From the NCBI GenBank assembly GCA_951406725.2, contig OX597826.1, forward strand, positions 27,032,001-27,096,000: DNA of 64,000 nt. Reading direction: 5' to 3'. Positions within the stretch are counted from its first letter, which is position 1; every line of letters starts with the position of its first letter. The stretch is from Octopus vulgaris. Taxonomy: Eukaryota. Positions 1-64,000 of the stretch are shown here, in pieces. The notes under the pieces are model-generated. The model did not search any database and was not told the origin of the DNA. It saw only the letters and a program-made list of their open reading frames with translations. Position numbers and translations under genes: made by a program.

Positions 1-434
1 GTATATGCACATATATATATAGGTATATATGTATATATATATCCTTTTGTCAATAGGAGTTAATATTTACGTAATGATACGCTGAGAATACAAGCAGAGA
101 CACACATACACAGACACACACTTATAGACTGACAGATATGAATATATAGGTCTATAAATATATGTGTACATACATAAACACGTACATATATATACTTATG
201 TAAGTATATAAGTATTACGAAGAAAATAACATTCCTTGAAATATGGCTTATTTGGCATATGATCTCAACACCTTATTTAATTTCCATGGTATTGTCGGAC
301 AAGCGAAGCGACTGGCTATTGCGAACAATGATATCTAATTGACAACGTTGCTGCTGTATATTTAGCGATATGCGCTTGCCAATTGATATATATATTTAAT
401 ACATCCCATACAGTCATAGTATTTTACCTTATGA

Positions 435-484
435 CACTAGACATGAAAACACGAGCATGCTGTATATACATCGATGCCTATATT

Positions 485-529
<45 letters not shown>

Positions 530-554
530 GTATGTATGTATGTATGTATGTATG

Positions 555-595
<41 letters not shown>

Positions 596-752
596 GTATG
601 TATATATGTATATATATATACATATATACATATACATATTTATGTACATATATTTACATGCATCTCTAGATACAATATATATATATTTGTATGCACACAC
701 ACACACACACACACACACATGCACACAGACACACAGACACACACACACACAT

Positions 753-822
<70 letters not shown>
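435..822. repeat. Compound microsatellite (TATG)n/(TA)n/(CA)n, representative of dozens in the window
   Basis: Direct reading; it explains the YI/CV/HT-repeat ORFs in the ORF track. Confidence 0.95.
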
Positions 823-824
<2 letters not shown>

Positions 825-1512
825 ACCAGTGCGGTAAGGTCGTTCGATATTTCATGTGACAGTGACAACGAAGTCTGCAGATTAATTGGCGATTTGTTGT
901 TCATATCTTCAAATAGATATCTTCAGACATCGTTCTCTTCCCTATTGACTTCTAATCGACCCAAAAAGGGGAAGTTGATTTTCAAATCATTGACTATTGT
1001 ATATCTATTTTACATCAAGTTTTTTTTTCTTCTTTACCTCCCACTCTTGTCGACGAAATTCTAATATCTTTACAGAACCAACAGTGATTGAAAGAAATAT
1101 TTTGCAAGTTTCAACAACTTACCAGTAACTTCGTTTCATTTTATAAATTTAACATTATTTTGTATATTATTTCATATTTCAGGCTTCTTATGCAGTCAAA
1201 GAACACTGATAAAGTTTAAGCAATGTCAAACTAAGATTCAATGAAATGTAATAATATGATGGAAGTTATATTATGTCATTTATATTATTAAGAAATAATA
1301 TTGCATAAAGATGACACAGGTGAGATATTTGAAATGAAATACAGCTTAAAATATATAAATATGTGTCTACACAGCGCATCTGTATCTGTGAATGCGTTAG
1401 TGTGCGTGCACGCATGCGTGTGTGTGTGTTCCGAAATCTCTAAGTAAATATCTTATTATAATGCGTATAACTCTCTCTCTCTCTCTCTCTCTCTCAATCA
1501 ATCAATCAATCA

Positions 1513-1586
<74 letters not shown>

Positions 1587-1612
1587 GCCTATACGTGCGC
1601 ATGTACACACAT

Positions 1613-1665
<53 letters not shown>

Positions 1666-1686
1666 TGCACATGCTCGCACCTGTAT

Positions 1687-1820
<134 letters not shown>

Positions 1821-1826
1821 CATACA

Positions 1827-2044
1827 TAGAAGGGGATGATGAAAAGTTCCTGGTTTGAAGGGATCCAAGAAAGGCCTGGTTGCAGGAACAAATTTCAGTG
1901 TTCTTTTTCAGGGCTTAGGAAAACTAAAGGACCGCTAAAATAATCCTCTGAATCTAAGAGGTTTGTTAAATAAAATAATAATTAACTCACCCTCCTGTAT
2001 TTTCTTTTACTCGAAATCCGGAATTTTTCAGTGTCCCCTCGTGT
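1827..2044 (+). mobile_element. Mariner-derived MITE / internally deleted element
   Basis: Imperfect TIRs: left GAAGGGGATGATGAAAAGTTCCTGG; right end reverse complement CGAGGGGACACTGAAAAATTCCGG. Internal AAACTAAAGGACCGC...AATCTAAGAGG resembles a mariner C-terminus (KLKDR..NLRG). Confidence 0.6.
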
Positions 2045-2258
2045 AAGTATGTATTTATATATATATAAACATATGCATATATATGTTTGTGTATTTGTGC
2101 TTTTATCTCTCTCTCTCTATCTATCTATCTTCACATGTACATATGTGTTTATGTATAAACACGGACAGACAGACGAATAGACAGAGAGACAGACAGACAG
2201 ATAGATACAGACAAACATAGGTAAGTAGATAGGTAGATAAATAGACAGACAAACAGAT

Positions 2259-2289
<31 letters not shown>

Positions 2290-2389
2290 GAGATAGATAG
2301 ATAAATAGATAGATAGACAGAAGATACATAGATAGATAGATAGCTAGATAGATAGATAGATAGATAGATAGACAGATAGACAGATAGAC

Positions 2390-2456
<67 letters not shown>

Positions 2457-2478
2457 CACAGACAAGCAGACAAACAGA

Positions 2479-2606
2479 TATGTTTCTTTATTGGTCACAC
2501 AGGGCTGAACACAGAGGAGACAAAATACATGGACAAAATGTGGATATTTCGATCAAAAGGGATCGTGGAAAAAAAGGCCGATCAATCGGGATCGTGTATC
2601 ACAGTC
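2479..2606 (-). mobile_element. 3'-terminal fragment of the Tx1-like LINE, embedded in GATA/GACA repeats
   Basis: TGTTTCTTTATTGGTCACACAGGGCTGAACACAGA matches the 3' end of the element at 8572; GATA-type repeats on both sides. Confidence 0.8.
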
Positions 2607-2665
2607 AAACAGATAGATAGATAGAGGGATAGTTAGATAGATAGATAGTTAGTTAGTTAGTTAGT

Positions 2666-2720
<55 letters not shown>

Positions 2721-2758
2721 ACAGACAGACAAACAGATATATATATATATATATATAT

Positions 2759-2812
<54 letters not shown>

Positions 2813-3288
2813 TGATAGATAGATATATAGATAGATAGATAGATAGACAGATAGACAGACAGACAGACAGACAGATAAATACGGAACTGATTTACGTTAA
2901 ATTTCATTCGTATATATTTGGGAGCGTTTCAAATCATATCACATATATAAACGATAGATTAAAAGTAAAGCCTTAAACTAAATATCTACCCAACTACTTT
3001 TCACAGTCATTTTCGAAATTACTTATATATAAGCCAAAAGATTTGCGATACCAATGTATATCTTCATTTCATATGGGAATATTATAAAAGTCGCCACAGT
3101 TACATTTCGAAATTTCAAGTGTATTCTATTATGTTATTATAACTACTGCTATAATGAACAGAGGTATACATTTGATTGTCATTCTCTTAAGACGCAGTCT
3201 CAAATTTTCGTTAACAGATCAACAATGTGAGTGTATGTATTCGCATGAGTGTTTGTGCGTCAGTGTTGTAGTATATATAACTATATCA

Positions 3289-3398
<110 letters not shown>

Positions 3399-3401
3399 CT
3401 A

Positions 3402-3563
3402 GGCAGGGTACTGGCTGTGTGGTGAGTAGCTTGCTTCTCACCCACATGGTTCCGGGGTCAGTCCCACTGCGTGGCAACTTGGGCTAGTGTCTTCTGTTAT
3501 AATCTCGGGTCGACCAAAGCTTTGTGAGTGGATTTGGTAGAGGGAAACTGAAAGAAGCCCGTC

Positions 3564-3566
<3 letters not shown>
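3402..3566 (+). mobile_element. tRNA-derived SINE family A (5' half)
   Basis: A/B-box-like head TGGCTGTGTGG...GGGGTCAGTCCC and body CGACCAAAGC.TTGTGAGTGGATTTGGTAG...GAAAGAAGCCCGTCG, repeated more than 10 times in the window. Confidence 0.85.
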
Positions 3567-3624
<58 letters not shown>

Positions 3625-4080
3625 AGTGTATTCATCTATCAAGCCATCTCTCTCTCTATATATATTAATATAGATAGATAGCTACATACACACACATATA
3701 CACACAGACATACACACAAACGCACACACACATATATGCAGAGCGAAACTGAGATAGACAGAGTCCGAGAATGAAAAATAACGTAAACCTATATTCCAAC
3801 CTAAATCGATAATACTAAAAATCAATACAGGATCGAATACATTATATATATATATATGTCTGTATGGAGTCTAGTCACTAATTAAGGCCGCAACACCTCA
3901 CAAAGGTTCATTTGTTTCCGCACCCAGTTTTATAACTTTTCATAGGTGAGATATATTACCACCTCGAGAAGGATGAAACTATGTATCGAAACACATGTAG
4001 CTTTGTAGGGTGTTAATGCGTTAATTACTGTATGTGTGCGTGTCTGTGTATGTATGTTTGTGTGCTTGTGTGTGTAAGTT

Positions 4081-4141
<61 letters not shown>

Positions 4142-4200
4142 GTATGCATATATGTATGGTAAATATATACATACACACACACACACACAGACACACACAG

Positions 4201-4238
<38 letters not shown>

Positions 4239-4254
4239 TTATATATATATATAT

Positions 4255-7008
<2,754 letters not shown>

Positions 7009-7266
7009 GCATAGCAGGTACCATCGTATTTTTTAAACTTACCTGCACGGTACCCTCATAGTTTTAAAACTTGAATATCTACTAATATTAATAATTTTCA
7101 TAATATATTTGCATTATATATGTGTATATATATATATATATACATATGTATGTATATGTGTGCATGTGTGTATACATGCGCGCGCGTGTCTAGGCTCGCA
7201 TTTCTCTACATATAAATATACGTATATACTTTATACATCTTTATGTATATACTGTATATATATATG

Positions 7267-7325
<59 letters not shown>

Positions 7326-7539
7326 AATATATACACACACATAGACACACACACATTCGAACACAAACACACGCACGCACATGTATATATCCACATATGA
7401 ATTATTTTATATATGTTTGTTTTTATTTCTTCCTTGTGATATTCAAATTTTTATCATGTGACTACAAACAAAGATGGTACACCACGTTAAATGCAAATCT
7501 TACATTTTATGTTATAGAATACATAAAGGATTATATACA

Positions 7540-7690
7540 GGCGCAGAAGTGGTTACGTGGTATGTAGCTTGCTTCCCAACCTCATGGCTTCGGGTTCAGT
7601 CTCACTGCGTGGAATCTTCGACCACTGTTTTCTACTATAGCTGCAGGCTGACCAAAACCTGGAGAGTGGATTTGATAGACGGAAACTGAA
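7540..7690 (+). mobile_element. SINE family A (5' half)
   Basis: GGCGCAGAAGTGGTTACGTGG...GGGTTCAGTCTCACTGCGTGG...GACGGAAACTGAA. Confidence 0.8.
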
Positions 7691-8082
7691 ACAAATCGAC
7701 CTTAGGACTATTCTTTGTAAGCTAAGTATATATTCTATCAGTCTTTTGCTGAACCGCCAAGTTACGGGAAAGTATACACACCACCATCGATTGTGAAGCG
7801 ATGGTGGGGGACAAACACAGACACAAATACATACATGCATTCATATACACACACATACACACATATATATATATATATACATACATACACACACACATAT
7901 ATATATATATATATGTATGTATATACGATGGGATTTTTTCAGTTTTTGTCTGCCAAATCCACTCACAAGATCGGCCCGAGGCCATAGTAGACGACACTTT
8001 CTCAAGGTCCCACAAAGTGGAACTGAACCTGGAACCATGTAGTTGGGAATCATGCTTCTTAGCACACAGCCACTCCTGCGCC
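7691..8082 (-). mobile_element. SINE family A, near full length with internal (CA)/(TA) tract
   Basis: Reverse complement of the family A consensus; ends CACAGCCACTCCTGCGCC on the + strand. Confidence 0.85.
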
Positions 8083-8174
8083 TATATATATATATATATA
8101 TATATATTTCTTACATACACACATATATATTTACATTCACATACAGGTAAATATTGGTTTCCAGGTTTCGTACA

Positions 8175-8325
8175 GGGTCAGTGCTCAACTGGTACTTAAT
8201 TCACTGATCCCGAAAGGATGACAGGCAATGTGAAGCTCGGCGGAATTTATATGCAGAATGTAAACACGGACGAAATGCCGCTGACCATTTTCTCTGGCGT
8301 GCTAAGAATCCCACTATTCAGCTGC
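8175..8325 (-). mobile_element. SINE family B fragment
   Basis: CTGGTACTTAATT...CCCGAAAGGATGA...CTCGGCGGAATTT...GACGAAATGCCGCT matches the copies at 34314 and 52684. Confidence 0.75.
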
Positions 8326-8443
8326 TTTAATGCACATAATTATTGATCTATCATAATGAATAAATTTTCACACATAGATAGATAGACAGATAGATAGATA
8401 AATAGATATATAGATAGATAGATAGGTAGGTAAATAGATAGAG

Positions 8444-8500
<57 letters not shown>

Positions 8501-8503
8501 TAC

Positions 8504-8571
<68 letters not shown>

Positions 8572-8572
<1 letters not shown>

Positions 8573-11500
8573 TGTTTCTTTATTAGCCACACAGGGCTGC
8601 ACACAGACGGGACATATTACAAAGTAGAGCTTTTCTTTTTGGGAGTAAAAAAAGTGGGGTAGGTTTTATATCAAAAGGGATCGTAAAAGGGAAAGAAGAA
8701 AAAAAGAATAAAGGTAAAAGAAATAAAAGAAAAGAAAAAAGAAAAAAGAAGGAAAAAGAAAAAAGGGAAAAAAAGATCAATAGGGATCGTGTATTACAGT
8801 GTAAGGTGTAAAGAGGGAAGCAGATAATGTTTATCCGTGGGAAGAAAAGCCTACGGTAACCTCGGTCAATATTGTTACATGTTTCCACATTTGTTTGCAA
8901 GTGGGTAACCCTCTGTTTTCAATTTCTGGGTTCATAGGATTATGCTCAAGGTGGCTTCGTCATTAATACGTGCCATTCTTGCTACATTCACCCATCTCTT
9001 TTTAAAACATTCGCTAGATAAAACTTGCCTCTCTACTCTCATTTTCCTTTTCAAGTGATACTCGAAGAAGTTGATGAGAGATTGACCAGAGAGGAAAGTG
9101 TCTCTAATCCTTTCAGACGCGTCCACCAGATACATTCTTTCGCCATAGCCACAAGGATGATGAAAATAGCTCTTCCTTCCCGTTTGAAGGAAGGAGGCGT
9201 GAGAATATTGACGATAGACTCAGCTGATAAACCGACTCGTCCCACACGTGACAGCAGTTGTTCGACATAAGCCCACAGGTCGGAAATTGTTGGACACTGC
9301 ACGATTGCGTGCAGAACGGTTTTGTCGCTCTGACCGCATCTCGGGCAGGTCGTCCCTGTGTTTCTCGGGCCGTGTCTGTAGAGCTTATCCCGAACGGGTA
9401 GCGCTTCTAGGTAGCACTGCCAGGCCAGGGATCTCTCCCAGTTGTCCATGGGTCCTGCCCCGAAAGTCGTCCTGAACAGGCGGGTCAGGTATTCTTCATC
9501 GACATCCAGGTTCGCCCCGAGCTCGTCGTCGTACCTCCTCTCCAGTAATCCCCTATAGAATGCTTGGGTTGTGTTGGAGTCACTCAAGGTCGACCCGGGA
9601 CGGCAGAGTTGTTTGAGAGCAACGCGACACTCGCGGTGCCATTCGCCCTTCCTCGGCCTCTTTTTGATCCACGACTGCAGTTCAGTCATGGAGACGAGTT
9701 GCGGGAAAGCGTGCCTCACAAACGGCGACCACACCTGTTCACCGTCGTCTACGTAGAGCCTGAGATGTCGCAGTCTCAGCGCGTGTCTGCGCATCATCAA
9801 CCACGGCATGCCCAGTCCTCCTTTTAACGGGTGTTTACAGCAAATGGATCGCCTGACCATCGGGACGCATCCTTTCCACAAGAAGCGAAAGAGAATGCGT
9901 TCTAGTTTGGTGATGGTAGGGCGGTAGTAGATGACGGACGTGATGTACGAATTCGCCACCTCCGCCCGACCATTTAGGGACACTTTCCTCTCGGCCCATT
10001 GCCGGGCGTAGTGACCACCCTGCTCGTTATCTCGTTCCAGTTCTTCTCCATTTGAGGTCCGGTCCAAACCAGACCCCAAGAAACTCGACCGGACCGTCGG
10101 TCCAGCGTCCCACGAAGGAGGCGCTGGTGGACGGCATGGGCTTGCTTCTCCAGGTACCGAGTCGCAAGCCCACTGATTTTTCCCGGTTGATTTTCGCTCC
10201 TGTCACCGCTTCGTAGACACTATGACGGTGACATCGTCCGCGTATGCAGACACGTTCGTCCCGCATCCCAGTTCTCGCGTGATGCCCCTCAGAGTTGCCA
10301 GCTTCCGCAATAATGGCTCGAGATTCAATACGTAGAGAAGCGATAAGAGGGGGCATCCCTGACGGACCGAACGTGCGATGTCGAAAGATCTCGATAGTTG
10401 TCCATTTACGCGAATTACTGAACGGATGCCCGTGTACAAAGCGGCTATCCAGCCGCGGACAACGGGACCGAAGCCAGCCGCTCTGAGGACTGCCTCCAAG
10501 TATCGATGGTCTACCCTATCGAAAGCTTTCGATTGATCCAAATTGATCAGCTCCCCATCCATGCCAGGTTCCTTAACTACCCTGTCTATGATGTAGTGCA
10601 TCAGGTGGAGGTTGTCATGGATGCTCCAGCCCGTCTCGGCGCACGTTTGCGCCTTGTCGACCAGTTTCTCGATGACAAGCGCCAACCTCTTGGCTAACAC
10701 CTTTGCCAAAATTTTCAAGTTTGCATCAAGCAGAGTGATGGGCCTAAAGTTATCTATTACATTCCCCTTGTTTAGATCTTTCTTCAGCAGTGTTACGGCT
10801 CCTCAGCTCACAAAACCAGGAATGCACCCGTTTTGCTGCCAGTTGCATTACACCGCTGCCAAGACGTCTCCAAACAAGTCTGGCATACAACTGTAAAGCT
10901 CGTAGTGTAGACCATCCAAACCAGGCGATTTGTCCCTCGAGCATTCTGCCATCACGTCCTGCACTTCCACCGCCGTGATGGCACCGTCGCAGCACTTTGC
11001 CTCTCTTGCCGAGAGTCGTGGTAGGCTGTGCAGGTAGGCACTGAAGTCCACCCTGCGTTCACGCTCGCCACTCGTCCCGTACAGTCGGGCAAAATGCTGT
11101 TGAAAGGCCTCACACATTTTACTTGGCTCGAGCAATTCGCGCCCCTCTTCATCTACCAGAGACCGAATGGTGGCTTTGTTGCCCTGTTGCGCCTCTGCCA
11201 CCTGGGCCTCTCTCTCGGCTCCAACACCTTCGTTCCTTAGAGCACGCATCCTAGCTCTGACAACACACCCTTCGTATTTGGTGTTGAAGTGCTGGTCGAG
11301 GGCCAACCTCGCCGCCAAAACGTCGGATGCGATGCCACTTCTAATTGCCTCTTCTAGCTTCTTAACTAGCTCACCCTCTACTCTATTTCTCTCTATGGCT
11401 AGTGCTTTGCTGTACCTAATCGCTTCTGCTTTTCCTGCTCTCTTGAGGGGAAACCACCATTTGTTGTTGACGATGGCTCCCGCCAAAGCCCTCTTTACTA

Positions 11501-11892
11501 GTGTGCAAATCCGGTCTCTGAAAACCTGTCTCGATGGGAAAGACGCGTTTAGTTTCCAGTATCCGGGACCCTGCCTATGTGTCTTACCTAACTCTAGCGT
11601 ACATGTCACAAGTTTGTGATCCGTGTAACTGACTATGTGGGATTGTGGACATCCTATGCTATCTCTATCTACTGTCCTACACCGTATCCTATCTAGATAC
11701 AATCTCGACGACCCGATGCGGTTGCTCCATCTCGTTGGCGCATTCGGGTGGTCTAGTTGGAACCTGTCAGACAGTTGAAAGCGTCTGAGCAGGTCTCTAA
11801 GGCATTTACATCCCCGTCTATTCCTATCTCTGCCCACGTAGTCCAAGGAAGCATTCCAATCCCCCACTAAGAGTAAAGGATGAGACGTTCCC

Positions 11893-11894
<2 letters not shown>
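8572..11894 (-). mobile_element. Tx1/L1-clade LINE, 5'-truncated ORF2 pseudogene (APE-RT-CCHC)
   Basis: LVGDWN, YLDRI, TDHK, GPGYWKLN (endonuclease); KSPGLDGL, RPITLL, KILAKVLAKRL, IHDNL, LDQSKAFDRVDH, SVRQGCPL, AYADDVTV (RT); CPRCGQSDKTVLHAIVQC (zinc knuckle). Split by frameshifts over ORFs 10848-12179, 10203-10718, 10027-10356 and 9051-10079. (GATA)n on both flanks. Confidence 0.95.
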
Positions 11895-11978
<84 letters not shown>

Positions 11979-11979
<1 letters not shown>

Positions 11980-12177
11980 CTTTCTTTATTGGCCACACAG
12001 GGCTGGACACAGAGGGGACAAATACAAATGTAGAGCTTTTCTTTTCGAAGATGGAAATGGAAAAGGAGAAAAGGGGAAACAAATGTAAAATTTCGATCAA
12101 AAGGTGATCGGAGAAAAAAAAATAAAAAAGAATTGTGTATTACAGAATGAAAATGTTTTTTCTTCAAAGTAACAAAC

Positions 12178-12179
<2 letters not shown>
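11979..12179 (-). mobile_element. 3'-terminal fragment of the Tx1-like LINE in (GATA)n
   Basis: TTTCTTTATTGGCCACACAGGGCTGGACACAGAGGGGACAAATAC matches the 8572 end; GATA tracts at 11895-11978 and 12180-12253. Confidence 0.85.
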
Positions 12180-12254
<75 letters not shown>

Positions 12255-12587
12255 TCACACATGCATATCTATATATGATGTTGTAGTATTGAGAAACTAA
12301 TTTCAGTATTCAGATTCCGAGCAATGGCACTGTGTATCTGCTGCTCGGATATGCTCAACAGAAACCAGGTAGATATTATTTTATCAAGATACGACAAAAT
12401 TCGAAATTGTCACCTGAAGGTACGTGCATGAAAGCAAACAGGTGCATCAAAGCAAATAGCCAAGGTAAGTAATGGATTAATGAACCTTGTAAATCGCATA
12501 TATAGTTGTGTTCGTCCAATTCAATTGTTTTGTGATAACTCGTGATTTTCTCTGAGTTATCACGAGTTGTTTTGTACATGTCACTCG

Positions 12588-12946
12588 ACCGCTTTTAGTC
12601 GAACAAATCAACCCCAGGAGTTATTCTTTGTATACCTAGCACTTATTCTATCGTTCACTTTTGACGAACCGCAAAGTTACGGGGACGTAAACATGTCAAC
12701 ATCAGTTGTCATGTGATGGTAGGGGGACAAACGCAGACATAAATACACACACATACACACACAAACACACATACAAAAACACACACACATATACGGCGGG
12801 CTTCTTTCAATTTCCGTCTACCAAATCCACTCACAATGCTTTGGTCAGCCCTTGGCTATAGTAGAAGACCCATTCTCAAAGTACGACGCAGAGGGACTGA
12901 ACCCGGAACCATGTGACTGGTAAGCAAGTTACTTGCCGCACAGCCA
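12588..12946 (-). mobile_element. SINE family A
   Basis: Matches the family A consensus, including the internal CA tract. Confidence 0.85.
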
Positions 12947-13460
12947 TCCATGTATGTAAATCTTTTGGGGAACTGGTTCTCGAAGTAACTTTAATGCTTT
13001 ACACAACATGTATATATTGCGCTGAAAGCTTAATTTCAATAGAAACATTCGAGTGCTACCCAGCTGCCCATGGGTCATCTCGTAACCGAAAAGTTCCAAT
13101 AATTACATGGTGTTATTTATAGATCTATATATACTTTGAGCACCCTAATGGAGTAATTCTTCGTTTTCTTGTATGTTTATGAACTCTGATGACGTCAACA
13201 CAAAACTGTACCTAAATTTATATCTATAACTTGTTTCCTGGTATGTACCTATACATCTATATCTAGCTATACCGTTTTTTCTTTCCCCCTGTCTCTCTCT
13301 CTCTCATATATATACATATCTGCGTGTGTGTATATATATATATATATGTGTGTGTATATGTATACATATATATATTTATTTATATGTATATATATGTATA
13401 TGCATATATATGTATATGTAGGCATATATATATATATATATATATACATATATATATGTG

Positions 13461-13502
<42 letters not shown>

Positions 13503-13518
13503 CATATAGAAATACATA

Positions 13519-13579
<61 letters not shown>

Positions 13580-13915
13580 CCATGTATGTTCTCAAGCGAT
13601 GCTTCTCTCTACGTGTACACATATACGTACCTAAACTTTTGTGCGCGTATTTGGACAAAAGCATGCGTGTTTGCATGTGTGTATGTGTGTATATTTATTC
13701 ATATGTATGAGTATTTATCTCTCGTTGCATAGCATGTGTCTATACGTATAACATTATTTACCTCACCTTCCATGTCGACCACTTCACTCCAAGATGAACG
13801 CCTACCACCCCCTTCTTAGCTCATTACAATTGTTATCTGTTTTTTGCTCTCAAAAAACTTTTCAATATATTATTATCATTGTTGTAATCTTTATTATTTT
13901 TTCTTTCCATTACGT

Positions 13916-13986
<71 letters not shown>

Positions 13987-14337
13987 GTTATTATTGTTAT
14001 TAAGATTATTCATTTTTCCTCTTCACCTCTTTAATCCTCTCTTAATCTTCGTTATATCTTTACTTCTCCTAATTCACTTCCTTTCTTACCCCTTTTTTTT
14101 CTATCCCGCTTTCCTTGCTTATCTTCCATTATATTCTTTGCCATCTTCCATTGTTTTGTTCACATCCTTTACTTTTTAATTTTGTTGTTTTTCTGTTCAC
14201 ACATATTTGCTTGTCTTTATGTATTTTCTTTTCATCTTATCTTCCTGTATTTACGTATTTGTATTGTTAACATTTTTTTTATTTCTACATTTCCCTTTCT
14301 CGAGTTTAGGAGACGAGCACACACACACACACGTATT

Positions 14338-14397
<60 letters not shown>

Positions 14398-14629
14398 AAT
14401 ATATATATATATATGTACACAAATATATATATATATACATATATACACTTACATACGTATATGTATATATGTATATATACATACATATATGTACATATGC
14501 AGACATATATATTATATACTTACATACATGTATATATATATGTATATATATATATATATATATACACATACATATTCTATTAATGTTATCCTTCCACATT
14601 TATGGGGTTATTTTTGTTATCTTTACTAT

Positions 14630-14658
14630 ATTATCATTATTATTATTATTACTACTAC

Positions 14659-14712
<54 letters not shown>

Positions 14713-14719
14713 AACTACT

Positions 14720-14787
<68 letters not shown>

Positions 14788-14793
14788 TACTAC

Positions 14794-14862
<69 letters not shown>

Positions 14863-14875
14863 CATCATCATCATT
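14630..14875. repeat. (ATT)n microsatellite (another at 13917-14000)
   Basis: Direct reading. Confidence 0.95.
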
Positions 14876-15067
14876 AGATTGTTGTTTTCGTTGTTATTAT
14901 GATTATTTTGTAGAAGCGGAGATTTGTTCTAACTTTGGCTTATCTTTATTTTTTTTCCTGTTATATTTTGTTTAATTATTTCATATTTAATCATATTCAT
15001 TTTTCTCTACTCCTACATATATATACATACATACATATATATATATATATTTATATACATGTATATA

Positions 15068-15114
<47 letters not shown>

Positions 15115-15159
15115 CATAAATATGCATATGTAAATATATGTTTAATATGTATTTCGAAT

Positions 15160-15203
<44 letters not shown>

Positions 15204-16003
15204 CATATATGTACCTATATATGTATGTGTGTGTGGTTATGTATTTATAAGACTACAAATGGAGTGTGTGTGTGTGTGTTAGCTTGTGTATGCTCGCATT
15301 TCATTTTCTTTTTCTTTGTTTGTTTGTTTCAATTATTGTTCAAGTAGTGAGAGAAGGGGTTGTGTGCAACGCAAAAGAGGGGGTGAAAGATGAAGAGGAA
15401 ATTGGAGGGTTCGGAGAGGTGAAAAGATTATTACAAAGTAGATTGAGGAGGAGGGCATTTGAGAAGCTATATACTAAGACACAAACAGACATATATACAT
15501 GCATACACATATATATACATACATACACGTATACATACACACAGATATATGTTTATATGTGTTTGTGTATGTCCATGTAATCGCTTATACATCCGAATGC
15601 GTGTGTGTCTTTGTGTTTCGAGGAAGTACGTGTGTGTGTGTTGTGTCACATATACAAGTTTACATAGATATATGCAAAGGAGCGCATGTTTGCCCAATCG
15701 TAATGTACATGTATGTGTGTGTGTGTGTGTGTGTTTGTGTGTGTTTGTGTGTGTGTGTATGTCTGCGTAAATATTTATAGATATGATGAGGACTTTAAAA
15801 ATCGCTGATAAACAATTGACAAGCATACTGATAAAAAACTCTACACTCACAGAGAAAAAGTATTAGCAAGTACGCACACACACACACACGCATATATATA
15901 TATGTATCTCTCTCTCTCTCTCTCTCTGCATATATACACACACAAATATACTTGCAGATGTATATTATGACGAATACATTTATGCATACATGTATGCATA
16001 TAA

Positions 16004-16092
<89 letters not shown>

Positions 16093-16217
16093 CATATACA
16101 CAAAGAGAGAAAGAGAGAGATTGAAAGAGAGAGTGTCACATATACATATATAGACATATATGTGTGTGTGTGTGTGTGTGTGTACTTGGTAATATTTCCT
16201 CTATGGTTGTATAGTTA

Positions 16218-16263
<46 letters not shown>

Positions 16264-16292
16264 TATACATATATATACATATATGTATATGT

Positions 16293-16360
16293 ACGGCGGT
16301 GCCCCAGCATGGCCACGGCTCGTGAGCTGAAACTAGATAAAATAAAATAAAATTAAATTA
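16293..16360 (+). mobile_element. Extreme 3' stub of a CR1-like LINE with (TAAAA)n tail
   Basis: CGGCGGTGCCCCAGCATGGCCACGGCTCGTGAGCTGAAAC matches the LINE 3' end at 4255-4301. Similar stubs at 24262-24305 and 38431-38460. Confidence 0.7.
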
Positions 16361-16488
16361 AATATATATATACGTATGTATGTATGTATATTTATATATA
16401 CATATATGTAATGTATTTTTGTGTGTAAGTGTATGTATATATATCAATATATATACATATATATATCTATATATTATATATACATACA

Positions 16489-16528
<40 letters not shown>

Positions 16529-16550
16529 TCTGTGTGTGTGTGTGTGTGTG

Positions 16551-17587
16551 TACAGTGTGCGATGAATAAACTGTCGTCTAAATTACGCACAAATGAGAAT
16601 AACACTGACATCTTATTTTAACAGATATACTTACCAAACTGACATAAAAATATCTTGAAATACTAAAAGGTAAATTTACTCAATAAAAATTGCCATTGAC
16701 GTCAACGACAGCCTGCAGATGACTTCGGAATCTCCTGCAACTCTTCTGGAGCATCTCCTTGTGTAATTTGATTAATGTCACGATAATTCTTGCCTTGAGG
16801 TCATCTTTCATGTTACAAATAGTTTGTTGGCCTCTCGCTCAACTGTGCCTCATACATACTTATCAAGGGGGTAACAGGTTGGAGAGTTAAGTTCCCAGAT
16901 GTTAGGGTTGATGTTGTCGCAGAAACTATCTGACTGCTATCACTGGGTTCTCCTGCTTGTGTGGCATGGTGCAGAGTCTTGTTGCCAGACATAGGGTCTT
17001 CCAGCAGCCACCTTCTTCACCCAGTGTAGCACTACCTCTTCAAGGCACTTGATATAGGTCTCCCTGTTGACTTTGAGACTGTAAGAGAAACTGATTGGAG
17101 GTGTAACATCGCCATCACTAGTAATCTCTCCAAATACTATGATTTTGAGTGGAACATTTATTTTTTTGTCTCTGGAGATCGATCTGATTGACTTGGAGGC
17201 ATCGTTATCAAACATAACCTGGGTCTCTTCAATAAATTCAGGAAATATTTTCTCAACAGAATGATCAGAGTCAGTTTTCCGAGATGCCGTACCTTCGTAA
17301 TCACCATTAGAGTCATCCAACTCTTTGCGAATCCTCTGCACTGTTCTCAGATTGACACCGAAACATTCTGAAATGTTCGTATTGGAGCTTCTGATGCGAA
17401 TGCCAAGCAGTACAGCATGTCCTTTTCAGAATTCTGGCAGAGTGGATTGCGTCATGGTGCTGTGTTTCTCACAGACGGTGCCCAACTGCCCCTACTAGAC
17501 TGTGTAATCGACAAAATCAAATCAATAAATGCGTATGCGCGAAGTTAATAGCATAAAATGGCGAAAATTTACCCATCGCACATATAC
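16551..17587 (-). mobile_element. Tc1/mariner superfamily DD37D (maT-like) transposon, defective
   Basis: TIRs TACAGTGTGCGATGAATAAACTGTCGTC and (reverse complement) TATATGTGCGATGGGTAAATTTTCGCC. Transposase remnant VWQQDSAPCHTSRRTQ**QSDSFCDNINPNIWELNSPTCYPLD has 37 residues between the second and third Asp; in-frame stops and internal deletion. Confidence 0.88.
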
Positions 17588-17615
17588 ACACTCACGCACT
17601 ATATATATCTATATC

Positions 17616-17743
<128 letters not shown>

Positions 17744-17772
17744 GTGTGTGTGTGTGTATGTTTGTATGTATA

Positions 17773-17938
17773 GGCCCATGTGTGGCTGTGCGGTAAGAAG
17801 CTAGTTTCCGAATGACATGGTTCCGGGTTCAGTCCCACTTCGTGACAACTTAGGCAAAAGGCTTCGACTATAGCCTCGGGCCAACCAAAGCTTTCTGAGT
17901 GGATTTGGTAGACGGAAACGGAAAGAAACCCGTCGTAT
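17773..17938 (+). mobile_element. SINE family A (5' half)
   Basis: GTGGCTGTGCGGTAAGAAGC...GGTTCCGGGTTCAGTCCCAC...CCCGTCGTA. Confidence 0.85.
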
Positions 17939-17969
17939 AGATACATACATACATTCATACATACATACA

Positions 17970-18005
<36 letters not shown>

Positions 18006-18222
18006 CATACATACATACATACATATATATACATATATATATATATATATTGCTAAAGTTAGATAAGTTGACAGGATCGATGTGCAAATTGATAGACAAC
18101 CAGTCCGACAGACGACTATACAGCTAACCACCATAGGGTCAACCCGACAGATAGAGAGCTAATCACAAAAATAAATTTACTTAGACAGATGGAAAGATAA
18201 ATAGATATATAGATAGACAGAA

Positions 18223-18273
<51 letters not shown>

Positions 18274-18282
18274 TAGAGAGAC

Positions 18283-18353
<71 letters not shown>

Positions 18354-19174
18354 CTGAGCAAAAGACAGACAGATGGGTGGATAGACAGAGAGGCAAGCAG
18401 GCAGATCGATAGATAGACAGATTAGATAGATAGATAGATAGATAAATAGATAGATTGATAGATAATTTAATGTACAATTACATAAATAAATAATATATGG
18501 ATACATTTATGCGAGATTGATGAAGTGTTTAATAAAGAGACAAATCTGTAAAAGTCTGTGTTTGAGCGGAAAAGATCTATGTAAGGAAAGTTGTAACGCC
18601 AACAAAATTAAATAGAGGTTCAGATAGGATGGTTGAGATGAGAGAAAGTATGATGTTGGGATGTAGCAATTGGGGAAGAATGACGGAGATAAAGATCAGG
18701 GAATAAACGTTACGTGGAGAATCACGTAAATAAATTGAACGATATATAGATAAAGAGATGTGTATCTGTACAGAATGAGTTTTGGGGAGAAGGAGTGAAA
18801 GAATGAAAGAAAAAGGCTAAAGTAATGGATTTATGTGCGTATGGGAGAGTGAGAGAGCGGGGAAGGATTGTGCTGGTTGATAAAAAAATGATAGACTGGT
18901 GGATTTAGAGCTGGGGAATTAGATAAAAATGAAAGAATATGTAGATAATATTAGAAAGTGAAGAATGCAAAAAAGAAAAAAAAAAAATAATGAAGGATGT
19001 ATTTGTGCCAGAGAACGGGGATTGATGCAATAAAGAGAGATAAAACAAAGCAACGGATTTCATAATTATTTATATTTACACACTCGCACACACAGACACG
19101 CACAGACAGTTATATTTACATATATATATACATGTATATATGGATATATATGTGTGTGTGTGCGTGTGTGCGTT

Positions 19175-19259
<85 letters not shown>

Positions 19260-19387
19260 GTATATGTATGCATATATATTTATATATATACATATACATA
19301 TATATAGACATATATATATACGTATATGTAAATACATGTAGATATACATGTGTATACATATATATACATATATTTAACATACTCATA

Positions 19388-19422
<35 letters not shown>

Positions 19423-19443
19423 TTATATACATATGTATATGTA

Positions 19444-19502
<59 letters not shown>

Positions 19503-19579
19503 AGACATATATATACGTATATGTAAATGCATGTAGATATACATGGGTATACATATATATACATATATTTTATATACTC

Positions 19580-19611
<32 letters not shown>

Positions 19612-19654
19612 GAAGATATATAGATATATATATGCATCTATACATATACATATA

Positions 19655-19697
<43 letters not shown>

Positions 19698-19799
19698 GAA
19701 GATATATAGATATAGATATATACATGTGTGTACGCATATATATATATATTTATATATTTTTATACATATACATATATATATATATATATAACGGAGCAT

Positions 19800-19838
<39 letters not shown>

Positions 19839-22237
19839 TATAAAGGAGCATGTGGTGTGTATCCGAGTGTCCGTGTATGTGTGCATGTTTGCATGTGTGT
19901 ACGTGTTATATATGCATCGTTCATTTATGAAGATTCAGGTTTCTAGTGGAGTTACCTGCACCTGACTTAACGTGCAAGTGGCTGAGTATTCCAGTGACTC
20001 ATGTATCCTTAACATGATTCTCAGTTAAAATCAGTTTCACGCAGTGCTTAACAGCAACGTGGATCTTTAATTATATGAATTATATGTGCAAGTCACCCTA
20101 AAGTATTCTGTGTGATTCTCATCAAGTCAGTTTCATTCAATAAGTAACGGGTCGACCCGAAGCCAAGTGTCATTTGCCGAAAACATCACGAAGTGGGACT
20201 GAACACTGTGCTCTGAGTTTTATGAAGTAAATTTTCAAAACTTTGAAACATATTTCACCAATAGACACACCAACATAGGCAGACACCCACAATCAGAAAC
20301 CGACACGAATATGCATGCACAAACACAAACACGCACATGCTGACACACACCTGCACACACTAATACATACAGGCATATACATAACTACGTACGAACCCAC
20401 AAACTTTCATACATACGTAAACTGTGTACAATAGTGGAAATCTGCTTCCCAGCGGATGTTAGCATAAAGCAAAAGATCAGCGAAGAAGAAACACCTACGC
20501 TGATGTAATAAGGAATCTACCCGGATTATAATTTCCTGTAATTATTGGGGCATTGGGGTATGTGCCGAATTACCAAACTTGAAAAATTGGACTAATCGAA
20601 ACAAGAAAATATGAAGCTGATTTGAAGACTACAGATCAAAGCTATCACTGAGATTGTAAAAACTTTCCAGGATTTTATCCTTTAAGTATATATGCGGGTG
20701 TCTAAACATGCAACTACATGCATGGGAATACATACACAAAACAAATACTGTACATATACGGCACATATACAAACATACATGTACAAATACACTGTTGATG
20801 TTGCAATTTGAATGGACGAGCCTTAGTTCTAGGATGGTAACCATCTATTTCTCTGTTGCAAGAAACCTTGCAATAAACTGAATAATAACACATACATACA
20901 ACTCATTTTTCAAAGTCAGATACGCTCTTCATAAAAGACCCAAGTGTGGTTGCTATTTCTATGAGAGTGTGCAAACACCTAGAAAACTACTTTGTTGAAA
21001 CGTAATCTTTTGCATATGATCATGATCTTCGTCCATCGACACGACGACGGCAATTATATCCTTAACGATGACTGATGGTTTACGCGGGGAATTTGTTTCA
21101 AGTGAAGATAAATGTGTACCACCAACCTCACTCTCTCGTCCATGAGAATCTTCAGCCCTATTCGAAATTCAGGCCAAAGCGACCTGGGATGTTGACAGAC
21201 AAACGGTGGATGGCCAAGATGTCTCACTTTGTCTTGTTTCTGCTCTCAACAACGAGTTTTTGCAGTCATTTTCCACTCCGTTGAAATATAAAGTCTTCTT
21301 TCACAGAGGTTACCAGGTCCAGGTACATGCATAGCTAAGTAAGGCCACATATGCTAGTTAACTCATAGTTCAGAATCTGTGAGGTGCTACTACTCCGGAT
21401 AGGAGAAGACTTGCGAACCAAAGACGCTTAAAGGTCATTCCATTCTCCTCATAAACTCGGAACTCTCGATGCAAATCCCCAATACCAGATGCAGTTTAAA
21501 ATCATATCCATAATTTTCTGTATATGACTCGGTAAAAGGCAAGACTCAAGAAAACTGACCTATTAATAGGAACTAATAAAAAAAAATGAAGTCTTCGTTT
21601 GAGGTACGGCGCTGATTAAAATTTCTGTGTAAGAATATGGATTAATATGGTGTGGGGAAATTGACGAATTGTGTCATGGTTTCTACCAATTGTACAGCTA
21701 CAGCATTCATTCTCAATTAATTCTTAGATCCGATTATAATTAATTATCATTAACTATTACTATAATGAAATATCATTAATGATATTTAGAGAATTGTGTT
21801 GTTATATTTCAGTCCTTCGTTATCCATTTCCATTTACTCAGACAGGAAAACTTCTATACGGTGGCTCAACCTGCGGACGTAGCGTAAAGTTTTTCCCTTC
21901 TGTCTGCAAATGTCGAAAGGTGGCATTGAAGGACGTTACCCTAAATATATATATATATGTATATGTATTTATATATATATATTGTGGGGGGGGGGACAAA
22001 AAAGAATTAGAGGGGAAGACAAAGTATTCACGTGATATAATTACAACGCAGATCATTATTGGCATTGATTGAGAATACACGTACATTTAATTCCATACAT
22101 ACATGGAGACACACACACACACACACACAGACAAACAGGTGCACAAAAACACATAGATTCATACGCACACGTACACATGTACATGACTCCTGTGGATATG
22201 TTAGCAGTTGTCTATGAAGGATTGACATGTCTATTTT

Positions 22238-22293
<56 letters not shown>

Positions 22294-22294
22294 A

Positions 22295-22325
<31 letters not shown>

Positions 22326-22448
22326 ACTATCTATCTATCTATAGACATATATCAATATATATATACACATATATATATACACATATATATATAAATATAT
22401 ATATATATATGTATATATATACACACACATAGACACACATATATATAT

Positions 22449-22493
<45 letters not shown>

Positions 22494-22529
22494 ATGCATG
22501 TACGTATGTACGTATGTATATATGTTGGT

Positions 22530-22728
22530 TCGTTAGTTACTGCACGCATTTTTTTTTCTCTCCTTCTTTCTCTGTTTTTTTCTCTCTGTGTATCTTTCTG
22601 TTGAAGAGCGTAGGCTCGAAACGTTAAAGACTTGTTTTATTTATATTTCCTGAGCGCCATACTAATACAATTGTTTGTTTGTTTTCCACCTGCCTTCGTC
22701 TTTTGTCTATTTTCATAAAGCTTCCCGT

Positions 22729-22730
<2 letters not shown>
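22530..22730 (+). mobile_element. Short Penelope-like (pLTR-type) repeat carrying a hammerhead fold; second copy inverted at 25278-25456
   Basis: Two homologous copies in opposite orientation, both in TA/CA tracts. Confidence 0.55.
22593..22630 (+). ncRNA. Hammerhead ribozyme-like motif, A6U core variant
   Basis: tcttt CTGTTGA a gagc-gtag-gctc GAAA cg TT aaaga: helix I tcttt/aaaga, helix II gagc/gctc, helix III AACGTT palindrome. Confidence 0.6.
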
Positions 22731-22760
<30 letters not shown>

Positions 22761-22766
22761 TATATA

Positions 22767-22890
22767 GACGTGAATATGTGGTAAGAAGCTTGCTTACCAA
22801 CAGCATGGTTTTGGGTTCAGTCACACTGCATGGCACCTCGGGCAAGTGTCTTTTACTATAGCCTCTGGCCGACCAAAGCCTTGTGAGTGA
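22767..22890 (+). mobile_element. SINE family A (5' part)
   Basis: GTGGTAAGAAGCTTGCTTACCAAC...GGCAAGTGTCTTTTACTATAGCC...GACCAAAGCCTTGTGAGTG. Confidence 0.8.
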
Positions 22891-23432
22891 ATAGTTAGAA
22901 AGTTCGCCTCGCAATTAGAAGTCTCGGTTTCGATCTCACTGCTTAGCTACCTGGACAAAAGTCTTTTACTATAGGCTCGGGTCAATAAAATGCTTATAAA
23001 AGACATCGTTAGTCGAAAACTGCCAAAAACACAGTGAGTGTAATTAAAAAGTGTCAAACACATTCTGCTTCAGATTACACTAATGCTTCAAAAAACAAAG
23101 GACCAATGGCCCTTCCCGAGCCTATGGATCATAAGACCGGTTTCCCCCGGATTCTGCGGCATATGTGGTCTCCCCGCTTTGGACAGGACGCCTCTCCGTA
23201 GTAGGGGACTGGAGCAATGCGAAACGAAGTGTTTTGCTCAACAACACACCGCACTATGCCACGCACCTCCACACATTAAGGCTACATCCGTCAGCAAAAT
23301 ACTCAGCCACATAAATGCTAATTCTGTGAGTGGAGGAGGCAGTTTAGTTCATTGAAGAACTAAACAAATATTGTCGAAAACTGTGAAGGTGTACTCTGTG
23401 TAGTCCACGCATGTGTGTATGAGAGTGTGCGT

Positions 23433-23522
<90 letters not shown>

Positions 23523-24126
23523 AACAAACAGACAGTAGGGATGGTTTAATTGGATATTAAAATATAGTATGGCGACAATTTACCCATCGAACCCTGTTTG
23601 TGTGTGTGTGTATGTGTATGTGTGTGTGTATATACGCACACACATATCTATGTTGCAATAAAGAATTTTCCGTATGTTTGATCTACAGGTCGATCAACTA
23701 AAGCTACCCGCTGGACATTTTTCTGAGGTTATTAGTAAATGACTATTCTCCAAACTTGTATACAGTAACGTAAACCTCAAGCAGGACCACCACAAGAATA
23801 TGAGTGACAAAATCAGTAATATTGAATAGTAGAGACAATCTATAATATGACGGCCCAGACTTGTTTCCGTCGAAATAATTTCCTGCACATTAGGTTAGGG
23901 TCATTGCAAGGCTATAATGTTTAAGGCATGGCTGTGTAGATAAAAACTTTGAAACCCCGTGATTTAAGTTTCAACATCACGACGCTGCACCTTGACCTCC
24001 AAAATGGTTTTTAGTATATATCCCGGTCGATAAGTGTCTTGTGAATGAATTTTGTATCGTAGATGGAAACTGTGCGGAAACGTCTTGTATCCATGTACAC
24101 ATGTATACATATGTGTATGTATGTAC

Positions 24127-24208
<82 letters not shown>

Positions 24209-24212
24209 GCAT

Positions 24213-24262
<50 letters not shown>

Positions 24263-24963
24263 GGTGCATCAGCATGGCCGCAGCTCTGAGCTGAAACCAA
24301 AAAATATATATATACATATACAGAGGGAGAGAAACAGAGAAAGATAGGAGAAGAGACAGATGGGTGTTTGTAAATCCTCACACGCACAGAAATGCACACA
24401 GCTCGAAGACGGGAGTTGGTGGCTTTATGTCGTCGGAATAGAGCTGCACAGCAAAGTCCGTTAGGGTAATTGCCAGACTTTTAAAACACTATGTACTGCG
24501 ATCGATTTCTTTCGACTAAACTGTTCAAGGCGGTGCCCCAGCATGGCTGAAGTATAAAAATAAAAAAAACAAGTAAGTGAGAAGAATTAGCAAGGGTGCC
24601 ATGTAATAGGGTAGAACGCAAGAATTCGTTTTTGCAGAGCGACACTTTTACATCGTTGACGAAAATGGCTCGTTACAAATGTACGCTGCTAGTGTCTGTT
24701 TGCGGGAAACCCGGAACTAAACTTTCTAACGTAATGAAACACATATCAGTTTTCCAATGCCCCTGCTGCTTATGCCGACAACGTGTTATAAGTTATATAA
24801 CGTTTTAGTTTACAAATTTCTGAAATTCTCCGAGTGAGGGTTAATGTGATTTTGAAGAGATCACAGGATAACTTTCTATTCGATCATAATATTTAATCTA
24901 AATATATCTTGGCTTTGAGATCGATAACAACAAAGGCATATATATATAAATCATATATATATA

Positions 24964-25244
24964 TTTCGTTTTTGGATTTGGTTTGGAAGATTCTTTATTT
25001 GAGTTCGTGTTTTGAAGCATATTCTATTGTGTCTGGGGAGAGTCAATTTCTTTTTGTGCCTTATAATTTAACATACACACCAGTAAAATTTCCTCATATT
25101 TCTTATTTTCCTAAAATTTGCGATGCGTTTTGCAACTTTTTCAATAGTCTTGACTCTGTCCTTTATTTACACTGCAGTGCAAATTTTACCGGTGAATGTG
25201 TTAAATTATAAGGCACAAAAAGAAAATGACTCTCCCCAGTCACA
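24964..25244. repeat. Fold-back element with about 64-bp inverted arms (25028-25091 / 25181-25244) and a degenerate U3:A8 hammerhead in the spacer
   Basis: Arms TGTGTCTGGGGAGAGTCA...AAAATTT / AAATTTTACC...TGACTCTCCCCAGTCACA. Minus strand 25111-25147 reads cta TTGAAAA a gttgc-aaaac-gcatc GCAA at TT tag. Confidence 0.7.
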
Positions 25245-25277
25245 TATATATAAACACATATATATATACACATATAT

Positions 25278-25456
25278 AGGGAGAATTCACAAAAAAACCC
25301 CAAAAGACGAAGACAGGTTGTGTAGACAACAAACAGATTTATTAGTATAACGCTCGGGAAGTGAAAAAGTATTTAATGTTTCGAGCCTACGCTCATCCAC
25401 AGAAAGGAACACAGAAAGAAGCAATGAGAGAAAATAAAAACGTGTAGTGGCTAGCG
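25278..25456 (-). mobile_element. Second copy of the 22530 element, with A6U hammerhead-like motif
   Basis: Minus strand: ccttt CTGTGGA t gagc-gtag-gctc GAAA ca TT aaata. Confidence 0.6.
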
Positions 25457-25458
25457 AT

Positions 25459-25523
<65 letters not shown>

Positions 25524-25533
25524 CATACATACA

Positions 25534-25577
<44 letters not shown>

Positions 25578-25587
25578 TGTATGTATG

Positions 25588-25676
<89 letters not shown>

Positions 25677-25718
25677 ATACATACATATGTAGAAGGTTGA
25701 AAAGAAAGGTACGGGTTG

Positions 25719-26102
25719 TTATATATGGAAAAAAATCTAGGTAGGAAATGCTAAAATAATTTTATAAAAAACATTTCAGTAACGGTTTCAGTCATTGAGA
25801 CTTTTTCAACTGTAAGTACGGAAAACAATTAAATTTTGGAAGCATTAAAAGAAAATTTTTTTTCGAGGCCGAACCGACAAGAGTAAACAAGAGAGACCGA
25901 GACAGAGAGAAACAAGGAAAATGCCCCTTGTATTTGAATGCTATACAAATATTCTTTAAAAAAATACTTTCTTTAAATTTTTCCAAAATTTAATTGTTTT
26001 CCATACTTCTGGTTGAAAAATTCTCAATGACTGCAACCGTTACTGAAATGTGATTTATAAAATTATTTTAGCATTTTCTTCCTTGATTTTCCCCATATAT
26101 AA
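25719..26102. repeat. Fold-back element (arms about 25719-25842 / 25979-26102), Penelope-like unit plus inverted partial copy
   Basis: Arms are imperfect reverse complements; spacer plus right arm recur as a single inverted unit at 43590-43818. Confidence 0.8.
25777..25812 (-). ncRNA. Hammerhead ribozyme-like motif, U3:A8 covariant core
   Basis: cag TTGAAAA agtc-tcaat-gact GAAA ccgt TA ctg. Confidence 0.7.
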
Positions 26103-26196
26103 TATCATATATATATATACACACATACATACATACATGCATACATACATATATATATATGCATACATACATGCATACATACATACATACATACAC

Positions 26197-26239
<43 letters not shown>

Positions 26240-26836
26240 CTCATATCGAGCAAACTTTGATAGGCAGTCTCATCACCATATTTGTCACTTTCGGTGCAAG
26301 ATAGAGTCTTAGTAGTAAAACAACCTGAGCAATTATACAACATGAGTATTACATCATTTCCATTGACGAAATCTCTTTGTATATTCTCTATATCCATATC
26401 CATTATTATGACCGGGTTCCAATCCGGGCCGCAGCAACACAATCCACCCGTCACACTTCTCGGGCCATCATCATTGCCTCGAACTCATCACATACACTCG
26501 AGGCCAGCGTCTGCAGTCAAGTTTTTGACGTGAGTATTATGACGTTTATCGTCTCATTACATCACCACGAAGTGGGTTCCACATGACTCGTTTCCATGCT
26601 TCCAGTTCACTATGGAGGACATTTATATAGACATGTAGTGGTATTTAGAAAAAAATATGTATGAAGTCCGACACAAGACTGCTCTAATCTAAATCGTATA
26701 TTGCACGGTAACGAATTAACGTAAAAGAAGTTATTTTTGAAATATTTCTTCGTGGATATATAAATGGGACATTGTTTAAACAGCGAAGAAATATCACATG
26801 AAACATATCTAAAAGAACGCTTATTAACTCACTCTT

Positions 26837-26895
<59 letters not shown>

Positions 26896-27212
26896 TACGC
26901 GCGCATACACACATATCTTTTTTCTTTTTCTTGTTTCGATCCTTCGGTTACGGCCAAACTGCAGCATCGGCCCTGAAGGATTTTAGTCGAACCAAACGAC
27001 TATTTTCTTTTAGGCCTCAAACTCATATATTTTAATAATTAGATGACAACTGCTGCCGTTTAGAAGTCTTCGGCGCAAAGTGTGTCTAAGCGTTCTATTT
27101 CTTCATTGCCTTACTAGGGGAATGCTGTGACCTCGGTCCTTTTATGCTCGTGCAAACAGGGTAACAGTCCCCCTCGGAGTCCTAGGACTCGAGACAGTAA
27201 TGACCAGCGGTT

Positions 27213-27550
27213 GATAATGATGATGATGATGAGGAGGAGGAGGAGGAGGAGGAAGAAGAAGAGTGGGAGTACAATGACGATGATGATGAAGAAGAGGAGG
27301 AAGCAGGGGAGGAGGAGACGGAGGAGGAGGAGGAGGAGGAAGCAGGGGAGGACAATGATGATGATGACGACGACAACGATGATGATGGTGACAATGACGA
27401 CGATGACAACGATGACAGCGACGATGACGACGACGACGATGACGACAACGGCGATGAAAACAACGACGACGACAATAATGATCACGATCATGATCGTAAT
27501 AATGACCACGAAAACAACGATGAGGATGATGATGACTACGACGATGATGA
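27213..27550. repeat. Degenerate trinucleotide repeat (GAT/GAG/GAC)n
   Basis: Direct reading; explains the poly-R/M/T and poly-S ORFs. Confidence 0.9.
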
Positions 27551-28438
27551 GCCCCTAAATGTGTGGCCTTATGAAAATGCTAAAATTTATATCTCGGTAT
27601 ATTGATAAATAGATAATTAGATAGATGGCAACTATGGAAGATCTATTAGAATTATTTATCTACTTAGGGTTATATTTATATTTATTATATTTATATCTTT
27701 CTTGTTCTCGTTTGAAGAGACCACCCTTTATAGTTATATTTCACTGCCATGCTAGAGACGATTCGACCGGAAGAGGAAGTAACATTCATTTATAAACAAC
27801 CTAGCTTTCTCTTCTTCTTCTTCTGTGCTGACAGTGTGCTGTTTAGGCATTAAGACAGCTAGACCAGATTAGCGTCAGTGGGTACTGGATATTTAGTACA
27901 CCTAGAAAGAAATAATAGGCATGTGTGTTGGCTATTAGTGCATGTGTGGGGGTGCTGTGCGTGCCCATGTATATGTAAGCGTGTTTGATTCAGTAACCAT
28001 ATGTACATGTATGTGAGCTGTTAATATACTGTGTTTATCTAAGTAATCGCTTTGCCATGCACACATTCATTTCGTTCCGTTTGCAGACTGAAAACTTACA
28101 CAGAAGGGACGAAAATATGGAAACCAAATACACACACACATTCATACACATACAAACACGCATGCACGCACACACACATACACAGACACAAACACGCATG
28201 CACAACCAGTGTTGATTACAAAACAAGGAACAGAAGTGTGTTTCTTAATTATATATTAGCGGCGAATGAGGAAATGAAACTGAGAGACACGTATTAAGGA
28301 CAACTGAGCAACATAAACATATATATATATGTACATATATACACACATACATATGGATAGAGAGAGATAGACAGACAGACAGACGGACGGACGGACAGAT
28401 AGATAGATAGGTAGATAGAATAATAGACACATGGATGG

Positions 28439-28507
<69 letters not shown>

Positions 28508-28560
28508 GGATGGATGGATAGATAGATAGATAGATGGATGGATGGATAGATGGATAGATA

Positions 28561-28800
28561 TGTTATTAGCCAAACACGGCTGAACACAGAAGGGACAAAT
28601 TACAAAGTAGAGCTTTTCTTTTTGGGGAGAAAAATTTTTTTTTTATTTTAAAGAGAGTAAAAATTTTTAAAAATGAAAAAAGAAACGGGGTAAGTTTTCG
28701 ATCAAAAGGGATCGTAAAAAAGAAAAAAACCCGATCAATAGGCATCGTGTATCACAGAAATATCATGATGTAAAGAGGGAAACAGATAAGGTTTATCCGA
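28561..28800 (-). mobile_element. 3'-terminal fragment of the Tx1-like LINE in (GATA)n
   Basis: TTATTAGCCAAACACGGCTGAACACAGAAGGGACAAATTACAAAGTAGAGCTTTTC...GTTTATCCG matches 8580-8838; GATA tracts on both sides. Confidence 0.85.
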
Positions 28801-28801
28801 G

Positions 28802-28872
<71 letters not shown>

Positions 28873-29351
28873 AGCCTTTCTTTGAGAAGCTTCTCTTGGA
28901 CTAAATATTACAGCTAGTTTTGTTTCACAGCTGTATATATATTACAAATGTCCTATACACTGATATTTTAATCCATTACCGTATGAATTAAATTCTAGTC
29001 TGGCTCAGCCGTTGTACAATCAGTAAATGTTTCGGTTACCGATTTCTATATAATAAGAAGCATTTTCAGTTTAGTTCAAAACGTCAGGTGAATTTGTCCT
29101 TGAGGAGACTAAATACAGTCGAAAGAATACGTCTGACAATTCACCAGCTCTCCCTGTTTTAAGTCACAACTCTCCTTGGCAAATTTCTCTGAAACGAAAT
29201 GTATCTGCTGCTGACGGTCCACGGTTGTAGGCAACTTATAAATATTATAGATGCCGGTAGATAATAAAAAGCGAACAACAACAATAACAATAATAACATT
29301 AAAAACAACAATAAAAACAACAATAATAATAACAATAATAACAACAATAAT

Positions 29352-29789
29352 ATCCAAACAGATCAATTGCTAGTGCGTAACAGACCGGACCTAGTGGTCG
29401 TCAACAAGGTGCCCCACATATTCTACATAGTGTACGTTGCAAGCCCCATTGAACCACGAATAGTCATGTAGGAAGCCGAAAAGATAGAAACAGCCCTCAT
29501 AAACGCGATATGGCCCGGCTATGGAAAGTGAAGAAGATGAAGATAGTAGCAATTATTCTTGGGTCCTTAGGAACAGTATCAGAAAGGATCAAGGGGAATA
29601 TAAAGGAAAAAATGGAAAGGCGTGCCCAGTAGAACTGTTAAAAAAGTTTTGTCTCTTTGGCACGGCGAGACTATTCAGGAAAGCATTAGATAGCTGAAAA
29701 GAACGAATAGCATGGTACCGTAGGCTGCAGGTAGTAAGAACGCTATGCATGCAAGATTCAAGGAGCTCCAACAAAACCTGTGATAAAGA

Positions 29790-29790
<1 letters not shown>
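29352..29790 (+). mobile_element. R4/Dong-type non-LTR retrotransposon 3' end (restriction-like endonuclease domain remnant)
   Basis: IQTDQLLVRNRPDLVVVNK...YVASP...EAEKI...ARLWKVKKMKIVAIILGSLGTV...LKKFCLFGTARLFRKALDS* (stop at 29695-29697). Flanked by AAT/AAC repeats on the left and (TAA)n on the right. Confidence 0.85.
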
Positions 29791-29975
<185 letters not shown>

Positions 29976-30032
29976 TGAGATGGACTTGCATAGCAGGTGA
30001 CTTGAGCTCGTGTGCTGAAACAAACAATTGCA

Positions 30033-30320
30033 GCTTGGAATATGTTTCTAAGCCATTCAAGAGCACAAAAATAAAACCCCTTAGATTCACTTCAACATTT
30101 CAATTTAATTCGTGTCAAAATATTTTCGTCGCTTTGAAACCGCAACTTGTTCACTGACAAAACTTCTTGTTGCATCGAAGTTTTGTCAGTGAACAGGTCG
30201 CGGTTCCAAAGCGACGAAAATATTTTGACACAAATTAAATTGAAATGTTGAAGTGAATCTGACAGTTTTTTTGTCTTTTGTGTGTGTTCTTAAATGGCTT
30301 ATAAACATTTCCCAAACTTC
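30033..30320. repeat. Palindromic element (arms about 135 bp, 10-nt loop at 30167-30176) with a hammerhead fold on both strands
   Basis: AGATTCACTTCAACATTTCAATTTAATT...CTGACAAAACTTC / GAAGTTTTGTCAG...AATTAAATTGAAATGTTGAAGTGAATCT. Confidence 0.9.
30184..30230 (+). ncRNA. Hammerhead ribozyme-like motif, G3:C8 covariant core
   Basis: tgtca GTGAACA g gtcgc-ggttccaaa-gcgac GAAA atat TT tgaca; mirror copy on the minus strand at about 30113-30159. Confidence 0.72.
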
Positions 30321-30824
30321 AATAATAATAATATTAATGCGTTAACAGTCACATTTACACACAGAGACAAAGATAAACTTGTATCAAGAACAATCTTAGT
30401 ATGAGGTTCTGAAGTATGTGGTTACAATCCTTATTACTTTCAAACATATCGCTACCCCGATGTCATCTAAAAGGGTAGAGTTTATAAGCTCAGGCATTAA
30501 TGTTAGCGGTGGATGAAAATTTTAAGTTTCTAACCGAGGAAATTTAGAATACACTCTCGCTCTGAGGTTGATGCGTCAGCTGTACTCTGGTGCCTATGGT
30601 TCAGTAAACGTACACATACATACACACGTACATACACACATACATACACACATACATGCAAACACATACGCTTACTCACATAGTTATGTTGATAAATCTT
30701 TATGTTGCATACATTTGTGGAAATCCTCTCTCTCTCTCTCACTTCCTCTCTTTCTCGCATTCCCCCTTCCTTTCTCTCTCTCGCCCTATCTCTTTCTATA
30801 TCTATATTTTTTCTCTCTGTCTCG

Positions 30825-30868
<44 letters not shown>

Positions 30869-30945
30869 AATCTGTGTCTGTCTGTCTATCTATCTACCTA
30901 CCTACCTACCTACCTATCTCTCTGTATATCTGTCTACCGATATGC

Positions 30946-30977
<32 letters not shown>

Positions 30978-31337
30978 ATGTGTATGCGTGTGCTTGTGGG
31001 TGTTTGTGCGTGTGTGTGTGCGCGCGTGTGTGTATATGTGCATGTATGTATATGACCACCGTTATTATCACAAACAGGCGTCTCCGAATTCACTTTATAT
31101 TTCTCCCCACAAACCAGAAAGAAAGGATTTTCTCACGTACGCCATGTTTATATAAGCTGCACTGCAGTATGGCTGACTCTGCTCTCTTTCTGCATTAATA
31201 CATATATCATAAGCGTTCCCCTTTTTAAAAACAAAGTTTTATTTATTAACATACAAAGCCCTATTGTACCTAACCTGGAAAGAAGAGTGCAACATAATTA
31301 TATAACAACAGGGTTTATTACTAGGAACTAAGCACTC

Positions 31338-31414
<77 letters not shown>

Positions 31415-31744
31415 TGTATGAGTGTGTTTCTGAGTTATTTGATTTCGTCTTTAGCTTGTGGAGCAGCCATAAATTATCCACCGCCCTCTCTGTCTGCAGT
31501 GATGAAAATGCACATCACATGGTACTTCATAATTTAGAATTTGGTGAAAGATTTGAAAGACCACCACAGAGGGTATTATGAGGGTTATATACACATGAGC
31601 ACAGTAGTTTGTGATTTGGGGGACTGTACATGAATGCAGCCTTTAGGTTGATATGCCCTGCAGTGTTCGTTTATAAAAGGAACAACAGGGTCACATATTT
31701 TACGGACAGGGAGTATTTAATATTCTAAGCTCATCTGTATTTCA

Positions 31745-32106
31745 TTCTTTATTTCTTTTACCTGTTTCAGTCAGTTGGCTGCGGCTATACTGAAGCACCG
31801 CGTAAGCTTAGCACTTATTCTATCGGTTTCCTTTAGCCGAACCACCACTAAGTGACGGGGGACGTAGACACAGCAACATCGGTTGTCAAGCGATGGTGGG
31901 GGATAAACACCGACACACACACACACATACATACATATATGTACGATGGGCTTGTTTTAGTTTCCGTCTACCAAATCCATTCACAAGTCTTTGGTCGACC
32001 TGAGTCTATTGTAGAATGCATTTCCCCAAGGTGTCACGCAGTGGGACTGAACCCGAAACCATGTAGTTGTTAAGCAAGCTACTTACCACACAGCCACACC
32101 TGCGCC
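31745..32106 (-). mobile_element. SINE family A, near full length
   Basis: 3' end TTTCAGTCAGTTGGCTGCGGC...; head CACAGCCACACCTGCGCC. Confidence 0.85.
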
Positions 32107-32199
32107 TATTGTCACAAATATTATTGATTTCAGAAAGATGAGTCGTGAAAGCAATCCTGGTGGAATTCAATCTGATAACACAGAAAGATATAACACAAT

Positions 32200-32580
32200 G
32201 AACAATTCTTTTTTTTCTTTTGGAAGCTGGTGCCAAAAGGAAATAATAGTAAAGTCCCTTTTGGTCAAGAATGACCATGAGATTGCACCAAGAAAGTTTC
32301 CCTCTGAGGTACTGGTCGGGGCAAGATTGTTAGAGTAAGACCAGCAATCGCCCATGCATACCAACCTCCCTTCTCCACGCCACTGATATTATACAAGGGA
32401 CAGGCAAAGGCCGATACAGCATGGCACAAGTTACATCACAACTCTTTTCTACAGCCGAGTGAACTGGAGCAATGTGAAATAGAGTATCTTGCTCAAGAAC
32501 ACAACACAGCCCGGTCCGGGAATCGAACTCACAACTTTACGATTGTGAACCTGATGTTCTAATGACTGAGCCATGCACCT
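32200..32580 (-). mobile_element. tRNA-derived SINE family C-related copy
   Basis: Reverse complement reads GGTGCATGGCTCAGTC...GTGAGTTCGATTCCCGGACC...GTGTTCTTGAGCAAGATACTCTATTTCACATTGCTCCAGTTCACTCGGCTG. Confidence 0.75.
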
Positions 32581-32699
32581 TGGCTCCTCGAAGGAAATAC
32601 AGCTATAAATAATTGCATGTAGATATTAGGTCGAACAAGATAGGAAAATTCGAAAACTACCTGTAGAACTCGAACCGGCATCATATGAACACATGAGGT

Positions 32700-33410
32700 A
32701 AAAAAATGTCGCTTTGCAACCACCTGTTTTCCGGTTCACTCCCGCTGCGTGGCATCTTGGGTAAGTGTTTTCTATTATACAAGGTCCGAATGCGATCAAC
32801 ACCCTGTGATTGAATTTGGTATGCGGAAACTGTATAGAGGCCCGTCAAATATATTTGGGTGTATTAGTTTGTCCTTTTATTCTTTGTTTCAGTTATTTGA
32901 TTGCTGCCTTTATTCGAAGATATCAGCCAGAAGAATCTTTGTAAGCCTAGGACTAATTCTTTCGGTCTCTTTTGCCGAACCACTAAGTTACGGAGACGTA
33001 TACACACTTGACAACATTAGTTGTCAAGTGACACAAATACATACACACACACACACACATATGTATATATATCTATATTACTAATAAGAAAATAGAGAAA
33101 CAAATTGGTTTATCAGCTTTAAGATATTAGAATGTTTTACTTATTTATTTAACAAAACGAGAACCATAATAACATATATATACATTAAAATTCAATACAT
33201 ATAAGATAAGAATACAATTTAAGAAAAACCTTAATATATATATATATATATATGATGGGCTTCATTCAGTTTCCATCTACCAAATCCACTTACAAGGCTT
33301 TTGTCAGCCCAAGGCTGTTGTAGAAGACAATTGTCCAAGTTACCACGCAGTAGACTGAACCGAAACCATGTTTTGGGAAGCACGCTTTCTATCACAAAGC
33401 CACTCCAGCG
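32700..33410. mobile_element. Cluster of decayed SINE A fragments (+ 32700-32845; - 32870-33040; - 33255-33410)
   Basis: Partial matches to the family A head and tail. Confidence 0.65.
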
Positions 33411-33798
33411 ATCGGTGTAGAAGGAGTATGCATCTTAAATATAACAGAACCCCTTTTGGGGGAATACAAATCGTCGTGCTATACTAGTATAAACATGTAT
33501 TGTAAATATTCTAACATCGGCACGATCTTTTATTTCCAAATCCTGTTGCAAATCACTTAGGAAATGTTTGTTCCTCAAAAGACCTCTTGACGTGTAAATC
33601 GACCTATCTCTCATTTGGCTGCAAAATTTGGTCGGAAAACGTTCGACTTATATATTGAAAAATGCAGTAAAAGGTACTTTTGCAAATAATTGTCCATCAA
33701 ACGAAAACTGAAAACGTAATTTGATGCTTTCTCTAGCAATAGCTATCTAAATGAATTATTGAAATATAATAATAATGATAATAATGATGATGATGATC

Positions 33799-33872
<74 letters not shown>

Positions 33873-34313
33873 GGCTCATTATGTATTCCAGCGTTACTTC
33901 TTGGTGACTCAGATGGAATCTTATAATTTTTGAAGAAAATTGCAAACTATCAAATTAAAACAATTAACAACGAAATTTTTGTCAAGGCAAAACAGAATTT
34001 AAATTTATATATTAATGAATTTGTAAATGAGAAGGAAAGTATTTTAATTTAATTATAAGCGTTAATGTGTTTTTATTACGTTAGTGTGGTAAGAAACGAA
34101 GGGTATTTTTTAAAAAAATACAATAGTGTAAACGGAGAAATAATTTACTAGATGGGGTTGAAGGTGCTTTGCAGTTATTGGGAATGCGGTTATTAAGTCT
34201 GAGGTGTTTTTCGTATTAGCCGCATTAAATTTCTTCTTAACGTTCCCTCGATGATAAAGATTATAATGCTGGTGTTTCCATTCGTAAAAATTGTTACTCA
34301 TATACTAATATAC

Positions 34314-34670
34314 CCTTTCTATTGGAGGCGCAAGGCTTCATATTTGTGGGGAGGTAACAATCGATTACATCGACCCCAGTGCGTATCTGGTACTTAATTT
34401 ATCGATTCTGAAAGGATGAAGGGCAAAGTCAACCCCGGTAGAATTTGAACTCAGAACGTAGCGGCTGACGAAATACCGCTGAGCATTTCGCCCGGCGTGC
34501 TAACGATTCTACCAGCTCGCCGCCTTTACTCATATGCTAATTAATACAATTTCCGACAGGATGAAAAGCAAATTCGATCTCGGCGGAATTTGAACTCAGA
34601 TCATATAGACGGACAAAATGCCGCTAAGCATTTCGCCGGGTCTGCTATCGATTCTGCCAGTTCATCGCCT
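34314..34670 (-). mobile_element. Two tandem SINE family B copies
   Basis: Reverse complement: GGCGGCGAGCTGGTAGAATCGTTAGCACGCCGGGCGAAATG...TTCTGAGTTCAAATTC...GTTGACTTTGCCCTTCATCCTTTC...AAGTACCAG. Confidence 0.85.
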
Positions 34671-35207
34671 TTCTCCTAGCTATTATAATAAGAACAGAAC
34701 ACATCAGGTAATTACCTGCAAAAAAATGCAGCGTGATCATGAATTAAATACAATTGTGTGACCTAGGGTTAAACGAAATCAACAACAACAACAACATTAA
34801 AAGTAACAACTCTAACAACAATACGATTGATTCTATAAAACAGTTTACAGTAACAGAACAAAAGCTGTTTGTATCGAAAACGTAAATATTCTACAGGAAT
34901 CCGTTAGCTCGGAATCAGATTTTATGTTTTAATACGATTGCAGACATTAATATGATTCTGTAAACGCATTAGAGATCAGTCGAGGACTAATAATGTTGTC
35001 AGAGACAGTTTTAATTTTGGCTACACCATCATCAGCGATCTAGTGAAAACACGAGGTGAAGACTTACGTGAGGGCATGGAAAACGCCATCAAAAAGATTC
35101 ATGCGCCTATGGAGTTTAGCGGTAATATAATGAAGAACAACGTTTCGTAACTCGTATCTATTCGACAAAACCGATTACATGTGTCTGTATTAATGTATAT
35201 ATGTATG

Positions 35208-35263
<56 letters not shown>

Positions 35264-35472
35264 AGTATGTATACATCAAAATCTATCTATCTATATATAT
35301 ATATATATATATACATACATATATACATTCATATATACACATTCATATATTTGCATATACATACATACATATATATACACATTCATGTATTTGCATATGC
35401 ATATATATAAGAACTTATATATTTATATATATAATAAACGAAGGAAGAATGATATGTATACACATATATATA

Positions 35473-35534
<62 letters not shown>

Positions 35535-35699
35535 CTTATATTTAAATACATACACATACTCACACATATATTTGCGTGTATGGAAGTCAGCAGTAAGAGA
35601 AAATATCGAAGCATTAAAAGAAAATAAGCAGAAAAATTGACAGAAACAAAATCAAAAATACGAACTGACAACAACAACAACAACAACAACTACAATAAC

Positions 35700-35743
<44 letters not shown>

Positions 35744-36188
35744 CGTCGTCGATCTAATTGTTGAGGGTTATGGAGGATACCGTCTGACAAGATTTGCGAT
35801 AGGAAGCAAGCAGCAGATAGCTTTTGGAAATAAGTTTGAGAACATTTGCAGCTGCCGCCATCATAAAATATTTAGGTCGTAGCAGATATATAAATAAGGA
35901 AACTACGAAAAGTTTTAAGACATCAAACTGTATTATCTTCTTTAGAGAGTGAAATTGATGGTCTACGTAGGGAAACCAGACACCTTAAACCCCGCCTATA
36001 TAGGTATGTGTGTGCGAATGTATACGTATGTGTGTATACATATGTGTGTGTATGTTTGTGCGTGTATCTGTAGGTTTTCGTGAGTGCGTTTACCTATACA
36101 TATGCCATCACACACTGGAATATATATATATATATATATATTCATATGTGTATCTATATACCATATATATGCGCACATATATTCATAC

Positions 36189-36250
<62 letters not shown>

Positions 36251-36301
36251 GCATAAATATATATATAGATATATATACACATGTATACATAAACACACAC
36301 T

Positions 36302-36334
<33 letters not shown>

Positions 36335-36479
36335 GGTTAAGCACGAGCTTGGCATATCTGCTACATCATTAAAAGAAACAAATGTGTGTGTGTGTTGTGT
36401 GTGGGTGTGTCTATATATATATTTATATACAGATACATATATATATATATGTATATATACATATACAAATATATATATG

Positions 36480-36538
<59 letters not shown>

Positions 36539-37465
36539 ACTTACACACGCGCACATACACCCCCCACACAAACACATGCATATATATATATATGTATACA
36601 TGCATATATGTGTTTGTGTGTGCATGTGTTTGTGTGTGTGCGCGTGTATATGTGTGCGTATGTGTATGCGTGTGCTTATATATTGCCAAATGTCTAATGC
36701 TTTGAAATGAACTTATTACACCCAAACTCATGATTTAAGCGATAAAATGAAATTCCATCTATTGAAACGATACAGAATATGGCGATCGTAACCACTCGAA
36801 GTTTTACCTCTAGCTTTCTAAGGGTTATAATTACATATGTATAATAGGTCATAAAATCACGGCAATAAATTTTTTTTCTTCGAAAACACTTTTAGACTTT
36901 TTTGTTGTTCGTCTATATTTGTAGAATTATTGCAAATAATAGAATATGATGTGTTTGGAAATACCGTATTTGCGAAATATGTATAGTTTAGCATTCTGTG
37001 AAGGTGTTTCATTTTCCGAAGTTCTTGAACTACACGTTACTAAATTGCAGTGTGTTCTTTGGTAAAACAGAGATTTTTGATACATAAATGATGATCGTGT
37101 GCTGTAAATGGATAAAATTCTTTATTCTTGATTTGCGTTTACATGCTCTTCTGTTTGGTCTTACTGTGTAAAATCTTGAGTAAGTAGTTTCTTGTATAGC
37201 TTTGGACTAACAGATGTCTTTTAAATTCAGGAAGGTATGTGGAAGCTCATTCTATATTATTGTATATTCCGGCAGGCAAATTTAAATTTTCAAACCAAAA
37301 TTAAACTGCCGAATAAAGTAGGTCGACCCATACACTAAGACGATTTTTGTGAACTAAAAATTCCATGTGAAATGCAGCCGGAGCTAAAAAGATGGTAACA
37401 GTGTTTGATTGCTTGAATTACATGATGGCACTATAGGACACGTCGACATTTTTGCCAGAAAATAC

Positions 37466-37551
<86 letters not shown>

Positions 37552-38101
37552 TGTGTGTGTGTCTTTGTTTTATTTTTTGTCTCAAAACAAATCGCTTGAC
37601 AGTTGGTGCTGGTTTGTGCCTTATGAATAAAATAAGTGCCAAAATTAAATATACGTACATGGGATCAATTTTTCGATTTAACCATTGAATGTGGTAACCC
37701 AATATGGCCCCAGTCTGCTGAGTAAAGGAGGAATAGTCATATGATGACGTAATTGCATGTTCTAACGTAGTGAGAGCTTATTAACAAATCTCTGAGTAAC
37801 AAAGTATGTGAATTATACGGAGTTGCAAAATATGAATGTATTAATTAGCTTCTGAGAATAGCATTTTACTATAAGAAAACTCGACATTTTATGACTGGCG
37901 AATCTGTGGGAGACAGGTTTCTGGTGTTAGAAAAGTATCTCGAATTTCAAGAGAAACCTTATGACAAATAAGACTGACTTCTTTATACTCAAAGTGTAAC
38001 TGAAGAATAAAAGACTGCCAGCTGTACCATTTATTGAAATAGTGATCATATAATTGTATTACCCCATGGTGATAGATAGATAGACAGAGAGACAGAGAGA
38101 C

Positions 38102-38132
<31 letters not shown>

Positions 38133-38904
38133 CAAATAGCTTGGCATCCACTATAAAGCACTGTATAAGCTATAATTGTACGAAAGATAGGGTATAAATA
38201 CAATCGGCATAAATTATGCATACGTACACAGATAACATCTTCGTTCGACTCCATTCTTTCATTTATTCATATAAAAAACACACAAATTTCCACACAAGAA
38301 CCCGGAGTTTCTACCCTTGACAGGTCGCTTCAACAGTGTTTTCCGACGTGAATTTGCTACCCAGGCATCGGTTAAACGAATTTTCCATGCTAGGATAATT
38401 TATTCACCTACTTAAATATATATATATATATGGCCACAGCTCGTGAGCTGAAACTAGAATCAATCATATATATGCATATATATATATATACATCTGCATA
38501 CACACACTTATATATACATACATATACATATTTAGATATGTATACATATGTTTATATATGTACACACACACACACATATATATTGTTTAAAATCCACATG
38601 GCATGGGATTTTTTCTCTTCTTTGTAATTTTAAACCTATCCAACCTTCAAATTGTGCATACAGATTTCGGGTATAGAGCTGGCCTAATCGTTAGAGCACC
38701 AGGATATAAAGAGGGTTTACAGTAAATTTGCCGCCTTTTCTCGTTCTAATGTCTAATCCTGCTGAGGTCAATGAAGAAAGTAACAGTCTTGTACTCGACT
38801 TGATTTTGTCGTCTAAACTTCACTTAAAATTGCAGTTCGTGTGTCTATATTAACCCTTTCACTAAATTTTACGGTTATTCTAGTAATAATGTAGAATTTT
38901 ATTT

Positions 38905-39278
38905 ATTTCTTTCAGTCTTTTGACTGTGGCCATGCTGGAGCACCGCCTTCAGTCGAGCAAATCGACCCCAGGACTTATTCTTTGTAAGCCTAGTACTTAT
39001 TCTATCGGTCTGTTTTGCCGAACCGCTGAGTTACGGGGATGTAAACACACCAGCATCGGTTGTCAAGCGATGTTGGGGAGACAAACACAGACACACACAT
39101 ACATATATAAATATACATATATACGACGGGCTTCTTTCAGTTTCCGTCTACCAAATCCACTCACAATGCTTTTGTTGGCCCGAGGCTATAGTAGAAGACA
39201 CTTGCCCAAGGTGCCATGCAGTGGGACTGAACCCGACCCATGTGGTTGGTAAGCAAGCGACTTAGCACACAGCCACGT
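38905..39278 (-). mobile_element. SINE family A, full length, with LINE-like 3' end
   Basis: Head, CA/TA tract and 3' end GGCGGTGCTCCAGCATGGCCACAGTCAAAAGACTGAAAG. Confidence 0.9.
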
Positions 39279-39534
39279 CTACCAAAATATAGAATTGGTA
39301 TTTTCTGCAAGTTAACTTGCCTCAAGTAGTCAGACACATCTCCACAAAAGCGAGATAGTTGTGTAATAATGCTTTCCGCAGTTAAAGATAACGAAATTTT
39401 TAGTGAATAAATCAGATTACCTCAGTAAAAGATAAAACAAAAATTATTTACGCTTGTAATGAAACAATAGGTCGTCCTTCAAAAGTAAATCAATTTTTCG
39501 ATTGTACTTTCGATTGTACTTCTCTTCCTATACA

Positions 39535-39601
<67 letters not shown>

Positions 39602-39602
<1 letters not shown>

Positions 39603-39958
39603 GATAAATCTCAGAGTGAGTTATAAACAGTAGCGGTAACACATCGTGACGCATATTTGCCATTTGAATATAGCTAACCCCTAAGGGTGGATGCTACTGT
39701 AGTTTGTAGCCCCAGGAAGATATCTCCTGAAGATACCAACCATGATTGTCACACGCTGATGAAAGGTAAACACCTTGGAACTCGGGTCCGTGTGTATCAT
39801 GAGTTGAAGACGGGGAGGATGACTCCCCTTCACAAATACTGAGAGGACACAGATAGTGTGTCTATAGCCAGCTGGAGGAGATATCTTCCTGGAGCTACAA
39901 ACTACAGTAGCATCCACCCTTAGGGGTTAGCCATATTCAAATGGCAAATATGCGTCAT
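39602..39958. repeat. Fold-back element in (TA)n with about 82-bp inverted arms (39647-39728 / 39876-39957)
   Basis: TGACGCATATTTGCCATTTGAATA...GAAGATATCTCCT / AGGAGATATCTTCC...CAAATATGCGTCA. Confidence 0.88.
39737..39806 (+). ncRNA. Type I hammerhead ribozyme (extended helix I; GAAA mutated to GGAA)
   Basis: caac catgat tgt cacacg CTGATGA aaggt-aaac-acctt GGAA ctcggg TC cgtgtg t atcatg a gttg. Confidence 0.75.
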
Positions 39959-40257
39959 TATATATATATATATATATATATATAAGTATGCATTTGTGTA
40001 TGCATGCGCGAGCGTGTTGTGTGTGTGTGTGTACACACAATTATATAAATATATATTTTCATCTTAAATTATATAAACAATTTTACATTAATCTGATGGG
40101 TTACTCTTCTACTATTGTAGAGTACGAATTTATTATTCTTAAACAAGAATATTATTGAGAAGTGACATCGAAGTTCCGGCTAATTAAACAATCGCCGATT
40201 GCAGTCAATAACAAATAACAACATTCTTGTTTCAGAGTAATATATATACATACATAT

Positions 40258-40321
<64 letters not shown>

Positions 40322-40396
40322 CATACATATATATACATACATACATATACATATATATATATACATATATATATGTATATATATATATATGTACAT

Positions 40397-40486
<90 letters not shown>

Positions 40487-40696
40487 ATAGAGGGAGAGAG
40501 AGAGCAATTCCATAGGTGGAACTCATCAACTTTTAGACATTATATTATGTCAATTTGTTTATTTATTTACTAAAATGACAATTACAACAATATACATACA
40601 TGTATAACATATTATGCTTTACATTTATAATATATAAAGGTACCAGTAATTATTAAAATATATAACATACAGGAATAGAAATATATATAAATATAT

Positions 40697-41445
40697 TTTT
40701 TTTTTTCTCTAGATTCAGCTCAGAGCTGCGGCCACGCTGATGCGCCGCCGTTTTGTGCTACACTGTTATTGCGAAGAACCTCAACTAATATGTGGCACTT
40801 GGTGAAGAATGGAGTTTGATATAGCTACTCTCATTTGCACCACTTGCCGTGAGGTAGGTTCATCTGGGACTCTCGACAGGAAGATGTCCAGCTTTGATTT
40901 AAAAACCGCTACATCTACTTTGTGCAAGTTCCTCAGACTCTTTGGGAGAATATTAAAAAGCTGTGGGCCCTTGAAACCCAGGCTGTTGCAGAAGCTGGTC
41001 CTGAAGCGTGATGGCATTGCTGGGATCTTTGGCACTATGCAGTGTCGTCCCGTTCTAGCATTGGTGTAGCTTACAATGCCAAAATTTGGCACAATTCCTT
41101 CCAAGATCTTCCAGACATATATTACTGCATACCTCTCCCGTCTTCTCTCCAGGGAGTAGAGTCTTAGCTGTTTCAACCTTTCCCAGTAGCTGAGCTGTTA
41201 CAAAGAGATGATCTTCTTTGTGAATGTTCTCTGAATTGCTTCAAGGTCCACTGTTAATTTTACACTGGTGGTTGACCATAGCTGTGAGCAGTAATCCAGG
41301 CGGCTGAGAACGAATGTCCGCCAGAGGACCATCATAGTTTCCTTATCTCTGGTTCTGAATGTTCTTAGGATCCACCCGGCCAGTTGTCTGCACTTTGTCG
41401 CCATCCTGGTAATGTGCATTTGGAAAAAGGTATTATCACCCATTA
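40697..41445 (-). mobile_element. CR1/L2-group LINE, 5'-truncated second copy
   Basis: Near-identical to 4255-4990 (LSRLDYCSQLW, LRLYSLERRRER); same 3' hairpin; (TA)n flanks. Confidence 0.93.
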
Positions 41446-41451
41446 CTCAAG

Positions 41452-41503
<52 letters not shown>

Positions 41504-41602
41504 GATACATAGACACATTCATACATACATACATATATACATGTATGCATATATAAATCTATATCTATCTATATATATATATATTCACACATGCAATCAT
41601 AC

Positions 41603-41692
<90 letters not shown>

Positions 41693-42104
41693 CACGTATC
41701 CGTGTAAGGGTCTGCGATTTGATGGAGAAGAAACTAATATTCATTCCTGCAATGCTTTTTCAAATCTGTCATCACCCAAATTCTAGGCACCATAGGCCAG
41801 ACATTATATATGAGAGTCCCCGATCTGTGTTGGAATCGTGGGCTGTTATGATATATCGCTTTGTGCCAGACTGCATGAGGGTGCGTGTCTGAATAAACAG
41901 AAAAGCGAGATTTTGCCGCTGTTGCTGCTGTAACTGCTGCTGCTGCTGCTGTTGTTGCTGCCGTTGTTGTTGTTGCTGTTTTTGTCTATTTACTCTGAAG
42001 GCGGGGGTGTGGATGAAGAATCAAATCGGGAAGTTGCACTTCTTCATACATTTGATCCTTTGTTTCACTGTCTTCGCAACACATTCTCCCGTACATAAAT
42101 ACAC

Positions 42105-42135
<31 letters not shown>

Positions 42136-42307
42136 GACTCACAATGTGATTCTGTCTCGGTGTCTCTTTCTCATTCTCCCTATTTGTATCCTTTTCTCAA
42201 TTCGTCTTTTTCCTTCATTGAACCGCTCTCTCATTGTCTTTTTCTTCCTTATTCTGTCTGTCTGTCTGTTTGTCTATCCCATTGTCTTCCACCCAGTGTC
42301 TCTCACA

Positions 42308-42340
<33 letters not shown>

Positions 42341-42639
42341 CCGACTCTCCATCATGCTACGTTTCTCGATACCTATAGCAAGTTGATACGTATGTAGGAA
42401 GCAATGAATTGGAGAAAGTGTGTGATCAACAAAACTGAAAGCGGACCAGAGTAACAAAGATAAGATGGGTATAAGAATATACCGATACAACAGAAGAATT
42501 CATGAGTTAAAAAGGTTTAAAAAAAATACACTAAAAACAATACTTGGAAAAATTCGAAGACAAATTCCTCCAAGATACATCGAATTCGGTAGAACACGAA
42601 ACGGTGAACACAGCGTAAGTTGCAAAAATAAATAAATAA

Positions 42640-42735
42640 ATGAATAATAACGAGAACAACAACACCACCAACAATAATAATAATGATAATAATAATAAAA
42701 ACAACAATAATAATGACGATGATGATGATAATGAC

Positions 42736-42784
<49 letters not shown>

Positions 42785-42798
42785 TTAATAATAATAAT

Positions 42799-42883
<85 letters not shown>

Positions 42884-42905
42884 TTAATAATAATAATAAC
42901 AATAA
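42640..42905. repeat. (AAT)/(AAC)n microsatellite
   Basis: Direct reading. Confidence 0.95.
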
Positions 42906-43174
42906 TATTGAGTGAGTGAATATACAAAGAATACGAGTGTAAGAGATTTGCAGACTAAAACAAATGTACAAAAACAGGACAATAAATCATAGATTAGTTT
43001 GACAATAGAAAAATAAAGAAAGAGGAAAAGAAGACAAAAATATTTGAAAATAATGGAGAGAAAACGGTCAGAAAAGAGGGGGAAAGAAAAGTTGATGAGT
43101 AGGAACGCAGACATTTTCCGTCTTTCCTACATATATAAATCCGACATATAAGTAGTAAATATTATAAATATATA

Positions 43175-43210
<36 letters not shown>

Positions 43211-43258
43211 TGTATGTATGTATATATATATATATAATATTATATTATATATAGAAAG

Positions 43259-43580
43259 TGAGTGCGCGTGGCTTAGTGGTTAGGGCATTCGGCTCATGAT
43301 CGTAAGGTTGTGAGTTCGATTCCCGGCGACGCGTTGTGTCCTTGAGCAAGACACTTTATTTCACGTTGCTCCAGTCCACTCAGCTGGCAAAAATGAGTTG
43401 TACTTGTATTTCAAAGGGTCAGCCTTGTCACTCTCTGTGTCACGCTGATTATCCCCGAGAACTACGTTAAGGGTACACGTGTCTGTGGAATGCTCAGCCA
43501 TTTGCACGTTAATTTCACGAGCAAGCTGTTCCGTTGATCGTATCAGCTGGGACCCTCGTCGTCGTAACCGGCGGAGTCTT
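43259..43580 (+). mobile_element. tRNA-derived SINE family C, full length
   Basis: A box TGGCTTAGTGG, B box GAGTTCGATTCC, then GTGTCCTTGAGCAAGACACTTTATTTCACGTTGCTCCAGTCCACTCAGCTG; ends at a T-run. Confidence 0.88.
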
Positions 43581-43589
43581 TTTTTTTAT

Positions 43590-43818
43590 ATATAGAAAAA
43601 AAAAGTCAGGGCAGAAAATGCTAAAATGATTTTATAAAAAAAATATAAGTACCGGTTTCGTTCATTAAGACTTTTTCAACTGTAAGTATAGAAAACAATT
43701 AAATTTTGGAAAAATTAACTGTAACGTATTTCAAAGGAATATTTGCATAGTATTCAAATACAAGGGGCATTTTCCTAGTTTCTGCCTGTCTCTGTCTCTC
43801 TTGTTTACTCTTGTGGGT
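43590..43818 (-). mobile_element. Single-unit copy of the 25719 element with U3:A8 hammerhead motif (43647-43682)
   Basis: Minus strand: cag TTGAAAA agtc-ttaat-gaac GAAA ccgg TA ctt; collinear with 25872-26102. Confidence 0.75.
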
Positions 43819-43823
43819 TATAT

Positions 43824-43901
<78 letters not shown>

Positions 43902-44223
43902 GTATGTATGTGCGTGGTGGTGAGGAGCGTATGAGAGGGACCCTGTGTGTATGCGACGTGATTTCGAACGTACTCACGTATATGGTGTCATTCTTGTAAT
44001 AGGTAAATATTTTATCACATTACTAAATAACGGATTTCTTAAAATTTTGAAAAGGGTAATATTTTCTGACACATTTCTCTAAACTACGCATCTCTCTCTA
44101 TTTCTCTCTCTCTCTCACACACACACACACAAACACACACACCCATCCTCTCTCTCTGAAACTAGCTCTCTTTCCCCCCCTCTCTCTCTCTCTCTCTCTC
44201 TCTTCTAATAATATATATATATA

Positions 44224-44999
44224 ATACAAAATGGGGCAAGAACGCAAAACATCCAGAGAGTTAGGTGATACAAAAAAAGGTCAACAAAACATTCAGATAG
44301 GCGATAGAACGAAAACAAGGACGGGTCATTCGGAGTTTTCTTTCCTCAGTCGAGTTCCAGATTATCTTTGTAATTTTGGCTGGTTGTACTCGAGATTGCT
44401 CTAATCTGGCCAGCCCCAAGGAAAAACTAATCTAAGAGCATTAGATTCCTTGGAAGAAAGCAGCGAATGTCTACAGAAATGGGGACGGAAAAAAACTGAG
44501 AATGGTACACAAATACAAATAACAGGACATAACAACAGGTATCTTACGACGAAGGACGGATTAAATAAAGCGTGTGCGAAAATAAAGCCTTACAGCAGGG
44601 ATACAAGATTTCACAGGCACAGGGAGGAATAGAGATGTTGCATGGACGGCGACCAAACCAAGAAACAAAGGTCAGGTTTGACCGGACACCGGTCACGTGG
44701 GGGAGAGGAGAGAGAGGTAGAGGCAGGGGGACAGAAGAAATAAGGAGGGGTGAGAAAAGACAGGGACTCAGTGAAGTGAAAAGAGGGAAAGTGAGCATCC
44801 AGAGAAGGCAAGGAAATGTGAGAGAGGGGGAACGAAAGAACGAAGAGTGGAATGAACGAAGTAAGCGTGAAAGGGCTGATAGAAAGAAAGAATAGAGTCG
44901 TACAAGATTTAGATAAATATATACTTACATATAAGAGACCAAAGTGTACGTACGCCGATACATATATATAAAATACAAAATGGGACAAGAACGCAAAAC

Positions 45000-45001
<2 letters not shown>
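44224..45001. mobile_element. Non-coding repeat with a 28-bp terminal direct repeat, in (TA)n
   Basis: TACAAAATGGGGCAAGAACGCAAAACAT at 44225 and TACAAAATGGGACAAGAACGCAAAACAT at 44974. Confidence 0.55.
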
Positions 45002-45041
<40 letters not shown>

Positions 45042-45583
45042 CCCTCTTTCTGTTTCTCCCTTTCCTTCTATGTATATATGTGTGGGGGTGTATGTACATA
45101 TATATACATACGTACATATATATTAAAAGCCTGAGAGAAAGGTATGCACAAATACATTTCCGAGTTATTACTTATTCTCACGAATGCAGAAGACATATTA
45201 ATCAAGTTGCATGCTTTTTGTGTATCTAAGTTCACGAAAACTCAGACACTGGCGTGCGAATATACACACATACATAAGCACAAATATGTGCCGGCATACA
45301 TACACACAAAATGTCGCTCACATTCAACTACACACTCAGACAGCACTCAGACAGACGACCACTAATATGAATATACTCACACAGCTGTATATATATATAT
45401 ATATACATGCATACACATACATACCTGTTTACCTAAATGTATATATCTTGTATCTATTGATATATATGTGTGTGTGTATATATAAATTCATATATATTTT
45501 CTTATATATATGTATGTATATATATATATATATATATATGCATATATATTCATATGTTCTACATACATATACATATGTATATG

Positions 45584-45947
<364 letters not shown>

Positions 45948-46180
45948 CCACATAAATGGGACGAATATTTTCACATATTACTGTAATCCGCAATTTTTTA
46001 ATTTTTATACAAAACTAAACATAAAAACGAGAAGAAAACCCAACAAAACGGAATAATAAAAACAATAATTTGTAAACAAAACGCAAAACTAGGCCCTATT
46101 AGTATCTTCTATCTGATGCTCAGAAAACAAAAGTTAAATACATACATACTTACATACCTGTATATGTCTATCTATCTCCA

Positions 46181-46233
<53 letters not shown>

Positions 46234-46241
46234 ATATATAT

Positions 46242-46299
<58 letters not shown>

Positions 46300-46447
46300 A
46301 CAGGTGCACGCAAACACATATATAAGAAGCAAAACAAACATATACGGTTTCGCCCTGTCTTCATCGTCATCGTCGCCTGCGTCGTTTACAACAACAGCAG
46401 CACCCACCACCATCACCATCACAACTACGATGATGACCACGACCACG

Positions 46448-46485
<38 letters not shown>

Positions 46486-47173
46486 AGCCATAACAACAAC
46501 AGTCCGGTTGATGAATTGGAAGTGGAAATATGTATGGTTCCATGTTCTATATCACACATGCATACAGCCTGTTGTTTACCTTGTTTGTCCCACCACCAAC
46601 ACCACCACAGCCACCACCGCCACCATCGCAGCCTGCCTTCTCACATCAAGGGCCACTACCGCCATCACAATCACAACAAGCACCACCTCTACCACCGCTG
46701 TTTCTGGGCCTGTTTATCATGAATTAGCAAATGAAGAATTACGTTGAGGTAGTAGTGTTGTGTTTCTTTTTTCTTAGACGATGAAGAGAAAGGAATGGTT
46801 CATCTTTGGATTTGGGTTTCGTTTCTCGTTAAATTCAAACAGGAAGGAAGTAACCTCCCTTGACCTTTCACACATCTTCTTTCGTGGAGGCGGGCAAAAA
46901 ACAAAAAAAAAATCAGAAAAGCAAACAAAGAGAAACAAAAACCAACAAAAACCGCGTGTATGCTTTTGTGTGTTTTGTAGGCGATGAATGGGAGTGGTCA
47001 GTGTCTGTCTATGCGTGTGTGCGTTTTTGTAGAAAATATGGAATTTATTGTGTGTGGTGTGTTAGTAATATGCGTGTGGTGTGTGTCTGGGAGCATTTGA
47101 TTTTGTCTTTATGGCTTGTGTGCATCTTTATGCGTATGATTGTGTGTATGTATGTATGCGTGTGTGCGTACAT

Positions 47174-47225
<52 letters not shown>

Positions 47226-48227
47226 ATGTGTGCGTACATGTTGTGATGGAACGGTACCAATTTCTCATTATATAACTTGGTCTGGCGTGCAACCAATCCA
47301 GTAAGGAAAATGTTCTAACAACTGTCCAGGACAATGACGGTGTTGGTGATAATGACAATGATATTGGTGATTATAATGGGGAATATGACGATGATGATAA
47401 TTCTGGTGATGATGATGATGATGAGTATGATGATGTTAGCGATGATGATGATAACGACGACGATAAGGACGTTTGACAATAGTATTCAATGGCTTGGCGT
47501 AAGATACTGACACTAGTTCAGCTTCGAAACAGTGCAAGTGTTACTTTGTCCCGATCTTTCAGAGACAACTTCAATTTAGGCTATCTCTGAGTGAGACTAG
47601 GCATCCTCCAAGTGAGTTCTTACGACATTTTCTCTGTTTAAAAGTCAGATCTAAACTAGCATCCAAGTACTGTAACCAGACTCTCTGTTTATCAACAGAA
47701 TACGACGCTGGTTGAGATGGACTCTCTCCGTCCCAAGATGGAAACCCCTTTCGTTCTGTTTCTCTTGATGCATAACCCCACCATCTACATATAGTCTTTC
47801 AGCATGGTTCTCGCTGTCTCGTTTACCGCAATGACCGGAAAAGTGAAGGTTTCACCATCTTCCTAGTACACACGGTTGTCCTGAACTCAGGAGAGTACTG
47901 TCAACATATGTGATCGACGCCTCTTCAATATGGCGGACACGTTAAGCATTGAACTATTGGAAATTCGTCTCTCCTGTGTCCCAAGAGAGCCATGTGTGCA
48001 CATGCTGACGAGGTATCCACTACCGTGTTGTACACTTTGGATATCTGTGTGGTCGGCATCAGAACTGTACCGTAAGGGTGCATGAGTACCAAGAGACCAG
48101 GACATATTGGTGAGCTTAATAAGACTAATGATGCCGGTGTCATTTGGTTTCTCAAGAGAAAGCGAAATTAAAATAAGGAAATATATATCTACAAAGAAAT
48201 ATATATCCATAAATACACACACACACC

Positions 48228-48274
<47 letters not shown>

Positions 48275-48289
48275 TACACATATAGAAAT

Positions 48290-48364
<75 letters not shown>

Positions 48365-48384
48365 TATATAAATACACACATCCA

Positions 48385-48450
<66 letters not shown>

Positions 48451-48954
48451 TAAGTGGCTTATCTCTGATTAGTTTTCCAGTCATACATCTGTTTAATTAT
48501 ATCTGTTCTACAGCTGTGCACCCATCACACTACCGTGTCATTCAAAAGTTTTATTTGTTTAGCGAAATGTAATTATTAAAGAATCAGAAAGTCGTATATT
48601 TACACCCTTTCCTCCCTCTCTCCATTAATCTATCCCTCAATCCATCCGTTCATCCATTTCCATACATACGCGCAAATATATACGCATGTATAAATAGTAA
48701 GGAAATAAAAGAATAAAGAATTATGTTCGTATGATATTTTATTCATTTACGCAAGTTTCAAATGGAATAGGCTTCCCACGAGGTACTCCGTTGTATCTAG
48801 TGGTTTAACTGAGCTTTTAATCAATCACTTTACGGAACGATTATTTTCTTAGCCATTCTTCTTAGTGTTCTGAATATGTGAATTTTACATTATTAAGGAA
48901 GGATTGGAAAATATTAGATTTGCAAACCTTAAAATTCCCTCCATAATTGCCCAC

Positions 48955-49045
48955 GGGCATATGACGTAGTGGTTAAGAGCGCGGGCTACTAACCCCAAGA
49001 ATCCGAGTTCGATACCAGGCAGTGATCCGAATAATAACAATAATA
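48955..49045 (+). mobile_element. Short tRNA-derived SINE or tRNA pseudogene with AAT tail
   Basis: GGGCATATGACGTAGTGGTTAAGAGCGCGGGCTACTAACCCCAAGAATCCGAGTTCGATACCAGG: A and B boxes are present but the acceptor stem is not formed. Confidence 0.65.
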
Positions 49046-49519
49046 ATTTATAAATAATAATAATTTATAAACTTATTTAATGGGTTCCAACGTGAAAAAT
49101 TAAAAAAAAAAACGATTTATTTCTAGTCTCTAGAAATTTCTGAAGTTTCTTGGCGTTACAAACATATTTGTGTAAACGAAGAACAGATTTTATTTCAAAC
49201 ATGTTATATTCAGGGGTTTTTTCTACAAAGTATTTTTCACGTTTCTTTCTTGGTCCTTTATCTTTTAGTTTTGAATAATACCATTGGTAAATCCATTAAT
49301 TTCTGTGTTTCTGACTTTCGAAATCTCATTTTAAAAGTAAACGATGGTAAGTGACCTGTAGTCCAGGCGTTCTGCATTAGGTTGCCAACGCTTAAGGGAA
49401 AAATTTGATAACTAATTTAATCATCAACGCCTATTTTAAAACTCTTGCAATAAAGCTTTGTATATTACAGGATATCATAAATTTTTTTTCATGTGCGCTA
49501 AAAAACTTTCAGAACGGAT

Positions 49520-49746
49520 TACAGTAATCCCTCGCCATATCACGGTTCACCTATCGCGGTTTATTATTAAGCTTACGTCGATTCCTCTGTGGTGTTGTTT
49601 TGAATTTATAATAAAATAAATATATACAAATTATAAAAATAATTTAAAAAAATATACAGAACAGTACTGTTTCTACTTCCTGGATTTTCACCGATCGCGG
49701 GTGGGGATTGGAACGTAACACCCGCGATAGTCGAGGGACTACTGTA
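49520..49746. mobile_element. pogo/Tigger-like MITE
   Basis: TA-flanked TIRs TACAGTAATCCCTCG / CGAGGGACTACTGTA. Confidence 0.8.
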
Positions 49747-50390
49747 TTACATTCATGTTTCATACTTGCTAATATGTTCTTTACACTAATGATTGTAAGT
49801 TCATTAACGTTGCGAAAACATTTACGGTGTCGTCATCTGAATGAAATTTGCGATTATGAAACGTCGAGGCCTAATATTCGTAAAAGGCAGCTTCATATGA
49901 TGACTGAATCGTCATCAGCCGATTTTAAATTGTAGAACATTAACTCCCGGTTACCTTCATAAACTGTTTTGTACATTTGTTATACGTGTATCTATGCTTC
50001 GATTTATGATTTTTGTTTCTCGGTATTTCTTCTAACCGTCTTTAATCATGGTTGAGTTATCAGCTAATGTTTCCTAGATTTGTTTTGTGTTTTGTATTAT
50101 AGTGTATTGCAATGGATTATTTACATGTGTGCGCGCGCGCGCGCGTGTGTGTAGGTTTGTTTGTGTGTGTATATTATATGTACTGTTTGAAAGATAGTTT
50201 GCCCAGTATAATGATTCTCATAATTTATCTGGCTTACTATCTACAATATACACTTCTTTTTGCTCCCCCTTAACTGTAACCACACCCTATTCAGTTATCT
50301 TTTTACTTCATCCGTATTTTTTACTAATTGATTGCTTCGTTTTAGAGCTATTTCCAGCTACTATTACCAGCTACCTTCTAGTTGCCTTCT

Positions 50391-50541
50391 ACATGAATTT
50401 ACCTGATGAAAACTTTCGGTGTCTAGCGATTGTGTCGACTAGCATTCGTAGAATATCTAATATTTCAGCGGAAAGAGTAATGTTCAAAAGAGTTGTGAAC
50501 TATGAAGACGAAACATTAGTAAAGACTGTCTTTGGTGAGAA
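50391..50541 (+). repeat. 150-bp segment duplicated in inverted orientation at 52902-53053
   Basis: Base-by-base reading shows only one substitution and one 1-nt indel between the copies. Confidence 0.9.
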
Positions 50542-51175
50542 GTTAAGGTAAATGGGGTAACCCTGACTCGAGCCCGAAGAAAAATAGGAAGAGAATGATG
50601 ATCTGGTTCAGTCCGCCATTAATAAGTAATGATGTCCACAAACATACCTAGATCCTTCTTGTCCTTAAGTAGAAAGCACATCCCACTCACCTCAACTTGT
50701 TTAATGTATATGATGCTAAATGCTGCTCTTAGATCATTTAATTTCAACACCACATACTACAATATAAAAAAGCTCCACCTCATACCTGGAACTGACAAAA
50801 TCTTGTCACTTTCTTATTGGGCAGTCCTGAGTCTCAATCGTTGTGAGCTGTAGAACGATCTCAACACAATCCACTGCCTCCATTAGATACAACATGACCC
50901 TAACAAGCACGGATTTTAGGGAAGATCCAACGATTAAATGTACTTCTTCAGGCCTATGGAGATGGAAAATTACACTTCTCAGCTCTGCTTCATCTGGACA
51001 TTTCAGGACAGAAAACATTTCTCCAATGCCTCATGGTAATGCCTTAACATGACTTCTGCGTACTCACGTTCAAATTCAAAATCTTTAACACTGTCTCCCT
51101 AACAGACTACATATACTGCGACAGCATATAATAGCCATCAATTGAGAATATATTTGCAATACTACTGCACCATTT

Positions 51176-51767
51176 TACGAGGTCTGATAAAAAGAAAATG
51201 TATCGGGTCTGGTGCTATATAAAAAAAACTTATATATATATATATCAACTCGATATTTAATCTCCCCCGAAGTTGTCCCCTTCTGAAGCAACTCACTTTA
51301 TTCAGCGTCGTTTCCGTTTCCATGGATGGACACATTCCTTGAACTCCTTCCTATTTTTCGGATAGTGACCAGCTGCCTCGTCGCATTTTGAGGGATTTCT
51401 TCAACGTCTTGCAATCTTGTTCATTTCAAGTGAGATTTTATTCTACGAAAGATTATTGGCTGAATTAACCTACAAACAGTGTCTGTTTCCGTGTAGGCAC
51501 GCGTGCACCCCTACCCCACCCCAACATACAGCCCCCCCCATACACACACACACACTAATTTTCACTGCCGTGATCACTGATGGAACCTCTGTGGAACCTC
51601 TACACAATTTACTTACAAGCAATTCTTTAAACAACGGAAGTGAGCAAGAACGGAAGTGTGTATGCGCGAAAAAATCCAGGGTCAATCTGTGCCAGGCGGC
51701 TTCACTCTGCGTACTTTAGTTCCGTTACCATAGTAACAATACCGATACTTTTTGGTCAAAACTCGTA
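51176..51767 (-). mobile_element. Non-autonomous mariner element
   Basis: TIRs TACGAGGTCTGATAAAAAG..GTATCGG and (reverse complement) TACGAGTTTTGACCAAAAAGTATCGG; C-terminal remnant EFKEC..WKR..VASEGDNF. Confidence 0.75.
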
Positions 51768-52489
51768 TTAATTCCAAGCAACTGACTACTGACGTCTTGG
51801 AAAGACGTCTTTATTTTAAGAAAGATGGAATATCGGATCACATCAGGCATTATGTCCTTTAATTTTTATATTTGTATCGCATTACGTAATGGATGTTTTG
51901 GCTTTGGCAGCTATTTCAAGCTGGTCCGATGACCATTTAGAGATACCGAAATTTAATCGCAAACAAAGAAATAAAATTTTTAAGAGATAAATTTTGTTTC
52001 GCGCTGTCGTTATCGGCCCCTACGAGTCTGGTTTTATCAAAAGAAGGGTTTCTCTTCGAGAAGAAATCGGGAGTGTGTCCATTATGTCAAACAGCCATTC
52101 ACCTGCCTAGTACTTCAGAGTGATTATTTACCTTTGTTACAGGTTAAATATTAAAACGTACACGAACATTTTGAAAATCTTTGAAATATGACGGATAGAT
52201 TAATATGATGAACTGTGAGACATAATCGATATTATGAAAACCTGTGTTTATGTTGGGATACCGTAACATCAACAACAACAACAATAATAATAATAATAAT
52301 CATAATAATAATAATAATAATGATTATCCTTCATACGAAAGGCACAACTCGGTTTATAAAGACGGACAAAATGCCTACCAGCGTGTTGTTCGGCATGCTA
52401 AAGAGTCTGCAGCTTGCCGCCTTAGTAATAACAGTTTCAAATTTTGGAACAAAGGTTGGAGGGGAAGTCGATTACAAAAGGGACGTAAT

Positions 52490-53190
52490 CTTTTCTACTA
52501 TAGGTACAATACAGGAAGTTTTGTAGTAGGAGCTAGTCGTTTATATCGACACCAGTACTCAGGTGGTATTTATTTTAACAACCCTGAAAAGATCAAAGGC
52601 AGAATCGACCTAGGTGGAGCTTGAACTCGGAACGTAAACACCTATGAAATGATACAAAGCATTTTGTCCAACATGCTAACGTTTCTTTCCTACTCTAGGC
52701 ACAAGGCCTGAAATTTAGGGGGAGGGGACCAGTCGATTAGATAGACACCAGTACGCAACTGGTACTTAATTCATTGAAAGGATGAACGGCAAAGTCGACC
52801 TCGGCAGAATTTGAACTCAGAACGTAAAGTCAAACGAAATGCCGCTAAGCATTTTACCCGGCGTGCTAACGTTTCTGCCATTTCCCCATCTTAATAATCC
52901 TTTCTCACCAAAGACAGTCTTTACTAATGCTTCGTCTTCATAGTTCACAACTCTTTTGAACATTACTCTTTCCGCTGAAATATTAGATATTCTACGAATG
53001 CTTAGTCGACACAATCGCTAGACACCGAAAGTTTTCATCAGGTAAATTCATGTTTATTAAAATAGACACATGGTCTGAAATGTTGTACGGTGGGGAGCAG
53101 TCGATCACGCTGACTCCAGTTTTTAACTGGTACTTCATTTATCGACGCCGAGAGGATGAAAAGCAAAGTCGACCCGGGCGGAAATTGAAA
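52490..53190 (-). mobile_element. Cluster of three SINE family B copies, interrupted by the inverted 150-bp duplicate
   Basis: Repeated AAAGTCGACC..GGC.GAATTTGAACTC.GAACGTAAA motifs. Confidence 0.8.
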
Positions 53191-53403
53191 TCAATCGACT
53201 TCTTTAGTAATAATAATGAGTGAATGCATATAATTCTGCTGACCAGGGAGAAGTTGCTCCGAACCGCATTTCTTATTTTCTTTAAGATTCACGGATATGA
53301 GTCGTAAGTCAAATGAAATTACTCAACCTTAAATCGAAACTGAAACGGATCGCCTGCAGTCGTCCACCCACTTTACGTTCCCAAAAGCACTAGTGTGTAT
53401 ATA

Positions 53404-53437
<34 letters not shown>

Positions 53438-53670
53438 CGAGTCAGAGAGAGAGAGAGACACACACACATACACACACACATACACACACACATACACACA
53501 CACACAAACACATACACAGACACAAACACACACACATACACACACACACAAACACATACACAGACACAAACACACACACATATTAATCATATATATGCAG
53601 TTTTGTATACATGTGCAAATATCTACATATAAATATGCATTTATCTATCTATCTATCTATCTATCTATCC

Positions 53671-53710
<40 letters not shown>

Positions 53711-53846
53711 GTCTATCTATCCATCCATCCATCCATCTATCTCTCTATCTATTTATCTAATTATCTATATATCTGACTATCTAACTATCTATCTATCTAG
53801 TTATCTATCTATATATATGTGCACACACACACATACACACACACAC

Positions 53847-53881
<35 letters not shown>

Positions 53882-53916
53882 TATATATGTATGTATGTGT
53901 GTGTATGTGTGTGTCA

Positions 53917-53951
<35 letters not shown>

Positions 53952-54122
53952 TAGTCCAATGTATGTGCGTGCGTGGGTGTGTGCCTGTGTATTCATATAT
54001 GCATGCGTACCGACCGGATGCACGAAAACTACAGGACACTTTAAGACAGAGATTCGTTTTGTATTCAACATCGTTATTCTTTCAACAAACTGCGTCCATA
54101 ATTTATTTCTATCCGCATACAC

Positions 54123-54207
<85 letters not shown>

Positions 54208-55583
54208 GATATTCATATATATATATATATTTCTCTCTCTTTCTCTTTCTCTCATCTCTATATCATATAATATATTTTTTTATGTCATGTCTTTACTCTT
54301 CCCTGCATATGCTTATGTTTGTTTGTTTGTTTTTTTTCTCTCTTTTTATTTCGTTGCTGTCCGACATCTTATTATTTTTTTGTATTTTTGTTTTGTGTAT
54401 ATATCTGTGTGTCTTTTGTTTCTTTCTCTTGTTCTAGTTTGTGCCGTTGAATAGCTGTGAAAGCCAAACGATATTGACTGTTACGGCACAGATGTGAATG
54501 ACACTTTGTCTGAAGAGGAATAATTTGGGGTTCTGAGAATAATAATAATTAAAGAATAAGAAGCATCGCTACCAAAATGAGATGCCTTTCGTTTTGGCAG
54601 TAAACAGAAAATCTGGACATGTTTGTGCATGCGCGTATGCACATGTGTGCTCATATGTATTTATGTATACGTGTGCGTGTATTCGTGTTATGATGATAGA
54701 GGCGTTGGTGGTGGTGATGTTGGTGGATGGAGGATGGATGGGAGATGGATGGGGGTTTGGATGTACCAAATGTAGGAAATAAATAAATAAATATACAAAT
54801 AATTTTAGGATGTAAAGGGAAAGTAAAAAATAGGAAAACGTAAAATAAAACAAAAAAAATAATACAAAACTAATGTAAACGACGCCATGAAAAACGAGGG
54901 AAAGGACGAAGGAAAATAAATGGAAAATATGATGAAGCATATATGTAGAGAGAGAAAGAAAGAGAGAGAGGGAGAGGGAGAAAGAGAGAGAAGAGAGAGG
55001 GATTGGATGAGAGTGGAATGAAGGATAAATATGAGGAAAAGATGTAATAAATGTATGGAAGAACAATGCTGAAAAAATAAAATAACAGGTGGTGAGTATG
55101 GGAGGAAGAGAAATGAGAAAGACAAAGAAAACGATTGCAAGAGAGATTGATAAGAAGTGAAGGGTGTAGAGTTGTGAAGGAGAACGACAGAGGAGAAGAA
55201 ATAAAGGAATCAGGATTGGGTGAAGAAAGAATGATGAAAAAAAAAAAGGCCAGAAAAATGAAGTGAAAAAAAGAAAGAAAAGGACCGAAAAAATTCAAAG
55301 CAAATCTGGAATAAAAGAAAGGCAGACATGACATATATAATTATTTAGTCATTTAGTTTGTACTTGTCAGTGTTGCTACGGCCATGATGGAGCATTGAGA
55401 AAAAAAAACGAAACATGGCGCAGGCATGGTTCTGCAGTTAAGAAGCTCGCTTTGCAACTGCATCATTTCTGGTTTATTTTCACTGCATGGCGCAGCAATG
55501 CATGGCACAAGGCATTAGTCAGTCCAAGGCTTGACTAATGCCCTGTGAGTGAATTTACATCTATCACGTTCAATTAATAAACT

Positions 55584-55618
<35 letters not shown>

Positions 55619-55810
55619 CATCTCTTATTTCCTACTCTCATACACATTATCTTCATCTGTAAGTGTAGGCTTCGGCGGACACCTGCGCACGTGGGTGTTA
55701 TAACTTCTAGTGCCAAACAGTACTGCCGCCAAGACAGTTTTTCCGTCCAGTCAGCCGCACTCAGCTCTCTCATTCGGGAAGATTAGAGCGCCTTCATGCC
55801 AATCAAGTGG

Positions 55811-56040
55811 ATGTGCGAGGCTTGGTGGTTAGAGTGTTGGACCCTTGAGCGTAACATTGTGGTTTCGATCCCCCGACGAGGCGATGCATTGTGTTTTTGA
55901 GCGAACACTTCATTTCACCGTGCTCCAGTTAACTCGGCTGCCAAAAGCCGGTAATTCTGCAGCGGATCGGTGTTCCGTCCAGGGAGAACATACATTGCCA
56001 CAAAAACCAGAAAACAGGCGACCCTATGAGCCTATATGAC
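55811..56040 (+). mobile_element. Decayed tRNA-derived SINE (family C-like)
   Basis: GGCTTGGTGGTTAGAGTG...GGTTTCGATCCCC...TTGAGCGAACACTTCATTTCACCGTGCTCCAG. Confidence 0.65.
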
Positions 56041-57101
56041 TGGAGAATGATCTTTATCCTATCCTTAATCAAGTGAGTGATGCTTCTGTCGATTTGATCT
56101 AAGATGGTTACTTTCGCAGGAAATAAACATCGTACCATTTGTGGGATCAGTTCTGCATTTTCTACCTCATCTGAGCCTTATATATTTAAGAGTTATTGCT
56201 GTATATCTCAAGGTTTATCTTACAATGAAGACAAAAAACCGCTTCTCGTGATACGTTTTCGATTTCATTAAATATCCGTGTTCACCAGTGGTGACTCTCA
56301 ATTAGTGTGCGGCCTACATGTTTTAGTGACCTTCAGTGTTGCATTTCTCTGGGGATCATATTTAATGGGGGATACTACTATTTTAATAATATATATAGTA
56401 ATTGTGTATTTGTGTTTTTGAAAGAGACGACATTGACCTTACCCTTTGGGGGTGATTGCGAGGTCTGAATTCAGAGCTCATATTCATCATAATATTTCTA
56501 CGCTGCGCATCGATGAGATTTGAGCGTGATTGCATAATGAGAAAAAACGGGTTTTTGTAATCTGGATCGAAGTAGGAATAAAAGTAAATGGTTCACTGAA
56601 CCATGTTTAAATAATATGTCAAGTATCCTCTAATCGAACCGTTGTAAGATAGATGGCAACCAGAGCCAGGCAATTTCACATGATTTCCTTGTCAGATGCA
56701 GTCGGAATCTATGCAGATGTCGAAGACAAATGAGGCAAATTTCTGGTGAGCGAGATTCCTTTGTTCAGTTAAGGGATGAGAGTACCTGTAGGCCTAACTT
56801 TAGGAAAATCGTGTGTCATCATTATGACAGGGGAGAGAGAGAGGGTGGGTGGGAGAGAGACAGACAAAGAAAGAGAAAGTGAGAGAGAATGTTAGTGGTA
56901 AAATGCAGCCATATTTGATTTTCGACGAAGTCAAAATATGTGAAGTGGGGTGATGGATGGTCAAGACGAAGGTGTTCCTCTTCTTGAGAAGACGAATCTA
57001 TGATGTAACCAAATACAAGGGTATATAGCTAGAAAGAGAGAAAGAGGACAGAGACAGACAGACAAATAGTTGTGGCACAGAGGGAAAAGGAATTAAGATT
57101 G

Positions 57102-57141
<40 letters not shown>

Positions 57142-57444
57142 GGGGAGAGATGGGGCATATTGCGAAATAGAGTAAGATAGATCGTAAGGAATGGAATAGA
57201 TAAATAAGGAGAGAGAGAGTGAGATTAAAGATTTTACTAATGATAGGGACTAGCTGTCAGACCCAGCTATTTACAGGAAGGAGAGACGGAATCTAAAGGG
57301 AATTTTTCAAGCTTAGTGACCATGGTTTCAAGAGCTGAGAGAAGTTAAAGTATATATGTGTGTGTGTGTGTGTGTGTGTGGATAGATGAATGCATATATG
57401 TATGTGTACATGTGTGAATGTATATATATATATATATATATATA

Positions 57445-57965
57445 TAAATTAATAATAAATATTAGGGAATAAATCCAAACTTACAGGGCAAAATCAGATT
57501 TAGGATTGAATCCAATTTTATAGTAACATATTATATTATATTAAATTAGAGATAAAACCACTATTACGCAAGTCATACAATGAAAAACTTAAGCCAATAC
57601 ATAAGATTATTTAATTTACATTATTTAAATATATAACAAAATTATTAAAAAATATAATTAATATAACACTACGATCGTTTCATGGCTGTTAATTTCTTTA
57701 AATTTTCGAGTTACAGTCATTCATCAGGTGGTTTAAATATTTAACTTGATTAAACCTCGCCAAGTTAAATATTTAAACCACCTGATGAATGACTGTAACT
57801 CGAAAATTTAAAGAAATTAACAGCCATGAAACGATCGTAGTGTTATATTAATTATATTTTTTTAATAATTTTGTTATATATTTAAATAATATAAATTAAA
57901 TAATCTTATGTATTGGCTTAAGTTTTTCATTGTATGATTTGCCTAATAGTGGTTTTATCTCTAAC

Positions 57966-57973
<8 letters not shown>
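57445..57973. repeat. Large palindromic element in (TA)n (arms 57537-57748 / 57761-57973, 12-nt loop) with a hammerhead on both strands
   Basis: About 212-bp near-perfect inverted arms plus a one-sided extension at 57445-57536. Confidence 0.92.
57779..57842 (+). ncRNA. Type I hammerhead ribozyme, canonical core
   Basis: cac CTGATGA atgactgt-(23 nt)-acagccat GAAA cgatcg TA gtg; identical copy on the minus strand at 57667-57730. Confidence 0.8.
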
Positions 57974-58014
<41 letters not shown>

Positions 58015-58294
58015 ATGTATATATGTATTTGTTTATATTTATGCATACATGTAGATAAATATATACATAAATATATATGTATATGCCCATGTATGTGTAA
58101 GTATATATATACATATCTATACTCACATACACACGCACACACATATTCATGAGAGACTGAAGCAAGACATGCACTTATTTAAAAAAATAAAAGAAATATA
58201 ATTTAACCTTATAAGATGTTAGCAATAAGATTACAAATTCAAATTACATATATATGTGTGTGTACATATGCATATATATATGTGTGTGTATGTA

Positions 58295-58337
<43 letters not shown>

Positions 58338-58420
58338 ATGCAAGTATATATATTATATATGTGTATATATATTTATATATATACGTATGCATACATGTGT
58401 ATAAACACATGTATGTCTAT

Positions 58421-58515
<95 letters not shown>

Positions 58516-58516
58516 C

Positions 58517-58592
<76 letters not shown>

Positions 58593-59640
58593 ATATATAT
58601 AGACTGTTTGCTAGATAAATAGATACATAGATTGATAAATATAGATAGATAGAAAGAGAGAAAGAAAGAAAGAAAAAAAGAAAGAAAGAAAGAAAGAAAG
58701 AAAGAATGAAAGAGAGTGATGCATCATATAATGTGTGCTCGCTATGAAATGGATAGAAAAGTAATACATTATGCAACAGATATATAATGAAATATAATGT
58801 AAAATGAGAGACAGCGGCACACGGAAAATATAGAAATAATTAACCGTATGGATTGTTATATATCTATATACAATTTATAAATATTAAGCATATCCTTAGG
58901 GTTTTTGCGATTTACTCAGAAATTTATAAACCACCACATTTATATATTCATAATTACGTGTGTGTGTGTGTGTAAATATCTGATCGAAGTTCAAAATCCT
59001 CACAGGTTCTTACTTAGAGTTTCACGTAAGCGATCATCAATATGGTATAATTGAATGTTTGTGGAATATAATGATTCCTAAATGCTTATGAAAGGGTTGA
59101 TAACGATGCCGTTAGTTTATGAAAGGGGACGTATTGAGACAAATTCGGTGCGGGAGTTGTAAGTGCATCGCAAATTCTTTTTAGAATCAAAGTGGTCAAC
59201 TGCATGCTGCCTTTCCTCTCCTTGTATCCCAAGTTCAAGTTCGTGGATTATCTAAATTCTACGAACGTCAGACGTACTGCATTATTCCTGTATATTTCGT
59301 TCTTTTACTGAGTGGCAATTTTAAATTCTTATGATATTTCCGAACATTACTTCATCTTTCGTTGATTTTAGTGGGTCTCTCTCTGTGCCAGAAGTTTGCC
59401 AAGATCTCCGATTTGAGTTCATCTTCCTTCCTACAGTCTTCAGAAAAATTATGAACCATGGTACTGACGCTAGATTTTTCTCAGCTTGTTCTTGGCGAAA
59501 CAGTAAAAAGTTTACTCCATACACCAACCGTGTGTAAGAGTAAAAGTTACCAACAGTATTCCGATTACTTTTCAATAAAAAGAAAACATATTCCTGGATG
59601 GCATCTCATTTCATAGGAATCTGCTTTCTTAGGTATTACC

Positions 59641-59681
<41 letters not shown>

Positions 59682-59686
59682 TATAT

Positions 59687-59980
59687 CACGTGATCACGTG
59701 ACCGACCAGACCATCAGATGTTGCTACACATCGCTGGTCACATTGTTTTAGCCTTCGAATGATGCCACCCCGATGGCTAAGGGAACAGGCCAACAGACGA
59801 AAGAGTGAGAGAAAGAGTGGTGAAAGAGTACAGCAGGGATCACCACCCCCTGCCGGAGCCTCGAGGAACTTTTAGGTGTTTTCGCTCAATAAACACTCAC
59901 AACGCCCGACCTGGGAATCGAAACCACGATCCTACGACCGCGAATCCGCTGCCCTAACCACAGGGCCATTGCGCCTCCAC
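59687..59980 (-). mobile_element. tRNA-derived SINE family D
   Basis: Reverse complement: GTGGAGGCGCAATGGCCCTGTGGTTAGGGCAGCGG...GGTTTCGATTCCCAGG; 3' tail with a TCACGTGA repeat. Confidence 0.8.
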
Positions 59981-59987
59981 TTTTTTA

Positions 59988-60075
59988 CGTTTGCTGCACC
60001 TAGGTTTCGCAATAGGTCACCCATCTAAGTACTAACTAGGCTCGACGGTGCTTTCAACGTGATAGGACCGTAAGT
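59988..60075 (-). pseudogene. 5S rRNA pseudogene with internal deletion
   Basis: Reverse complement ACTTACGGTCCTATCACGTTGAAAGCACCG|TCGAGCCTAGTTAGTACTTAGATGGGTGACCTATTGCGAAACCTAGGTGC matches the 5' and 3' parts of metazoan 5S rRNA, with the middle missing. Confidence 0.78.
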
Positions 60076-60620
60076 AAATATAATATGTGACAATTATTCG
60101 GTAGCCATGACAAAAGCGGTAGCATTTTTTGCGATGGCCCGATAAGTGAAGAGATGCCGGCGCGTGTTTCCGCCCCGATATCCAAAACTCAGAGTTTTAT
60201 CATGGCTACCGAATAATTGCCACATTATATTTACAGATAAATTACTCTATTTACATAATATCGAGTTCTCTTTTATTCTTTTGTTGTCTTGCGATTTCTA
60301 TCAATATATATATATTAGACGCTGCTACCTTAATTTAGGACGAAATAATAAAACACATTTCTGAAAGCTAGATAAAGATTAGCAAGCTGTATTCGGGATG
60401 TAGAATAAAAGTAAATATGTTTTTAGTAAAGGCACAAGACCAATATATTTCTTAGGAGTGAAGTTGGTGATGGAGGAAATCAATGCTATAGATCCCAGCA
60501 ATCACTTGATGAATATTATATTTTATCGACCTCCAACGGATGAGAGACTAGTATTTCACCAAGTATTTTACCACGACCAAATTTGAACTCAGAAAGGTAA
60601 TTGCTGGAGTGAATACCTTA

Positions 60621-60793
60621 GGCGCAGGAGTGGCTACGTGGTAAGTACCTTGCTTACCAACCACATGGTTCCGGATACAGTCCCACTGCGTGGCACTTGG
60701 GCAAGTGTCTTCTACTTTAGGCTCGGGCCGACCAAAGCCTTTCAAGTGGATTAGGTAGACGGAAACTGAAAAAAGCACGTCGTATATATATAT

Positions 60794-60875
<82 letters not shown>

Positions 60876-61412
60876 TCTTTTATTTTTTCTCTTTTACTTG
60901 TTTCAGTCATTTGACTGCGACCATGCTGGAGCGCCACCTTTAATCGAGCAACTCGACCCTGGGACTTATTCTTTTGTAAGCCCAGTACTTATTCTATCGG
61001 TCTCTTTTGCCGAACCGCTAAGTAACGGGGATATAAACACACCAGCATCGGTTGTCAAGCAATGCTAGGGGATCAAACACAGACACACAAACACACACAC
61101 GCATATATATACATATATACGACGGGCTTCTTTCAGTTTCTGTCTACCAAATCCACTCATGTGGTTGGTAAACAAGCTACTTACCACACAGCCACTCCTG
61201 CGATGCTTGTGCGTCTGTGTTTGTTCTCCTAACATCGCTTGACAACCGATATTGGTGTGTTAAGACCCCGTAAATTAGTAGTTCAGCAAACGCGACCGAT
61301 AGAATAAATACAAGGCTTACAAAGAATAAGTCCTGGGATCGATTTGTTCGACTACAGACGGTACTCCAGTATGGCCGCAGTCAAACAACTGAAGCAAATT
61401 AAAGAATAAAAG
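60621..61412. mobile_element. SINE family A cluster: + 60621-60785, - 60880-61202, + 3' half 61205-61412
   Basis: Matches to the family A head and tail in alternating orientation. Confidence 0.85.
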
Positions 61413-61665
61413 AAAATGCGTTTATGAACTTAATCACACACGGAAGAAGAAAATGAATGAAAAAGAGGTTAAATATAGAAACTAAACAAAAATAATTCAT
61501 GCATATGCAAACATACGTATATATACATGTATACATTTATATGTCAGTATATATATATATATATATTTATATTATATTGAGGGTACTACTATTCGTAGAT
61601 ACCAACACGCTAAGAGGGACCAATGCGGTCAAAACTACTAAAAATAAACAAAATTTTACCATATA

Positions 61666-61874
<209 letters not shown>

Positions 61875-61887
61875 ATTGTTATTATTG

Positions 61888-61966
61888 AGGTGTCGAGCTG
61901 GGAGAATCGTTAGCACACCGGGCGAAATACTTAACGCCATTTCATCCGTCTTTACATTATGAGTTC
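61888..61966 (+). mobile_element. SINE family B head
   Basis: GGTGTCGAGCTGGGAGAATCGTTAGCACACCGGGCGAAATACTT...GAGTTCA. Confidence 0.7.
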
Positions 61967-62023
61967 ATGTACATACATATGTACATACTTAAAGTAATTA
62001 ATGTAAAGAAATGCTTATTTTGA

Positions 62024-62067
<44 letters not shown>

Positions 62068-62123
62068 AGATATGTATATATATGTATATATATATGTTTA
62101 TATATATATGTATATACATATAT

Positions 62124-62190
<67 letters not shown>

Positions 62191-62326
62191 TCGTCTTATC
62201 AATAAGTATTCGAATAAGTAACGAAATAAGTGCACACAGAGTGAAGCCTCTTGCCACAGATTTACGTTAATGTCTACTCTCTCTGCATGAGCACTGAGTT
62301 TTAACGTTTTAGCTCACTTCCGCTGT

Positions 62327-62730
62327 TTAGGGCTGGACTTGAAAGGAAGGTGTGTAACGTGTGATCGTCGCACGCACATCTGCGACGCTTTTCTCAGTCC
62401 TGTTGTTTACGGGTCTCTCAGAACTTCCTTCAACATCGACATTTTCCCAGCCATCTTGGAAACGTTTAAACCACATGTACACTTGTAAGCGGCTCATACA
62501 CTCCTCTCCATACACTTTTTGGAACTTTGCGTAGGCCTCTGAGCAGGTATCGCTTTCTCTGTCATGGTTAATGCGACAATCACACGCTACACACGTTACT
62601 TCCAAAGAGCGAAAGTAAGCTAGAACGTTACAACTGAGTGCGCATGCACAGCAGAGTTCAATGTTTAATATTTGCCTACCGGCTTCACTCAACCTGCTTT
62701 AGCATCGTTACTATGGCAATAGTCCATATA
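62327..62730 (-). mobile_element. Mariner transposase 5' fragment (N-terminal HTH)
   Basis: SEAYAKFQKVYGEECMSRLQVYMWFKRFQDGWENVDVEGSSERP. End CGTTACTATGGCAATAG resembles the sub-terminal sequence of the 51176 element. Confidence 0.8.
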
Positions 62731-62745
62731 CATATATATATATAA

Positions 62746-62789
<44 letters not shown>

Positions 62790-63864
62790 AAGAAAGAGAT
62801 CTTAGCTATTTGAGTGAGTGAACAAATGTTAGCAGATATAAAGGAAAAAAGAATGTGTGAATGAAATAAAAAGAATAAAGTAAGAAAGAGAAAGATGTAA
62901 CTTTTAGCTATATCGGTGATTGAATTACGGGAAACAAAATCGATTTTACAAAACTATTGGTCCTAAATCTTTTTCAGTGGTCACCGTGGTCAACGTACTC
63001 TAAACCAAATAAATATTAAATTTATTTTAAAATTGAACGAATTGCTGTTACCTGTTCGTTGGTATAAATTAGTGCGGGTTTTCAGAAGTTCCGGATATTA
63101 GGACTCCGGAAAATCGATGTTGTATCTGGAATTGTATAGATATAAAAGAACGTAGAAAACTAAGCTACTCATTTGATAGAAATAAAGAAAGAATGACGAA
63201 GAAAGAAGCAAAGAATGAAGAGAATAGTAATTTAATGAATGAAATAAGCAATTTTATAAAGATTAAAATATAAAAAATATAGGGTAATTGTGTGAAAATA
63301 ACAAATAAAGAAATACGTAAACCAAGAAAGAAAGAGTTTACAGAAAATAAGACCGAAGGAAAGAAAGAAAACAAAGGAAAAAGAAAGAAAACGGGAGTAT
63401 TTAAGTGAATGAAATGTAGAGAGAAAAATGTTAAAAACAATGAAGGATATAAAATAAATTTATAAATATATAAAAGTTGGCAATTTAAAAGCAGTGAATA
63501 AATATATAAACAATCTTATATAAAAAATAACGAATGAAAAAGAAAGAGAGAAAAAAATAAAGAAAAATGCGGGAAAAGGAATGAAAGGAGAATAAGATCG
63601 GTGAACATGAAATGAGAGATGAATGATGGAGTAAAACAAAACAATGTTGAAAGAAGGGAAGAAAATTAGCATAAATATTATTTACATAAAACAATAAGAA
63701 TGACAACAATAACGTAAGATTATACACATATATATATATATATGTATGTGTATGGTTGTGTGTATGTGTATATATGCATATATATGTGTATATATACATG
63801 CTTATATATATGTATGTATATGTATATATATATATATTTACATATATATATATGTATATATATG

Positions 63865-63931
<67 letters not shown>

Positions 63932-64000
63932 GCACAGACGTATACACACGCAAACATATATGTGTATGACTATGTGTGCGTGTTACACAAACACAGAATC

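Follow-up and report, generated by a model that had tools for sequence, protein, structure and literature searches.

Head-to-head hammerhead palindromes in Octopus vulgaris are probably ORF-less terminal insertions of Penelope-like elements

Results

We analysed 64,000 nt of the Octopus vulgaris genome (GCA_951406725.2, contig OX597826.1, forward-strand positions 27,032,001–27,096,000; referred to hereafter as the window and numbered from its first nucleotide). A palindromic element at 25.7 kb and a solo copy at 43.6 kb are likely to be ORF-less terminal (pLTR) insertions of one Penelope-like (PLE) family, the other palindromes of the window being the same product from other families. The product itself is directly visible, in the form of a 234-nt unit carrying a U3:A8 hammerhead that occurs alone, and the same unit joined 5′-to-5′ to a shorter inverted copy, at TA-rich targets. 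Inverted pLTRs of Penelope were the reading advanced in the original prediction, and this fits every architectural feature that we tested; since the 300 longest of 419 window ORFs included no coding parent, we infer Penelope membership from anatomy.

The window has a GC content of 35% and extremely dense microsatellites. Unmasked self-BLAST was swamped by these, and 166 microsatellite runs (11,431 of 64,000 nt) were masked before self-comparison. Published properties of PLEs and hammerheads are given below as they stand in the accessible portions of the papers cited.

A full-length unit and its shorter inverted copy

The element at 25.7 kb begins with a left arm (25719–25868, minus strand), an inverted and 5′-shortened copy of the unit whose homology is clear to 25863 and probable to 25868, and continues on the plus strand with a full-length unit of ~234 nt (25869–26102, spacer plus right arm; pLTR-sized), whose homology to the solo begins at 25872. 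The inverted arms (25719–25863 and 25959–26102) are identical at 126 of 144 aligned columns (BLAST E = 4e-43) and lie on either side of a 95-nt spacer, which comparison with the solo assigns to one arm, giving an asymmetry on the inner side of the palindrome. The locus is thus, as had been proposed, a unit plus an inverted copy of the unit's end. The two copies meet head-to-head (5′-5′) at a junction (25860–25873) with a 4-bp hairpin, within which only 3 nt (25869–25871) are unassignable to either copy. Microsatellite flanks both sides, (TA)n/(CA)n at 25457–25690 on the left and (TA)n/(CATA)n at 26107–26240 on the right, and the left arm is preceded by a one-sided extension of 28 nt (25691–25718, minus strand) that comes after a TATATA run, a possible target; this extension is a candidate tail but may be host flank.

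The solo, un-inverted unit (43586–43819, minus strand) adjoins the end of a dispersed SINE-like repeat, and aligns with 25872–26102 at 194 of 229 identical columns (43819–43586; BLAST E = 7e-60). Its equivalence to the spacer and right arm, claimed originally for 43590–43818, therefore holds, but the boundary moves to 43586, or to 43595 if a 9-nt repeat is the target. That direct repeat (43586–43594/43818–43826) is a candidate target-site duplication (TSD) of low complexity, with 20 occurrences in the unmasked sequence; TSDs at loci other than the solo are hidden within microsatellite. Self-comparison of the 64-kb window returned no inverted partner for the solo, and a profile of the three copies (two arms and solo) found no fourth copy in the window at E < 1.

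Over the 149 ungapped columns common to the three copies, private differences number 6 in the left arm, 12 in the right arm and 20 in the solo, with a further 3 columns at which all differ. Left and right arms differ from one another at 21 of 149 columns, and from the solo at 29 and 35. Judged by their sequence, the copies at 25.7 and 43.6 kb are old and decayed, and today they are probably without activity.

Common termini of the two full units

Both full units start at the same 5′ position to within 0–5 nt (homology from 25872 and 43819, respectively) and end at the same 3′ base. The 5′ end of the solo meets microsatellite at 43819, the counterpart of 25872, a base 3 nt away from where the inverted arm probably ends on its inner side. 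Were a 3-kb parent truncated at random, such a common 5′ end would seldom be expected, but the sample is n = 2. Fixed ends are also what one would expect of a discrete non-autonomous retroelement (a retrozyme- or SINE-like PLE derivative) mobilised by PLE enzymes, for which no coding parent containing the unit would exist, and animal retrozymes have been argued to be non-autonomous PLE derivatives (bioRxiv 10.64898/2026.07.22.740005). We regard this as unlikely: the window contains no head-to-tail tandem copies of the focal unit (at two loci only), and the focal hammerhead, having a helix I of 3 bp, belongs with the minimal PLE motifs and not with the canonical retrozyme motifs, in which helix I has 6 bp. 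Metazoan non-LTR retrozymes (PMC7229834, bioRxiv 10.64898/2026.07.22.740005) do share with our elements a short, non-coding, PLE-dependent nature and a type I hammerhead, but are described as head-to-tail tandems with canonical hammerheads, whereas the elements here are solos and head-to-head pairs.

Upstream of the hammerhead, the solo carries an intron-acceptor-like stretch (43680–43709, minus strand) consisting of a branch-like motif, a pyrimidine tract and a CAG whose last base immediately precedes U3. It is intact also at 25810–25839 (minus strand) and decayed in the right arm (intact in two of three copies); the same post hoc criteria are satisfied at 17 of 97,252 positions, and the donor is uncertain. 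The 5′ end lies 140–144 nt from N3 in the focal units, against 7–36 nt in five other families. In Drosophila virilis Penelope, an intron begins 46 nt past the transcription start (PMC2377424) and ends at helix I (PMC4209133), placing an acceptor beside helix I with a start-to-N3 distance of ~126 nt (inferred, assuming the same numbering in both papers). Unlike that pLTR, the acceptor-like AG here abuts U3 directly. By this analogy, the template of the focal units may plausibly have had a fixed end at a pLTR promoter and have kept its intron.

Hammerheads of the focal family

A minimal type I hammerhead with a U3:A8 core, predicted to be self-cleaving, fits the left arm and the solo. The best preserved is that of the left arm (25777–25812, minus strand), with a 3-bp helix I, a 4-bp helix II, a short helix III and a predicted cut after UA. 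In the solo (43646–43682, minus strand), helix III is perfectly self-complementary (dimer type; one change in the 25.7-kb arms), and the third pair of helix I is broken, leaving two. The single motif originally ascribed to both loci accordingly holds for left arm and solo but not for the right arm (26010–26045, plus strand), in which the core is broken (GCAA in place of GAAA) and the helices are weakened.

Individually, these motifs carry modest weight. Against 150 dinucleotide shuffles per locus, the hammerhead at 25.7 kb does not reach significance (p = 0.11) and the solo gives p = 0.013; folding z-scores lend the former no support (−0.02; focal set −0.02, −1.10 and +1.54, best other loci −1.95 and −1.61). 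A degenerate motif pattern matches the window three times (25778–25809, minus; 43648–43679, minus; 26013–26044, plus) and none of 100 shuffles, a count that shows only the absence of further copies since the pattern was built from these same copies. Rfam gave no hammerhead at gathering score in the window (only a 5S rRNA relic), nor at E ≤ 10 among the 150 matches listed of 552. As expected, none of 185,579 prokaryotic genomes contains the exact motif.

The ensemble evidence is strong by comparison. A first version of the hammerhead descriptor made 7 matches in the window against 0–2 in 10 shuffles, one of the seven being a spurious right-arm fold at 25.7 kb. The final descriptor was tuned after these first matches had been inspected, so that its enrichment figures are optimistic: all nine matches scoring at least 9 (of 21 in total in the masked window) fall inside six of seven named loci, which together take up 2,358 nt of the 52,569 left unmasked (4.5%), whereas 12 shuffled windows average 0.9 matches at that score. 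None of six control regions (inverted repeats or repeat pairs) reaches p < 0.05 (p 0.27–1.0). The arm hammerheads point outward in 5/5 palindromes, which makes the junctions head-to-head (5′-to-5′).

Six further palindromes of unrelated families

The original prediction listed five other loci as showing the same asymmetry. They do not form a U3:A8 family: they are unrelated in sequence and mixed in core, which is C3:G8 in three (39.8, 45.8 and 57.8 kb), G3:C8 in the one at 30.2 kb and a decayed U3:A8 in the one at 25.1 kb. One-sided extension is present in all five, but on the outer side of the arms and not on the inner side as at 25.7 kb. Self-BLAST and profile comparison within the window revealed no homology across families. 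Two weak AT-rich cross-family alignments were rejected as chance (p 0.01–0.02 among ~100 comparisons), and a likeness between the extensions at 25.0 and 30.0 kb failed comparison and was likewise set aside.

The palindrome at 24964–25248 (minus strand) pairs a unit (25180–25025) with a decayed U3:A8 hammerhead (N3 at 25144, p = 0.08) to an inverted short copy (25181–25248), its 61-nt outer extension sitting on the longer copy. At 29976–30323, within (AAT)n, both arms carry G3:C8 cores (N3 at 30154, minus, and 30189, plus; p = 0.007) with helices I and II of 5 bp each, around a 10-nt centre and with a 51-nt outer extension on the left; this well-formed motif, with a bulged base after A9, is the top-scoring one of the window. 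A young family in (TA)n at 39602–39957 (plus strand) has arms identical at 80 of 82 positions, a unit at 39729–39957 and a C3:G8 hammerhead (p = 0.007) with a 6-bp helix I and one core change; its 45-nt outer extension sits on the shorter inverted copy. The hammerhead (39738–39800, plus) also has an internal loop and a closing stem, and is nearer to the canonical retrozyme type than to minimal PLE motifs. Two more young families in (TA)n have C3:G8 cores in both arms: 45705–45910, with a 4-nt centre and a ~62-nt outer extension on the right (p = 0.007), and 57450–57966, with a long helix II, a 12-nt centre and an outer extension of at most 96 nt on the left (p = 0.033). Sub-threshold Rfam miRNA matches fall on the 45.7- and 57.7-kb palindromes. 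A seventh family, absent from the original prediction, is represented by an old palindrome at 3876–4030 (~70% arm identity) with a decayed, outward-pointing U3:A8-like hammerhead (p = 0.013 for the right arm, the left arm being homologous by alignment only).

Outer extensions of 61, 51, 45, 62 and 96 nt thus lie between one arm and the microsatellite in all five listed loci, and we read them as putative tails from this position, with one copy available per non-focal family. Inner and outer asymmetry coexist at 25.0 and 39.6 kb; centres are only 4–12 nt at 30.0, 45.7 and 57.4 kb. If the tail were the start of an ORF, an ATG frame open through the extension would be expected; such a frame occurs only at 39.6 kb and is absent from the focal family, and at 25.0 and 30.0 kb short frames begin within the extension. 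TA- or AAT-type repeats are found at both outer ends of 7/7 loci examined (at 30.3 and 43.6 kb one of the two is short), a test of AT-repeat targeting that is weakened by the density of microsatellites in the window.

Inverted arms embedded in (TA)n could also denote a MITE or foldback DNA transposon with TA microsatellites as its target, in which hammerhead matches would be incidental; TA-targeting Mutator-like elements exist (PMC4486113), and the focal hammerhead alone falls short of significance. The loci themselves make this very improbable. The refuting case of copies that all possess identical fixed TIRs fails, as the solo has no TIR, outer arm ends are unequal in 5/5 other loci, and the hammerheads are both concentrated in these loci and polarised outward, being absent from a mariner-like relic (62.2–62.7 kb) and from a 152-bp inverted pair (50.4/52.9 kb). 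The palindromes have no similarity to the mariner-like relics of the window.

Other features of the window

The mariner-like relic (62195–62725; HTH_48, E = 5e-08), which served as a control, has decayed inverted ends between (TA)n runs. The inverted pair at 50391–50541/52902–53053 (152 bp, 98.7% identical, 2.4 kb apart, outside microsatellites) has no Pfam match between its repeats and is possibly a young TIR element. The region 59988–60310 holds an internally deleted 5S rRNA relic and, immediately after it, a 42-bp inverted pair (60074–60115/60195–60234) that has no hammerhead fit and is extended on one side as far as a short TA run, in which the extension ends.

Two decayed LINE-like elements lie on the minus strand, at 4255–6760 (with a second, 740-bp 3′ fragment at 40704–41443, 95% identity) and at 9054–12254 (fragments of APE-type endonuclease, RT and zf-RVT); an Argonauta hians protein (71% identity) is the closest named relative of one LINE RT of the window. 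A dispersed short repeat of ~360–400 nt, many of whose copies are broken at a TA run inside them, recurs at 3412–3562, 7532–8080, 12588–12952, 17770–17939, 22767–22899, 31748–33410, 38902–39280 and 60619–61415, and presumably resembles an octopus tRNA-derived SINE. A weak Pfam match to CDC37_M (27997–28212, plus; E = 5e-04, below cut-off) could mark a host exon, and the palindromes might then lie in introns. At 27118–27600, long open frames of acidic trinucleotide repeats (poly-Asp/Glu on the plus strand) have no Pfam match.

Coding capacity and the source clade

The search for a parent with a Penelope ORF, which the original prediction had recommended, gave no GIY-YIG domain among the longest 300 of 419 non-microsatellite ORFs of the window, the other 119 being of 45–53 aa. 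RT matches are confined to the two LINE-like relics, distant from the palindromes. A 39–41-aa peptide from the 5′ part of the unit has no protein matches, and a likeness to the PLE post-thumb linker motif was dropped as protein searches came back empty. A short-motif search of the PMC8557442 supplement produced only chance matches inside ORFs among the matches listed.

An ORF is retained in none of the seven palindromes of the window, three very young ones included. Its loss could be accounted for by collapse of a full insertion (an inverted pLTR followed by pLTR-ORF-pLTR) through recombination between direct pLTRs. Full elements of that layout are reported, with solo pLTRs ascribed to recombination or deletion (PMC3846280), and collapse would predict the 25.7-kb arrangement, in which a full-length unit stands next to a shorter inverted one. 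We nevertheless hold it to be improbable, given PLE origin, in view of the uniform lack of an ORF; further, pLTRs of tandem insertions are variably 5′-truncated (PMC2377424), so that two independent collapses need not have a common 5′ end. Collapse would in any case explain the missing ORF and not the inversion, and is compatible with either of the priming routes discussed below.

Thirty recently active Penelope families are reported in Octopus vulgaris (PMC13282606). Octopus Naiads target (TA)n and are described as without canonical hammerheads (PMC8557442), which makes the C-terminal-EN clade the likelier source of these elements.

Relation to known systems

The architecture (inverted pLTR, tail and (TA)n targeting) and the U3:A8 core are already published in other animals. 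In Adineta, pLTRs of 193–218 bp are accompanied by a shorter adjacent inverted pLTR, an optional tail on one of them, an 8–10-bp TSD and solo pLTRs, and head-to-head polarity is the most frequent for PLEs (PMC3846280); an inverted, 5′-truncated copy, a tail at one end only and a (TA)n bias are likewise reported (PMC8557442). The elements here resemble canonical EN+ PLEs (Penelope/Poseidon, Neptune and Hydra clades, for example Adineta vaga Pen2a; PMC3846280, PMC8557442) in the ~200-nt terminal unit, the shorter inverted 5′ copy, the head-to-head arrangement, the one-end extension, AT-rich or microsatellite targets, candidate 9-nt TSD and solos. They differ from them in having no ORF between the repeats, an ORF being needed for assignment to clade, and in that the extensions (45–96 nt) are longer than the published tails of 30–40 nt.

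The U3-A8 hammerhead variant has ~1,300 reported matches, including opposite-strand pairs 100–700 bp apart (PMC4209133), and a PLE-linked Schistosoma motif has the same UUGAAAA+A core (PMC4209133 supplement). These minimal hammerheads of Schistosoma Cercyon are like ours in their type I fold, UUGAAAA core, short helix I, opposite-strand pairing and a palindromic helix III fit for cleavage as a dimer, but belong to another sequence family and host, and helix II here is only 4 bp. A natural G3:C8 variant, as at 30.2 kb, is not among the motifs in the Fig. S3 text of PMC4209133; an engineered C3G/G8C double mutant is partly active (PMC11167929). Anolis Poseidon PAc, studied in vitro (PMC11167929), resembles the present elements in ends 63–201 nt downstream of the hammerhead, two 3′ ends and AT-rich targets. 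It cuts and extends both strands, although the accessible text of that study does not derive head-to-head products from it, and the families here have no known enzyme. We found no literature description of these octopod hammerhead palindromes; Repbase/Dfam, subscription papers and the supplements of PMC13282606 and bioRxiv may contain the families.

Discussion

The original prediction held that the focal loci show how such palindromes arise. This was too strong, in that two loci reveal the product and not the mechanism, and the formation of PLE inverted repeats and tails is itself called unresolved in PMC8557442. Biochemistry does constrain the possibilities: a PLE protein studied in purified form, and modelled as a dimer, nicks AT-rich DNA and both cuts and extends the two strands. 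Its initiation takes place within the RNA, at two adjacent sites, the interval between which constitutes the tail, with no requirement for hammerhead cleavage (PMC11167929).

Given PLE origin, we tentatively favour priming from both ends of the target, at a probability approaching even. A GIY-YIG/RT protein supplied in trans would nick AT-rich DNA, as in known PLE biology, and target-primed reverse transcription would begin within the RNA, using either of two neighbouring sites downstream of the hammerhead; alternative start sites would yield ends with or without a tail. Both target strands would be nicked, each priming its own cDNA. One cDNA would reach a fixed 5′ template end (probably where transcription starts at the pLTR promoter, with the intron unspliced), the other would stop early, and the two 3′ ends would be joined. 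Joining of two unequal cDNAs at their 3′ ends would leave the spacer asymmetry inside and the tail asymmetry outside, and a solo would form where only one end is primed.

The best discriminating datum is the 39.6-kb locus, at which near-identical arms (80/82) each have sequence missing from the other: the short arm has 45 nt missing from the long copy, and the long copy has 147 nt missing from the short arm, such that neither can simply have been copied from the other. This bears on the somewhat unlikely alternative, likewise within a PLE origin, that the inverted copy arises by self-priming, the cDNA folding back on a junction hairpin and being copied back, with the endonuclease trimming one tail during resolution; the 45 nt of the 39.6-kb short arm would then call for an extra trimming step. 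Palindromes at the junctions led to a fold-back proposal for Adineta Penelope (PMC3846280), and the tail has been ascribed to EN-mediated resolution (PMC8557442). Near-identity of the young arms speaks for it, and the greater closeness of the 25.7-kb arms to each other than to the solo fits it equally well. The junction hairpins (5 bp at 25.0 kb, 4 bp at 25.7 kb and 5 bp at 39.6 kb) could be its footprint, but they barely exceed background: among 3,000 random positions, hairpins of at least 4 bp occur at 32% and of at least 5 bp at 11%, and a Fisher combination made by hand gives p of approximately 0.08 for junctions picked by eye.

Returning to two-ended priming, a more specific and more doubtful proposal, which we put a little below self-priming in likelihood, is that the dominant PLE product in octopods is a “strong-stop”-like pLTR from initiation near the transcript 5′ end. 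The two strands would be primed separately, tail and 5′ length assorting independently, and the longer arm would stop exactly at the transcription start with the intron unspliced. If this is true, seven palindromes and one solo from seven unrelated families in 64 kb would extrapolate, from this single window, to ~100 per Mb, and the genome would keep a natural record of very many such events. Head-to-head products that are short, ORF-less and in part young could, in such quantity, test rival mechanisms by counting, and they are readily mistaken in annotation for MITEs or miRNA hairpins. The record would discriminate between two-ended priming and self-priming, and includes natural C3:G8, U3:A8 and G3:C8 cores.

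What the first reader, a model, noticed from the sequence alone, without database searches (positions are those of the whole stretch)
30184..30230. Natural G3:C8 swapped hammerhead on both arms of a palindrome
tgtca GUGAACA g gtcgc-ggttccaaa-gcgac GAAA atat UU tgaca has a 5-bp helix I and a 5-bp helix II. The core has the 3:8 pair inverted, and there is one extra purine after A9 (G in the right arm, A in the left). To my knowledge a G3:C8 core is rare in nature and is mainly known as a rescuing double mutant. The UUU cleavage triplet is suboptimal. The element lies in (TAA)n beside the Dong-like fragment.
Basis: partly seen in the sequence, partly recalled or inferred. Interest (0 to 1): 0.8.

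Follow-up and report, generated by a model that had tools for sequence, protein, structure and literature searches.

The report
Swapped-core hammerhead in Penelope retroelement end
The short end-piece of an abundant jumping gene (a Penelope-like retroelement, in what is likely an octopus genome) carries a hammerhead-shaped RNA motif whose two paired core letters are swapped in thousands of copies while its closest sister family keeps the usual order; it likely still cuts RNA slowly as a pair of molecules, but cutting is untested.

Summary
Observation confirmed. 30184-30230 (+) and its mirror 30113-30159 (-) form a minimal type I hammerhead with a G3:C8 core. It is the terminal repeat (pLTR) of a Penelope-like retroelement family (N1), inserted here as a stub: one full repeat with tail plus an inverted partial repeat. 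The core 17-mer occurs 6,746 times in the genome; G3 and C8 are fixed, and no C3:G8 version was found in this context. Long copies place the motif about 1 kb behind an RT/GIY-YIG ORF. The sister family N2 has C3:G8 at the same place, with compensatory changes in all three helices; two other families carry U3:A8 and A3:U8. So the swap is a natural covariation. The extra G, U17 and palindromic helix III are shared with relatives and known from Penelope hammerheads. The Dong-like fragment and (TAA)n are only the landing site, and the A in the left arm is private decay. Cutting is not shown: most copies read through the site, 5' ends are not clearly enriched there, and N2 tolerates C at position 9. 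I found no natural G3:C8 in the papers searched; one key paper was not held. This scan noted the same family six times before on other DNA.

The parts
30184..30230 (+). Minimal type I hammerhead motif with G3:C8 core, extra G after A9, palindromic helix III and U17 (inverted arm)
30113..30159 (-). Mirror hammerhead motif in the full, tail-bearing arm; two private changes (extra purine G to A, one helix II pair to G-U)
29975..30176 (-). Full pLTR unit of Penelope-like family N1 (about 200 nt): inferred transcription start, hammerhead, start of the ORF, tail
30177..30321 (+). Inverted partial pLTR, ending at about unit position 150, where 39 of 54 inverted arms end (143-153)
29975..30025 (-). 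One-sided tail of about 50 nt, part of the ORF start
29975..30056 (-). First codons of the retroelement ORF (ATG at 30056), broken in this copy by a stop at codon 3
   Evidence: sequence; the same stretch in L190 aligns to the N-terminus of the N2 protein
29962..29973 (+). Left copy of a possible 12-bp target-site duplication; 11 of 12 identical to the right copy but inside TAA repeats, so weak here
   Evidence: family pattern
30322..30333 (+). Right copy of the possible 12-bp target-site duplication
29791..29974 (+). (TAA)n array, the landing site; not part of the element
29376..29790 (+). Broken 3' end of a non-LTR retrotransposon with a restriction-like endonuclease motif (the Dong/R4 label is recalled, not tested); neighbour only
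   Evidence: three-frame translation

Best explanation
This is a stub insertion of the terminal repeat (pLTR) of a Penelope-like retroelement, and its hammerhead motif has a G3:C8 pair, fixed in the family, where the sister family has C3:G8; the motif likely still cuts RNA slowly, when two copies pair through the palindromic helix III or with help from the element's protein. Shown: the repeat lies about 1 kb behind an RT/GIY-YIG ORF in long copies, holds the first codons of that ORF, and inserts with an inverted arm, a one-sided tail and target duplications near 12 bp. Inferred: transcription starts about 24 nt upstream of G3, behind a TATA-like box. Reverse transcription primed at two sites inside the ORF start (about +150 and +209) copies only the 5' end of the RNA, which gives 200-nt solo repeats and head-to-head palindromes like this one. 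Inferred: the swap arose on the N1 branch and was kept because the 3:8 pair matters more than the letters. This particular copy is probably inert: it is decayed, and a read-through transcript would fold into one long hairpin. My odds: Penelope pLTR with a hammerhead-derived motif 0.95; measurable self-cleavage by the family motif 0.55-0.6.
For: Family: 6,746 exact core 17-mers against 1 for the reversed control. G3 in 171 of 178 and C8 in 174 of 184 sampled arms. Only 19 sites with both letters changed, none C3:G8. Link to the retroelement: 6 of 6 long N1 loci have the motif behind the ORF, Pfam GIY-YIG at E 1.8e-5, and the unit's peptide aligns to residues 3-24 of the 1,309-aa N2 protein (E 0.002). 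Anatomy: 54 of 90 tail-anchored copies have an inverted arm, 39 of these ending at 143-153; exact duplications of 10-14 bp in 21 of 90. This matches PMC3846280 and PMC8557442. Covariation: N2 is sister to N1 (SH-aLRT 100, quick tree) and has C3 in 98 and G8 in 100 of the first 100 listed of 3,724 matches, with compensatory pairs in helices I, II and III. With positions 3 and 8 left free, all 5 motifs found downstream of related ORFs in 34 metagenome loci have a Watson-Crick 3:8 pair, 4 C:G and 1 U:A. Other families in this genome carry U3:A8 (6 of 30 loci) and A3:U8 (76 of 78 matches). Within N1 the only common non-CpG variant in a helix keeps the pair as U-G. The engineered C3G/G8C double mutant partly restores cutting in a Penelope hammerhead (PMC11167929).
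Against: No cleavage data exist for this motif. 60 of 90 copies extend upstream through the predicted cut site, so their templates were uncut or rejoined. Copies starting at the cut site numbered 27, the same as at a control site 14 nt downstream; 12 of the 27 are explained by a 7-nt microhomology. The young sister family N2 has C instead of the conserved A9 in 94 of 100 listed copies, so the core can drift in this clade. Structure-breaking subfamily variants: 0 of 38 structured against 8 of 85 other positions, p = 0.057 only, with classes set by eye. Cutting was not needed for insertion in vitro in the one Penelope element tested, and minimal Penelope hammerheads cut poorly even as dimers. 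The tree is a quick one with an unresolved base and a midpoint root.
Confidence: 0.58

Rival explanations
1. Same Penelope repeat, but the motif is a hammerhead descendant that no longer cuts. The fold is kept for another job, such as RNA dimerisation, binding of the RT protein or holding the 5' leader in shape, or it rides along under weak selection.
For: Most templates were uncut (60 of 90); no clear pile of 5' ends at the cut site; N2 spread to thousands of copies with C9; hammerhead mutants do not affect insertion in vitro (PMC11167929); whole Penelope clades lack hammerheads (PMC8557442).
Against: All other catalytic-core letters of N1 are unchanged (U4, G5, A6, A9, G12, A13, A14, A15.1, U16.1). 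The 3:8 pair, which forms in the active fold (PMC3884650), is Watson-Crick in all 5 motifs found with these positions left free and in N1, N2 and the A3:U8 family.
Confidence: 0.36
2. The G3 and C8 letters are two independent changes fixed by chance, or by a promoter or splice-site constraint in the N1 master element; their complementarity is a coincidence.
For: The motif lies 20-65 nt behind the inferred transcription start, and the letters before and at G3 read like a 3' splice site. The swap needs two transversions, and single changes are strongly harmful in other hammerheads (PMC8495972).
Against: Bases upstream of the unit vary beyond 2-3 nt in 37 copies, so no constant first exon is seen. 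No spliced joint at that place among the joints listed for four RNA-type contig sets (weak). Four different Watson-Crick pairs are fixed in four families.
Confidence: 0.05
3. The palindrome is a MITE-type DNA transposon, or a ribozyme belonging to the neighbouring Dong-like element that targets (TAA)n.
For: Long inverted repeat; adjacency to the Dong-like fragment and the TAA array.
Against: Arms are unequal, junctions vary, 36 of 90 copies have no inverted arm, flanks are mostly not TAA, and long copies continue into a Penelope ORF.
Confidence: 0.01

Closest known systems
Minimal type I hammerheads in the pLTRs of metazoan Penelope-like elements (Cervera and de la Pena 2014, PMC4209133), including the U3-A8 family of Schistosoma mansoni
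   Same: Type I layout, 5-bp helix I, one unpaired nucleotide between 9 and 10.1, G10.1-C11.1, short palindromic helix III, place in the pLTR, mostly solo copies or opposite-strand pairs.
   Different: Core pair is G3:C8. That paper names only U3-A8 as a natural covariant in the parts I read (main text parts 1-2 of 4; supplement part 1 of 3).
Engineered C3G/G8C double mutant (Anolis Poseidon hammerhead, Frangieh et al. 2024, PMC11167929; review PMC8495972)
   Same: Same swapped pair. The ORF start and the RT initiation sites lie just downstream of the hammerhead, as here.
   Different: Here the swap is the natural, fixed state of a high-copy family, and its activity is unmeasured.
Insertions of endonuclease-bearing Penelope elements with inverted pLTR and one-sided tail (Adineta Pen2a, PMC3846280; Fig. 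2 of PMC8557442)
   Same: pLTR of about 200 nt holding the first codons, TATA about 20 nt before an initiator-like site, head-to-head inverted arm, tail at one end, short target duplication, (TA)n targets.
   Different: Tail of about 55 nt rather than 30-40; duplications mostly 12-13 bp; thousands of solo stubs.
Non-LTR retrozymes of animals (bioRxiv 10.64898/2026.07.22.740005, part 1 of 5 read)
   Same: Short non-coding units with a type I hammerhead, related to Penelope pLTRs.
   Different: Retrozymes are tandem arrays. These copies are dispersed monomers or inverted pairs and match the ends of an autonomous element.

Membership tests
Hammerhead ribozyme (minimal type I) | Three-helix junction with the core strands at the right places | tested here: met
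   compensatory changes against N2 and five relatives
Hammerhead ribozyme (minimal type I) | Literal consensus C3 and G8 | tested here: not met
   G3 171 of 178, C8 174 of 184; Rfam gives no hammerhead hit
Hammerhead ribozyme (minimal type I) | Watson-Crick pair between 3 and 8; the other core letters (U4, G5, A6, A9, G12, A13, A14, A15.1, U16.1, H17) | tested here: met
Hammerhead ribozyme (minimal type I) | Palindromic short helix III allowing a dimer | tested here: met
   self-complementary segment; palindromic in N2 (imperfect) and all five relatives
Hammerhead ribozyme (minimal type I) | Self-cleavage 3' of position 17 | not testable with these tools
   the indirect test on 5' ends of genomic copies was inconclusive
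Penelope-like element pLTR | Repeat lies 3' of an ORF with RT and C-terminal GIY-YIG endonuclease | tested here: met
   6 of 6 long loci; GIY-YIG by Pfam; RT motifs seen in the ORF and by relatives, though Pfam RVT_1 did not hit N1
Penelope-like element pLTR | Repeat holds the first codons of the ORF | tested here: met
   through the sister family's protein
Penelope-like element pLTR | Inverted 5' arm, one-sided tail, short target duplication | tested here: met
   54 of 90; 39 of 54; 21 of 90 exact duplications of 10-14 bp (52 had none by exact match)
Penelope-like element pLTR | Full-length N1 element with a direct pLTR at both ends | tested here: inconclusive
   all six long N1 loci were 5'-truncated; the sister N2 shows the full layout
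Nematis clade of Penelope-like elements | Placement with named Nematis references | not tested
   label recalled from protein motifs; a CX3CXXC linker is present; no named reference was in the tree
Non-LTR retrozyme | Tandem head-to-tail units, each with a hammerhead | tested here: not met
   copies are monomers or inverted pairs; the one tandem fetched was a 3.5-kb duplication of host DNA (L215)
Dong/R4 retrotransposon part | Constant association with the Dong 3' end and (TAA)n | tested here: not met
   flanks of other copies are (TA)n or unique AT-rich DNA

The most novel reading that the evidence does not exclude
N1 is an active natural G3:C8 hammerhead, and Penelope families of this one genome use all four Watson-Crick pairs at 3:8 (C:G, G:C, U:A, A:U). 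That would be a natural version of the classic rescue experiment. U17, already present in the clade, would have allowed the swap by avoiding the G3-C17 trap hinted at in PMC3884650. Searches that demand CUGANGA would be missing thousands of slow, dimer- or protein-dependent ribozymes in animal genomes.
Probability: 0.5. Interest if true: 0.62.

Novelty: new variant of a known kind. Interest (0 to 1): 0.45.

Why it matters
The 3:8 pair of the hammerhead core was established by structure and by a laboratory swap. In the papers I could read, only U3:A8 is named as a natural alternative. A fixed G3:C8 family with a C3:G8 sister, plus U:A and A:U families in the same genome, gives a ready set of natural sequences for asking whether Penelope hammerheads are selected to cut, and how slowly. 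It also shows that standard descriptors and Rfam miss whole high-copy families. The retroelement layout itself is ordinary, and the result would refine known biology, not overturn it.

Tried and rejected
A generic RT family search of the genome returned other retrotransposons and was of no use. Candidate tandems L100 and L215 were not full elements; L101 holds an unrelated Penelope element next to a unit by chance. I first read the fixed 5' end as a splice junction and dropped this: a TATA-like box lies at -30 to -24 and the upstream bases vary, which fits a transcription start better. The test for 5' ends at the cut site gave 27 against 27 at a control site; scaled by pattern frequency in 90 sampled loci (22 and 35) this is about 1.6-fold, confounded by microhomology. 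No RNA holder was listed for the window copy. Four runs guessed to be RNA hold family pieces as contigs, which cannot show ends or strand. The first metagenome scan and the viral scan found no relatives. In 29 of 34 metagenome loci no downstream motif was found; only 16 loci have 300 nt or more behind the match; two weak non-Watson-Crick hits lay antisense (L276) or about 4 kb upstream (L296). The tool for contigs of the closest ENA proteins (P0002-P0027) was closed, so their hammerheads are unseen. The careful tree did not finish; the quick one is used. Papers not held: Lunse et al. 2017 (PMC5785218), Przybilski and Hammann 2007 (PMC1986816), Hammann et al. 2012 (PMC3334697), Martick and Scott 2006 (PMC4447102). 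One supplementary file of PMC4209133 could not be searched.

Full report
Observation. Helices I and II form in the predicted fold of both arms. A descriptor for minimal type I hammerheads with any Watson-Crick pair at 3:8 finds only these two sites in the window and none at the same helix lengths in 60 shuffles. Rfam reports no hammerhead. The segment from A15.1 to U16.1 is self-complementary.

A high-copy family. The core 17-mer has 6,746 exact matches in the genome against 1 for the reversed control. In 58 arms from 29 loci (one duplicate locus left out) G3 was in 52, C8 in 55 and the extra nucleotide was G in 53. In a larger, non-random sample of 238 arm matches the counts were G3 171 of 178, C8 174 of 184, extra G 172 of 184 and U17 192 of 197. 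Sites with both 3 and 8 changed number 19, none of them C3:G8; the commonest (7) is the double transition expected from decay. DNA contigs of four other coded organisms hold the family, and their loose-end lines show the same core; no variant at 3 or 8 is among the rows shown, with 21 rows hidden. The top protein hit of the sister family is 99% identical and labelled Octopus vulgaris by its source, so the genome is likely an octopus.

What the element is. Of 90 copies picked by an exact tail 23-mer (90 of the first 100 listed, of 2,730), 54 have an inverted arm, 39 of these ending at unit positions 143-153 of 209. 27 start at positions 1-5, and 21 have exact target duplications of 10-14 bp; 52 had none by exact match and 6 were uninformative (TA)n runs. 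The two arms of a locus often share private variants, which suggests that the palindrome is made at insertion. A 22-mer just upstream of the unit has 526 matches, and following it led through a 3' UTR of about 1 kb to the end of an ORF with RT motifs and a GIY-YIG domain. All 6 long loci fetched carry the G3:C8 motif behind that ORF; Pfam finds GIY-YIG at E 1.8e-5 and does not hit RVT_1. All six are 5'-truncated. The 3' part of the unit encodes a peptide that aligns to residues 3-24 of the intact sister protein. A TATA-like box lies at -30 to -24 from a pyrimidine-A start, and upstream bases vary among 37 copies. This matches the described anatomy of Penelope insertions: a pLTR of about 200 nt with the first codons, TATA and initiator, inverted arm, one-sided tail and short duplication (PMC3846280, passages; PMC8557442, passages). 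Internal priming at two sites (PMC11167929, passages) would explain the solo stubs; this step is inferred. In the window, 29975-30176 (-) is the full unit with tail and 30177-30321 (+) the inverted arm. The broken retrotransposon end at 29376-29790 (the Dong label is recalled) and the TAA array are only the landing site.

Is the swap a true covariation? A sister family N2, 54-56% identical in RT and with intact 1,312-codon frames, has a hammerhead-shaped motif at the same place before its ATG. Among the first 100 listed of 3,724 matches, C3 is in 98 and G8 in 100. Against N1 it has compensatory pairs in helix I (U-A to C-G), helix II (G-C to A-U) and helix III (A-U to G-C). N1 and N2 are sisters in a quick tree (SH-aLRT 100; base unresolved, midpoint root). 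Of 34 metagenome loci with related ORFs, 5 have a motif downstream of the ORF. With positions 3 and 8 left free, four are C:G and one U:A, all with the extra G and a palindromic helix III, three with U17. By parsimony G3:C8 arose on the N1 branch, and the extra G and U17 are older. More distant families of this genome have U3:A8 (6 of 30 loci found with a descriptor that required a pair) and A3:U8 with a very short helix II (76 of 78 matches).

Does it cut? Not shown. For: all other core letters are kept; the one common non-CpG helix variant keeps a U-G pair; the engineered double mutant partly rescues a Penelope hammerhead; and an unpublished remark in PMC3884650 (passage, data not shown there) implies that G3 works worse with C17, which N1 lacks. 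Against: 60 of 90 copies were made from templates uncut at this site; starts at the cut site equal those at a control site, 27 and 27, and 12 of the 27 have a 7-nt microhomology; N2 carries C at the conserved position 9 in 94 of 100 copies; the excess of variants outside the structure is only p = 0.057. Slow or protein-assisted cutting is typical of these motifs (PMC4209133), so uncut templates fit both readings. A transcript across this palindrome would fold into one hairpin of -164.9 kcal/mol, so this copy is probably inert.

Comparison with what is known. Hammerheads in Penelope pLTRs, their extra nucleotide, dimer-type helix III, solo copies and opposite-strand pairs are described (PMC4209133: main text parts 1-2 of 4, supplement file 2 part 1 of 3 and a word search; review PMC6765202, passages). 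Natural covariation at 3:8 is named only as U3:A8 there and in PMC3088659 (passages). G3:C8 appears as a laboratory mutant. Seven searches listed no report of a natural G3:C8 family. This is a limited claim: Lunse et al. 2017, which by my recall lists very many Penelope hammerhead variants, and three other key papers were not held, and unseen supplements may bear on it. The octopus repeat annotation (PMC13282606, part 1 of 3) lists recently active Penelope and Dong-R4 families and, in that part, no ribozymes. This scan had noted the same family six times on other pieces of this genome, and G3-C8 candidates in two other genomes; those notes are unchecked and are not independent support.

Verdict. 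Real, well supported as a natural compensatory swap in a Penelope pLTR hammerhead; a new variant of a known kind; activity open. Interest 0.45.

Noticed in passing
L255-L263; motif about 110 nt before the ATG (L257 near 2140-2185 and again behind the ORF): Young Penelope family N2 with intact 1,312-codon frames has a hammerhead with C in place of the conserved A9 (94 of 100 listed copies; 3 have A9). Metagenome relative L267 has U3:A8 with C9. A recurrent natural A9C variant.
   Followed up: partly
L081, about 1,990-2,030; L353-L358: Penelope family with an A3:U8 core and a helix II of only about 2 bp; 76 of 78 pattern matches are A3:U8.
   Followed up: partly
L068, L070, L071, L074, L079, L085, L091 (3' repeats): Abundant Penelope family with 781-codon frames and an upstream second frame; its motifs have U3:A8 cores. 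L076 and L082 show a related motif with C in place of A13.
   Followed up: partly
L203:1614, 1634, 1635: A-to-G changes at about 3-24% depth in four RNA-type contig sets, against 0.5-4% among genomic copies, plus runs of G in loose ends. This may be A-to-I editing of hairpins from inverted pairs; it needs matched DNA.
   Followed up: no
L101:5279-7999 (-): Near-complete Penelope element of another clade (Hydra-type by recall) with an Asn-rich insert and direct repeats; my descriptor found no hammerhead in it.
   Followed up: partly
L217, about 1,470-2,760: Mariner-type transposon inserted in the 3' UTR of an N1 element.
   Followed up: no
window 59988-60075 (-): Truncated 5S rRNA-like sequence (Rfam 40.8 bits), probably a 5S-derived repeat.
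   Followed up: no
window 27204-27605 (+): Low-complexity acidic run (GAG/GAT/GAC repeats), open for 133 codons; probably a simple repeat.
   Followed up: no
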